Shown piece after piece: positions 1-64,000 of a stretch of 64,000 nt of DNA; positions within the stretch are counted from its first letter, which is position 1, and every line of letters begins with the position of its first letter. The notes under the pieces were generated by a model. The model saw only the letters and a program-made list of their open reading frames with translations, did not search any database and was not told the DNA's origin. Source of the DNA: the human T2T-CHM13v2.0 reference genome, Homo sapiens. Both the position numbers and the translations under genes were made by a program. The DNA is taken from assembly GCF_009914755.1 (NCBI RefSeq), contig NC_060926.1; one strand, written 5' to 3'.

Positions 1-2230
1 CCAAGAGAATGTGTAAGAACTATCAAGTCTTAGGACACATGGCCAGGACCAGAAGGTGCCCAGTGAAGTGCTGGGGTGGGGCCCTGCCTCACAACCCTTG
101 GGCCAAATAAGAAGGAAAAGTAGAACCTGGGACTGAGGAAGCCCCAGCAACTCCAGACTCCATAGCCGTTTACCAAGACTCACAGAAAGAACAAAGGCAA
201 AGGCAAGGCAAGAACTGCAGAGGAAGAACCTACCACAGGAGTTTCCTAGGAGACTTCAAGTTGAAGCATCAGCAAAACTGAAAGGCTAATGCCTGTCCAC
301 ACATCCAAAAGTAGATCTGTCCTGGATCTGTGTTCAACAAGTCAGCCAGCTGTCAAGAAACCTGAGATGTGATTCTTCTACCTGGCAGAGCCTCCCATCA
401 AGACATAAACTGGGCTCCCTCTTACCTTATGGATAACTGACGTGTGGAGGTGGATCTATGGATTAGACTCATGCTGCATTCCAGCACTTTGCCTAGGACC
501 CAACAATCATTGCCAAGATGAAAGTCAACAGGCCTGAAGTTTGCTTTCATGATGTTCTCCAGCCTGTAACCAAGACACTAGTCCTGGCCACTTCTTCAAA
601 CCTGATGCAAGGTTGTGCTGATATAAATGCAAACCCAGCTCTATGCCTACCAACCATCTATGTGGCTAGGACTGCAAATTGAGTATTCAGGCCCCAGGCA
701 AGAGGTCTTCCCAGGTTTCCAAGTAGAATTTCTAGAATTTCCAAAGATAATGACTTTGCCCCTTTCAGTGCCCATCTTCCAGAGATAATCAGAGGGGGCC
801 TCTGGAAGCCATTTAGACTCTCCAGCCTCCTCCCTAGTGAAAATGGACTTGGATACAAAGAGGCAACCTACTGACCTCAAAGGCACCAGCCCAGATACTG
901 AGTATAGGGGCCCTCTATGACACACCTCATCTGAGCCACATCAAAGCCCAAACTGTTCCTCAATCTCCACCATCCAGACAGCCCAAAACGGCCCTTCAGA
1001 ATTGTCTTGAGATGGGACAGGAGACAGTAGAGCTGCAGGTTCAGAATGGCTGCCTCATCCCTCCCTCCTGAAAAGTCTATACCTGCTGATCAGAGCCTCA
1101 CACCTCAGGGGGCTCAGCCCTCCCAGTAAGTGTTCCCTAAGAGGACCTTTGTTGCGGGAAGTCAGGGACCCTAAACGGAAGGACCAGCTGAAGCCATGGC
1201 AGAAGAACATGAATTGTGAAGATTTCATGGACATTTATTAGTTCCCCAAATTAATAATTTTATAATTTCTTATGCCTCTCTTTACTGCAATCTCTAAACA
1301 TAAATTGTGAAGATTTCATGGACACTTATCACTTCCCCAATCAATACCCTTGTGATTTCCTATGCCTGTCTTTACTTTTATCTCAATCCTGTCAGCTGAG
1401 GAGGATGTATGTCACCTCAGGACCCTGTAATAATTGCATTAACTGCACAAATTGTACAGCATGTGTGTTTGAGCAATATGAAATCTGGGCACCTTGAAAA
1501 AAGAACAGGATAACAGCAATTGTTCAGGGAATAAGAGAGATAACCTGAAACTCTGACTGCCGGTGAGCCGGGCAGAACAGAGCCATATTTCTCTTCTTTC
1601 AAAAGCAAATGGGAGAAATATCGCTGAATTCTTTTTCTCAGCAAGGAACATCCCTGGGAAAGAGAATACATGCCTGGGGGTATGGGTCTATAAACGGCCT
1701 GTAGGGGTGAAATAGACCCCAGTCTCCTATAGCACTCCCAGGCTTATTAGGAAAAGGAAAATTCCTGCCTAATAAATTTTTGGTCAGACCGGTTGCTCTC
1801 AAAACCCTGTCTCCTGATAAGATGTTATCAATGACAATGGTACCCGAAACTTCATTAGCAATTTTAATTTCGCCCCAGTCCTGTGGTCCTGTGATCTCGC
1901 CCTGCCTCCGCTTGCCTTGTGATATTCTATTACCTTGTAAAGTACTTGATGTCTGTGACCCACACCTATTTGCACACTCCCTCCCCTTTTAAAAATCCCT
2001 AATAAAAACTTGCTGGTTTTGTGGCTTGGGGGGCATCACAGAACCTACCGACATGTGATGTCTCCCCCGGATGCCCAGCTTTAAAATTTCTCTCTTTTGT
2101 ACTCTGTCCCTTTATTTCTCAAGCTGGCGGACGCTTAGGGAAAATAGAAAAGAACCTACGTGACTATCGGGGCGGGTTCCCAGATAGACCTTCTGGTCTT
2201 TTCCTCCTCTGAGGGGAGGAATGATACCCT
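1..2230 (+). pseudogene. FAM90A-family processed pseudogene (runs off the left edge; interrupted by MER11 LTR 1150-2186)
   Basis: Manual translation gives collinear FAM90A-like motifs across frameshifts and stops: CKNYQVLGHMARTRRCPVKCWGGAL (12-86; FAM90A zinc knuckle CKNCxAFGHTARSTRCPMKCW), ELQRKNLPQEFPRR (~212-253), MPVHTSKSRSVLD (289-327; cf. MPVHTTSKRP), PGKRSSQ...LCPFQ (~693-768), RPFRIVLRWDRRQ*SCRF...PPEK (989-1075; cf. QPLRVLFRRLENGRWSS...SPEK), and PVSVP*EDL|LVFSSSE across the LTR (cf. PPNVLYEDLQVSSSSE). No introns are visible. Confidence 0.85.
1150..2186 (+). mobile_element. MER11 solo LTR (HERV-K11/HML-8 family)
   Basis: Starts TGTTGCGGGAAGTCAGGGACC and ends GGTTCCCAGATA, matching MER11 termini. 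It has a TATA-like TATAAA near 1689 and AATAAA at 2001, and is flanked by a perfect 6-bp TSD GACCTT (1144-1149, 2187-2192). Confidence 0.93.
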
Positions 2231-3949
2231 CTGTGCCACAAAATATATAACCTCTACTCTCACATGACTTGATTGATTGATGAACTGATGCCCTGAGGAG
2301 GAAAGAGATGCAGAGGAGAGCCTGTGTCGTGTCTTGTGAATTCCTGTTTCCCTAGCTGTGATGCCTGTGCAAATCGAGGAACCCAAATAATACTGGGTGG
2401 TGGACACACAGACACTGCCTAATAAAATTCAGTAAATTTACCTTGAATTTAAGGGGAACTTATCATATGTCCTATAAAAATTTAAGTTGGTGAATTTTAT
2501 AAGAAAACTGAGTTAAAATGTATAAGGGCATTAAAATATAATTTTAATAGGAAGCTATGAAAATTATCTGCACTTGCTGTGTAAATGACTGAATTTTGGG
2601 TAACTATGTAAGATTATTGATGGGCTTGAAAAGATACCCGCTACTTAATTTTATCAGACATTTACTTTCAAATATTTGCTGTTAACCAGTTAACCAGTTA
2701 ACCAATACCCTCTCATGTTATTAAAATTTTTTATTTTGAGGGAGCACTTCTATGAAAACAATAGTAAGATTGTTGCTAATTTTGGTTATTAAAATAATAA
2801 AATTGTTTGGTTAGTTTATGTTATTGTTAACCAAATGCTCCTATAGATAGCATATTGTACAGTTGTTTTGATCCGTTCTTTCACCCTAGGTCAAATTTCC
2901 TTAATTTTATTCATCAAATTGTATTTACTGTAGATAAAAGAAACACTGTAGTTACCATGTGCTCTGCGGATCTGTACTTTGTTAGAAATACAAATTCTCA
3001 GTCAAAACTCACACCTATTTTACAAAAATCTGGATCTTAAATAATACTTTGAGGTAATCTCTATGCATATTAATGATTGTTAAGGGGGGTAATTCAATTC
3101 TTAAAAGAGGGGAAGTTTACGTATACTGATTTGTCAAAAAGGTACAATTAAGATTGTACCTTTCAATGTGTATGCATTTTATCTAAAAAATAATCAAAAA
3201 CCTAATGAAGTGGGGGGTGGGAAATGGTTTGAAATATAGATTAAACAAAAACAGCATATGACTAGTAGATGTTAAAGCTGGGTGACAGGTCTATTATACT
3301 TTTTGGTATTTTGTATATGTTTTTAATGTTCTGTAATAAAACACTTCTATGAAATGACAGAGTTGATCTATACTTAGTTCTTAAGATCTTGGTTTCCTTT
3401 GGAAGGAGAAGGAGAATGTGATTATCAGGGGCATGAGCAAGTGTGATTCTATTTCTTGGTTACACAAGTGTATTTATTTTGTAATAATTCATCAAGCTTT
3501 CCATAAATGTTTTGTGCATATGTTTCTGTATGCATGTTATACATCAATAAAAAGTTAAATATTAAAAAATTTACAAATTATATATATTAATACATGGTTA
3601 CTTATATTCATTCTATAAACATTTACTGCAAGTCTCCAATGCCTTGGGCATAGCTTAAAGGCTAAGGACACAAAGGCCCTTGGCCCTCACAGGATTCACA
3701 GTATAAAGGGTAATGAGAAAACCCAGAACTACAATACCTTCTCAAATGCCCAAATTCGTGACTATCATCAATTAAGTTGTGGGGGGTGAGGCTCCCTCAC
3801 TGTTGAGAGACTGCCTCCCTCATACCAATGTCATGGGAAACATGATTCGAATTCTGGTTAAATACTAAACAGCATAACTGTACTTGCAGTTACACATTCA
3901 ATGAATATTGGTTAAACAGGGAAAAATAATCACCCAAAACTCCTGCTCT

Positions 3950-4930
3950 GAAAAATATTACTATAAGCAAAGTCAAAAGACAAGTGATAAATTAAGAAAA
4001 ATATCTGTAATATGTAACAGACACAAAGGACTAATATAGGAAAAGTGCCTAGAAAGAGTATTAAGAAAAAGATCAATAAAAAATGAACAAGACATATGGA
4101 CAGTTCACAGAAAAAGAAATACAAATGGCTCTTCAACATATGAAAAATGGGGACTGGCACACTATGGCTCACAAGCCAAGTCTGCCCAGCCATATGTTTT
4201 TGTAAATAAAATTTTATGGAACACAATTTTGCCCATTCATTTGTGCATTGTCTATGTCTGCTCTCGTGCTACAATGCAAAGTTGAGTTGTTACAGCAGAG
4301 ACTGGCTCACAAACCTGAAAATATTTACTGTCTCACCCTTTAAAGAAAAAGCTTCCTGACCTCTGATCTAGAGAAGCAGAAATTAAATAGCACTTAGATA
4401 TCGTTCTTCATCTATCAGATTGTCAAAGTTCAAAAGTTTGAAAACACTGCTGCAGGGGCTTCTCATATATCTTTTAGGAGTAAATTGGTAAAATTATTTA
4501 AAAGATAAGTTATTAATATTTTTCTCAGTTGATAATTTACACATACTTTGTTCCCACAGTTCTTCTTTGGGGCACTTACTCTACAACAGCACTTGAACAT
4601 ACATGTCATAGTTATTTATTGCAGCTCTGTTTGTTGCTCAGTTTGGAAAGATTTAAACCATTTTCACTGGACATAAGTAAAGAACCGGTTAAACTATGGA
4701 TGTCTATCTATATAATGGAATAATACATAGTTGTCTAAAAGAATGAGAAAGGTCTCCACATGCTGATCTAAAATATCTCCATAATATATTATTCAGTGAA
4801 AAACGTGAAGGGCAAAACAGTATGCATGGTGTGCTACCTGTGCATGAAATGGAGGAGGAGAAAACTATACCCTTGTATTTTCTTAATATCTGCATAAAGA
4901 ACTCTGGAAGGATGCATAAGAGCCTGATGA
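3950..4930 (+). mobile_element. Old L1M (L1ME-like) 3' fragment
   Basis: Degenerate L1 ORF2-end/3'UTR motifs (gaacagttcacagaaaaagaaatacaaatggc; ataatggaataata); interrupted by MER58. Confidence 0.6.
4149..4365 (+). mobile_element. MER58A-like hAT DNA transposon
   Basis: tttttgtaaataaaattttatggaacaca ... aaatatttactgtctcaccctttaaagaaaaag...ctgacctctg matches the MER58 consensus pattern. Confidence 0.75.
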
Positions 4931-5994
4931 TGGGTCAAGTTTGGGAACTGGATGGAGGAAGCAGCTCTTGGGTAAGACTCCTTGCTACATGTCTTTTTAT
5001 AATTATTTGGTTATTGAGCCATATTCATTCACTGATTAACTGAGCATCTGATGGGTGCCAGGCACTATTCTACATGCGCAGGATATAGCAGTCAACAAAA
5101 GAAACAAAAATCTCTCTTCTCCTAGGAGTTCCAGCAGGGGAGATGATACTAAACAAATAAATAAAATATATAGTATGGTGGATGATGGTAAGGTGATAAG
5201 GAGGAAAGAATGGGAAAAATAGGAAGAAGGATATGAAATGCTGAATGTGTGTTTTGGGGAGAAGTGGAGAGTGATGAGCAAAATTTAAGGAGAAGGTGAT
5301 TTATTTGTTTATTTTAAAATTTTATGGGTACATAGAAGCTACACATATTTATGGGGTACCCAAAGGTGACTTTTGAGAAAAAAAAAACTTAAAGGAAATA
5401 GAAGAGTGAGCCAGGCAAATATGCTAAATATTCAAATCATTAAATTAAAATGAGTAATCATTCCATTTACTCTTTCTAACAACCTTGTTAGGAGTTATTA
5501 ATGAGGTCAGTATTATTAATGATATTATCTTCATTATAAACTATCATATTCTGGTCCCAATGAGTTCCTTACAAACAATTAAAAAAGAAATCTTAAGTCC
5601 TCCAATCCAAGTGCTAATATACAGGGAAATAAAACATATGTGGGAGAGTGTGGGTGGGTGCCTAAGCCCATTGATTCGAGGTGGGGTAGATTGAGGAGAG
5701 ATGACCCTAAGAGAGTTCTGCAGACTGGGAGGGAGTCAGCCAGTCCAGGACTAAAAGGGAGAATTCTTGGAAAAGGAAAAGAGTGTGCAAAAGCAATGAG
5801 GTAAGAAAAAACCTGGCAAGTGGTTTAGAATAACTGGAGCAGAGGTCTTGGTCAGAGAGGGTAGTGACTAAATAAAAGCATGGAGTAGTAAAGGTCAGAC
5901 ATTAAAAGCTCTGGTAAGCCACAGAAGGACCTTCAGAGTGGGATGCCTCAAACCATCATCAAGTCCTTTCTTCCTTGCCTGCCTCTGCTCTAGG

Positions 5995-6200
5995 GCATGC
6001 TTTCTCAACCTCAGAACTATTGATGTCTTGGCCCCAATAATTCTTTGTTGCAGGAGATTGTCCTGTGCATTGTAGGATGCTTCTCCACCCATTAGATGCC
6101 AGTAGCAGCCTGCACTTCTAAGCTGTGACACCCCAAAATACCTCCAGACATTGCCAGAAGTCCCCTTGCAGAGCAAAATCACACCTGATATGAACTACTG
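5995..6200 (+). mobile_element. MER20 DNA transposon
   Basis: ttctcaacctcagaactattgatgtc...ctgtgcattgtaggatg...ccagacattgccaga...gagcaaaatcac...gaactactg. Confidence 0.8.
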
Positions 6201-6209
6201 ATCTAAAGA

Positions 6210-7230
6210 TTGAAAAAGCTAAAATTCTCATTTTTCCAGCCTCCCTTGCAGCTAGAAATGACCATGTGACACAGTCCTGGCCAATGAAATCTGAGAGGAG
6301 ATCTACTGGAACCTCCTTCCATTTTCTGCCTTTTTTGATCTTGAATCAGCCTGAACAACAGCAGCCATTTGGCAGCCATGAGATGACAAACACAGAAAAA
6401 AGGCTTTGAGAATCACAGAGATATTGGCCCCTACATTTTTTATTGTATATATTTAAGGTGTACAACCTGATGTTTTTCTACACATATGCTTTGTTAAATG
6501 ATTACTCCAGTCAAGTGCATAAACATGTTCATCACCTTCTTTTTATTTTTTGTGTGGTAAAAGCACCTAAAATCTACTGTCTTAGCAAATTTTCAGTATA
6601 CTATAAAATATTTTTAACTGTCATCCTCATGCTATACATTAGAACTCTAGACTTATTCATCCCAGAAAACTGCAAGTTTGTATCTTTGGACATACTTCTC
6701 ATATCTTCCTCCTTGCCCGATAACTACTATTCTACTGTCTGTTTCTATGTATTCAACATTTTTTTTAGGTTTTATGTGTAAGTGAGATCATACAGTATTT
6801 TTATTTCTGTCTCTGACTGGGTATATACCCATAGGAAGTGAAATCAGTATCTTTAGAGATATCTGCACTCCATACTCATTGTAGCCCTATTCATAATAGT
6901 CAAGAAATGCAGACAACCAAAGTGTCCATCAATGGATGAATAGATTTTAAAAACTGTGGTATATTTACAAAATGAAATATTATTCGGCCTTAACAAAGAA
7001 GGAGATACTGCCACTTGTGACAACATGGATAAAGCTGGAATATATTACACTGAGTAAAATAAGCCAGACAGAGAAAGAAAAAGACAGGCCTCTACATGTT
7101 TGTGCTAATGAGCCAATGTTAGCAACCACCTACCTCCAGACTTCTTACTATGTGGGTAAGATAACGTCTATGTGTTTAGGCCACCAAGTTGAGGTTTTCA
7201 TTTTTTGCAGTTGAAAACAATCCTGACTCT
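6210..7230. mobile_element. MLT1-type MaLR LTR fragments split by an L1MA insertion
   Basis: ccagcctcccttgcagctag...ccatgtgacacagtcctggccaatg (6235-6290) resumes after the L1 as ctacctccagacttcttactatgtg...gcagttgaaaacaatcctgact. Confidence 0.55.
6437..7086 (-). mobile_element. 5'-truncated L1MA with twin-priming inversion
   Basis: 6437-6815 is antisense L1MA 3'UTR with a T tail, and 6817-7085 is the upstream part of the 3'UTR in the opposite orientation. TSD ggcc(c/t)ctacat at 6426-6436 and 7087-7097. Confidence 0.75.
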
Positions 7231-8759
7231 TAAACCACACAAAATTGTTTGGATTTTATCCCAGAGATAATGAGAATCCACTAAGGGATGCTAAAAAATA
7301 AAAAGAATTGCATCATCACATCCGAATTTTGGAAACATCATTTTGCTACAAAATATAGACTGTGAAACAAGATCATGGAGGCAAGACCACAGCAAATACC
7401 ATTATGATAAGGCAGGCGAAAACATGATGGGGCTTGGAGCCAGTCAATCAATGATGGTGGGACTAAAGTGGACGCCATACATTTTAAGAGGCAAAATGAA
7501 TCGACCCAAACCAGTTGGATATGGGCAGTGAAGAAGATGCATCAAAGGTTAAAAATCCTATTTCTGGATTAGGTGATGCCCTAGATGGGTATATAAAAGA
7601 AAGAGCATATTTAAAGAGAAGGACAATATTCTATTCTAGGCTGGAGTGAATTTGAAATGCTTATAGCACAACCAAATAGTTATTTTCAGGACACTTAGAT
7701 AAGAAGCTCAGGAAGTTAGGAAAGACAGAGGTGTGATAATTGTCTACTATATGTATGGTATAATTCAAAATATAATATTTTAATAAAATAACATTTCTTA
7801 TGAAGTAATATCAATGAATTGTTATTAAAAATACAGTTAAGCAAAAGAAAATTAAAAATACATATACCTTCACCTACAAAAATGTGGTTACCTATACATA
7901 TGAATATACATATATAAATGGGATTATAATATATATGGTGTGTGGCAACAGGCTTTATTTACCTAGTAGCATGTCATAAACATCTATTTCAATTAATACA
8001 AATTTTCCCTAATATTTTACTACATGTATTATAAATAATTCTGAGATCAATCATCCTCACAGTAAAATTTCTGCCTATATCCCTAATTCTTTCCTTAGGA
8101 GACATTTCCAGAAGTGGGATTTCTGGCTAGCGTATGTGTTTTTAAGGGCTTTGATGGATATTGTCAAATTATTTTTTAGAGAGGTTGTAGCAATTCACAA
8201 TTCCATCAGCACGATGTGTAAGTACTCATCTCCCCAGACTTTCTCCAAGACCAAAATTACATACTTAATCAGTCAAGTCTTTGAGAAATGTATAAAATAA
8301 AAATGTTAATCGCATTGCAGTTTCCATTTTGCATTTTTCTGCCAGAATTTGAGCTGTTTATGTTTTATTGATAATTTGTATTTCTTCTTTTGCAAACTGT
8401 TGATTCTTGTTTTTTGTCCACTTTCCTTTTGGGACACTTTTATTGATTTATAAAAGCTCTTTATTTGTTATAAACTTTAACTCTTCTTCATTAATGTTTC
8501 ATTTTCCCCTAGTTTGACACTTGTCATTTACTTGTAGGGCCCATTGTGGTAAGCAGATATTTACAATTATTGGAATGGTCAAGGTTTGAAATGTTTGTTG
8601 TGAAGAATGGGCACAAGATGTGTCCAGAAGTAAACAGGGAGATTAAGGTATGATGTGAAAAGCTCAGCTGAGATTGGAGACTATGAATTTCTAGTGGCTT
8701 CAAATGGCAAATTATACTGGTGTTTGATAACTTGTACAGAGTGAGAAAGGGTCACTTTT

Positions 8760-9187
8760 CTTAAGTCATCTAATATGAACCCTGGCTAGATTAGAACTGG
8801 AAAGTAAAACCAGTCCTTGCCCAAAGAGAAATCCAATCAGAACCTTAGTCCCCTTCTTTTTACATAAAATCCAGAGACCATCAGGCAAAACAAAAACAAA
8901 ATATCAAATATTTTAAAACTCAACCAGCAGAGGAGCAGTTTGGTCATTCAAACCATTGAGCATTTTCATGTAATTTTAAATGCCTCCTTTTATATAAACC
9001 GTATCTGTTTCCAATAAATGATCTTGAGAAGAAAGTCAGCCGTCTTCCTAAAGAGTACAACTTTGAAGTAAAAAAAGGGCGAATATAGACTCTCCCAACT
9101 CACGTGCCTTCTTCTGTCTCCATCTCTCCCACAAGGTTACCAAGCACCTTAGACACCCCCCTAACAAAGAACACACACACACACACA
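8760..9187 (+). repeat. Local duplication block A, copy 1
   Basis: Aligns by eye along its length with ~10495-10970 (gaaagtaaaac.agtcct.gcccaaag; atccagagac.atcaggcaaaacaaaa; gtcattcaaacca.tgagcattttcatgta; aaatgatcttgag.agaaa.tcagcc; ctaaagagt.caactttgaa). Confidence 0.9.
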
Positions 9188-9965
9188 AGAAAGTGAGCAG
9201 GATTTACTCAGAGTTGGGGTTTCACCTACTGGTTTACTCAGAAGCTACACAAAAGAATAAGGCAGTTATGTGTATTAGCAAATGTGTTGCTGAAATAAGG
9301 GACCACGTGGATAGGAGAGGAGGCAACAGATGCACTGGGAGAAAATACGAGGGGCCAGGGGCCCTGCGGGGTTGAAGATCTGATAGAGCAGAATGAGGAC
9401 ATGAGACAGCTACAAGATTAGGACATTTTCCACAATTTTCTTCCATCATACTTTTCATCATTGCTTCCAATCCATTTATTTGATTTTCTTCACTAAAAAC
9501 AATGGTTATTTGTATCTTGAATATTTAAATACATATTTGAAATTTTCTTTATTAATTTCACTTATAATCAGGGAGTGTTCCCCATTTCAGAATAGATTTT
9601 CAGTCACTGAGTCTACACACTGCATCCAAATTTTATTTTAGCCACACTGCTTTTCCATTTCCTTGTGTTTTCTTTTTATCTCAGCCCGTACTTACTTAAA
9701 GAAGCATTGTCTTCCTGCATCCCAAGTAGTATTTAATTCATGAGTATGGGGCAGGAAGGAGGAAGTTTGGAGGGGAGAGAAAAACAGGGCCATGTACTTT
9801 TCAGCCTTGACAAGATCACAAGACACATGGTAAACACAGGACTATTCAATGAGTTACCACTTTCAGTGGTCACAATTCAGGGTCATGTTGACTGAAATGG
9901 AAAATTGCCAGGTACCTCCTGTGCTGATCAGAGATCCGAAGTGCAGTGCTGTTTGCTCTCATGCG

Positions 9966-10112
9966 AGACATATTTTTGTGACAGCTGATTCACAGGTATC
10001 CTTTGGGTCTTTGGAAACTACAGACCCTCTCTGCCAGCCCCACTTCATTTGGGGGATAGCTTCACTACAGAGCTAAGGAAATTATGCTTCAATTGCTTGT
10101 GAAAACGATGTC
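9966..10112 (+). repeat. Local duplication block B, copy 1
   Basis: Aligns with 11573-11720 (agacatattttt...acagctgatt...ctttggaaactacagaccctctctg...atagcttcacta.agagctaaggaaattat.cttcaattgcttgtgaaaac). Confidence 0.92.
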
Positions 10113-10494
10113 TGAATTTCAAACCTCTCTTCCAGCTCTTGTGTCCTTTCTCTCCAATGTTGCCTTGAAGCAAGAGCAAAGATGAGATTCCTCTAATGGG
10201 TGAGTGCCTGGAGAAGGAGGCCCTGGACTTCCTTAACGGGGAAGAGGAGCTGACTGGTGACCTAGGCCTTCACTGATCTAAGAAGGCAGAGCCCTGGACC
10301 TGAGGCACAAGCAGACTACATGCTGCAGCTTGCCCAGAACAAGACCCTGAGCAGTCCTTTTTTTTTCTGAAATCAGGTTGCGCGTCATCCAAGATCCTCT
10401 TACAAAGAGAAGCCATGAACTTCCTTGGCTCATGGAACCCTCCACTTGGCTCAGAATTGCCACTGTAAATCATAATGTCAGGTTTGCATTTCAA

Positions 10495-10970
10495 CTCTTA
10501 GACCACCATGTGTCAACCCTGCCTAGAGAATTAGAAAGTAAAACTAGTCCTCGCCCAAAGGAAATCCAATTGAAACCCTAGTCCCTTCCTTTTTATACAA
10601 TATATCCAGAGACATCAGGCAAAACAAAACAAAACAAAAACAAAAGAAAAGTATCAAGAAATTAAAAACTCATTCAAGCAACAGAGGAACAGTTTAGTCA
10701 TTCAAACCAGTGAGCATTTTCATGTATTTTTAAATGACTCCTTTTATATGAACAACATCTGTTTTCAAGAAATGATCTTGAGGAGAAAATCAGCCATCTT
10801 ACTAAAGAGTGCAACTTTGAACCAACGAAGGGACAAATATCAGACTCTTCCATACTCCGCATGCCTTCTGTCTTCATCTCATCTACAGCTTCGTCAAATA
10901 CCTCAGAAAGGCCCCAAACACAGAACATATAAACATATACTCTCTCTCCCACACACACAGTCTCACACAC
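10495..10970 (+). repeat. Local duplication block A, copy 2
   Basis: See block A copy 1; offset about 1734 bp. Confidence 0.9.
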
Positions 10971-11341
10971 AGGCAGCCTGTGTGAGGTTAACTGCATAGA
11001 ATAACCAGGCTGAGGTACTCCATCAGCCCCCTCCTTGGTCAGAGTTAATGCATAGTGACAGAAGCCAACAGTAGCCCTGGGCCACTTCAATCACTCACTT
11101 GAGCAGCTAAACATTTTCTGCAAGACAAAGCTCTTAGAACCCTTCATTTTTCAAATTAGAGAATGACAAGCTTAACTCCCAACCTGGAGACCTTTCATCT
11201 CAAAGCTCAGCAAAGCAGAGCAGTAGCTTTGATTACGTAGTGTGTCTTTACTGAGAATAAGGCCAGAGATGGCCACCCAGGAGACAACCTTGGACCCAGC
11301 CCCAGACCTCAGTCCTGGCCCAGTGGAAACCAGGCACCTAC

Positions 11342-11426
11342 CTGAGACAAAGGAATAGGCCGCTAGGATGTTGCTGAGCAAAGCCATCTCCACGTGCTCT
11401 GGGCTGTGGCTGAGGGGCAGCCTCAT
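11342..11426 (-). CDS. EVA1A: EVA1A (eva-1 homolog A / FAM176A / TMEM166) first coding segment, codons 1-28 plus 1 nt
   Basis: Translates to MRLPLSHSPEHVEMALLSNILAAYSFVS, the recognised EVA1A N-terminus, and ends at a phase-1 donor TCAG|GTAGGT (GT at 11341-11340). The rest of the CDS (ENPERAALY...) is not in the window. Confidence 0.96.
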
Positions 11427-11494
11427 GGGACATCCAGAGGGGACCTCCTGGAGGTGCTTGGCTGAATCAACGTGGCCACTCTCCTTCTTCTCTT
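11342..11494 (-). other. EVA1A: EVA1A exon containing the start codon (153 nt: 68 nt 5'UTR + 85 nt CDS)
   Basis: Acceptor cacttt atgttcccaaacAG| (AG at 11496-11495) and donor |GTAGGT. Confidence 0.9.
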
Positions 11495-11572
11495 CTGTTT
11501 GGGAACATAAAGTGAGTGATAAGAAACATTCTGCTGTCCTGAGGCCATGTTCCAGGTAGCCTGGACTCCTAA

Positions 11573-11720
11573 AGACATATTTTTGCAACAGCTGATTTGC
11601 AGGTGTCCTTTGGGGCTTTGGAAACTACAGACCCTCTCTGGCCAGCCCCACTTTTTTGGGGGTATAGCTTCACTATAGAGCTAAGGAAATTATCCTTCAA
11701 TTGCTTGTGAAAACTATGCT
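11573..11720 (+). repeat. Local duplication block B, copy 2
   Basis: See block B copy 1; offset about 1607 bp. Confidence 0.92.
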
Positions 11721-13569
11721 TGCAAAAACTAGCCAGGCTCCTAAAGAAAGACCAGCGAGCTCTCCCAGCCAGTGGGGCCACAAAGATTTGGGGTCTTGTG
11801 CTCTTTGTTCAAGCGAGCTTCCTGGCTTTCAAGGAAGTAGAAACTCCTTACATCCCTGATTTTCCTGACCTTTCTCCTTTCTCTGCCCTGTATCTTCCTA
11901 ATTCCCAGTAAACAATTCCCCCTTACCACTTCTGGAACTCTTTATTTGATTCTCCCTGGTTCACCTTTGAGGCACAGCCCATCGGGTTCAAATCATCGTC
12001 ACATTCATCACTGCGTTTTAACTACAAGCCACAGCCCTCTCCTCTCCTGCTGTGCTTTCCCGGGAGCCTGCACTGATGACACTTGTGTACCTTGATCAGT
12101 TTGCCTCATCCCTCAGGTCACTAAATGTGTGCCTTTGGCAGTGGTTCAGAGCTGGCTATCCCAGAACTGCCAAAGCAGTTCTCATTCTAAAATATCTACA
12201 GGAATTTGAGAGCTCGAGCTGCTCCCTGCCTCTAGCTCCATGACTCCACCTGTGACTGTGATGGGCCAGTAGAACACACACATGGCCCAGACTGCCCATC
12301 CATAGAACCATCCCACCAGGGATCAGAACAGGGACTTGGGATCTCAGTGCTCCAGCCTCTGGCTGGAGGAGCACATCCTCTCCCCAGCTGCTGCAGCACA
12401 AGCCTGGCATTAGCATTGCCCAGTTACTCAGCAAAGGCTTTACAGAGAGCTCCTGGGCACGAAGTGGGAGAGAGGTGGCAGAGACCCAATTCGATGCTGC
12501 TATGAACTGCTCATGAACAGCTCATTCGATGCTGCTATGAACTCAAGGCAGGCAATTGAGTCACAGAGTGTAGAAGGGTGTCAAGGCTTGGAGAATGAAC
12601 CTGGGATCTCAGTGGGTCACAGATATGAGTAACATGGGCCACAATTAGAAGGCCTGGAGAGCGGCAGTTCCGTGAGGTAAATAGAATGGGCTATAACAGA
12701 ACACTCTCTGGCTGGTAGATTTCAGCAGGCTTCAGGAAAGACCAAAACAAGAAAACACCAACCAACTCACAGGCACAAAGAAACAACCATAAAGTCCTTG
12801 GAGCGGCCAGAGGCTCTGAGAGTGACAGGAGAAGGAGTGGGAGCTCCAGGGACTTTGAAAAGAGACTGGCTGCTGTTAAGGGACCCTTGAGCCGCTGAGC
12901 CAGAACACAGCGCCTCTTTCAACAGTCATTTGTGTTCCTAAAAGGTGGCAACTGGATGATACACGTGAATGGTGAGAGCCATCAAACTGAGTTCAGAGGC
13001 TGTTCTACAGATCTGAGGACTTCAAGACCCAGGAAAAGAGTGAAGCTACTGGAATATGTCTGAGTTTGTAGTGAGCCATGTGTATTTCAAAACCATTCCC
13101 TCCTTCCTGTCTCCACTAATGTTACCAGATTGCAAGTCTTATCATTTTATTTCTGGGAGTTTTGCAACAATCTCCTACCTGGTCTTTCTGATGATACCTC
13201 CTTCCTTCTCAATATAGCACCCATTCTTATTAACAGGGTCATTTTTCTATAGTACAAATATGATCACATCACTCCACAACCCAACTCTAATGAATTTCCA
13301 TTGACCTCTTAACACAATACACATCCACTTTCACAATATCTGACCTCTGCCTTACCTCCTAATGTATCTCCTATCCAAGCTGACAGTCACACACATATAC
13401 ACACAGATAATAAGAATGCTTAGAGCTTCAACAATACTAGATTACTTTTAGTTCCCCCAAGTAGAGCAAGCTCTTTCACCTCTTCATGCTTTTGGTCACA
13501 CTCTTCCTGTTGCCTAAATGCCCCCCTTCTCTTCATCTGTCTGGCAAATGTTTCCTATAAGAAAGAATT

Positions 13570-15140
13570 CAGAAGTTTTATGGCAGTCCCAAAATCTCAA
13601 TGATGTTTTTGCAGAAATAAAAAAATCCATACTGAAATTCATATGGAATCTCAGGGGACCCCAAACAGTCAAAACAATCTTGAAAATTAACAAAGTTAGA
13701 CATCTCACTCTTCCTGATTTCAAAACTTATTATAAATCTATAGTAATCAAAACAGTGTAGGCCTAGCATATAAAAACAGACATGTAGCTTAATGGAATAG
13801 AATAGAACATCCAAAAATAAACCCTTACATATATATATGTTCAAATTATTTTTGCAAGGGTGCCAAGACCATTCAATGGGAAAAGACTGCCTTTTCAGCA
13901 AACGGTGTTGGAAAAACTGGATGTCCACGTGCAAAAGGATGAAGTTGGACCCTTACCTTACACTATATAAAAAATTAACTCAAAATGTGTCAAAGACCTA
14001 AATGTAACAGCTAAAAATTTTAGAAGACTGTTAGAAGAAAACAGGGGTAAAGATTCATGACATTGGATTTGACAATGATTTCTTGGATATGACACCAAAA
14101 GCACAGGCAACAAAAGTAAAAAAAAAGAAAAGGACTCTATGAAAATTAAAAACTTCTGTGCATCACAGGGCACAACAGAGTAAAAAGGCAACCCACAAAA
14201 TGGGAGAAAATATTTGCAAATAATATATCTGATAAAGGGTTAATATCCAGACTGCTACCTATCCTAATTCCTAATATCAGAACTCCTACAACTCAACAAC
14301 TAAAAACAAAGAGCTCAATTTAAAAATGGGCAACAGACTTGAAGCAATATTTCTCCAAAGATATACAAGTAGTCAATAGGCACATGAAAAGATGCTCCAC
14401 ATAACCAAGCATTAATGAAATCAAAATCAAAACCACAATGAAATATCATCTCATACCCGTTAGGATGACTACTATCAAAAATCAGAAAATAAGTATTGGA
14501 ACCCTTGTGCACTGTTGATGGGAAGGTAAAATTGTGCAGCCACTGTGGAAAATAGGATGACTATTCCTTAAAAAATGTTTAAATAGAATTATTGTATGAC
14601 CCAGCCATTCCACCTCTGGGTATATACTGAAAGGATTTTAAAGCAGAGACTTGAACAGAATTTGTACACCAATGTTCAGAGCTGCATTATTCACAATAGC
14701 CAAAAGGTGGAAGTAACCCAAATGTCCATCCACAGATGGATGAATAAATAAAATGTTGTCTACACATACAATGCAATATTACGCACAGCCTTAAAAAGGA
14801 AGGCATAAGCATGGATTAAACTTGAGGACATTAGGCTAAGTGAAATAAGCCAGTCAAAAAGGACAGGTATTATATGATTCCACATGTATGAAGCACCAAC
14901 AGTGGTCATATTCATAGAGACAGAAAGTAGCGGTTGTCAGGAACAGGAGCAGGGAAAAGATAATTATTGAACAGGGTACAGGGTACAAAGTTTCTGTTTT
15001 GCAAGATGAAAAGAGTTCTGGGGAAGGATGATGGTGATGGTTGCACAATAATGTAAATATACTTAATGCCACTGAACTATACACTTAAAAGTAATTTAAG
15101 ATGACGAATTTTGTTATATGTATTTTACCACAATTTAAAA
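13570..15140 (+). mobile_element. L1MB-type 3' fragment (ORF2 C-terminus + 3'UTR)
   Basis: ORF2-like peptide FAEIKKSILKFIWNLRGPQTVKTIL...LTLPDFKTYYK (ORF 13518..13760) followed by an L1MB 3'UTR (gatgaaaagagttctgg...atgccactgaactatacacttaaaa). Confidence 0.88.
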
Positions 15141-15650
15141 ATTGTGTTGGTGAGGTAAAACAGGGAATTTTGAAGGTTACTTTATTTAAAGAATCTTGCA
15201 ATCAAATTTTGGTTTTAAGTTAATAAGAATGATGGCAGAGTTATCTTTTAGCGGTATTAAATTTGAAGTCAATAAAATTCTAATTCATATCACATTATGA
15301 TATGGCTTAATTTTAAGTAAGAGATGTTATTGCATTTATTTTTAAAAATTGGATTGTAAATAAGTGTACTCTACCATATTTATAGATTAACAGGAAAAAG
15401 ATCGTATGAATAGATGAAAAAATGTATTTGTGTAAAATTTAATAAAAAATTCATGATTTAAGCAAAGGAAAGACCTATTGCAGTGAAGCCCCCTATTAAT
15501 CTTCCAAATGCCTTTCTTTGGCTATCAAAGTGTCCAAATATTCTTCTAATATTGTGCCTATGATATTGCAATTGGAACTGAGTGTCCCCTGGTATGTCAC
15601 CCCCATACATAGTGTTCAGGGGGTAATAATCTCATTATCCCTTTAGCTAC

Positions 15651-15773
15651 CTGGGGAGAGGTGGGGTGTCAGGAGCAGAGAAGTTTCTGGTAAGAACAGT
15701 TCATCTCTGATGATGTTGGCATCAGCCAGTAGAGGTTCTAAAACTTGTTTGGCCCCAGTTGGCTTCTCAGACT
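15651..15773 (-). other. EVA1A: EVA1A non-coding 5'UTR exon (123 nt)
   Basis: Strong acceptor cttcttttttctttcAG| (AG at 15775-15774) and donor CCCCAG|GTAGCT (GT at 15650-15649) in non-repeat sequence. The size fits my recollection of the EVA1A 5'UTR structure. Confidence 0.75.
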
Positions 15774-17153
15774 CTGAAAGAAAAAAGAAGCAGCACAAAA
15801 ACCATCATATACCCAGGAGATCACATCATACCTTAGACCTGGTATGTGTGTGAACCCAGCAGAGAAGCTTTGGTGGCTAGTGTCTGGATCCTTGGAAGGA
15901 TGAATAGCATCCCCAGAGAGGAGAAAGCCCATTGACAGAGTGTAATCTGGAATTTGAACTAGACAGCCAGATAAACCAGTCTCCCAGGGTCATACCAGAA
16001 AGGATGCAAGAGGTAAAAGATCAAAGAAACATGCTTCCTCTCTGCTCCTGTCAGCCAAAATCCACAAAACAGCTAGTGTGGGATGTCCCAATCTGGCCCC
16101 TCATCAGTGAAGTTTGCAGGCCAGCCTCTCTGGAACAGGAAGGGAGGGAATTCTGTTTCCTTCTAGCAATGCCCAGATGGGCCATGAAATGAAGTCTCAC
16201 ACAGCTCTGTAGGAACTAGAATCCTGGAAATGCTGATATGTAGATTCCGACACCCTATGCCTTCCTTGCTAAAGTGTCAAGGCCTCTGCTAGGCCCAGGT
16301 AGGAAATCTCCTCTCTGTGTCTAGCTTCACTTAGAAGCTTGCAGGAAGAATGAAATCAGTCATGGAGCTCTGAGCATTGAGCTGTCCCCACTTCACGTGT
16401 GCACACTCATTCATTCGTCATCATCACACCCTTCCAACTACTGTGGCTTCCGACTTCTGCTTATTGATTACTTTATAGAGACACATCTCAGCTATTTCTT
16501 CCCCAAAATGGATTGGTGTCACTATCCTACGTTAATTTTACAGGTCAAGAAAATAAGGGCAAGAAAGAAAAGGAAACTGGAAGCATGGGATGGGTAACTG
16601 TCTACAGACTCATGTACCAAAGTGCAGAAGTAGGTCTTTGAGGCCCATTGACCTTCCACTCTACACTGGTGAAAACTATCAGGCACTGACCCTAGGACAG
16701 TCACAGGGAGTCTGAAGAGCAAAAGCTCAAATGGAAAAACAGTCCTTATATCACCGGCTGGGGAGAGGATACACATGGCCCCAGAGAAATAACTGAGCTG
16801 AGAGAAACCCCGATTTTCTTTGTAGCACTGATAAGCACCTGGGGATGATACATCTAACATGCCAGCCTGCCAGCCACTTGGCTTCCACTGCCCCATCAAC
16901 CTTCCCCTCCCAACCATCACAGTGAATCATTTCCAGAGATGTATCCTGGACCTTGTCATCACCTGGAAAGGTTTTACCTCTGAATACTGGGTTGTGAACT
17001 CCGTAAGGGCAGGGACCATGCCTTAATTCTTATCTTTGTTCTCAGAGTTTCCCACAATAAGTGCATAGAGCTAATGCTCAGGGACTGTTTGCTGGATGAA
17101 TGACTCACACTGAGAAATCTCACTCTCCAATCGGAACCTCTATCTTACCTCTC

Positions 17154-17557
17154 TGATGTGGTTTGGCTGTGTCCCCACTGAAATCTCATCTTGTAATATA
17201 GTTCCTATAATCCCCAACTGTTGTAGGAGGGACCCAGCTGGGGGGTAATTGAATCATGGGGCAGTTACCCCCATGCTTCTGTTCTCCTAATAGTGGGTGA
17301 GTTCTCATGAGATCTGATGGTTTTATAAGGGGCATTTCCCCCTTTTGCTCAGTACTTCTTGATGCTGCCACGTGAAGAAGGACATGTTTGCTTCCCCTTC
17401 CACCATGATCCTAAGGCCTCCCCAGCCATACAGAACTGTGAGTCAATTAAACCTCTTTCCTTTATAAATTACCCAGTCACGGGTATATCTTTATTAGCAG
17501 CTAGAATCTGCTTTATTAGCTGAGTATATCTTTATTAGCTGAGAATACTGCTATGCA
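17154..17557 (+). mobile_element. THE1D-like MaLR solo LTR
   Basis: TGATGTGGTTTGGCTGTGTCCCCAC start, typical THE1 body, 5-bp TSD CTCTC (17149-17153, 17558-17562). The 3' end contains a local triplication of ctttattagc. Confidence 0.9.
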
Positions 17558-18167
17558 CTCTCCATACCTGAATCAAAGTAAACGTGCTCCCCAAGCTCTC
17601 TGAGGCTTCTATCTTCTCATCCCCTCCCTGCTCACTCAGTTTATCACTGTCATCCTAGATTCATCTTTTCTCTGCACAGCCTGGCTACTACAACTACACT
17701 ACATGCTGCTCTCACCAGGACCCTTCTGCTGCCCTCTCCTCAACCTCACGCCTAACTCCCAAAGCACTCCAACCCTCACCTGCTTGCTCTCCTCCCTACA
17801 GGCTAGTGCTTCTGAAAAAATATAATCATTCATATTTGCAGCATTGCAAATGCTGAGTTTACAAAATCAATGGAGGCCCCCAGTGCTGCTAGGAAAGCTT
17901 ACATGTATGTCCCTGACATCTTACTTTCTCACTTTCTCATTCTTCAATCTTCTCATTCCATCTTCTCAGCTTTCCAGAGAAATAGAGGGCACCCTACATG
18001 AACTCTAACTTTCCTCCCTTCCATCTCATTCTGACCTTCCTTCCTTCTGTCTCTAAGGAATTTTCACCTGTGCTTTCAAATTATTTCCTCCTTCTTCCTA
18101 CAGGACATGGTTCCATTAATGAATGATTCTTCTTTGACTTTCCCTTTTCTGGCTGATCTCCATCTCT

Positions 18168-18440
18168 CTATATAAATAGGTAGGCAGATAGATGGATTGA
18201 TAGATAGACAGGTAGGTAGATAAATAGATAATATGTATATAGAGTGATTACATATATATGTATAATTCTCTTTCTCAAAATTTTAGTCTTTCATTTTCTC
18301 CTCACCTTCTTGCCCCATATACAAAATGCATATATATAAACACACATACATATATACATTCTATACTTATATACATACATATATAAATATACAATGTATA
18401 TATGTATGTATGCACGCATGTATATATGTATGTGTACATG
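18168..18440. repeat. (TAGA)n / (TA)n / (CATA)n low-complexity simple repeats
   Basis: Directly visible degenerate tetra- and dinucleotide runs. Confidence 0.8.
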
Positions 18441-19679
18441 AATATCTATTGTTCTTTCTCAAATATTTGCTTATTCTTTCCAAATCACTATCTCAATCTC
18501 TCTATCTTTTGATCTACTGCCCTTATCTCCTTTTATCTACTATAAACTTACCTAATTTCCCCCACCTTTAAGCAATCTTCCCTTTGCTCAACCTCCACTG
18601 TGGTTTCTTATCACCCATTCTACTTCCCTTCACAGCCATACATCTTCATAGGAACTTATATTTCCTCTTTCCATTTCTTCCATCAGTCCCTCCTTGGCCT
18701 AAAATATCTGGCTTCCTATCCAGCCTGTCTACCAAAGCATTGTTGGTAAGGTGGCCATAGTGAAACAATCAGCTTTGTGCTTCTAACGATTGCTCCAGCA
18801 TGGAGACTATGAGCTCCTGGCTGTTGAGGGGGCTCTTGTGTTCCATCCTTCTGCATTTGTGGTAGCTAACACAGTTCCTGGCACATAAGTGCTTTAAAAC
18901 AAATTCTGTCTCAATGATGGGAGTCAAGGTGTGTGAGGCTAAGATTGTCAGACATGGGCCTTAAAACAGAATGAACAATGTCCTCAATGACACTGATATA
19001 ACTCCTGAGACCTCAAGAAAAATCTTTGTCTTGATTTGAACATAAAAGGACCAGGGTTAAGAAATGATATGGTCCTAGTCAAGACTTACGTGGTGGTGGC
19101 CACAGACCACAGGAATACCAATGCTGTTACAGCAGGGCTCTAACACAGAGCCTGAAGCCTTCACTTAGCACTATGCAGAGGTCAGTACCAAGGGTGGTTC
19201 ACAAAAAGTTTCTAACTTTAACACACTGTGATGCTGTTTAGCCTGGAGGCTGCCTACCTTCCTATCCCAAGGCAGAGCTTGCTTGTCTTAAATCAATAAA
19301 TATTTATTAAGCCCCACCAGAACCGTTTATTTAGCAAGCAATCTGCAGCTACTAAGGAATTGAGAATTCTCTGAAGGAAGATCCACATCTTACTCACCTC
19401 TGTGCCCAATGATTGACTCATAGTGCTTCCTTTGAATGAATAATCCAGAAATGAGCAAATGTGGTCAGCGATCTACCTACCTGCACTGCAAACAGAATCA
19501 AATGTAAATGCGATGTAAATTAAGTGGACAGTTGGGAAAAGAATAATTAATTTCAATAATAAGGTAGCAATGCAGAGGACCCATAAAGACTTCATAGAGA
19601 GGTAACATTCAAATTGAATGTTGAGCAACTGCATATTAATTTAACTACTGAGTATTAATTTAATAAGGAATTATACTAA

Positions 19680-19910
19680 TAGTCCACATTTTTTGAGACC
19701 TTTCTCTTCAACCAGATAATTTGCTAAGTGCTACTTAATTTAAGTTTCATAACAGTCCCATGAGGTAGATGCTATTATCCTTGTTTTTCAGATGGGAAAA
19801 CTGAGCTATGGAGAGGTAAAGTTGCCTAAGATCACCTAGCTAGAAAATGGTAAAGTTGGAATTTAAACTTAGTCAGTCCAACTCCAGTGCTCTTAACTTT
19901 GAAACTATAC
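19680..19910 (-). mobile_element. MIR SINE
   Basis: catgaggtagatgctattatcc...cagatgggaaaactgag...ttgcctaagatcacctagctag MIR core. Confidence 0.7.
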
Positions 19911-21060
19911 TTTGCTAGAGTAAAGAAAAGCACTGGAGACAGAAGGAAGAGCAGGAGCTAAAGTACACGACACATCTTTAGCACAGGAGCAAAGGGATAG
20001 GCAGAGAAATTGAACAGAAGTCAAAGCTGCAAAGGCAAAGATGGAATTGCATTTTGGTGGATCTGCAGTGCCTTACAGAGGTTGAGCTTTATTTTATGGA
20101 CAGTAAATAATATTAACAGGAGAGTGACATGGTCAGTTCTGCCTTGTAGGAAGAAAACACTGGCAGAAGTGTGCAGGATGTGTTGGAGAAGCCAGAGATG
20201 GTCTGAAAGACTTGTTGGGGGTTCAACTCAGTAGTCCAGGTAAAGGATAATGCACACTAAGAACCAAGGAGATGAGGTAGCTGAAGAAGCCAGCAATCCA
20301 GAAACCCAACACAACTGGTGCAGACAAACAGACTCCCAACAAATGCCTGCTCTCTCTAGCCAGAGGACCAGGAAAGGAGTGTTCTAGCAAGACAGAAAAC
20401 TCTTAGACAATAGCCACTCTACTTTAGCCAAACATCATTTTAAAAAACAAAAAACCCATGGCCTCATCCACACCCACACCCACACCAGCAAAGCCTGGGT
20501 AGATAGCCTAGACTTTCACCCTTAAGAGACCATAGCAAGAAACTCCAACACCCTTGCCAGAGTGATGTCAGAGAAGGCCCAAGGGGAGAGATGAGACTTT
20601 CATCTGAGATTGCTAGTAATGAGCTACCTTCCCTGGCAATATCAGTAAGGACTACATGGGAAGCCTGGACATCCGCCCCCTCCTAGAAATAACTAGATCC
20701 TCCTCCCCCTCCCCCTCTCCACTGGGGTGTCAGAGGCAGCCTAGTCAGGACTCTCATCACTACCAGTGGTTACGAGCCCCACATCTGTGGAGACCACATG
20801 GGATCCAGAACTCCCATCCCCATCCAGCAGTAAGGAGGAGTCAATCAATTGATGTGAACCCTAAGATGATAGGGATAATAGAATTATCTGGCAAAGATTT
20901 TTAAACACCATGATTTTAAAAATACTTCAACAAGCAATTATGCACATGCTTAAAACAAATAAAGAAATTAAAAGCCTCAGCAAAGAAATAAAAAGTCTCT
21001 GCAAATAAAGAGAAGATATAAGGAAAAAATCGAATTTTATGATTAAAAAAATACAATAAT

Positions 21061-25676
<4,616 letters not shown>

Positions 25677-26147
25677 TTATGTTTATTTTTATTAACAACA
25701 ATAATAAAAGCCAACGTTTATTAAGTACATTCCACACAGTAAAAAAATACAATAACCAAAATAAAAAGCTCAAAATAAACAGATGGGCTTGATAGTAAAT
25801 GGAGGAGGCAGATGAAACAATGAGTGATCTGAAAGACAGAATGATAGAAATTACTTAGTTGAACTACAGAGGAAAAATAGACTGGAAAAAAAATGAACAG
25901 AATCTTAGGGACCTGTGAGATTATTACAAAAGACCTAACATTTGTGTCACTGGAGCTCCAGAATGAAAGAGGAAGAAGAGGAACTGAGAAAGTAATCAAA
26001 GAAATAATGGCTTTAAAAAATCCAAATTTGTCAAGAAACGTGAACTTACAGATTCAAGAAGCTGAGCAAATCTCAAATGGAATAAAGCCAAAGAAATCCA
26101 TGTGAAGACACACTGTAATTAAACTTTTGAAAACTAAAGACTAAATA

Positions 26148-26484
26148 GGCTGAGTGTGGTGGCTCAAGCCTGTAATCCCAGCACTTTGGGAAGCCGAGGT
26201 GGGCAGGTTACTTGAGCTCAGGTGTTTGAGACCAGCCTAGGTAATATGGCAAAACCCCATCTTTACTAAAAATACAAAAATTAGCTGGGTATGGTGGCAT
26301 GCACCTGTGGGTCCCAGCTACTCAGGAGGCTGAGGTGAGAGGATCACTTGAGCCTAGGAGATCGAGACTGCAGTGAACCAAGATTGCCCCACTGCACTGC
26401 ACTCCAGCCTGAGTGACAGAGTGAGACCCTGTCTTTAAAAAAAAAAAAAGAAAAAAGAAAGAAGAAAAAAGAAAGAAAAAAAAA
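26148..26484 (+). mobile_element. AluJ-type
   Basis: Alu dimer with J-like ggatcacttgagcctaggag; A-rich tail. Confidence 0.88.
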
Positions 26485-26942
26485 CCAAAGACAAAAACAT
26501 TGAAAGCTGCCTGAGAAAAACGGCGTCCTAGCTATAGGGAAAAAACAATTCAGAACACAGAGGATGTTTCATTGGAAACCATGGAAGTCAAAAGGCAGTA
26601 AGTAGCACAATGTATGTTTCAGCGGCTGAAAGAAATGAACTGTGAATCCAGAATCCATACCCAGCAAAACTGCCCTTCAAGATGTAGGGGAAACCAGGCA
26701 TTCTCCAATGAAGGAAAACTAAGAGAAATTGTCACCAGCAGACCTACCCAAAAAGAATTACTAAAGTCCTCTAAAAAGAAAGAAAAGAATTTTAAAAAGA
26801 TATCATGAGATATCAAGAAAGAAGAAAGCACAAATATAGGTAAATACAATAGGCTTTCCTTTTCCTCATGAGTTTTCGTATTTAACAGTTGAAGCAAAAA
26901 TGTTAACACTTTCTGATGTGGTTCTGAATGTATATAAAGGAA

Positions 26943-27555
<613 letters not shown>

Positions 27556-27947
27556 AAATTAATGTATGTAAAGGAAATATTTAAGACCCACTTTGGAGTA
27601 GGGCAAAGGGAAGCAAAGCATGGTAAGGTTTTTATATTTCACTCAAACTGGTGAAATGGCACCAGCAGATGGTAAATATATATATGTAGTAACACCTGGA
27701 GCAACCACTAGAAAAACTATATGAAGAAATACACTTAAAAACACTACGAACAAATCAAAATGGAATTCTAAAACAATGTTCAAGTAACTAAAAAAAGAAA
27801 ACAGAGGAACAAACAAACAAAAAGCAGAAGACAAAAGACAAAATGGCAAACATCAGCCCTAACATCTCAGTAATGACATTAAGTGTAAATAATCTAAATA
27901 CACCAATTAAAGATAGCTATTGGCAAAGTGGATTTTAAAAATGACCC

Positions 27948-29238
27948 TTTGTTGGATGCATAGTTTGCAAATATTTTCTCTCATTCTGTAGGTTGTTTGT
28001 TACTCTGTTAATATTTCTTTTTTTCTGCAGAAGCCTTTTAGTTTAATTGGATTCCATTTATTTCTTTTGTTTCTGTTGCTTTTGGGGTCTTAGTCACAAA
28101 TTCTTTGCCTCGGTCAATGTCTAAAATAGTTTTCCTAGGTTTTCTTCTAGAATTCTTATGGTTTCAGATATTATATTTAAGTCTTTAATCCATCTTGACT
28201 TAATTTTTGTACATGGTGAGAGATAGGGATCCAGTTTAATTCTTCTACATGTGACTATCCAATTTTCCCAGCACCATCCACTAAATAGGGTATCCTTTCC
28301 CTAGTTTATGTTTTTGTGTGCCTTGTCAAAGATCAGTCCAGAATCTCCAAGGAAGTCAAACAAATCAGCAAGAAAAAAAAATCCCATTAAAAAGTGGGCA
28401 AATGATATAAATAGAAATTTCTCAAAAGAGGATATACAAATGGCCAACAAATATATGAAAAAATGCTCAACATCACTTATCATCAGGGAAATGCAAATTA
28501 AACTCACAATGAGATATCACTTATCCTTACTGGAATGGCCATTATTAAAAAGTCAAAAAGCAATAGATGGCATAGATATGGCAAAAAAAAAAAAAAAAAG
28601 GGAACTCTTGTTTATACACTGCTGATGGGAAGGTAAATTAGAACAACCTCTATGGAAAACCATATAGAGATTTCTCAAATAACTAAACGTAGATCTACCA
28701 TTTGATGAAGCAATCCCACTACTGGGTATCTACCCAAAGGAAAAGAGATGATTATATAAAAAGACACTTGCACACATATGTTTACTGCAGCACAATTCAC
28801 AATTGCAAGATATGGAATCAACTTAAGTAACCTCAGCCAATGAATAAAGAAAATGTGATGTGTATGTAATTCATTCATCAGTTGAATGCCATAAAAAGAA
28901 TAACATAATGTCTTTTGCAGCAACTTGGATAGAACTGGAGGCCATTATCCTAAGTGAAATAACTCAAGAATGGAAAACCAAATACCATGTGTTCTCTTAC
29001 AAGTAGGAGCTAAGCTATGGGTACACAAAGGCATACAGTGATATAATAGACATTGGAGACTCAGAATGGGGAAGGGTAGAGGGAGTGAGAGATGAAAACC
29101 TACCCATTGGGTACAACACACACTATTCAGGTGATGGGTACACTAAAGTCCTAGACTTTACCACTGTACGATTCATCCATGTAACCAAAAAATACTTGTA
29201 CCTCTAAAGCTATTGAAATAAAATGTTTTTAAAAAAAA
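27948..29238 (+). mobile_element. L1PB/L1MA-type 3' fragment with 5' inversion
   Basis: 27948-28335 is antisense ORF2 sequence; 28335-29238 is sense ORF2 end plus 3'UTR with aataaa and an A tail. Confidence 0.78.
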
Positions 29239-29296
29239 CCATGTCCCAACTATACACTATAAGAAACTATAAAAGTCCTTTCTTTGATTATTTTCT

Positions 29297-29670
29297 CAGG
29301 CGTGGGCCACCGCACCCAGCCACTGCCAGTATTGTTATATATGAAGTTAGTTTCTTATAGTGTATAGTTGGTACATGGTTTTTTATAGCCAAGGCGGGCA
29401 GATTGCTTGAGCCCAGGAGTTAGAGACCAGCCTGGGCAACATGGCAAAACCCCGTCTCTACAAAAAATACAAAAATTAGCCAGGCATGGTGCACATCTGT
29501 AATCCCAGCTACTCAGGAGGCTGAAGGGGGAGGATGGCTTGAGCCCAGGTGGCAGAAGTTGCAATGAGCTGAGAGCACGCCACTGCACTCCAGCCTGGTG
29601 ACAGAGCAAGACCCTGTCTTAAAAACAAAACAAAGCAAAAACACCTCCCCCCCAAATAAAACAAAGCACA
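29297..29670 (+). mobile_element. AluJ/S-type with inverted 5' head
   Basis: Body 29388-29640 is on +, while the first 25 nt of the Alu are present as reverse complement at 29297-29321. Confidence 0.85.
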
Positions 29671-30876
29671 AAAACAATATTGTCAGGTTTAAAGAAAAAG
29701 GATAAAATTTTTATATTATGCAACCATTAACCAATAGAAAACAAGTCTACATTGATATCTATTAAGTCTATAAAGTAGACTTTAGAGCAAAGAAAATTAC
29801 CAGAGGGTCTTTGAAAAAAAATCTATAAAATTGGCAAACCTATAGCAAGACTGACCAAAAAAGAAAGAAGTTACAAATTACCAATATCAGAAACAAAACA
29901 GTAGATATCACTAACAGACCCTGCAGATGACAAAAAATAGTAAGGAAATACTAGGAACAACTCCTACACACATAAGTTTGACAATTCAGACAAAATGAAC
30001 CAGTTCCTTGAAAAACACAAAGTACCACAACTCATCCAATATGACAGAGATAATTTGAATAGCCCTATAGCTATTAAAGAATTGAATTCGTAATTTTAAC
30101 CCCCCCGCTCCAAAAAAAAACAACTTCAGGCCTAGATGGTTTCACTAGAAAATTCTATCAAATGTTTAAAGAAGAATTAGCACCACTTCTACACCATCTC
30201 TTCCAGAAAATCAGAGAAGAGGGGATACTTCCCAATTCATTTCATGAAGCTAGCATTACACGGATACCAACCCCAGACAAAGATAGTGCAAAAAAAGAAA
30301 ACTCAAAGCCATCAGGAACATAGATAAAATAAAAACAATCCTTAGCACAATATTAGCAAGTAGAATTCAGGAACGTATAAAAAGGATTTTTTTTCGTAAT
30401 GACTTTTTATGACATGACTACATGGGGCTTATTTCAAGAATGCAAGGCTTATTCAAAAATCAATTGATATAAACTGCCATTAGTAATAGGCTAAAGAAAA
30501 AAAGTCATGTTAATTGAGCAGAAAAATTTTTTCAAAAATTCAACACCCATTCATGATTTTTAAAAATTCTCAGAAAAATATGAATAGAGGGGAATTGCCT
30601 CAACTTGATAAAGAGCGTCTGCAAAAGACCTATAGCTAACATTATACTTCATCATGAAATACTCAATGTTTACTCTTTAAGATCAGAAACTAGGTAAAGA
30701 TGCCCACCCTCCCCACTCTTAAATCAACACAACACTGTAAGTTCTAACCATTACCTTGAGGCAAGAAAAGGTACTAAAAGACACACAGATGAGAAAGGAA
30801 GAAATAAAACTGTCCCTATTTGCAGGTGATATGGCTGTCAATAGAGATCCCAAGGAATTTACCCAAAAAACCTCCA

Positions 30877-31273
30877 GGTATGCCATGGACATTGTCCTTC
30901 CAAATCTCATGTTAAAATGTGTTCTCCAATGTTGCAGGTGGGACCTGGTGGGAGGTGTTTGGGTCATGGAGATGGATCCCTCATGAATGGCTTGGTGTTG
31001 CCCTTGTGGTAATGAGTGGGTTCTCATTCTATTACTTTATGCGAGAGCTGACTGTTTAAAAGAGCCTAGCATCTCTCTTGCTCCTTCTTACCATATAACA
31101 TGCCTGCTGTCCCTTAGTCTTCCGCTATGAGTAAAAGCTTCCTGAGGCCTCACCAGAAGCCAAGCAGATGCTGATGCTATGCTTGTACAGTCTGCAGAAT
31201 GATGAGCCAAATAAACATCTTTTCTTTATATTACCCAGCCTCAGATGTTCCTTCTGCAAACCAGACTAATACA
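30877..31273 (+). mobile_element. MST (MSTB-like) MaLR solo LTR
   Basis: ccaaatctcatgttaaaatg...gggtcatggagatggatccctcatgaatggcttgg...gagccaaataaac...agactaataca. Confidence 0.85.
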
Positions 31274-31294
31274 CCTCTTAAAACTAGTGAGTTT

Positions 31295-31605
31295 AGCCAG
31301 GTGTGGTGGCTCACACCTGTAATCCCAGCACTTCGGGAGACTGAGGCAGGTGGATCACCTAAGGTCAGGAGTTCAAGACCAGCCTGACCAATATGGTGAA
31401 ACCCTGTCTCTACTAAAAATATGAAAGTTAGCTGGGCATGGTGGCATGTGCCTGTAGTCCCAGTTTCTCGGGAGGCTGAGACAGGAGAATTGCTTGAATC
31501 CGGGAGGTGGAGGTTGCACCACTGGGAGCTGAGATTGCACCACTGCACTCCAGCCTGGGTGACAGAGCGAGACTCCATTCCCACCAACAAAAAATAAAAT
31601 AAAAT
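31295..31605 (+). mobile_element. AluS-type
   Basis: Alu dimer; TSD aaaactagtgagtt at ~31280-31293 and 31606-31619. Confidence 0.92.
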
Positions 31606-34600
31606 AAAACTAGTGAGTTCAGCACGGTTGCAGGCAACATAAACTTACAAAAATCAACTGTATTTCCATATACTAAGAGTGAACACTAAAGTTAAAAAAT
31701 ACAACACCATTTACTGCTGCCTAAAGAATGAAATACAGTCCTGCACCACATTAATGAAGTTTTGGTCAATGACAGCATGTTGTATAAATGAGAGCACAAT
31801 ATGCAACTTTTTGGGACTGGGTACATGAATATTTATAGCAGCTGTATTTGCAATAGCCCAAAACTGGAAATAATTCATACATCCTTCGAAGAGTAAATGT
31901 TTAAACCAACTGTAGTACATCTATACCATGTAATACTACTCAGCAACAAAAAAAGAACAAACTGTTGATACACAAGGCAACCTGGATGAATTCCAGAGGA
32001 TTATTCTGAATTTAAAAACGCAATCCCAAAAGGCTGCATATTGTATGATTTCATTTATACAACATTCTTGAAATGACAAAATTATAGAAATAGGGAATAA
32101 ATTAGTAGTTTTCAGAGGTTAAGGAAGGATTGGGGTGAGAAAGAAAGTTATTGTAGCTAAAAAACGGCAACATGAGAAATCCTTGTGATGATGCAAATGT
32201 TCTGTATCTTGACTGTATCAATGTCAACATCCCGGTTGTGATATTGTAGCACAGTTTTGCACGATGTCATCACTGGGGAAACTAGCTAAATGGAATATGG
32301 GAGCTCTGCATTATTTCTTGCAACTGCATATACATTTAAAATTATCTCCAAAAAAAGTCTAATTAAAAATACATTTTAATGCATAATCTTTAGAGTCTTC
32401 CTGAACCATAATCTGCACATTAAATCTTGAGAAATATTGATCTAAAAGTTCAACCAGGATATTAGGGGAAATATCCTCTTTCTCATGAGGAACAGCTGAA
32501 GGGATAGAAAATGTTTTATCTTGGGAAATCCTGAAGAAAACTATGAGAGTTTTCTTTTTCCAGAATATGAAGTGATTATACACAAGAAATTAAACTTGGT
32601 ATGATGCCAGTAAACAGAACATGGGCTGATATACAAGAAAGTGCACAAGCTTCAGGATTAACCAAGCATAGGTTTAAACCCAAGCTCCACCATGCCCTAT
32701 CTTTAAGACTAGACAAGTTAGTTAACCTCCCTGACTTCCCATTTCCTCATCTTTAAAACGAGGCTAATGATTCCCACCTCAATCCATCAATCAGCATCTA
32801 AGTAAAGAAATAGACACTGCTTCAGTATTTGCAGCAGAAGGAATTTAACGCAGGGAATTGGTGGCAGTGGTGAAGATAGAAATATAGGTTACAGCTGATA
32901 GAAAAGCTGAGATTTGAAGATTATTGCAATAGATAATGAAGTCAAGAGTACAAAGATCTTCTTAAGTTCATATAACCTTGCATACTTACTAAGGATCAGG
33001 CAAAATGGGAAAACTAAAAAATTAAAAAATTTTTAAAAATGAAAAATAAAAAAATTAAGTTTGTATGACTTTAAAAAGATAAAATTAGTTGGAGTAAGGT
33101 CTTGGGATGGGGTCATGAAGTAATCAGATATTAGCAATAGTAGGCAGTGGGTAATTGAAGGCATAAAGGTAGGAGGCAATGTTGCCAAAGCCCAGGAGCC
33201 AGAGTCACCAGGAAGAACCAGGAACCATGGAGGACACAAATAGTGGGAGCTGGAGCCATGGAGGAGATGCAGACATTGCTGGCAGGGATGATTTAAGAAG
33301 GGAGAGAGGGAAGAAATACTCTGGTTTCCTCTTTTCACTACCTTGCAACCTTCCACAGGTGCAGCAACCTTCCTCTAGAAGGAAACCATAGGTATGGAGC
33401 CTGGGGAAGGCAGCCTTCCAGGTCAGCCCCTGCTATCAAGGGCAAAGCAGGAATCAGAAGATAGACACACCTAGGTGTGGCACACTCACAGGGTGTTTGT
33501 GAGGATGCAGGGCTTGTAAGATACCTGGCACAGAGTAATAGGTGCTCAAGAAATGGCAATTATTATTTTTCAGTGCCAATGTTGCATGATGACATTTAGA
33601 GCCACATTTTCTCATCATTTCCTATCTGAATAGACGGAAGCACAAGCTGGGGCTCATTCCATGTAGACTTTGCCAAGAGTACTTATTTTTTCCAAATGAG
33701 AAGCACATCTGAGAAATGTGAAAAGCAGCCCTGTCCTAAAGTTTCATTGTATAAAGCAAATGTTGAGTTTCCACAGCTGCTGGCTTCAGCCTACCCAGAG
33801 GAATAGTTTTCCTGAAATATTAATCTCGGAAAAAGCCACACTGGGGTAAGCTTGCACAGTAATTCAAGCGGCATGTGCAAAATTTATTTTGCGTTTGGCT
33901 GGGCATGGTTTTAATTATGTGAAGTCTTCAGAATGAGAAGAAAGTGATTGAAGATGTTTAACTAAGTCAGTCATGGAGGCTGTAGATGCTCCAAGACTCT
34001 CTCCAACTTTGGTTTATTTCTGCAGTCCCCAAACTACAAACACAAAGGAAGCTCCCATGGAATCGGATGATGGCACTGTACGAATCAAGATGCAGCTAGC
34101 AATAAAAACAGAAGACACCAACACCAGCAGTCCAGAGACCTCCAGTATAACATAAAGGCAGGTGTCTATTCATGGTTCCCTACAACCAAGGTAGGGACAG
34201 AAGGGTGAGAATCCACAGGATTGTCAAAAACCTGGGACGCAGCATGCAAGATGCTTTCATCAAAGGTCCCGAGTGAGTACAAGATGCAGAGTGTGTTGTA
34301 TACCTGCTGGACATCTCATACTTCCTGGGAGTCACTCGCATGGTGTGATATTGAATGTGAAGTAGGATCTGGAAGTGCAGAGAGGGCCAGGGCCCCTCCC
34401 TGAGGACAACACAGGCATGGGGATGGACTGGGCCTTGCATACAATAGAGCTGAGCCAACCTGCAGAGCTTTAAAACTGTCAACAATCGGCAACCACAAGA
34501 TGTCCCCTTGGCTGATGCAACAGATAGAAAACTCAGAAGTTATCTTTAAAAACCAGTTTTCAGACTCTAGATTCTGTCCATAAGTATTAGGGCCCTAGCA

Positions 34601-35212
34601 CCAGCCTGGAGGCAGAGGTTTCTGTCCCAAGAGGGACTATACGAGTCGGAACCTCAGAAAGGGACCACTAATTTTCAGAGACAATCAAAAGCTAGTCCTG
34701 TGAGGTAAGACACAGGAGATGGACATAGGCAGGAAGGTTCTCAAGATCAGTCCATCAGAATTGATGCCCTAATCTCTATGCCCTCATGGGGTCAGGGAGA
34801 CCTGCTGAGTTATTTACTGCCTCAAGTCAGATAAGTCTGGGCATCAAGGTGGGCTGGTCCTAACTAGGAGGAGTGGAGGAGGAAGCTAGACTGTGCTGAC
34901 CTGGAGTCCAGAACACTGAGGTTATTGGGGGAGGAGTCTCCACTTGCACTTCCCAGAGATCCCTCCAGCTCAACATGTTCTAAGTTCATTCCCCCAGCTT
35001 ACCTGCCTCCTCTTTTCTCTACAGTGTTCATAGTATCCTGAGGATTCCAGTCACACAGGCTCAAACCTGAGGATCACCCCGGATCCTTCCTCTCCGTTGT
35101 CCGGAAAAATCCTACCTCCTATCCTTTCTAACCCTCCATCCCACTGTCACTCCTCTAATTCAGAAATTTCTCTCCTTTCTTCCCCCATGCACCCCAATCT
35201 CATATAGTGGTG

Positions 35213-35578
35213 TGATATGATTTGGCTCTGTGTCCCCAACCAAAGCTCATCTTGTAGTTCCCATAATCCCCATGTGTTATGGGAGGGACCTGGTGGGAGA
35301 TGATTGAATCATGAGGGTGGGTCTTTCCCATGCTGTTCTCGTGATAGTGAATGGGTCTCACGAGATCTGATGGTTTTAAAAATGGGAGTTTCTCTGCACA
35401 AGCCCTCTCTTTGCCTGCTGCCATCCACGTAAGATGTGACTTGCTCCTCCTTGCCTTCTGCCATGATTGTGAGGCCTCCCCAGCCACGTGGAACTGTAAG
35501 TCCAATGAAACTCTTTCTTTCGTAAATTGCCCAGTCTCTAGTATGTCTTTATCAACAGTGTGAAAACGGACTAATACA
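35213..35578 (+). mobile_element. THE1A/B MaLR solo LTR
   Basis: TGATATGATTTGG...GGACTAATACA with 5-bp TSD TGGTG (35208-35212, 35579-35583). Confidence 0.93.
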
Positions 35579-38500
35579 TGGTGCCAGGCTGAGCATTTGG
35601 AAACAGTGTTCTAACAATGCCACTCATCTGTTCCAAAATTGCCAAAGGATCCACACTGCCTAGAGTGAAATTCAAATGTGAGCCTGTAAATCAAAGCGCT
35701 TCATGAGTTCTTCCCAACCTACCTTTCCATCACAGCCCAACATCAGGCAAACAGAACCACTGTCTTCTCCGTTCATTTCCCACTTGGTTCTACTTCTGGG
35801 TTTTGCTCTGTTTGGCATGTGTTTTCCTGCATCACTGCATTTCCGAGTCTTACCCATCCTTCAAAGTTCATGTCACATCACCTCCTGCAAGAACATTCTC
35901 TGATCCTCTCCTGCGTGCATAATCACTCCCTCTTTTGGACTCCTGCAACCCTGTGTGCCACTCTTTCGCACTGAGTAAAAGTATGTGCATTTCATATGTT
36001 TCCATTGGGTGATAAGGTCTTTGAAAATAAGGCCCTTACAGATTCACCCTTCATGGAGAAGATGTAGGGAGACCCAAGAACTTGGAGTTTGGCTGGTTTG
36101 TAGGAAATGTAACAAAGTTTGGGGGAATAATTTTGGAAAGGTAGGTTGGAATCATATTGTGACTCCAGGGTAATAGTTAAAAGTGCTTGGGAGTCATCTG
36201 CAGACGTATGAAGCTAGATGAGGCAATCCTGAGAAAAAATATCAAATGTGAAGGGAAAGTGCCCATCCCTGGAACCACAGGGAACATTAGCCTGCAAGTA
36301 TCCACTGGAAAATAAAAAATCATGGAGACTGGCAGGAAATGGCTGTATAGAATGGAAGTCAGTCACAACATCCATACCACACTGGGCATAAAAAGAATTT
36401 CAGCCCTGTTGGTCAGCCACGATACATGCGCTTGAATAATTCTGACCGAATCCTGTATGGCTTTTTTTTTCTCTAGAATTGCAAATAGGGAAGACCATGC
36501 TGACAGACTTGTGGATCCTTAATTCAGGACATTTTAAAAAGGCAATCACTTGCCCACATTCTATTCCTAATCAGTGGGGCTTCCCAAACCCAGTACACCG
36601 GAGACATCTACAAATATGTAGAACTCGCAGAAGTAACGCCTGACCAAGGAACACACGAATGGGAACAAGGAGTATTCCTGGTCATCTGATTTGTTTCTGT
36701 GTTGGCTTCCCAGTCCCAAAAGTGACTCCTAAGGTCATTACAATTATTAAAACCAGAGAACAAGCACAGGGACCCAGAGGAAGTCAGCAGGAGGTGAGTG
36801 GGTGAAAAAAAAACAAAAAAAACCTTGACCTGGAAGTCTAGAAGCCCAGAGCAGCACCCCCACCCCACCCCGCAAGGAGCTGGGGGGAGAGAAGTTCTGG
36901 GTGGGGATTGTGCCAGCCTCCCTGGGTGGGACCTGTGTGGCTTCTTGGGGAGGTGGGCGGCTTCTACCTGAGACCTTCCTAATCATTCCTCACCAGGGGG
37001 AACTAGTCCTACAACCACATAGGACCTGCCCCGTGTCAATTCAATTGAATTCAGCACAGACAAACTGCTGAGCTCCCCGGAGGTGAAAGCCCTGACCTGG
37101 GCAGATGTTTACCTGATCAAAACAGGGAGGTCCTCCCAAGCCAGCCCTGCTAAAGATCCCACCTGAGACCACAATTTTCTTACACCTTATTCTAACACAA
37201 TGGAGGTCAACTTATTCATTTCAAGGGTTCTAGAAATGTTTGATTCAAATTACATTTAAAAATATTTTTAAAATGGTAAACACAGACAAGTGTGTGATAC
37301 CAAATGTGAACAATCATAGACCCCAGTGGTTTACATGAGCCACAGGTTATAATATACTCATGCCCGCTTCAGAATAAAGGTTCTCCTGCCAAAACCATGA
37401 ATATGTTTGAACACATGTAGATGTGTCATTAATTGGGAAAGCTGTAGTTCCAAAAAGATCTTTCAACTGTTCGGATCCATGCAAGTATTCTTATGCTGTA
37501 AAACTGTATGAGCAAGTACACTACCATCACCCTGGCCCCCTAGCGCCATGCTCAATTAAAGGCCAGGAAGGGCTCAGGGACTTCCCTGGAATGTATGCTC
37601 TTATAAAGACGTAATACTAAACTATACGGTAATATGTGACCACATAACATGCTGTACCATGGTAAGTATTACCAGTAGCATTATTATTAGTATTATTAGC
37701 ATTACTAGTAGCATGCTTATTTTGATGTTAGACTGATCAAGACCAACAGTAATGCAGGGCCATTCTATTACTGCTTCTCTTGTGGCCGATAGCGTCCATG
37801 ATGAAACTGACAACTGAAGTTTGAGCTCAAAATGCCAGATTAAACATGTTTTGCTGTGTTAAAGGCTTTAAGTGATTACTACAGAGAAACAAACACTGGA
37901 GTTTCTGAAAAAAAAATTAACAACATAATTAACCTCTCATGATGATACAACATAATTTTGGGAAGAATTTTCTGCCAAAGATATAAATTGGTGAATCTAA
38001 GTGAAAGAATCTGTTCCTTTCCATTAGACCTCTTATAATTAAACAATTGTTACATAGTGTTAGTGAGTCAACATTAAAACCAATTCTTCCTATATTTATC
38101 TTTCATGTTTCTAGATCATTGAAATCAGAATAGCCTGAATCTGTAAGGTATCTTGTTTAAAAGTGCTATAATTTCCAATATCTAGCTGTTGCATGTTGTA
38201 CAGTCAATATAAAATACAGGGGTACACTTGATAGTGAGAATGTCATGAGGCTACAGTGTTCATCCCAAACCCTCAATTTCAAATTTTCATAACATTCTCA
38301 TTGTTTTCATTAACTGTATGTTAAAAACTAAATTTATCAAGCTAATATATATAACAAAATGTTGGTTTGCTCTGTTATAGTCATTAATATTCCACATAAG
38401 ATTTCATTGAAGAGTTTTAATGCTGAAAAGTTTCCAAAAATCACTGTAACATTTAATATATAGGAAAAACCCAAAATATGAAGCAGGAAAAGATGTAAGA

Positions 38501-39953
38501 AACAGATCTTTTTGGTTAGAAAGGCAGAAGTAGAAAAGGGTGAGAGTAATTCAACCACAACTCCAGATACAAGCTTGAGAATAAAAAAAATGCTTTTTGA
38601 ATTAATCAATGAAGCAGAAATAGTGTGTCCCTTGCTCCTGGAATTGGGAGAGGGGAAACTTTGGGACTGGAGAAACAGAGAAGGCCATAGAGGAAGTTTT
38701 GCTTTCCCGATGAGAACCATCTTCCCATAGGCAAATAAGAAGGCTTCTCTGTGGGAAGCAGGGCAGACCAAAGAGATGATGGTCTTTGGGTAGCCAAGTG
38801 TAGCCACTGATCATTAGGGCCAGCGTAACTGAGGTGTCAGCACAACAGAAAGGAGGCCTTAAGCAGTGAGATTTCTGGACTTGTGGTAGAGAAAAAGTGG
38901 TGACCAGACATGTGATTCCGGGGAAGGAGGCTAAAGGGAAAGTGCAGCCTGGAGGGCAGAAGCAAAGCACAGGACACAGAAATCATTCATTCACTCATTA
39001 ATTAATGAAGCTCCTATTAATACAGGCATTTGATTGGGCACTGCAGTTACAAAGATAAATAAGCCTCAGTCAGTGTCTCCTAGGGGGAGGAGAGGTTGTT
39101 ACCAAGGGGAAGCCCAAGGAGCTATAAGGATGGCAGAGGAAGGGGTCATAGCTTCCTGGAAGAGGTACCCCCAGAGGTCAGTCTCAAAGAAGTAGGAGTT
39201 AATCAAGCAGATAATAGCTGAGAATGGGGGAGGATGAGCACCTCTCAACTCAAAGAGCATTCCTGGAGAAAGACACGATTTGAGAGAGAGAATTGTATAG
39301 CTGGGGAAGAGCAAGTGGATGAAAATGAGTGAGGCACAAAGTGAAAGGAAGGGAAAGTGAGAGAGGAAACTGTTGAGGGGGCTGGGGCCAGGTCATGGGA
39401 GGCCTGGTGTGTTCTGCAAGGGAGCTCAGACTCTCTCCTAGCAACAGTAGGGAGCCACTGAGGATGCTAAGCTGGGAAGCTGCACTCACACTTCCCTATT
39501 CAATTTCTCCACTCTATTTGCTTGTGTGGCCTCCCATAAACATCGCCAAGAGCAGGAACTATTTTTTTCATCTTTTCACCTTTATATCCTTGGAGCTTAG
39601 CATAGTCCCCAGAATGCAACAGGAACTTAGCACTTATTGTTATATGAACTAATGAATGAATGAGCAAAGTGCCAAGTAGGGAAAGAAGAGGCTGGGGGGA
39701 AAATGCAGTGAATGAAGATGAGAGAACACTGTCAAATGCAAAGGCTAAGGAGTTTGAACAGAAATCCATCTGAACTGTAGTAATAAAAGCATATGTAAAT
39801 ATAGACAAAATCTTCATGTCCCAAGCAGTGTATATACGACGTGGATGGAAAAACTGACCACAGATGAAGACACCTTGGAGAAGGAACTGAATTGAGATCC
39901 ACTCAGGGATCTTGGTCAGAGGAAGCTCCTGAATTCTTCTTGGGAAAGGGTCA

Positions 39954-40407
39954 TGTTAGGGGTTGAATTGTGTCTTTTCCCCTAAAAATATGGGGAACTC
40001 CTAACTTCCAACACCTCAAAATATGTCCTTATTTGGAAATAGGGTCTTTACAGATTTAATCAAATTAAGACAAAGGCATTAGGGCGGGCCTCAACCCAAT
40101 ATAACTGGTGTTCTTATAAAAAGGAAATTTGGACACAGACACACACACAGCGAAGATGATGTGAAAAGACACAGAAGACAGCCATCAATAGGCCAAAAAA
40201 AAAAAAAAAAAAAACACCTAAGGCTACCAGAAGCCATTGGAGAACCCTGGGACAGATCTTTCCCTAGAGCCTTCAGAGAGGGCATGGCCCTGCTGACATC
40301 CTGATTTTGGCCTTCTGGCCTCCAGAACCATGAGCCGATACTTTTCTATTATTCTAAGCCACCCAATTTGTGATATTTTATTATAGGAACCCTAGGAAAT
40401 GCACACA
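39954..40407 (+). mobile_element. MLT1 (MLT1B/C-like) LTR
   Basis: tgttaggggttgaattgtgtc...ccttatttggaaatagggtctttacagat...ggccttctggcctccagaaccatgag...ccctaggaaa. Confidence 0.85.
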
Positions 40408-41104
40408 GGCTGGCAGTTAAAACAGATTAACACTTGCAGCCGACTTTGGTATTTGTCCTCCCTACGTGCATTCCCTTGTCCTCCTTGCTGGATGGGTCTT
40501 AGAAGGAACAGAGGGGAAAGAATGGAGCTGCACAGGTTCATGGATGGAGCTTCATGCCACCCACCGGGTGAGGAGAAAAGATTCTGCATCTCAGGAATGG
40601 TACAGGCTTTGACACCAGACCTGGGTTAAATCTTAGCTCCATTTACCAGCGATACAGCTTTAGGCAAATGACTTGCAATTTTCAAACTTCAGTTTGAAAT
40701 AGGAAATACAACTTAACATTCTAAAGAATTCTTAAGAATTATGCTTAACAAGGAGATAATCTATGTAATGCACCAAGCACGATGTCTAGTGACCAGCAGG
40801 TGACCTCCCAGATGTGCGCATGATTCTGAGTCACACACCCAGAATACCCAAGACTTTTTTTTCCTTCTCTGGAAGAATCAGTCCACTGAGCATTAAAGAA
40901 ACAACTAGACATGTTCTCATCAAATTGGTCTGCAGTCCTGTCATTTTCACTTTGGAGCACACCACAAACCATTTCTCCCCATCGTCCCTTCCTTAAGTTC
41001 CCTGAATTAAAGCAATAGCTCCTAACTGGCTCCCTACCTCCATTCTCTCCCCATCCTCCAATTCAGCATTCACAGAGTCACCCACCAGCATTATCACTCT
41101 AGAG

Positions 41105-41328
41105 CAGGGGCTGGTAAACTACTGCTCATGGGTAAATCCAGCCCACTGCCTGTTTTTGTTTATAAAGTTTTACTATCACATAGCCACACTCACTCACTCA
41201 TTTGCATATTGTCTGTGGCTCCTTTTGCACCATAGTGGCAGAGCTGAATAGCTATGACAGACTGTAGGTCCACAAAGCTTAGAATACTTACTATCTGATC
41301 CTTTACAGAAAAAGTCTGCCAGGCCCTG
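41105..41328 (+). mobile_element. MER58A DNA transposon
   Basis: CAGGGGCTGGTAAACTA...TTTACAGAAAAAGTCTGCCAGGCCCTG terminal inverted repeats. Confidence 0.85.
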
Positions 41329-41419
41329 GGTAAGTTGCCATTCCCTTCAGTGACTTGCCTCTCATAAAAAACCTACATTGAGTAGTTGGCCCTTGCCTGT
41401 CTTTCCTAGCTCATTTCTC

Positions 41420-41721
41420 TTTTATTTATTTATTTTTGAGACAGGGTCTCATTCTGTCACTCAGGCTATAATGCAGAAGCGTGATCTTGGCTCACTGCCA
41501 GCTCCACTTCCTGTGCTCAAGGGATTCTCCCACTTCAGCCTCCCAAACAGCTAGAATTACAGGCTCACATCACCATGCCTGGCTAATATTTTTGTATTTT
41601 TGGTAGAGATGAGGTTTTGCCATGTTGGCCTGGCTGGTGCTGAACTCCTGGGCTCAAGCAATCTGCCTGCCTTGACCTCCCACAGTGCTGAGATTATAGG
41701 TGTGAGCCACCCTGCCTGGCC
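41420..41721 (-). mobile_element. AluJ-type
   Basis: Antisense Alu dimer; TSD tcct(a/t)gctcatttct at 41404-41418 and 41722-41736. Confidence 0.9.
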
Positions 41722-42269
41722 TCCTTGCTCATTTCTTGCCACTCCCCTATGTCCCACTCTTGCTGATTAAGAGTCCCCCCAAACACCACGTGTTGCCTCC
41801 ACCTGTAACATCTCTACTCCCTTTCCACATGAAAAAATTTCACATATTCTTTAAGATTATGTTTAAATGTCCCTTCCCTCCGAAGCTTTTCAGCCCTATT
41901 CAAGGGTCAGGCACTCCTTCCTTAGAGTTCCCTTAGCACCCTGTGACATCCCTTCAATAGACAGCATGTTGTAAAGAATGAATATGCGCCTACAGATCTT
42001 TCTCCTTTACTGGACACCCCCAACCTAAACCTCTCTCATTCCCTCCTAGAGCACCCTGTTCTTGTCCAGGATAGCAGTTACCAGTTTATAATCATCATGT
42101 ATTTTATCTGTGTATTTACTTCTTGAATGCCCATCCCGTAATAACTGTGAGCCCCCAGAAGGCAGGAACTAAGACTGTCAGAATCACCATCACTTTACCA
42201 TCATCTAGCCTTGAGCCAGCCACATAGTTGTTCAAATTATTAAATGAACTGATGACTGGCTAAATGAAA

Positions 42270-42273
42270 AATA

Positions 42274-42304
<31 letters not shown>

Positions 42305-42309
42305 TTTTT
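42270..42309. repeat. (AT)n followed by poly-T microsatellite
   Basis: Directly visible. Confidence 0.9.
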
Positions 42310-44129
42310 ACTAATAAATCAAATACAAATGAAAGAGAATCTAAGGTATCACAGCTGTTGCTTTATGGGCACACAGTGTACTGCCTCCCAAACCCTTTTG
42401 CACCCTGCCACAATCCAGAAGGTTGGATGGGCAGAAGCACCAGTGATAGCTTAGATGTGGATATCTGACACATGTATACAGCCCTGTGCACTCATTTGTG
42501 GGAATCAGTGTGGAACATGTACATAGGACTTTTTCATGACAGAAAATTCAGACCCTGTGGAATAGGAATAAAGCCAAGTATGGGATTATGTAACTTCACC
42601 GAACCACATTTGTGCGGAGCCACACAGCATCCCAGCCACACCTTCCTGGGGAAGCACTTCCACCACTCTTTGTCTACTGAGGAAAAGTGGGGCAAAACAC
42701 CTGCAGCTTCTTCCCTCTGATGGAAGAAAGAGTCCCTAAGGAGAGTGCCCTGTCTGTCCATCACACCCACACCCAGCCAAAGGGACTCTGCACATGCCCA
42801 CATCCAGGTGAGAGACCTGGCTGGGAGGAGAGTGGGGAGGGGTCCGGCAGGGATGATCCTTCCTTGCCTCCTACAGTGTCCTCCAGTACCTTCAAGCTGT
42901 CCTCCAGGGAACCTTCAAGCTGGAAATGTGACTCTTGAATGATGTACTGTTTACTTTTCCTGATACCTGAAGGCTCAAGATCAAACAAATAATTCAGCTG
43001 AGCTGCTGCTTTGTGTGGGGAAAGAAAAATACCCCAAGGCCATTTCCCGTGTGGCCTTTTGGATTCAGGATGGTGCCCTTTGGGAGAGCCCTTTCCATAA
43101 AGGCCCTCTGTGAAGGTGTGTGCATTTCACTGAGATGTTTCCAAGAAGAGCAAAGATGCCATTTCAACCAAAGCAAATATTTGAAGTTGGCAGCCAAATT
43201 CTAATTCCAGCCCTGAGCCTCAGGGATGTCAGCATCATGAACATGAACCAAGGCAAAGCTGAATTTCTTGTTTAAGTCAAGCTTTTAACCCTCTATGGTA
43301 TCTGCCTCTGGTCTGAACAAAAGAATCTTAAGTATGAAAACAGAGATTGTCTTTGCCCCTAGATAAAAACATCTTCTGGGATGGCTTCTGGGAGGCTCTG
43401 GGATGCAGTCTCTAAACCTGGTAACAAAGAATTCACAGGAAATGCCCCTATTTTTCCATTATTAAGAACTTTAAATGGCAGTGGTCAAATCCTCTAGGGT
43501 CATTCCAAGCAGAGGGTTGTCACTCCAGCAAATCTTATAATGGACCTTTCATTTCCTACAAGGTCTAAACAACTCTCTGTCTCCTCTCATATATTTGCCT
43601 TCATCCCCAACTACCTTTCCCTTTGCTCAGAGAAGCAGGTGTCTCTTCTCCAGTCCAAAGCTGGTGTCTCCTCCCCATAACCCCACTATGGTCTAGGTCC
43701 TCTTCCTTCCTCCTGAAACCTTGGTGCTGTTGCCATCCTTACCTCCAAGTATCTACACAGCAGATGCCAATTCCCCATGCCTGAAGTGGAGCTTCAGTAC
43801 ATCATGCTCTATTGAGGAATACTTTGAAGGCAAATTGAGTGGGTGATATACTGAACGCACCTGAATTTGACATGGTCTGGACTTAACAACAAGTGATAAG
43901 TCACCACTGGGCATTGTGAAAGACATTTTCTCTGCTCCATCTAATAAAAGCTGAAGACCTGAAACACCTGTCCAGAATTTCTTTAATGATATCCAACTAT
44001 CAACATGGAAGCCATCCAGAATATGAAGAGAAATATTAGAAATCTGTGTGGAAAAGAGAAGCAAACATGGAGACACCTCTCCCAGCGTGCATAGTCCATT
44101 TGTGACCACTCTATAATATGTGCTGGTCG

Positions 44130-44446
<317 letters not shown>

Positions 44447-45185
44447 TGTGCTGGTCTTTTCCATCTTTAAAACACTGTCTCTACCTAATACCTCTAGCTG
44501 CTGTCTTTTCTTGCATGTTACTTTCATAGACAAGCCTCTAAAAACAATTGCTAAAGTTTGGTATGTCCACTTCCTCACCTCACATTTGTTCATTAGCTCC
44601 CCTCATCTGTTAGACTCCCCTCATCTGTTAGACTCCTCTCACCAAGTCGTCAATAGCTTTGGAATTTCCAAATCCGTGAACATTTCAGATCTCTCATTCT
44701 TCCATATCATTTGAAGCTGTTGATCCCCCTCTCCTGGAAACTCTCCTCTTCCGCATCCCAGTCTCCCATTTCCTCCTGCCTTTCTGCACATCCCCTTCCC
44801 TGTTGACTTCACTGGGTTCTCTCCTTCCTTCCCTGAGGTCAGTGTTGTGCCCTAGTACTGCCACTCTCGGAAGCAATCTGGCACATGCCTGGCATCCTGA
44901 TAGCTGACTTAAAATCCTAGGTCCATGACTTATAGCTGTGTGACCTTGGGCAAATTACTTACCATCTCTGTGCCTAGGTTTACTCAGCTGTAAAATAGGT
45001 AAAACAATAGTAGTCCTTCCTAACAATGGTTGTTGAGAGGATTAATACACGTAAAGTGTTTAGAACATACAGTACACACTCAATAAACATTAGCTATTAT
45101 AATTCCTCTTCCCATACTCCATAACCCTCCGTAACCAACTGATCCATGCCATGACTTCACTACCTTTGGTTAAAGTTTGTTTGTG

Positions 45186-45487
45186 GGCCGGGCACCGTAG
45201 CTCATGCCTGTAATTCTGGCACTTTGGGGGACTGAGGCAGGAGGATCACTTGAGGCCAGAAGTTCAAAACCAGCCTGGTCAACATAGTGAGACCCTGCTC
45301 TACAAAAAGTTTTACAAATTAGCTGGACATAGTGGCATATAACTGTAGTCCCAGCTACTCAGGAGGCTGAATCAGGAGGATCACCTGAGCCCAGGGGTTC
45401 AAGTTCAAGACTGCAGTGAGCTATGATTGTGCTGCTGCATGCCAGCGTGGTCACAAAGTGAGACTCTGTCTCTTAAAAAAAAAAAAA
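45186..45487 (+). mobile_element. AluJ-type
   Basis: Alu dimer with A tail, inserted in an L2 remnant. Confidence 0.88.
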
Positions 45488-48400
45488 GTTAGCTTTCTTG
45501 TAAATCTTGAAGACTTTTCTCGGGAATGTCAAACCTAGAAAACATCTGCCCACTAGCCATCTCTTCCTAACTATCTTAATATTTCAAACTCAACATATCT
45601 GAAACTGAGTTCATCATCCTTCCTATAAATGCTGCTCCCTCCTCCCTGTCCCTTCTCTCTCCTAATGAATAGCCCCACTATCCTTCCCACTGGATGCCAG
45701 GCCAAAATGTCAGAATCATCCTAGACTCCTGCCCCTCCCTTACTCCCCTGTTCAATCAGTCACCAAATCATGCCAACTTTATTGCCAAAGGCTTTCTTGA
45801 GTCTGCCCAATTCTCTACCCTAATTACCAGTGTCTTATTAGAATCTCATTATTTCTCACCTAGATGATAGTAAGTCACAACAATATTAAAAATAATACTG
45901 GCCACTAGTATGACTTGCCAATTACAAATAAACCACTGTAGTAGACATTTCCCATACTTCATTGTATGTAACCCTGTCTACCATGCATACCATCCATAAG
46001 GGAGGAAGTAGAGTCCACTGTTTTCAGATAAGACAGAGGCTCAGAGACATTTGCTAAACAGCCCAAGTTACAGGGAGTGTGGCTGGGAAGGAGGCTGAGA
46101 TGTATCTGACTCCAAATCTCAGGCTTTTTCATCCCCTAAACTGCAATAACATGCTAACTGGTCTTTTTGCCACCTATCTTATTCTTCTCCAATATTTACT
46201 CTATTGCCAGAACAGTATTAGAACAAAACTTTGACCCAGTCTCTCCTCTGTGTGAAATCCTGCAGTAGCTCCCCACTATCTTCAAAGTAAAATTCCAATT
46301 CTCTAACAAATCCAGATGTGATTACCTTGCCCCTTCACAGGCTGACTTCCTTTGTCCCCAGCCATGCCTATCTGCCTTCCCTTCTTGAAGCAGCCCTGGT
46401 TTGCTCACCTGGACATGCTGGACTTCTCACCGGCCCATCTGCCTAGGCTCCACTTCTCCTCTCATCAGCCTGGATGCTCCATCTCAGCCTCTTTGATGCA
46501 TGTTGTCTTGGACTCACCTGCTCTCCAAGCTGAGTTTAGGTGTCCCTCCTGTGGGTGCACATAGCACCCTGTGATTGCCTCTAGTGTGGTACTTTAGGGT
46601 AGTACAACATTCATTGATTGAGCATCTGCCATAGGCCAGTTTACAGTAGGCTCTGGTGATTTGGGAATCAACAAGACATATGTCCTGATTTCAGAGAACT
46701 TACTGTAATGAGAGATGGACAGCAAAACATTGCATTACTATCTCTGATTTCCTCATCTGTCTCCACACTGGATTGCTGAGCTCCTTGGGCACAAAGAGTA
46801 TCTTGTTCATCCCTGTTTCCAGAGCCTGGAACTGTGCCTGGCACATGAAGGTGTCAATAAGTGTTGGCAGCTTGAGCTGAGCAGACACACCAAGGCCACC
46901 AAGCTGTCTCTGCGAGCACATTAGCACACCCACAGGAACACTTTTACTTTCATGTGTGTCTTTTTCAGACTAAATGTCCAGTCATTGTCTTCTGAAGTTC
47001 CACAAGATCCTACAGTGCACCCTGCTTTTGACATGCAGCAGGGTCTAACACTGGAGAATGTCCAGGCCAACCATTCCTGCCCTGTGTGACTGACCCACTA
47101 GGAGATTAAAGGACCGAGGTCTCATAGCAAGTAAATGGCATTGCTGACTCTCCTCCAGTGCTCATTTCGCCCACTCTCAGGTTCATAGCGACATCTCAGT
47201 GCAGCAAAGAAGGATGCCACTGTCAGAGGTTGCTTGGCCAAGTGGCACTCAGGATGGGGGAACTCAGGAAAGAAATGCTTCTTCCAGTAACAGGCCCTAC
47301 CCGTCTCCTCCCATGGGCTGCTATGGCCTGTCTTGTCTTGACAAGATGAGTGTGTTTGTGGAGGTGCCCAGAGAAAGACAGCTTTAGGCAGCCCTTTTGA
47401 TCAAAGTCCCCTTGCAGAAACAAGATCCCCTGAAGTCTGCTCCCTGCAGCTACCACCAGCCCCATCTGAATGACAAGGGCAGGAGGGGGCAAGGCAAAAG
47501 GGGAGAGGCTTAAATTACAGCAGGTGTTTTGTAAAGTCTTCTTTTCCTTGCAAGTTTATGGTTGCTTCTCTACTAAGCAGCATTTCCCCCTCCTCTCACC
47601 ATGGAGGGCAAAGTGCAGGCTGCCTTGGTGATCAAAGAGGGGGCAAGAGGAGGAAGAGAGTTTTTGAACCCCAGAACAAAGAGCATCTCACTGCCCCCAG
47701 GCACAGCCTCAGATGCCAGGCTGGGGAGAAGGAAAGGGGGAAAAGCGGGGAGGAAATGGCCATTCCTATCCCAACCACAGCGGCCCACTCTTTCACCTTC
47801 TTTTTCGAAAGCAGATTTTCTAAAAGTATCTTTGATGATAACAGCTCTCTGGAGACTATCTGGAGCGGGATAAAGGGCTCAGAGTTTGGTGCCCTGGACC
47901 TGATCCTGGCTCTGCCTTTTAGTTGTGGGTGTGACCCTGATTCCTCCTCTAATACAGACCTCAGAGGGTGTTTGTCAGGATCCATGCAATTAAGTCAGCT
48001 AAAGCCCCTAACACAGGTGCCTGGCACCCACCCCAGGTTATAATTGATCTCTAGGAACCACTCCTGGGACCACTTCCCTGGAGGAAGGATGGTCCCCAGA
48101 AGAGAGGATTCTTCTCCCTGTCTCCAGTCCCTGATCCCTGGCTGGATTGAGTCTTCTTCTCTACTCATATCTTCTCTGTCATGGCACTAATCCACCACAC
48201 TGTGTTGTCTGTTTTCTTTTCTATCTCTTCCTTCAGACCATGAGCATCTTGAGGTCCAGGAATGGGACTTCCATGCTAGAGCATTCATTCACTCATCTAT
48301 CACTTACTAAGTGCCTCCTATGTGCCAGGGGGTCACTAAGTGGTGAATAAATGAGTAAAGCCTGGGGATGACCTATAGAAGGACCTACATCAATTGTCTA

Positions 48401-48587
48401 ATCAATAAGCATATGCACCCATCCTCTGTGGGGAGCTCAGTGCAATCAGCACATGCAAATGGCTTTGGGCTCAAAGAAAGACTGCAAATGGGAATGCAAT
48501 TCCCAGGAAATGTGTGAATCCTAATAGCTGTTGACCTGCTGGATCACAGGCTGGATTTTATGTGAAACAGACTTTAGCATCAAAACT

Positions 48588-48590
<3 letters not shown>

Positions 48591-48642
<52 letters not shown>
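48591..48642. repeat. (TC)n microsatellite (~26 units)
   Basis: Directly visible perfect run. Confidence 0.97.
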
Positions 48643-48644
<2 letters not shown>

Positions 48645-49963
48645 CCCCATCTCCCCTTCTTTCCCTCTGTTTCTCCATCCCTTTCTAAGTCTGGAGAAAT
48701 TTAGCAATTGCTTAGCAATTCATACAGACTTTTGGATGCTCTAAAGGTAAAACCTAGACTCTGGAGGGGCCACTCACATAGCTCATCAGCTAGGACTTTG
48801 AAAAGAAAACAAAACAACTACCCACAACCTCCCAGCTCAGCTTTGTTTTTGATTGTGATTTCTTTGCTTACTAGAGACAGTGTCTCTCCCTGACCCGTGG
48901 GCTCTGGTTCCACTGCCCCAGGAGGAAACAAGGCCAGCAGAGATAAGAGGCAGAGCCCCTATTCAAAGAGCTCAGCACACCTGAGCTTTAAATGCCCACT
49001 CCATTGTCTCAAAACAGTACAGAGACAGACTCCTGCACTGGTAAAATGTCAAAGTCACCTCCCCAGGCCCATCTCTGCCCTCCAGTCCCCACCATATGCC
49101 TACATGTCTTCCAGGCCCTTTCTTGACTCTTACACATGCTGTTTCCTATCTGTAATGCTCTTTAATCACCAGTCCCTTCAAACCCGCCAAGCTCCCGCTT
49201 ACACGTTAAGGCCAAGCTCAAACATCCTCTTCTCTCTGATGCCTTTCCTAACTCTTCTAGCAGAGATGGTGCTGGTTCCTTTGAGCTCCCAGTTCTCTGC
49301 TCAGATCTCTTATTCTATTTAACACATTCTGATGATCTATTCACACGTCCCTCATATGTCATGGACTGCAATCTTAATGGTACAAACCAGGTCTTCATCT
49401 TTGTGTCTCTGGCACCTGCACAGAGCTACGTATTGCACGTGTATTCCAAGTCCACACTAATACCTCAAGGTTCTGCCACCACTCTAGTCTGAATCCAAAT
49501 GCCCTTTACAGCACTAAACAGGGTTTCACACAGAGTCAAACAACAGAGTGCATTTCACAGAGAATACAGCTCAAGACGTAAATGGGGCAAAGTGTATCTC
49601 CCTAGAACTAGAGACACAAAGCAGGGGCCAGCTTCATTAGAAAGTCTGCTGCAGGTCACTTAAGAGGTGCTACCCAAAGTGGCAGCCAACGAAGTGTGAC
49701 ATCAGAGGCCTCAAGACCTGGCACCAAGCCTGACATCCCCCTAACCTTTCTACCCTGGGCTAGTTTATCTTCTGTGCCAAGCTATAAAAGCCTCAGTATA
49801 AATACAAGTGATGCCCAAAGATCTTGGGTCTAACTTTTATTCAAGGCATTAATATCCTACAGGAATTTGTCTCTCAGGTCAGCCAGCTAGTGACCTAGGA
49901 GAGGGGATAATGCCAGGAGACAGTACGAGTCTGGTGTGGGAAAGGGAAGGCAGTGCTATAGGG

Positions 49964-50248
49964 CAGCGGTTCCCAACCTTTTTGGTTCCAGGGACCAGTT
50001 TCCTAGAAGACAATTTTTCCACGGATAGGGGGAGATGGTTTCAGGATGAAACTGTTCCACCTCAGATCACCAAACATTAGATTCTCATAAGGAGTGCACA
50101 AACTAGATCCTTCACCCATGCGGCTTGCAATAGGGTTCATGCTCCTATGAGAATCTAATGCAGCCGCTGATCTGACAGGAGGCGGAGCTCAGGCGATGAC
50201 CCTGTTCCTAACAGGCCAGGGACCAGCCAAGGGGTTTGAGGACCTCAC
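49964..50248 (+). mobile_element. MER1 (MER1B-like) hAT DNA transposon
   Basis: CAGCGGTTCCCAACCTTTTTGG...GAAGACAATTTTTCCACGG...GAGAATCTAATGCAGCCGCTGATCTGACAGGAGGCGGAGCTCAGG. Confidence 0.88.
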
Positions 50249-52406
50249 CATGGGGATCTGAAGAGTCTTGGATGTCAATGGATAGGAGAGTTCTCACCCT
50301 ACTCCACCCTCAAAAGCAGCACTTACTAGAATGTTTCCCTGGCCCCTAAAAAACCCACAAGGCTTTACACATGCCAGGTTAGGTGACCTCACCCCACTGA
50401 AGTTTTGGAGACAACCTGCCAAAACAAGCAAACTCAGGGGGATTACAGCTGTGCAGGACAGCTGTGGAGGAAGCCAGAGTACACAAATGTGCAGGTATTT
50501 GTGTAAGGCAGTCTAGCCCACAGAGCAAGTGGCCCAGCGACTAGCAAGTGGGCTCGGTTTTCAAAGCCAAGGCTGCATTAGAAGCAATAGAAGATTCCAA
50601 GTTAGTTTAGTGATCAGTTGTAACCAAGTATCCAGTGTCAAACACAACTTACCCAGAGGGTAAGTGAGTGGCTCCAAATCTGCTTCTCCAACACCCCATA
50701 TGGGTCATTAAATTCCCTTAGCCAGTTTTACCTTCAATAGATAAATGAGCCTTACAATACATGGAGAGAAGGTGTACTTTGCATCTGATCAAGTATAATG
50801 TGGGACACTCAGCTGGTGGCATTTATTCATCCATCCCTCATTCATCAATTGGTTTCACCAATATTTATATGCTAGGTGCACACTGCAAAAGGCACATGCA
50901 CAGTAAAGACAAAGCTGGAGTCACAGAGTTTTCGACCCCAAGTCTGCACCTCTCTCCTCCAGGCAGGTGTGTGTTGACTCCATCCCCCCATCCCAAAAAA
51001 GTTAATCCTCTTCTAGCCCTGACTATGTACATAGGCTCAATTTAGCATCAAGATCAGTGGTGCTAGGAACTAACCCCAATGTCCTGCCCCTCTGTGGCTG
51101 GGGGCAGGGCCAGGAGGCAAGGAAAGGAGCAAGAGTTGTAAAAATAATGGCATAGTCTTAAATCACAAGCATGATGCAGGTGGAAAACCCAATGGACTTA
51201 GGCTCTCATTAATGCACTTAGCAAACCTTATCTCACATTAACTGAGCACTTATTATATGCCAAGCACTGGGCTAAGCCCTTTACCCGCATAGTGTAAAGA
51301 GTATGTGTTTTGAAATCCAGATGTGTGCGTGAATCTTGGCCCTACCGCTCATTAGCTCCATGACTCTGGGCAAAGTGCTTAGCCTCTCTGTGCCTCTGTT
51401 TCTTTGTCTGGAAAAAAGGGCAATACCAGTAGTAACTGTAAAGGACATTATAGGTTTTAAATGAGTAAAAATGTATAAAATGCTAAACTTGAACCATGTC
51501 CTGGAATTAGGTAGGCACTCAGTATTAAGATGAATGATTATTATTCCATTAGTTAGTCATACTAGTCTGCAGAGAAGGTACGCTATTTCTTCTTACCAAG
51601 AAGACTTTGAGAGACTGATTCAACTTGACCAAGGTCAAGTAATTAACTTTTAACAGAGTTAATAAGCGGCAGAACTGAGATTTGAACGCAAGAAGCCTGA
51701 CGCCAAAGCCTGAAACCATCACTGTGAGCATCGACGGCACTAAGCTAGATTCTAAGTATGTAAGACCAGGGGAGAGATAAACAAAATACTGCAAGAGATA
51801 CATATTTATTTTTTAAAAAAAAGGAGGGGAGAGGGGAGGCTGAGGCTGAGGCTGAGGCTTTCCCCCAACCTGGGGCAGGGCAGGGAGCAACAAAATGGTC
51901 TGTAGGAACTGAAGAATGATGCTTCACCCAAAAGGAGACTTAACTTCTAGTCTCAAAGATTGATTGCCAGCCAAGGAGGAAGAAGGGCATTCCAAAAAGT
52001 CAGGACCTAGAATACCAAAAGAATAGTGGGTTGGGGGAATGTCAGGAACATTGACGAAGTGGCATAAGGTGAGGCCAGTTGTGAAGAGCCATGTGTACAA
52101 GGTCGGGGGTTACATTTTATTCTGTAAAGACAGTGATTTTCAAACTTTAACATGCAGAGGAATTACCTTCAGTGCTTGTAAAACACCTGCAGATTCCCAA
52201 TTCCCATCCCTTCTGCTAGCAATAGGGGACCAACAAGGGTGCTAAGGCAATATAGCCGCATGACCTGCTGTGGATTTGGCAACAGAATTCTGGCACTGGA
52301 ATGGAGGGAAAGACTGGGACAGAGACTGGTATAATCAGCCAAACTAGAGCAGATAAAAGGATGAGAGCTGGAAATAATGGCACTCTTCATGAAGTGAAAC
52401 ATTAAA

Positions 52407-52645
52407 CCTGGGCTTCTCAACCTCAGCACTATTAACATTTTAGGCTAGATAATTCTTAAATCTTGGAAGCGGAGTGGGGGAGGGGGGAGATGTCTTGTGC
52501 AATACAGGATGTGGCAGCATCCCTGGCCTCTACCCACCAGATGAATAAGATCCTCTTCTACTTACATGATGACAGCCAAATATGTCTCCAGACATTGCTG
52601 GATGTCACTTGGGAAGTAAAATCAAAATTCCGTTGAAAACCATTA
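52407..52645 (+). mobile_element. MER20 DNA transposon
   Basis: ttctcaacctcagcactattaacattttagg...gcagcatccctggcctctacccaccagatg...tgtctccagacattgc. Confidence 0.82.
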
Positions 52646-53004
52646 CTTTAAGCCCTAGCATCCCTGCTTTACAGATGAGGAAATCCAGCTACAGAAAGGT
52701 ACAGGAAGGCCCCAGCCAGGATTCAAGCTGGTGGTCTCACTCCAGGGCCCGGGCTCTTAGCCACTGCGCTTGACTGCCTTTATGGAAAGGAGATTCAAGC
52801 CAGCCTTCTGAACAGTATTACACATTTCGTGACAGACTGGATGACAAGAAGGGGATGAATTAATAAGATTCAAAGGTGAAACCTCAGTGCTTGCCGCTGA
52901 ACTCAGAGGACAGTAGATAATAAGTAGTTTGGGTTTGAATATAATCAAGGTGTATTAGGTCAAAACGGAAAAAGCCTGGTCCCTTGTACTATGAGAAAGG
53001 AGGT

Positions 53005-53033
53005 GGGGGGGGGGGGGGGGGGGAGTTGGGGGG
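53005..53033 (+). repeat. Poly-G tract (G19 + G6), G-quadruplex-capable
   Basis: G at 53005-53023, then AGTT, then G at 53028-53033. Confidence 0.9.
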
Positions 53034-53299
53034 ACGGTTCTTGCTCAGACTAAAAAGAAGAATCTTCTGTAGGGCTGGACTTGAAGTGTATGTGTGGTAT
53101 AGACCAGCTAGGACCCAAATCCTGGCTGGGCCCTTTCCTAGCTAGCTGTGTGGCCCCATCTCATTTTGCCCGTTTGTAAAATAGGGGTAAGAGTCCCTAC
53201 ACACAGGCTTGTTATGAGAACTCAGGCAGTTAATAAGAACAACATGGCAAGCCAGCACGATGTGGTTGGCACTCCTCTCCTTCCAGGACATCCTCATTT

Positions 53300-54620
53300 C
53301 CTCCATGTCCCAACGCGCTCCGTACTGCGTGCCAACACCTCCCCTTACCCCTCAATAGTAGGGGTGGGGACCCCCACGCAGACCTCCCAGATAGAGCAGC
53401 GTGGACTGTCTGCGCGCCCCTCTCCAAAAGCAAAGCGTCCCACTGGGACTTTAGGGGGCGCCAACAGCCTTTCACTCCCTGATGCACTCGGCTTTCGGGG
53501 TCCTGGGGGTCGCCAAATGCGCGCGGCGAGTTGGCTGCCTCCGAAACAAACCAGGTAAATAGTCCACGGTGCAGCACGTACATTTCTGGCAGGTCCGCCC
53601 CGCGCAGGCTTGGGATAGAAGCCAGTCAGGCTCAGCCCAGCTCCCAGAGGCACAGGAGAGAAGCGCTAGATTTGGGAACGACCTGCTTTCCGAAGCTGGG
53701 CTGCAGAGGCAGGGAGTTGAGAGTTGTTCTATCCAGAAAGAAGCAGGGGGGGCGAGAGAAGAAACAGGAAAGTGGGAGGAAGAGGAGGCAAAAAAGAAAG
53801 CGCTGGGAAGCAGAGTTCCCTGTGGGACCCAGCCTACAACACCTGGGCAGGGACTTGGGAACAAAGCAGCTGCTTCAGGTCAGAAGTGCTCTGGGTGTTT
53901 CCGAAAAGAGGGCGCTTCGGAGAAGCCGGAGCCCGCTGGGGATGCCGGGCGCCCCAGAGTTCAGGGAGCGCTCTCGGGCACCTCTTACCTTTGCTGGGGC
54001 CCCGGCGCGCACTTCCGGGGACTGCGCTTGGGGCGCGCGGGGCCGAGCAGGGGGACCCGGAGCTGATCACTGAGGGGCGGACACGACAAAGCGCTGCCCG
54101 GGTCTTGGGCCGGCACCAGTACCTCGGAAAGGAATCCCGGCGGAGGGGCCGCCGCGGTCAGGGCTGGCCTGGGGATGTGGGGTCCCGGCCTGGGTGCTCA
54201 CGGACGGCGGCGCCAAGCCCCGCAGAAGCTGCAGGAGCCCGAGTCAGTGGGAGGAAAAGGTTGTCTCATTTCCTTCGATCTCCCCCCTCCTCCACCCGCT
54301 TGGCTCCGGACCTGCCCTCCCTCTCCCCCGCCCCCTTCTGCAAGCCAGCGGCCCATGTGGGCGCCCGCAAGACGCGAAACCTGAACGGCTGCGGCGTGCG
54401 GCACCTCCCTCCGCGCCAAGTTAGTTCACGCTCCCAACTCCTGCCTGCCTCCCCGCGCTGCCGACTGTCTGCAGGACCGGGGAGGTTCCCCATCGGCAGT
54501 CCCCAACCTATCCCGGTCCTCCAGGCTTTCCCCCTGCTGGGACGAGCCCAGATTTGAAAGCAGACCTCCAAGCCCCTGCCAGCATCCATCCTCTCATTCC
54601 TGTCCCGTCGCCTGCTTTGA
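53300..54620. promoter_or_regulatory. EVA1A: CpG island / EVA1A promoter
   Basis: The only CpG-dense, GC-rich non-repeat stretch in the window. It contains an ETS consensus ACTTCCGG (54011-54018), a GC box GGGGCGG (54074-54080) and a minus-strand consensus donor. Confidence 0.9.
53989..54240 (-). other. EVA1A: EVA1A non-coding first exon (5' end approximate)
   Basis: Near-consensus donor CAAAG|GTAAGA (GT at 53988-53987) inside the CpG island on the EVA1A strand. A weaker alternative donor GAG|GTACTG lies at 54122-54121. Confidence 0.75.
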
Positions 54621-55304
54621 GCCTGTATTCAGCTACTCAACTCAGACAGGAAATAACCACTTACTTTGTTAAATTTGATCAACTTTTTTTTTTTTTTTTT
54701 CTGAGTGGGAAGTTAAAGCCTGATGCATAATCTCGAAGGAATGTTCATTTTTATCGGAAGAAATGCAGCTGAGGCCTCTGTTTGGCCTTTCTCTTTCAGG
54801 GTTGGGGTTTTGTTTGTTAAAATCAACAAGTATTTTATTGAGAGTGATGGGCGCTCAGCTGGGGGCTGGAAACGCAGAAACAACCAGAGGGACACCCTGT
54901 TCCTATACAATCGTCATAGGGGAAGAGTGCAGGGAGAGAACAGGTCCCGGGTTGCGGTGGTCTCTTAAGAGATGGGTCACGGAGTGAAAGAGCCTTCTAC
55001 AGAATCAAAATAAAAGCTTGGACAGAGGGAAGACGGAATAAGAAAGCCTTCAGGAGGCGGTCTAGCAAAGAGCACAGCCAGGGCAGTGAGTGATGGTGGG
55101 GAACAGGGAGGAAAATATTGTGCCAGTCCGTTAGGAAAGGAGAGGAGCTCCTAGAAGCAGTGTGATGGAACTGACAAGATCTGATGACCAAGGGCTTGAA
55201 AGGGAGAAGATGAGGAGAGGATGAAGGAGAGAGGTGACTCCCAGGCCTCTGGCTAGAGTAGCCAGTGACCACGTGGATGACTAGAATCCCAGAGTGCCTT
55301 CTGG

Positions 55305-55695
55305 AGCTGCTACTCCAAGTGTGGTCCAGAGACTGGCAGTACTAACACCACATGGAAGCTTTATGGAAATGAAAACCCTCGGGCCGCACTTGAACCACTG
55401 GATTAGTATCTGCAGCTTAACAAGATCCCTAGATGATTCAAATGTGCATTAGAATTTGGAAGCACTGGCTGCTAGACCACTGACTGTATATTATGCTGTA
55501 TATTGGACTGATTGTATATTAGACTATGGAGCCCTGGGTGTCTATTAGAAACACCTGGGGAGCTTTAAAAACCAATAGGTGGCCCCAGCTCCACCCTCAC
55601 AAATATTTCTGTAATTGTCTGGGGTGGAGCTCCCACATCAGTTTTTTTTCAGATGCTCTCAAGATGATCTCATACAGCCAGAGATGAGAGCCACT
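55305..55695. mobile_element. Two adjacent MER5-family DNA transposon copies
   Basis: gctactccaagtgtggtcc...ttaacaagatccctagatgattc...tttggaagcactg, then tattagaaacacctggggagcttt...gagagccactg. Confidence 0.65.
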
Positions 55696-58600
55696 GTTTC
55701 AGACTTACTCAAGAGCTACTTCATTTTACCTTGAAATGCTGCTCTTCAAAAGGAAAACAACACCTATCTGTAGATGAAAACGTAAAGACAGGTTATTCCA
55801 CTCTCATGCAGAGGCAACTGGTCTGGTAGAAAGGGCCCTTGTTTCCTAAACTAATCAGGGAACAAGGTTCTAGCCTCAGACAGCACTAAATTACTCTCTG
55901 AACTTGAGAAAGTACTCCCCTCTCCGACCTCTGTTTCCTTATCTGTAAAAAGAATACATACTTGCCTGACTCCAAATTCCACACTCTGGCATGCAAGGGC
56001 CATCATCAGAGCTCCCCCTAACTCTCCAGCTTTCCAGCAGGCATATGGAGAGGCTGTGATGAGAAGCGGGGTTTCCTGATGTAATACTACGTGTGTTAGC
56101 CAAGGGCACAGCCCTGTACGAATATCAGAGATCAGAGGTTTGTGTGCCGAGTACAGGAGCACACATACAATCAGTGCTCAGTAAATGTGTGTTGAATGAA
56201 CTAATTAGTAAAGAAATAAATAGATAGGGCACAGGTGCCAATAGGTGAGCACAGACTTTCTATAGATGGGCCCTAATCTTGAGCCTACTTATTTGCCCCC
56301 AGGCTGGAGAAAGGACACCTGGAAGCACTCTGACCCAATCTACCTTTGGATTTAAAAATACTACCACTACTAAGAACTGCTAATATGTGTTGGTACTTAG
56401 TACGTGCCAGTCACTGGGCTGTGTCTCACTTATAAACATTGCCTCATTTTATTAAAATGAAGCAGATACTGTTGAACCCCCTACACTTCAACAGATTTCA
56501 GGAATCACAGGTATGGAGAGACTAGAGCTGCCATCTAGATTATCTACTTCTGGTTGTGCAGCAGGACAGAAGTGCATCCGTTGCTAGCCTGAGAGCCCCT
56601 CTTGGGGTTCCTACGGGTCATTCTCCAGAACATGCATCCCTGCATGAAGGCCAACATTGAGATAAATGACTACTTAAGGATCCTACAGAGGTAGATTCTA
56701 CCAGGAGCTATGTCAGAGGACCTATGGGTTATGGCTGCACCTTGGAAAGGAACCCCTCAAAGCTACTAACTTCATGCTTGCATGCACACGTGTGTTCATG
56801 TGTGTGTGTATGCTTTTAATGAGAGCCTCATAGATACCGAACTCTATGCCAATCCTTTCCACATACATTTCTTTTAATCAACACAGCATCTTGATTGGCT
56901 AAGTATTCTTGTTCTGTTATTTTATAAATAAGAAAACTGGAACAACATGAAGATCTGTTCATCTCTGTAGCCCGTTTCTTAAGTATACATTCTATTGCAT
57001 TGTTGTTCCTGTCTACCACCTCTGCCCACCCCCATTCTATGGAGGCAAGAATCTTCACTTCAAGTCCCATTCGCTTGTTATGGTTACAAGTCATCAAAAC
57101 TCTCTGTGCCTCATTTTCCTACCCACAAAATAAGTTGTCTTTGATTGCTCTTTTTTGAAGGTACCGTGTGTGGCTTGACACTCTAGGCTGAGAGGAGATG
57201 AGGAGAGATAACCCACAGACTGTTAAGAGAAACTGAACACTGGGGTGATTTATTCTAAGATGAGAGGGCCCATTGCTTCATTAATGGCAAAATTATTATA
57301 AAAGAGGGAAATAGCTATTTTCCATTTCTAGGGAGACATATTTATGGAACAGTGCCAAATATCAATTAAGACCTTAGGTCAGATGTGAGAAAGGGGCATT
57401 AAGCCTCTGCTAGACTAGGGCAAATTCTCAATGGCTACCTTTTGAAGCTCCCTATCCTGGTCTCATAGGGTCTGCTGGATAGACCTTCAGGGTGGAGGTG
57501 GTCAGGGAACACAGGAGAGGTTGGAACGCACAGGCTGATACAGGAAGGGCAGAGGAGTAGGGAGTCCATGTGCACAGGCACAGCGTACAGCTCCAGTTCT
57601 AACCAGAGATGAAGAATTAGAGGAAGAAAAGGGTTCATCCCAGGAAACTAGGATCTGCAGCTCAGGATCTCAAGTAACCACTTCATGCCCGGTTCTCGGC
57701 CCAAGGCTGATAGCTGGGGCTCTCAGTGTGAGCAGCCTTGCAGATGTGGGCAGGTAATGCCAGCAGAGTGCACAGGGCTCCCATGGCGCTGGTGGTCAGA
57801 GCAGGGAACCACAATCCGCCCACACTGATGTTGTGGCCAACAGCACATCCAGTTCATGGAAAAAGTCTAGAAGCCAGGGCCCCTTCAGCTAATACAAAGA
57901 TGTGATAGTTTTAATTCTCAGTGAGTGGAGGCTGTGGCATTCCCTCAGTGGCGCAAATGTCGTGATGACAAGATTTGATAGGAGGATCGTGTTCCACCCA
58001 TGACACCACTGAGCACCACCGATCAGCTACTGTTAGACAAGACTCTAGCCACATTCCTATTGCTTCTGCTTCCAAAACTCCATCTGCATTTGCATAGCAG
58101 TAATTTGATGATTTTACACAAGCTCATTGTGGCAAATATTTACTAGTTTTTGCTTCAAACAGAAATACAACCTCAGACTTTGATTACCCCCATTTTACTG
58201 ATGAACAAACTAAGGCACAACACCCAAAGGCAGCCAAAAACAAAAACAAACTGAGTCACCAGCTGAGTGAAGGTGAAACCCTTAGACTCCTATGGTTTAC
58301 CCAAAAATGATGAGCTGCCAAAGGCACCACAAGATGCTTGCAGTGAGAATATGTCCCGATATGTCCTCACCCAAAATCATCTGGCACTATGTAACCCGTG
58401 TGTCTATCAATGCAGTTCAGCTTAACTGTCATTTCCTGGAGACTGCTCGCCCTTCACAGAGAACTGTCCTAGACACCATAGGCAACCTTGCTGCACGATA
58501 CACTCAGCTCTCAGCTGGGGCATGTTCTGAAATCACAAGCTGGGCTCCAGATCAGACCAATTGAATCAGAATCTCTATGAGTAGGGCTTTTTTTTAAACC

Positions 58601-59275
58601 TTTCCAGATAATTACAATGTGCTGTTAGGATTGAAAGCCACTTCTATAGGAAATGCAGAGACAAATTCCAAACAGTAAGGAGCTCAGTCTAGTAATAGAT
58701 GATCTTCAAACGTCACCAGGAAAAGGAGAACATCAAAACTGCTCTCCTGTGTGCGGAGTATTAAGACAATGCCAAACAGACAAAAATCCCTGGACTTTTC
58801 TCTGCCGTAAGTGACTGAAATCATCCTCATGTGGTAGGATGTGGGGATTTTCCTACCCCACAAGGTAGGAAATCTGGTTTTGTCCCAAGAAAGTACAAAT
58901 GATTGAAACCAGAATCCTTGCCTTCTTCCACTATGGCACTGCTATTTACAAGAAGCCTTCAAACTTCCAGCTCTTATTAATTCCAGAAGTAGTAAATGAT
59001 CTCCAGGAGTGGTGGAGCAAGGCAGGCATGTAAAGCAAATAATGAAAGACAAAGGAAATTGCCTCATGGCCTGATGAGAGGCTAATGGATGTGCAGACAG
59101 AGACACCAATGTGTCACCATTAATGATGTCACTTTAGGAAAATCAGGAGGCCGAAAATTTTTTTTCATGCTTTGCCCTACAGTTATTTCCTATCTATTCA
59201 TCTTAACAAAAGTGAATTTGAAAAGAAAATGTATACTTGTTTAAAATGTTAGTTTGGAGAAATGAGGACAACCTT

Positions 59276-59322
59276 TCTCTTTTTCTCTCTCTCTCTTTCT
59301 CTCTCTATCTCTCTCTTTCTCC
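59276..59322. repeat. Imperfect (TC)n tract
   Basis: Directly visible. Confidence 0.8.
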
Positions 59323-61569
59323 AGTTGTCTCACCTTTGGTATTACATTTCCTGGCAAAGTAATGGGACTTCTGTTAAGGTCCACGGATAGTCATTAACCA
59401 AGTGGCATTTACATTCATTCATTCCACGACAGCCTGCTGAAATGAAACTAGTCATTTGATAGTATTAGCTACTAACATCGCCTAGACACCAAAGGTCAAA
59501 GAATGCAGTATGCCTTATTTATAGTCCAACCTTTTGCCAAATTTTTATAAGGTCTAATGGATGCATTTAATTGCCAAATAAATCAATGTTGACAGTTATA
59601 CCCCCTCTGCAGTCCTAGATTCCAGATGTAGACAACCAAATTATAAAAACCCACGTTCTCCAGGCCTTGTCTTTTTTTTCAGAAAGCAAAGTTTTACCTG
59701 TACAAAGGAATATGAGAGGATGCCAGGAGCACACGTCAGTCGTTCAAAAGAACTTTTCATGGAACTAAGACCTCTAGGGAATATAAGCCACACAGCTAAG
59801 TTTCCACATGTTCTCATCACTTCTCTCACCTTTTTAAATGTAATGTGCCCGAAAAGGATGAAATATTGAGTAAAAAGCAGCAATTAAGTATCCTCTTTAT
59901 CTGTTCTATTGTGGAGTGGGGTTTTATCTTGTTGAATTATTTCCTCACAGGCCCTAGTCAGAAGAATAGAGATTTAAATACTCCTGGATCAAACACTTTG
60001 TCTTGCTTGGGGCAATAGAGTAGAAATCAAAATATTTCTCTAGCCAGTTGCTGCTGCCCAATACAACATTTCTTCTGATTAATGATAGGTTTTTAATCAA
60101 AACATATTCACCATTTAAAACATAAACATAGCTTAGTATAAAATTTGCTTCTTTATTTTTTTTTCTATTTTCTATAGGGGAATTCTCATGCCCAGGCTGA
60201 CACCTCTTCTACATTTTTCATCTTGGCTAACAAGGTTAAATAAGCATAAACAGAACTTAAACAAATCATCCATACACAACACTCTCTTTCTAACCAACAG
60301 GAAGCCACTGTAAAATTGAGAGATTTCAATGATAAAAAATGAGACAACGGAACTATGAAAGATGCCTAGAGAAAATGCTAATAGTTGTTCTTTAAGAAAA
60401 TTCAAGTTAGATCCCAAGTCACAATATACATGGGCCGCAAAAAGTTGTCAATAAGATAAATATTTTTAAAATAAGATAAATCTATTTTTATATTGAAAAT
60501 ACCATTGACTCTCATTATAAAATTGAGATATCACACTACATTTTAATCTCATGACCTGTTTGAAAAATTACCCTGCATGTCTAGAAAACTATACATTTTT
60601 AGAGAAAAAGGATACATAAGAGTTTGGAATAAAGTATAAGTTTTGAGTTAAAATAGCTCAACCTCATAGCATACCTGAACTGGACACTGAGCCCTATGTT
60701 AGGGTTTCATTATGAGACTGCCTGCAACTCTTCCAAATTCCTCAAAGACTTATTTTCTGTAACTCTGTGAAAGTTGTCAACCTGAGAAATTAAGAGTGAT
60801 TTGGTTTGAAAGATAAATGGGCAAAACACAGGACAGACAACAAATCATACCGAGCTCTTAATCTCCCTGAAGAGTGTACACTAACCAGAACAGATTATTG
60901 AAGGGGTCCCAAATTTCTGAAACCCGCATAGTTCATGCTTTTAATCCATTCTTCGATTCATAGATTTCATGGTTGCAAATTCTAGAACACGGTTTCCTTA
61001 TGCACAGGTATGCTAGATCTAATCAAACCAACTGGATGGCAATGTGTTCATGTCCCCAGTGCCCAAATCGGAGTGATTTCCATTGCTTAAACCAGTGTCC
61101 GCGACCAGCAACCAGTCGGTCTCCTGTGTCTGAACACATCTGATGGAGTTTGGGATCTACTGTAGATGTAAATGAAGAATCTAAGATTTTGATCCTAACA
61201 GAAGAAGAGCTAATAAATGAAAGGCTGATTCACTTGCTTCATTTTTAGTCCACACTGGGAATCTGTTAAATTAGCAGGTTTGATTAATGTATTAACAATA
61301 CAATACTCTTGATTTATTTTAAATGGCTTGCTATACTTCCCAGAAGCATAAGGTTTACTTGTAATGAGATGTGCAGGGCAACAGAGCTTCCTATGACTTC
61401 AAACTCCCTGGGCACATGGGAAGTTTGGTCTGGGGGGCTTTTCTCTGTGCCAAAGCCCCTGCTTGCCAGGCCTTTCCTCCTCATCCTTATTTCCTCTTTC
61501 CTTCTCTTTAATCTTCCCACTGTCTCCTTCCTCTGCCTTGAACATACCTGAAGCTCCCCCATGTTTATG

Positions 61570-61725
61570 TTAATAATGTATTATTATTTGATAATGAATA
61601 ATAAATCATTGTTACCAATCAATAATTATTATTAAATAATTAAGTAAAATTTAATAATTAAAGGATATTATTTAATATTAAGTAATAATTATTAGATAAT
61701 AATAAATAAATAATTATTAAATAAA
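61570..61725. repeat. AT-rich low-complexity region
   Basis: Runs of (AAT/ATT)n-like sequence. Confidence 0.8.
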
Positions 61726-61761
61726 CCTTCAAGATTCTGGACCCATTTCTAGATATTGTCC

Positions 61762-62460
61762 TTTTTTTAATTTTTATTTTATTTTATTATTTTGGGAGTA
61801 CAGGTGATTTTTGGTTACATAGATAAATTCTTCAGTAGTGATTTCTGAGATGTTAGTGCACCTGTCACCCGGGCAGTATACGCTGTACCCAGTGTGTAGT
61901 CTTTTCTCCCTCACCTCCCTTCCAACCTTCCCCCTCAAGTCCCCAAAATTTATTATATTGTTCTATGCCTTTGCCTCCTCATAGTTTGGCTCTCATTCAT
62001 AAGTAAGAGCATACAATATTTGGTTTTCCATTCCTGAGTTACTTCACTTAGAATAATGGCCTCCAGCTCCATTCACATTGCTGTAAAAGACATTATTCTG
62101 TTCCTCTTTATGGCTGAGTAGTATTCCATGATGTACATACACCACATTTTCTTTATCCTCTGGTTGGTTGATGAGCACTTAAATATGCAAAGATATGGAA
62201 CTATGCTTTCACATCTTTGCAATTGCAAATTCTGCTGCTATAAACATGTGTTGCATGTGTCTTTTTCACATAATGACTTCTTTTCCTTTGGGTAGATAAC
62301 CAGTAGTGGGATTGCTGGATTGAATGGTAGTTCTACTTTTAGAACTTTAAAGAATCTCCGTACTGTTTTCCATATTTACTTTCCCATCAGCAGTGTAAAA
62401 TTATTCCCCTTTCATCACGTCCATGCCAACATATATTGTTTTTTGACATTTTAATTATTT
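61762..62460 (-). mobile_element. L1PB-type 3' end
   Basis: Antisense L1PB 3'UTR (gtgatttctgagatgttagtgcacc...ttccattcctgagttacttcacttagaataatggcctccagctcc) with a T-rich tail. Confidence 0.88.
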
Positions 62461-62519
62461 AATTTTAATTTAATAAATATTTTAATAATTTTTAATTATT
62501 TCCAGATACTTTTATTTAT

Positions 62520-63360
62520 ACTTCACTCTTTTCATAACCAAACTTCTCAAATAAATGGTATTCACTTGCCTCACTTTCTTAATCCCCTTCAATCCTCAGC
62601 TCACGGTAGTCTGGTTTTTGTCCCCAACACGCCACTGAAACTGCCCTCATTAAAGTCCCCCATGGCTGCCTCCTGCTAATGCTCCTCATCTCCCTGCAGT
62701 ACTTGCTGCTGTAGCCACGTCCTTCTTCACACCCCCTCCTCCTTTCACTTCTGTGCTTCTCCATTTCCTAGATCCCCTCCTACCTTTGTGATCATTCCTC
62801 CTCTGTGACCTTCTTTAACTGGCTTTGCTTGGTAACAGACACATCTGTTCGCATCACTAAAATGCTTCAGGGGTTGCCCACCTCTTACAAAATAAAATCA
62901 GGTCTCCATAGCATGGGCTGCAACGTCCTTCAGGGTCAGCCGCTACATATCTCTCCCAACCATTCAGTACCAACCCATCTTCTGCTTCAGCCATGTCAAC
63001 CTTTTTGCAGTTTCACAAACAGGTTATGCTATTTCACGCTCCTGTACCTTTGTACAGAATGTTCTTGACTCCACCCCCATCCTCCACTAAGGAATTCCAG
63101 CTCATCTTTTAAGACTGAGGACAAAGGTGAGTAATTCTGGGAAGCTTTGTCTGCCCCCAAACAGAGGCAGCAACCCCACCTGAGTCCTGGGCATCTGTGA
63201 CACATTTTCACTGTAGAGCTCTGCACCCTGTTACGTCTCCCATATCCGAGTCCTGTGAGGTCAATAGGTTCTTGTTCATCTCTCTGTCTCAGGTTTGCAC
63301 ACTCCACCTACCACATGATTAGGGTGCAAGAAATGCATGCTTCTTTTACTTCTCTAATTT
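62520..63360. mobile_element. L2 remnant(s)
   Basis: tctggtttttgtccccaacacgccactgaaactgccctcattaaagtc and ccagctcatcttttaagactgag...tctgggaagctttgtctg are typical degenerate L2 motifs. Confidence 0.6.
62784..63030 (-). other. EVA1A: Candidate distal alternative first exon of EVA1A
   Basis: Minus-strand donor CACAAAG|GTAGGA (GT at 62783-62782). It fits my recollection of an EVA1A isoform starting ~9 kb upstream of the CpG island. The 5' end cannot be determined. Confidence 0.35.
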
Positions 63361-64000
63361 AACATAATTTGCCCTGAGCTTTCTATTCATTTCATAGAAA
63401 ATTTTAATCTCAGTTATTACTGGGGCATGTCCCCTCCCCAGAGTCAGACGGAAGTCCAGTGTCAGGTAGAGGTGCATGACGCAGAGCATGCAAAGAGACT
63501 TTGTCTACCTGGTCACCATATCCAGGCTTGTTTTCCAAAACAGCATGGAACCCTGAGGCAAGTTCTTCTAAGGCTTGGGCCTGGGGATTCTTTTCACAGA
63601 GGTTCTCAAGGTCACAGACTTTAATGTTTAGTTATTTCTACCCCAGTGCCACTTTCAGCCCCTCAGCTGCCCTCATTGTTCGTGCTGTTGGAAAGCAAGG
63701 TCCAGATGATCATACTTCAAGGGCACCCCAGTGACTCTGTTCTTTCTCTCATTTTCAGAGACTCCCTCAGTCTCCAGTCAGGGTGCACACCTTCAGAAAT
63801 GCAAAGCTCCCACTCCTGCCCATCACAGAGCAGCATGATTCTCCTCAAGGTGCATAGGGAGCTGAAACAAAAACAGAAATAGGGATGTCTCCTACTGGAA
63901 AACCTGTTTTCAGCCCCGCAACGAAACAGCTCTCAAAGACAAGGGCATGACAGGGTCTTGCTACCTTTTTGAGGCAAAGAGTACCCTCAGTGAAGAAACC

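What the first reader, a model, noticed from the sequence alone, without database searches (positions are those of the whole stretch)
1..2230. Hidden ancient FAM90A-family retrocopy inside an EVA1A intron, invisible to the ORF track
Seen: six collinear peptide blocks on the + strand match the FAM90A zinc-knuckle family from the CCHC knuckle (CKNYQVLGHMARTRRCPVKCW) to the acidic/serine C-terminus (EDL|LVFSSSE), broken by many stops and frameshifts. Known: human FAM90A genes are intron-containing and mainly cluster at 8p23 and 12p13. Inferred: the absence of introns where FAM90A1 has them points to retrotransposition, and the high divergence (e.g. QEFPRRLQ instead of HIFSGKPP) suggests a parent older than the primate 8p23 expansion. 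I do not recall an annotated FAM90A pseudogene at this locus, but cannot verify that.
Basis: partly seen in the sequence, partly recalled or inferred. Interest (0 to 1): 0.8.

Follow-up and report, generated by a model that had tools for sequence, protein, structure and literature searches.

The report
Ancient FAM90A-like retrocopy in EVA1A intron
A dead, intron-less copy of a FAM90A-like zinc-knuckle gene was pasted into an intron of EVA1A by retrotransposition tens of millions of years ago and was later split by a retroviral LTR; it is an ordinary molecular fossil, except that its parent gene no longer survives whole in the human genome.

Summary
Window 3-107 (+) is a Pfam zf-CCHC_6 knuckle. 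A frameshift-tolerant alignment runs collinearly through the whole last exon of FAM90A1 (z 13) and of the 19q13 FAM90A copy (z 41), up to EDL|LVFSSSE across the 1150-2192 insert.

The retrocopy reading also holds, and the element is larger than reported: about window -254 to 3564, or 2.78 kb without the insert.
- Four exon-exon junctions are fused exactly where related genomic copies and FAM90A1 carry AG/GT-bounded introns.
- Homology to genomic copies stops 13 nt after an AATAAA, where this copy and four other processed copies switch to A-runs.
- A 16/18 target-site duplication at a TT|AAAA site flanks it.
- The insert is a dispersed ~1.04 kb LTR-like repeat with a 6-bp duplication.

The source was not FAM90A1 or the 8p23 genes. 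It was a divergent, now wholly broken subfamily, and the closest surviving remnant is at chr19:20.18 Mb. The reading frame is destroyed and RefSeq lists no feature here.

Verdict: an ordinary processed pseudogene of low interest. The side observations on its extinct, FRG2-linked parent lineage are more interesting.

The parts
1..5 (+). Last 5 nt of the exon A-derived segment. The rest of the element's 5' part lies left of the window (window 0 = chr2:75516000):
- exon A-derived, -164..5 (170 nt);
- exon A0-derived, -254..-165 (90 nt);
- 5' copy of the target-site duplication, TTAAAAATGTTACAAATT, at -272..-255 (chr2:75515728-75515745).
   Evidence: - **Exon A.** 26 other matches in the genome. 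In chr7 loci L012 and L014 it is bounded by ...TTTAG| and |GTGAGA or |GTAAGA. Here it is fused on both sides.
- **Exon A0.** It aligns to the Y copy and to L012/L014. In L014 it is followed by a GT donor.
- **5' duplication.** 16/18 identical to window 3562-3579, with 1 of 300 shuffles as good. No homology to any paralogue lies upstream of about -254/-251.
6..202 (+). Exon B-derived segment with the broken CCHC zinc knuckle (CKNY...H...C). TAA at 108-110.
   Evidence: PF15288 at E 6.5e-9. It starts exactly after the CACAG| acceptor of genomic copies L023, L024, L031 and of FAM90A1, the 8p23 copy and the 19q copy. It ends where those copies carry a donor.
203..284 (+). Exon C-derived segment (82 nt; ...QELQRKNLPQEFPRRLQ...).
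   Evidence: It aligns to the isolated exon C of L027 and L023, which is flanked there by AG and GTAA, and to FAM90A1 and 8p23 exon 3.
285..1149 (+). Exon D-derived coding part, left of the LTR (MPVHTSKSRSVLD ... EDL).
   Evidence: It starts exactly after the AG acceptor of L023, L024, L025 and L030. It aligns collinearly to the FAM90A last exons, with 10 frameshifts and 7 stops against the 19q copy.
1144..1149 (+). Left copy of the 6-bp duplication GACCTT made by the LTR insertion.
   Evidence: Read from the sequence. Paralogues carry one GACCTT.
1150..2186 (+). Inserted ~1.04 kb LTR-like dispersed repeat, probably a solo ERV LTR. It begins TGTTG and has AATAAA at 2001-2006.
   Evidence: Of 40 other scored matches, 38 cover the whole insert at 88-91% identity, out of 2187 first-look candidates. 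It is absent from paralogues L025 and L034 at the homologous site.
2187..2192 (+). Right copy of the 6-bp duplication GACCTT.
2193..3564 (+). Rest of the exon D-derived segment. It holds the C-terminal LVFSSSE (2193-2213) and then about 1.35 kb of 3' UTR.
   Evidence: Paralogues align continuously to about 3564. Homology to the FAM90A 19q copy ends near 2214.
3546..3551 (+). AATAAA polyadenylation signal.
   Evidence: It lies 13 nt before the point where the processed copies leave the genomic copies.
3562..3579 (+). 3' copy of the target-site duplication, TTAAAAAATTTACAAATT. Its A-run (3564-3569) is all that is left of a poly(A) tail.

Best explanation
This is a processed (LINE-1-mediated) pseudogene.

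**How it arose.**
- A spliced, polyadenylated mRNA of about 2.8 kb was reverse-transcribed and inserted at a TT|AAAA site. The site now lies in the last intron of EVA1A, and the insert is antisense to EVA1A.
- The mRNA came from a FAM90A-like gene. It joined five exons: two 5' exons (A0, A) shared with a multi-copy family on chr7 and elsewhere, the zinc-knuckle exon (B), an 82-nt exon (C), and a 2.2 kb terminal exon (D).
- The source gene belonged to a divergent FAM90A subfamily. Every human copy examined is now broken. The nearest surviving genomic remnant is chr19:20.18 Mb.

**What happened since.**
- The insert has decayed neutrally, leaving at least 12 frameshifts and 9 stops, and the knuckle has lost a cysteine.
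- It was later split by an ERV-type solo LTR that made a 6-bp duplication.
- It most likely does nothing today.

**Shown:** family membership, fused junctions, the poly(A)-site end, the duplications, and decay.
**Inferred:** LINE-1 as the machinery, the order and dates of events, and the lack of function.
For: - **Family.** PF15288 hit; collinear frameshift-tolerant alignments with z 13-41; protein tree.
- **Fused junctions.** A0|A at -165|-164, A|B at 5|6, B|C at 202|203 and C|D at 284|285 coincide with AG/GT-bounded introns in L012/L014, L023, L024, L025, L027, L030, L031, and in FAM90A1, the 8p23 copy and the 19q copy.
- **3' end.** Five genomic-type copies (L025, L030, L031, L010, L039) share sequence beyond ...AAATATTA. 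This copy and four others (chr15, Y, chr9, chr21:23.0 Mb) each turn into a different A-rich tail there, 13 nt after AATAAA.
- **Target-site duplication.** 16/18 identical, with 1 of 300 shuffles as good, starting at TT|AAAA.
- **Flanks.** They are not shared with any paralogue.
- **An independent sibling.** The Y copy joins exon A directly to exon C and has its own tail, so it is a separate retrocopy of an alternative transcript.
- **Source lineage.** Sister to chr19:20.18 Mb at 99/96 support in the protein tree. In the DNA tree it sits in one 100/100 clade with that copy, the Y copy, chr19:6.59 Mb and the acrocentric copies. K2P distance to chr19:20.18 Mb is 0.161 over 1993 columns.
- **LTR came later.** Paralogues show an empty site with one GACCTT. 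LTR copies are 88-91% alike, whereas the retrocopy's own branch is 0.085 substitutions per site.
- **Decay.** The longest open frame is 76 aa.
- **No known RNA.** No Rfam family matches in window 1-4000.
Against: - There is no long poly(A) tail. Only six A's remain, and they merge with the A-run of the duplication.
- The duplication is imperfect (16/18) and AT-rich.
- No locus carrying all five exons in genomic form was found. Exons A0/A were never seen next to FAM90A-like exons B-D in genomic DNA, so the parent is inferred, not observed.
- The canonical first coding exon of FAM90A (found in the chr12, chr8 and 19q copies) was not found in this copy or in four subfamily loci. The source transcript may therefore already have been non-coding or chimeric.
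- The order inside the closest DNA clade is unresolved.
- The trees use long pseudogene branches, and the AU group was named after the tree was seen.
- No other primate genome could be examined, so the dates rest on recalled substitution rates.
- Own-genome searches score only the best candidates, so copy counts are lower bounds.
Confidence: 0.9

Rival explanations
1. The retrocopy was made elsewhere and reached chr2 by a DNA-level (segmental) duplication or transposition of an already processed copy.
For: The family has spread widely by segmental duplication, for example the ten near-identical acrocentric copies and the chr18/chr21 and chr16 pairs. The poly(A) remnant here is very short.
Against: The element is bounded by its own 16/18 duplication exactly at the transcript's ends. 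No paralogue shares sequence beyond those ends. The other processed copies have different tails and different 5' ends.
Confidence: 0.05
2. It is an unprocessed duplicate of a FAM90A-like gene whose introns were later lost by deletions.
For: Intron-bearing duplicates of the same subfamily exist (L023, L024, L025, L030, L031).
Against: This would need four deletions that each remove an intron to the base. It would also need loss of the shared downstream genomic flank exactly at the poly(A) site.
Confidence: 0.01
3. The fossil, or the LTR inside it, has been co-opted, for example as a regulatory element or an antisense transcript acting on EVA1A. It would then not be functionless.
For: None from sequence. 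It lies antisense in an intron, and LTRs of this size often carry promoter or enhancer activity (general knowledge).
Against: The RefSeq functional-element rows supplied with the finding list nothing in 1-3564. There is no Rfam match. Decay is at about the same rate as its pseudogene siblings, with terminal branches of 0.075-0.085.
Confidence: 0.04
4. The knuckle is a chance match, or derives from TAF1/TAF1L, which carry the same Pfam domain, rather than from FAM90A.
For: PF15288 also matches chr9:32647812 (inside an 1838-aa open frame) and chrX:69835630. The names TAF1L and TAF1 for these are recalled.
Against: The homology continues collinearly for about 300 further codons of the FAM90A last exon. 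The knuckle exon borders are those of FAM90A genes.
Confidence: 0.005

Closest known systems
FAM90A1 (12p13) and the 8p23.1 FAM90A cluster
   Same: They share the zf-CCHC_6 knuckle exon with the same 5' and 3' borders. They also share a middle exon and a long last exon ending ...YEDLxVxSSSE, in the same order.
   Different: - Only about 35-39% protein identity, and no DNA-level hit in the whole-genome search.
- Exon C ends earlier and exon D starts 9 nt later than in FAM90A1.
- The 5' exons differ, and the 1.35 kb 3' UTR is unrelated.
- This copy is intron-less and broken.
The chr19:56.36/56.38 Mb FAM90A copies (FAM90A27P/28P by recall; FAM90A27P appears among chr19 genes in a table passage of PMC6625096)
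   Same: The nearest named-type relative: 41% identity over 283 codons, with patches of 72-78% DNA identity. It groups with the subfamily at 98/94 support.
   Different: It is intron-bearing and keeps the canonical first coding exon. It lacks the subfamily's 3' UTR.
LINE-1-mediated processed pseudogenes (general class)
   Same: Fused exons, an end at the poly(A) site, a target-site duplication of about 16 bp at TT|AAAA, a chromosome different from that of the nearest genomic relative, and neutral decay.
   Different: The parent no longer exists intact. It seems to have been a chimeric transcript with foreign 5' exons. The poly(A) tail is almost gone.
Solo LTRs of class II (HERV-K-like) endogenous retroviruses; by recall it resembles the MER11/LTR13 group
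   Same: About 1 kb long, starts TG, has an internal AATAAA, makes a 6-bp duplication, and has very many dispersed full-length copies at about 90% identity.
   Different: The subfamily name was not tested because no repeat library was available. The 3' end reads ...CCCAGATA rather than ending in CA. No link to internal proviral sequence was examined.

Membership tests
FAM90A gene family | zf-CCHC_6 (PF15288) zinc knuckle above the curated cut-off | tested here: met
   36 bits against a cut-off of 22, E 6.5e-9, and 37.9 bits in the genome scan. The second Cys is replaced by Tyr and a TAA follows at 108-110.
FAM90A gene family | Collinear homology through the long last exon to the acidic/serine C-terminus | tested here: met
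   z 13 against FAM90A1, z 9.4 against the 8p23 copy and z 41 against the 19q copy, each judged against 40 shuffles. Alignment printed.
FAM90A gene family | Exon borders of the knuckle exon shared with FAM90A genes | tested here: met
   Searches show the same acceptor and donor positions as FAM90A1, the 8p23 copy and the 19q copy.
FAM90A gene family | Canonical first coding exon (M...DEEDPR) | tested here: not met
   tblastn with seven N-termini finds it in the chr12, chr8 and 19q loci (E 1e-25 to 8e-6). It finds nothing in this element or in L023, L024, L031 or L037.
FAM90A gene family | Intact open reading frame (a functional member) | tested here: not met
   10 frameshifts and 7 stops in the last exon, and 2 plus 2 in the knuckle exon. 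The longest open frame is 76 aa.
Processed pseudogene / retrocopy | Introns absent exactly at the parent family's intron positions | tested here: met
   Four junctions are fused.
Processed pseudogene / retrocopy | Ends at a polyadenylation site with an A-tail downstream of AATAAA | tested here: met
   It leaves the genomic copies 13 nt after AATAAA. Only six A's remain.
Processed pseudogene / retrocopy | Flanking target-site duplication | tested here: met
   16/18 identical, and 1 of 300 shuffles as good. The 5' copy abuts the first base that is homologous to paralogues.
Processed pseudogene / retrocopy | Identifiable intron-bearing parent gene elsewhere | tested here: inconclusive
   Only partial genomic relatives were found. 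The closest, chr19:20.18 Mb, has exon D and its upstream intron but no exons A0-C within 15 kb.
Processed pseudogene / retrocopy | Empty site in an outgroup species | not testable with these tools
   No primate genomes were available.
Solo ERV LTR | Dispersed full-length copies, short target duplication, and absence from the pre-insertion site | tested here: met
   38 of 40 other scored matches are full length at 88-91% identity. GACCTT is duplicated here and single in L025 and L034.
Solo ERV LTR | Copies that flank internal proviral genes; named subfamily | not tested
   No repeat library was on hand. The MER11/LTR13-like name is recalled only.
Unprocessed segmental duplicate | Retains introns and the genomic flank beyond the poly(A) site | tested here: not met

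The most novel reading that the evidence does not exclude
The chr2 element is a well-preserved cDNA snapshot of an extinct, chimeric FAM90-like gene.

- This lineage split from the FAM90A1/8p23 line before strepsirrhines and haplorhines diverged.
- It acquired foreign 5' exons.
- It was expressed in the germ line of early anthropoids, leaving at least five or six independent retrocopies.
- In genomic DNA it sat head-to-head with FRG2 in the duplicon that later spread to 4q35, 10q26, 3p12, and the pericentromeres of chr16, chr18, chr20, chr21 and chr22.

On this reading, the 5' end of the FSHD-region FRG2 transcript lies on the antisense strand of this gene's last exon.
Probability: 0.4. Interest if true: 0.45.

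Novelty: new member of a known kind. Interest (0 to 1): 0.25.

Why it matters
For EVA1A, it probably does not matter. The element is a decayed antisense insert in an intron with no sign of function.

Its value is as an evolutionary record.
- It is one of the few copies that keep all five exons of a FAM90A-like transcript whose gene no longer exists intact in humans.
- It therefore fixes that gene's exon structure, its poly(A) site and its approximate time of expression.
- It shows that the FAM90A family had an old second lineage that was prolific in both retrocopies and segmental duplicates. That lineage left 33 other matched places.
- Standard protein-based pseudogene pipelines may miss or mislabel this lineage, because identity to FAM90A1 is only about 35-39%.
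- The side observation that these relics are physically coupled to FRG2 paralogues could interest people who work on the 4q35 FSHD region.

Tried and rejected
- **Pfam on ORF pieces.** The other 12 ORF pieces gave nothing above a cut-off.
- **Plain tblastn.** FAM90A1 and 8p23 last-exon ORFs against the element gave no hit at E<=0.01. A frameshift-tolerant alignment was needed.
- **FAM90A1 exon-3 ORF.** Its best local alignment fell at the wrong place (z 3.3). That block rests on DNA alignment only.
- **Whole parent gene.** No exons A0, A, B or C lie within 15 kb upstream of the chr19:20.18 Mb exon D (L025/L026). No FAM90A-like exon lies next to any exon-A locus.
- **Canonical first coding exon.** Not found in this copy or in the subfamily loci.
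- **Homology upstream of the 5' duplication.** None.
- **Rfam.** No match in window 1-4000.
- **Literature.** The paper I recall as the original FAM90A family description (doi 10.1093/hmg/ddm209) is not held and was not seen.
  - FAM90A + pseudogene gave 46 papers, none on this locus by title.
  - FAM90A + retrocop* gave 1 paper, about LRRC37.
  - FAM90A + FRG2 gave 2 papers, both expression studies by title.
  - These searches cover only the held library. GENCODE, pseudogene and retrocopy catalogues could not be consulted.
- **FRG2 paper (PMC12242771, passages only).** It gives no coordinates. Its supplements were not opened.
- **TAF1-derived or chance knuckle.** Considered and rejected.
Full report
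**1. What is in the sequence.**

The window is human T2T chr2:75516001-75580000. On the + strand, window 3-107 reads KRMCKNYQVLGHMARTRRCPVKCWGGALPHNPWAK.
- This piece matches Pfam zf-CCHC_6 (PF15288) at E 6.5e-9 and 36 bits, against a cut-off of 22. None of the other 12 ORF pieces I submitted matched any family above its cut-off.
- A scan of the whole assembly with PF15288 gave 64 matches: 56 on chr8 (the 8p23 arrays), one on chr12, two at chr19:56.36/56.38 Mb, two on chr16, one each on chr9 and chrX, and this one at 37.9 bits with an internal TAA.
- The chr9 and chrX places would be TAF1L and TAF1. Those two names are recalled, not tested.
- The chr12 last-exon open frame is named 'protein FAM90A1 [Homo sapiens]' (99% identity) by the protein database. 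That database also holds FAM90A-named proteins from lemurs, a galago, a donkey and a bat.

**2. Collinearity with FAM90A.**

Plain tblastn found the knuckle exon but not the FAM90A1 last exon. I therefore wrote a local protein-to-DNA alignment that allows frameshifts, and judged each score against 40 shuffles of the protein. The insert was removed before aligning.

| Reference exon | Score | Null (mean +/- sd) | z | Identical | Frameshifts / stops |
|---|---|---|---|---|---|
| FAM90A1 knuckle exon | 124 | 39 +/- 5 | 17 | 31/62 | 2 / 2 |
| FAM90A1 last exon | 133 | 51 +/- 6 | 13 | 97/274 | 9 / 6 |
| 8p23 last exon | 130 | 54.5 +/- 8 | 9.4 | 92/276 | 9 / 6 |
| chr19:56.36 Mb last exon | 213 | 52 +/- 4 | 41 | 116/283 | 10 / 7 |

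The last alignment runs from MPVHTSKSRSVLD to EDLLVFSSSE across the 1149|2193 join. The FAM90A1 exon-3 frame did not align at its expected place at protein level (z 3.3, elsewhere). That block is supported by the DNA alignment only.

**3. The element is a spliced copy.**

A DNA search of the assembly with window 1-1149 gave 42 other matched stretches, which I merged into 33 places. None was at 8p23 or 12p13. Several of these places carry the same segments separated by kilobases. Alignments of the borders show four fused junctions.
- **A|B at window 5|6.** Copies at chr19:21.12 Mb, chr16:32.17 Mb and chr18:14.29 Mb share an intron ending ...CACAG| with FAM90A1, the 8p23 copy and the 19q copy. 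This copy, like chr19:6.59 Mb, instead carries an unrelated 170-nt segment (exon A) joined at exactly that base.
- **B|C at 202|203.** FAM90A1, the 8p23 copy and the 19q copy have |GTGAGC or |GTAAGG after ...AAG. The three subfamily genomic copies have |AT... there. This copy continues directly into exon C.
- **C|D at 284|285.** Exon C stands alone at chr19:19.92 Mb and chr19:21.12 Mb, between an AG and |GTAA. Exon D is preceded by a shared intron ending AG| in four copies, including chr19:20.18 Mb.
- **A0|A at -165|-164.** Exon A itself is bounded by ...TTTAG| and |GTGAGA or |GTAAGA in chr7 loci. The segment before it (A0) is followed by |GT in chr7:57.6 Mb.

The Y-chromosome copy joins exon A directly to exon C, as an exon-skipped transcript would.

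**4. The ends.**

Paralogues align to this copy as far as window ~3564.
- In the alignment of 3' ends, five copies share a further genomic flank after ...AAATATTA. These are chr19:20.18 Mb, chr4:0.30 Mb, chr18, an acrocentric copy and 4q35.
- This copy and those on chr15, Y, chr9 and chr21:23.0 Mb each change at that point into a different A-rich run. The point lies 13 nt after AATAAA (3546-3551).
- Left of the window, homology to any paralogue begins at about -254/-251.
- The 18 bases just before that, TTAAAAATGTTACAAATT (-272..-255), recur as TTAAAAAATTTACAAATT at 3562-3579. This is 16/18 identical, and 1 of 300 shuffles of the two flank zones scored as well. The site begins TT|AAAA, the usual LINE-1 endonuclease target (general knowledge).
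- Neither flank is shared with another family member.

The element is thus a retrocopy of about 2776 nt, made up of exons A0 (90), A (170), B (197), C (82) and D (2237). It was inserted in place and is antisense to EVA1A, in the intron between the exon at 11342-11494 and the last exon left of the window (gene table supplied with the finding).

**5. The insert at 1150-2186.**

- It matches a very abundant dispersed repeat, with 2187 first-look candidates. Of the 40 other matches scored, 38 span the whole 1037 nt at 88-91% identity.
- It starts TGTTG, carries AATAAA at 2001-2006 and is flanked by GACCTT on both sides. Paralogues at chr19:20.18 Mb and chr15 have one GACCTT and no insert.
- This fits a solo LTR of a class II endogenous retrovirus. 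The resemblance to the MER11/LTR13 group is recalled, not tested.

**6. Which gene was copied, and when.**

- All ten family copies I aligned to the 19q last exon are broken or partial, and the longest open frame is 145 aa.
- The element scores higher against lemur, mouse-lemur and donkey FAM90A proteins (263, 265, 257) than against human FAM90A1 (196).
- In a protein tree rooted on donkey and bat, the eight subfamily rows form a 100/100 clade. That clade joins the 19q copy (98/94) and lies outside strepsirrhine plus anthropoid FAM90A (91/93). This copy is sister to chr19:20.18 Mb at 99/96.
- Forcing the subfamily and the 19q copy together with anthropoid FAM90A costs 18.1 log-likelihood units, AU p 0.009. 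Two caveats apply: I named the group after seeing the tree, and long pseudogene branches can attract each other.
- In a DNA tree of exon D, this copy sits in a 100/100 clade with chr19:20.18 Mb, the Y copy, chr19:6.59 Mb and the acrocentric copies. The internal order is unresolved. Its terminal branch is 0.085, and K2P to chr19:20.18 Mb is 0.161 over 1993 columns.
- With recalled neutral rates of about 1-2.2e-9 per site per year, this suggests roughly 40-85 Myr. The LTR copies differ by about 9-12% pairwise, or roughly 5% each, and so are younger. These dates are inference.
- The canonical first coding exon of FAM90A is detectable at chr12, chr8 and 19q, but not in this copy or in four subfamily loci. 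No genomic locus joins exons A0/A to B-D. The parent was probably a rearranged, perhaps chimeric, gene that has since been lost.

**7. Comparison and verdict.**

The element works like, and meets the tested criteria of, a LINE-1-mediated processed pseudogene. It belongs to the FAM90A family by domain, collinearity and exon borders, but it is not a copy of any extant human FAM90A gene.
- RefSeq (table supplied) has no row for it. I could not consult GENCODE or retrocopy catalogues.
- The held literature gave nothing on FAM90A retrocopies.
- The paper I recall as the original family description is not held and was not seen.
- Background on the family's 8p23 location, and on FAM90A genes near defensins in horse, comes from passages of PMC2874809.

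I rate it a new member of a known kind, of low interest.

**8. Side observation.**

Pfam FRG2 (PF15315) matches in the assembly (32 matches) lie 1.5-2.8 kb from the DNA-level FAM90A-like relics, on the opposite strand and head-to-head, at 13 places. These include 4q35, 10q26, 3p12, 3q-ter, the chr20 and chr22 pericentromeres, five chr16 places, chr18 and chr21.

At 4q35 (locus L040) the layout is as follows.
- The relic occupies L040:3668-4846 on the + strand.
- The FRG2 start codon is near L040:2910 on the - strand.
- A - strand AATAAA lies at L040:1151-1156.
- PMC12242771 (passages read) gives 2918 bp from transcription start to poly(A) signal. That would put the FRG2A start near L040:4070, inside the relic and antisense to it.

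The overlap is inference only. The paper does not mention FAM90A, and only two held papers contain both names.

Noticed in passing
L040 (chr4:193392501-193400500), and 12 further places listed in note 2: FRG2 (Pfam PF15315) matches lie head-to-head with DNA-level FAM90A-like relics, 1.5-2.8 kb away, at 13 places including 4q35, 10q26 and 3p12. By the 2918-bp TSS-to-poly(A) figure of PMC12242771, the FRG2A start would fall inside the relic on the antisense strand. That last point is inference.
   Followed up: partly
window -254..5; L012 (chr7:56.77 Mb), L014 (chr7:57.65 Mb), L013 (chr3:88.6 Mb): The two 5' exons of the retrocopy belong to another multi-copy family, with 26 other matches. The chr7 copies have canonical AG/GT borders. 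These exons are never found beside FAM90A-like exons in genomic DNA, so the source transcript looks chimeric. In L013 the fused A0-A pair is followed by sequence that, from recall, looks like a LINE-1 5' end.
   Followed up: partly
L035 (chrY:13846001-13853000): A second, independent retrocopy of the same lineage joins exon A directly to exon C, skipping the zinc-knuckle exon. It has its own A-tail.
   Followed up: partly
L023 (chr19:21.12 Mb), L024 (chr16:32.17 Mb), L031 (chr18:14.29 Mb): The donor after the zinc-knuckle exon reads AT instead of GT in all three intron-bearing subfamily copies. This is possibly a shared inactivating change.
   Followed up: no
chr13, chr14, chr15, chr21 and chr22 short arms (e.g. 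chr13:5485608 + and chr13:5619793 -): Ten near-identical FAM90A-like relics, equivalent to window 448-3564 with the genomic 3' flank, sit on the acrocentric short arms. They form inverted pairs about 130 kb apart.
   Followed up: no
chr9:32647812-32647937 and chrX:69835630-69835752: The FAM90A-type knuckle model PF15288 also matches inside an 1838-aa open frame on chr9 and in an exon on chrX. These would be TAF1L and TAF1 by recall, which hints at a shared origin of the knuckle.
   Followed up: no
L001:355-610 (window about -1146..-890): An Alu-like element with an A-tail lies about 0.6 kb upstream of the retrocopy. It was recognised by eye only.
   Followed up: no
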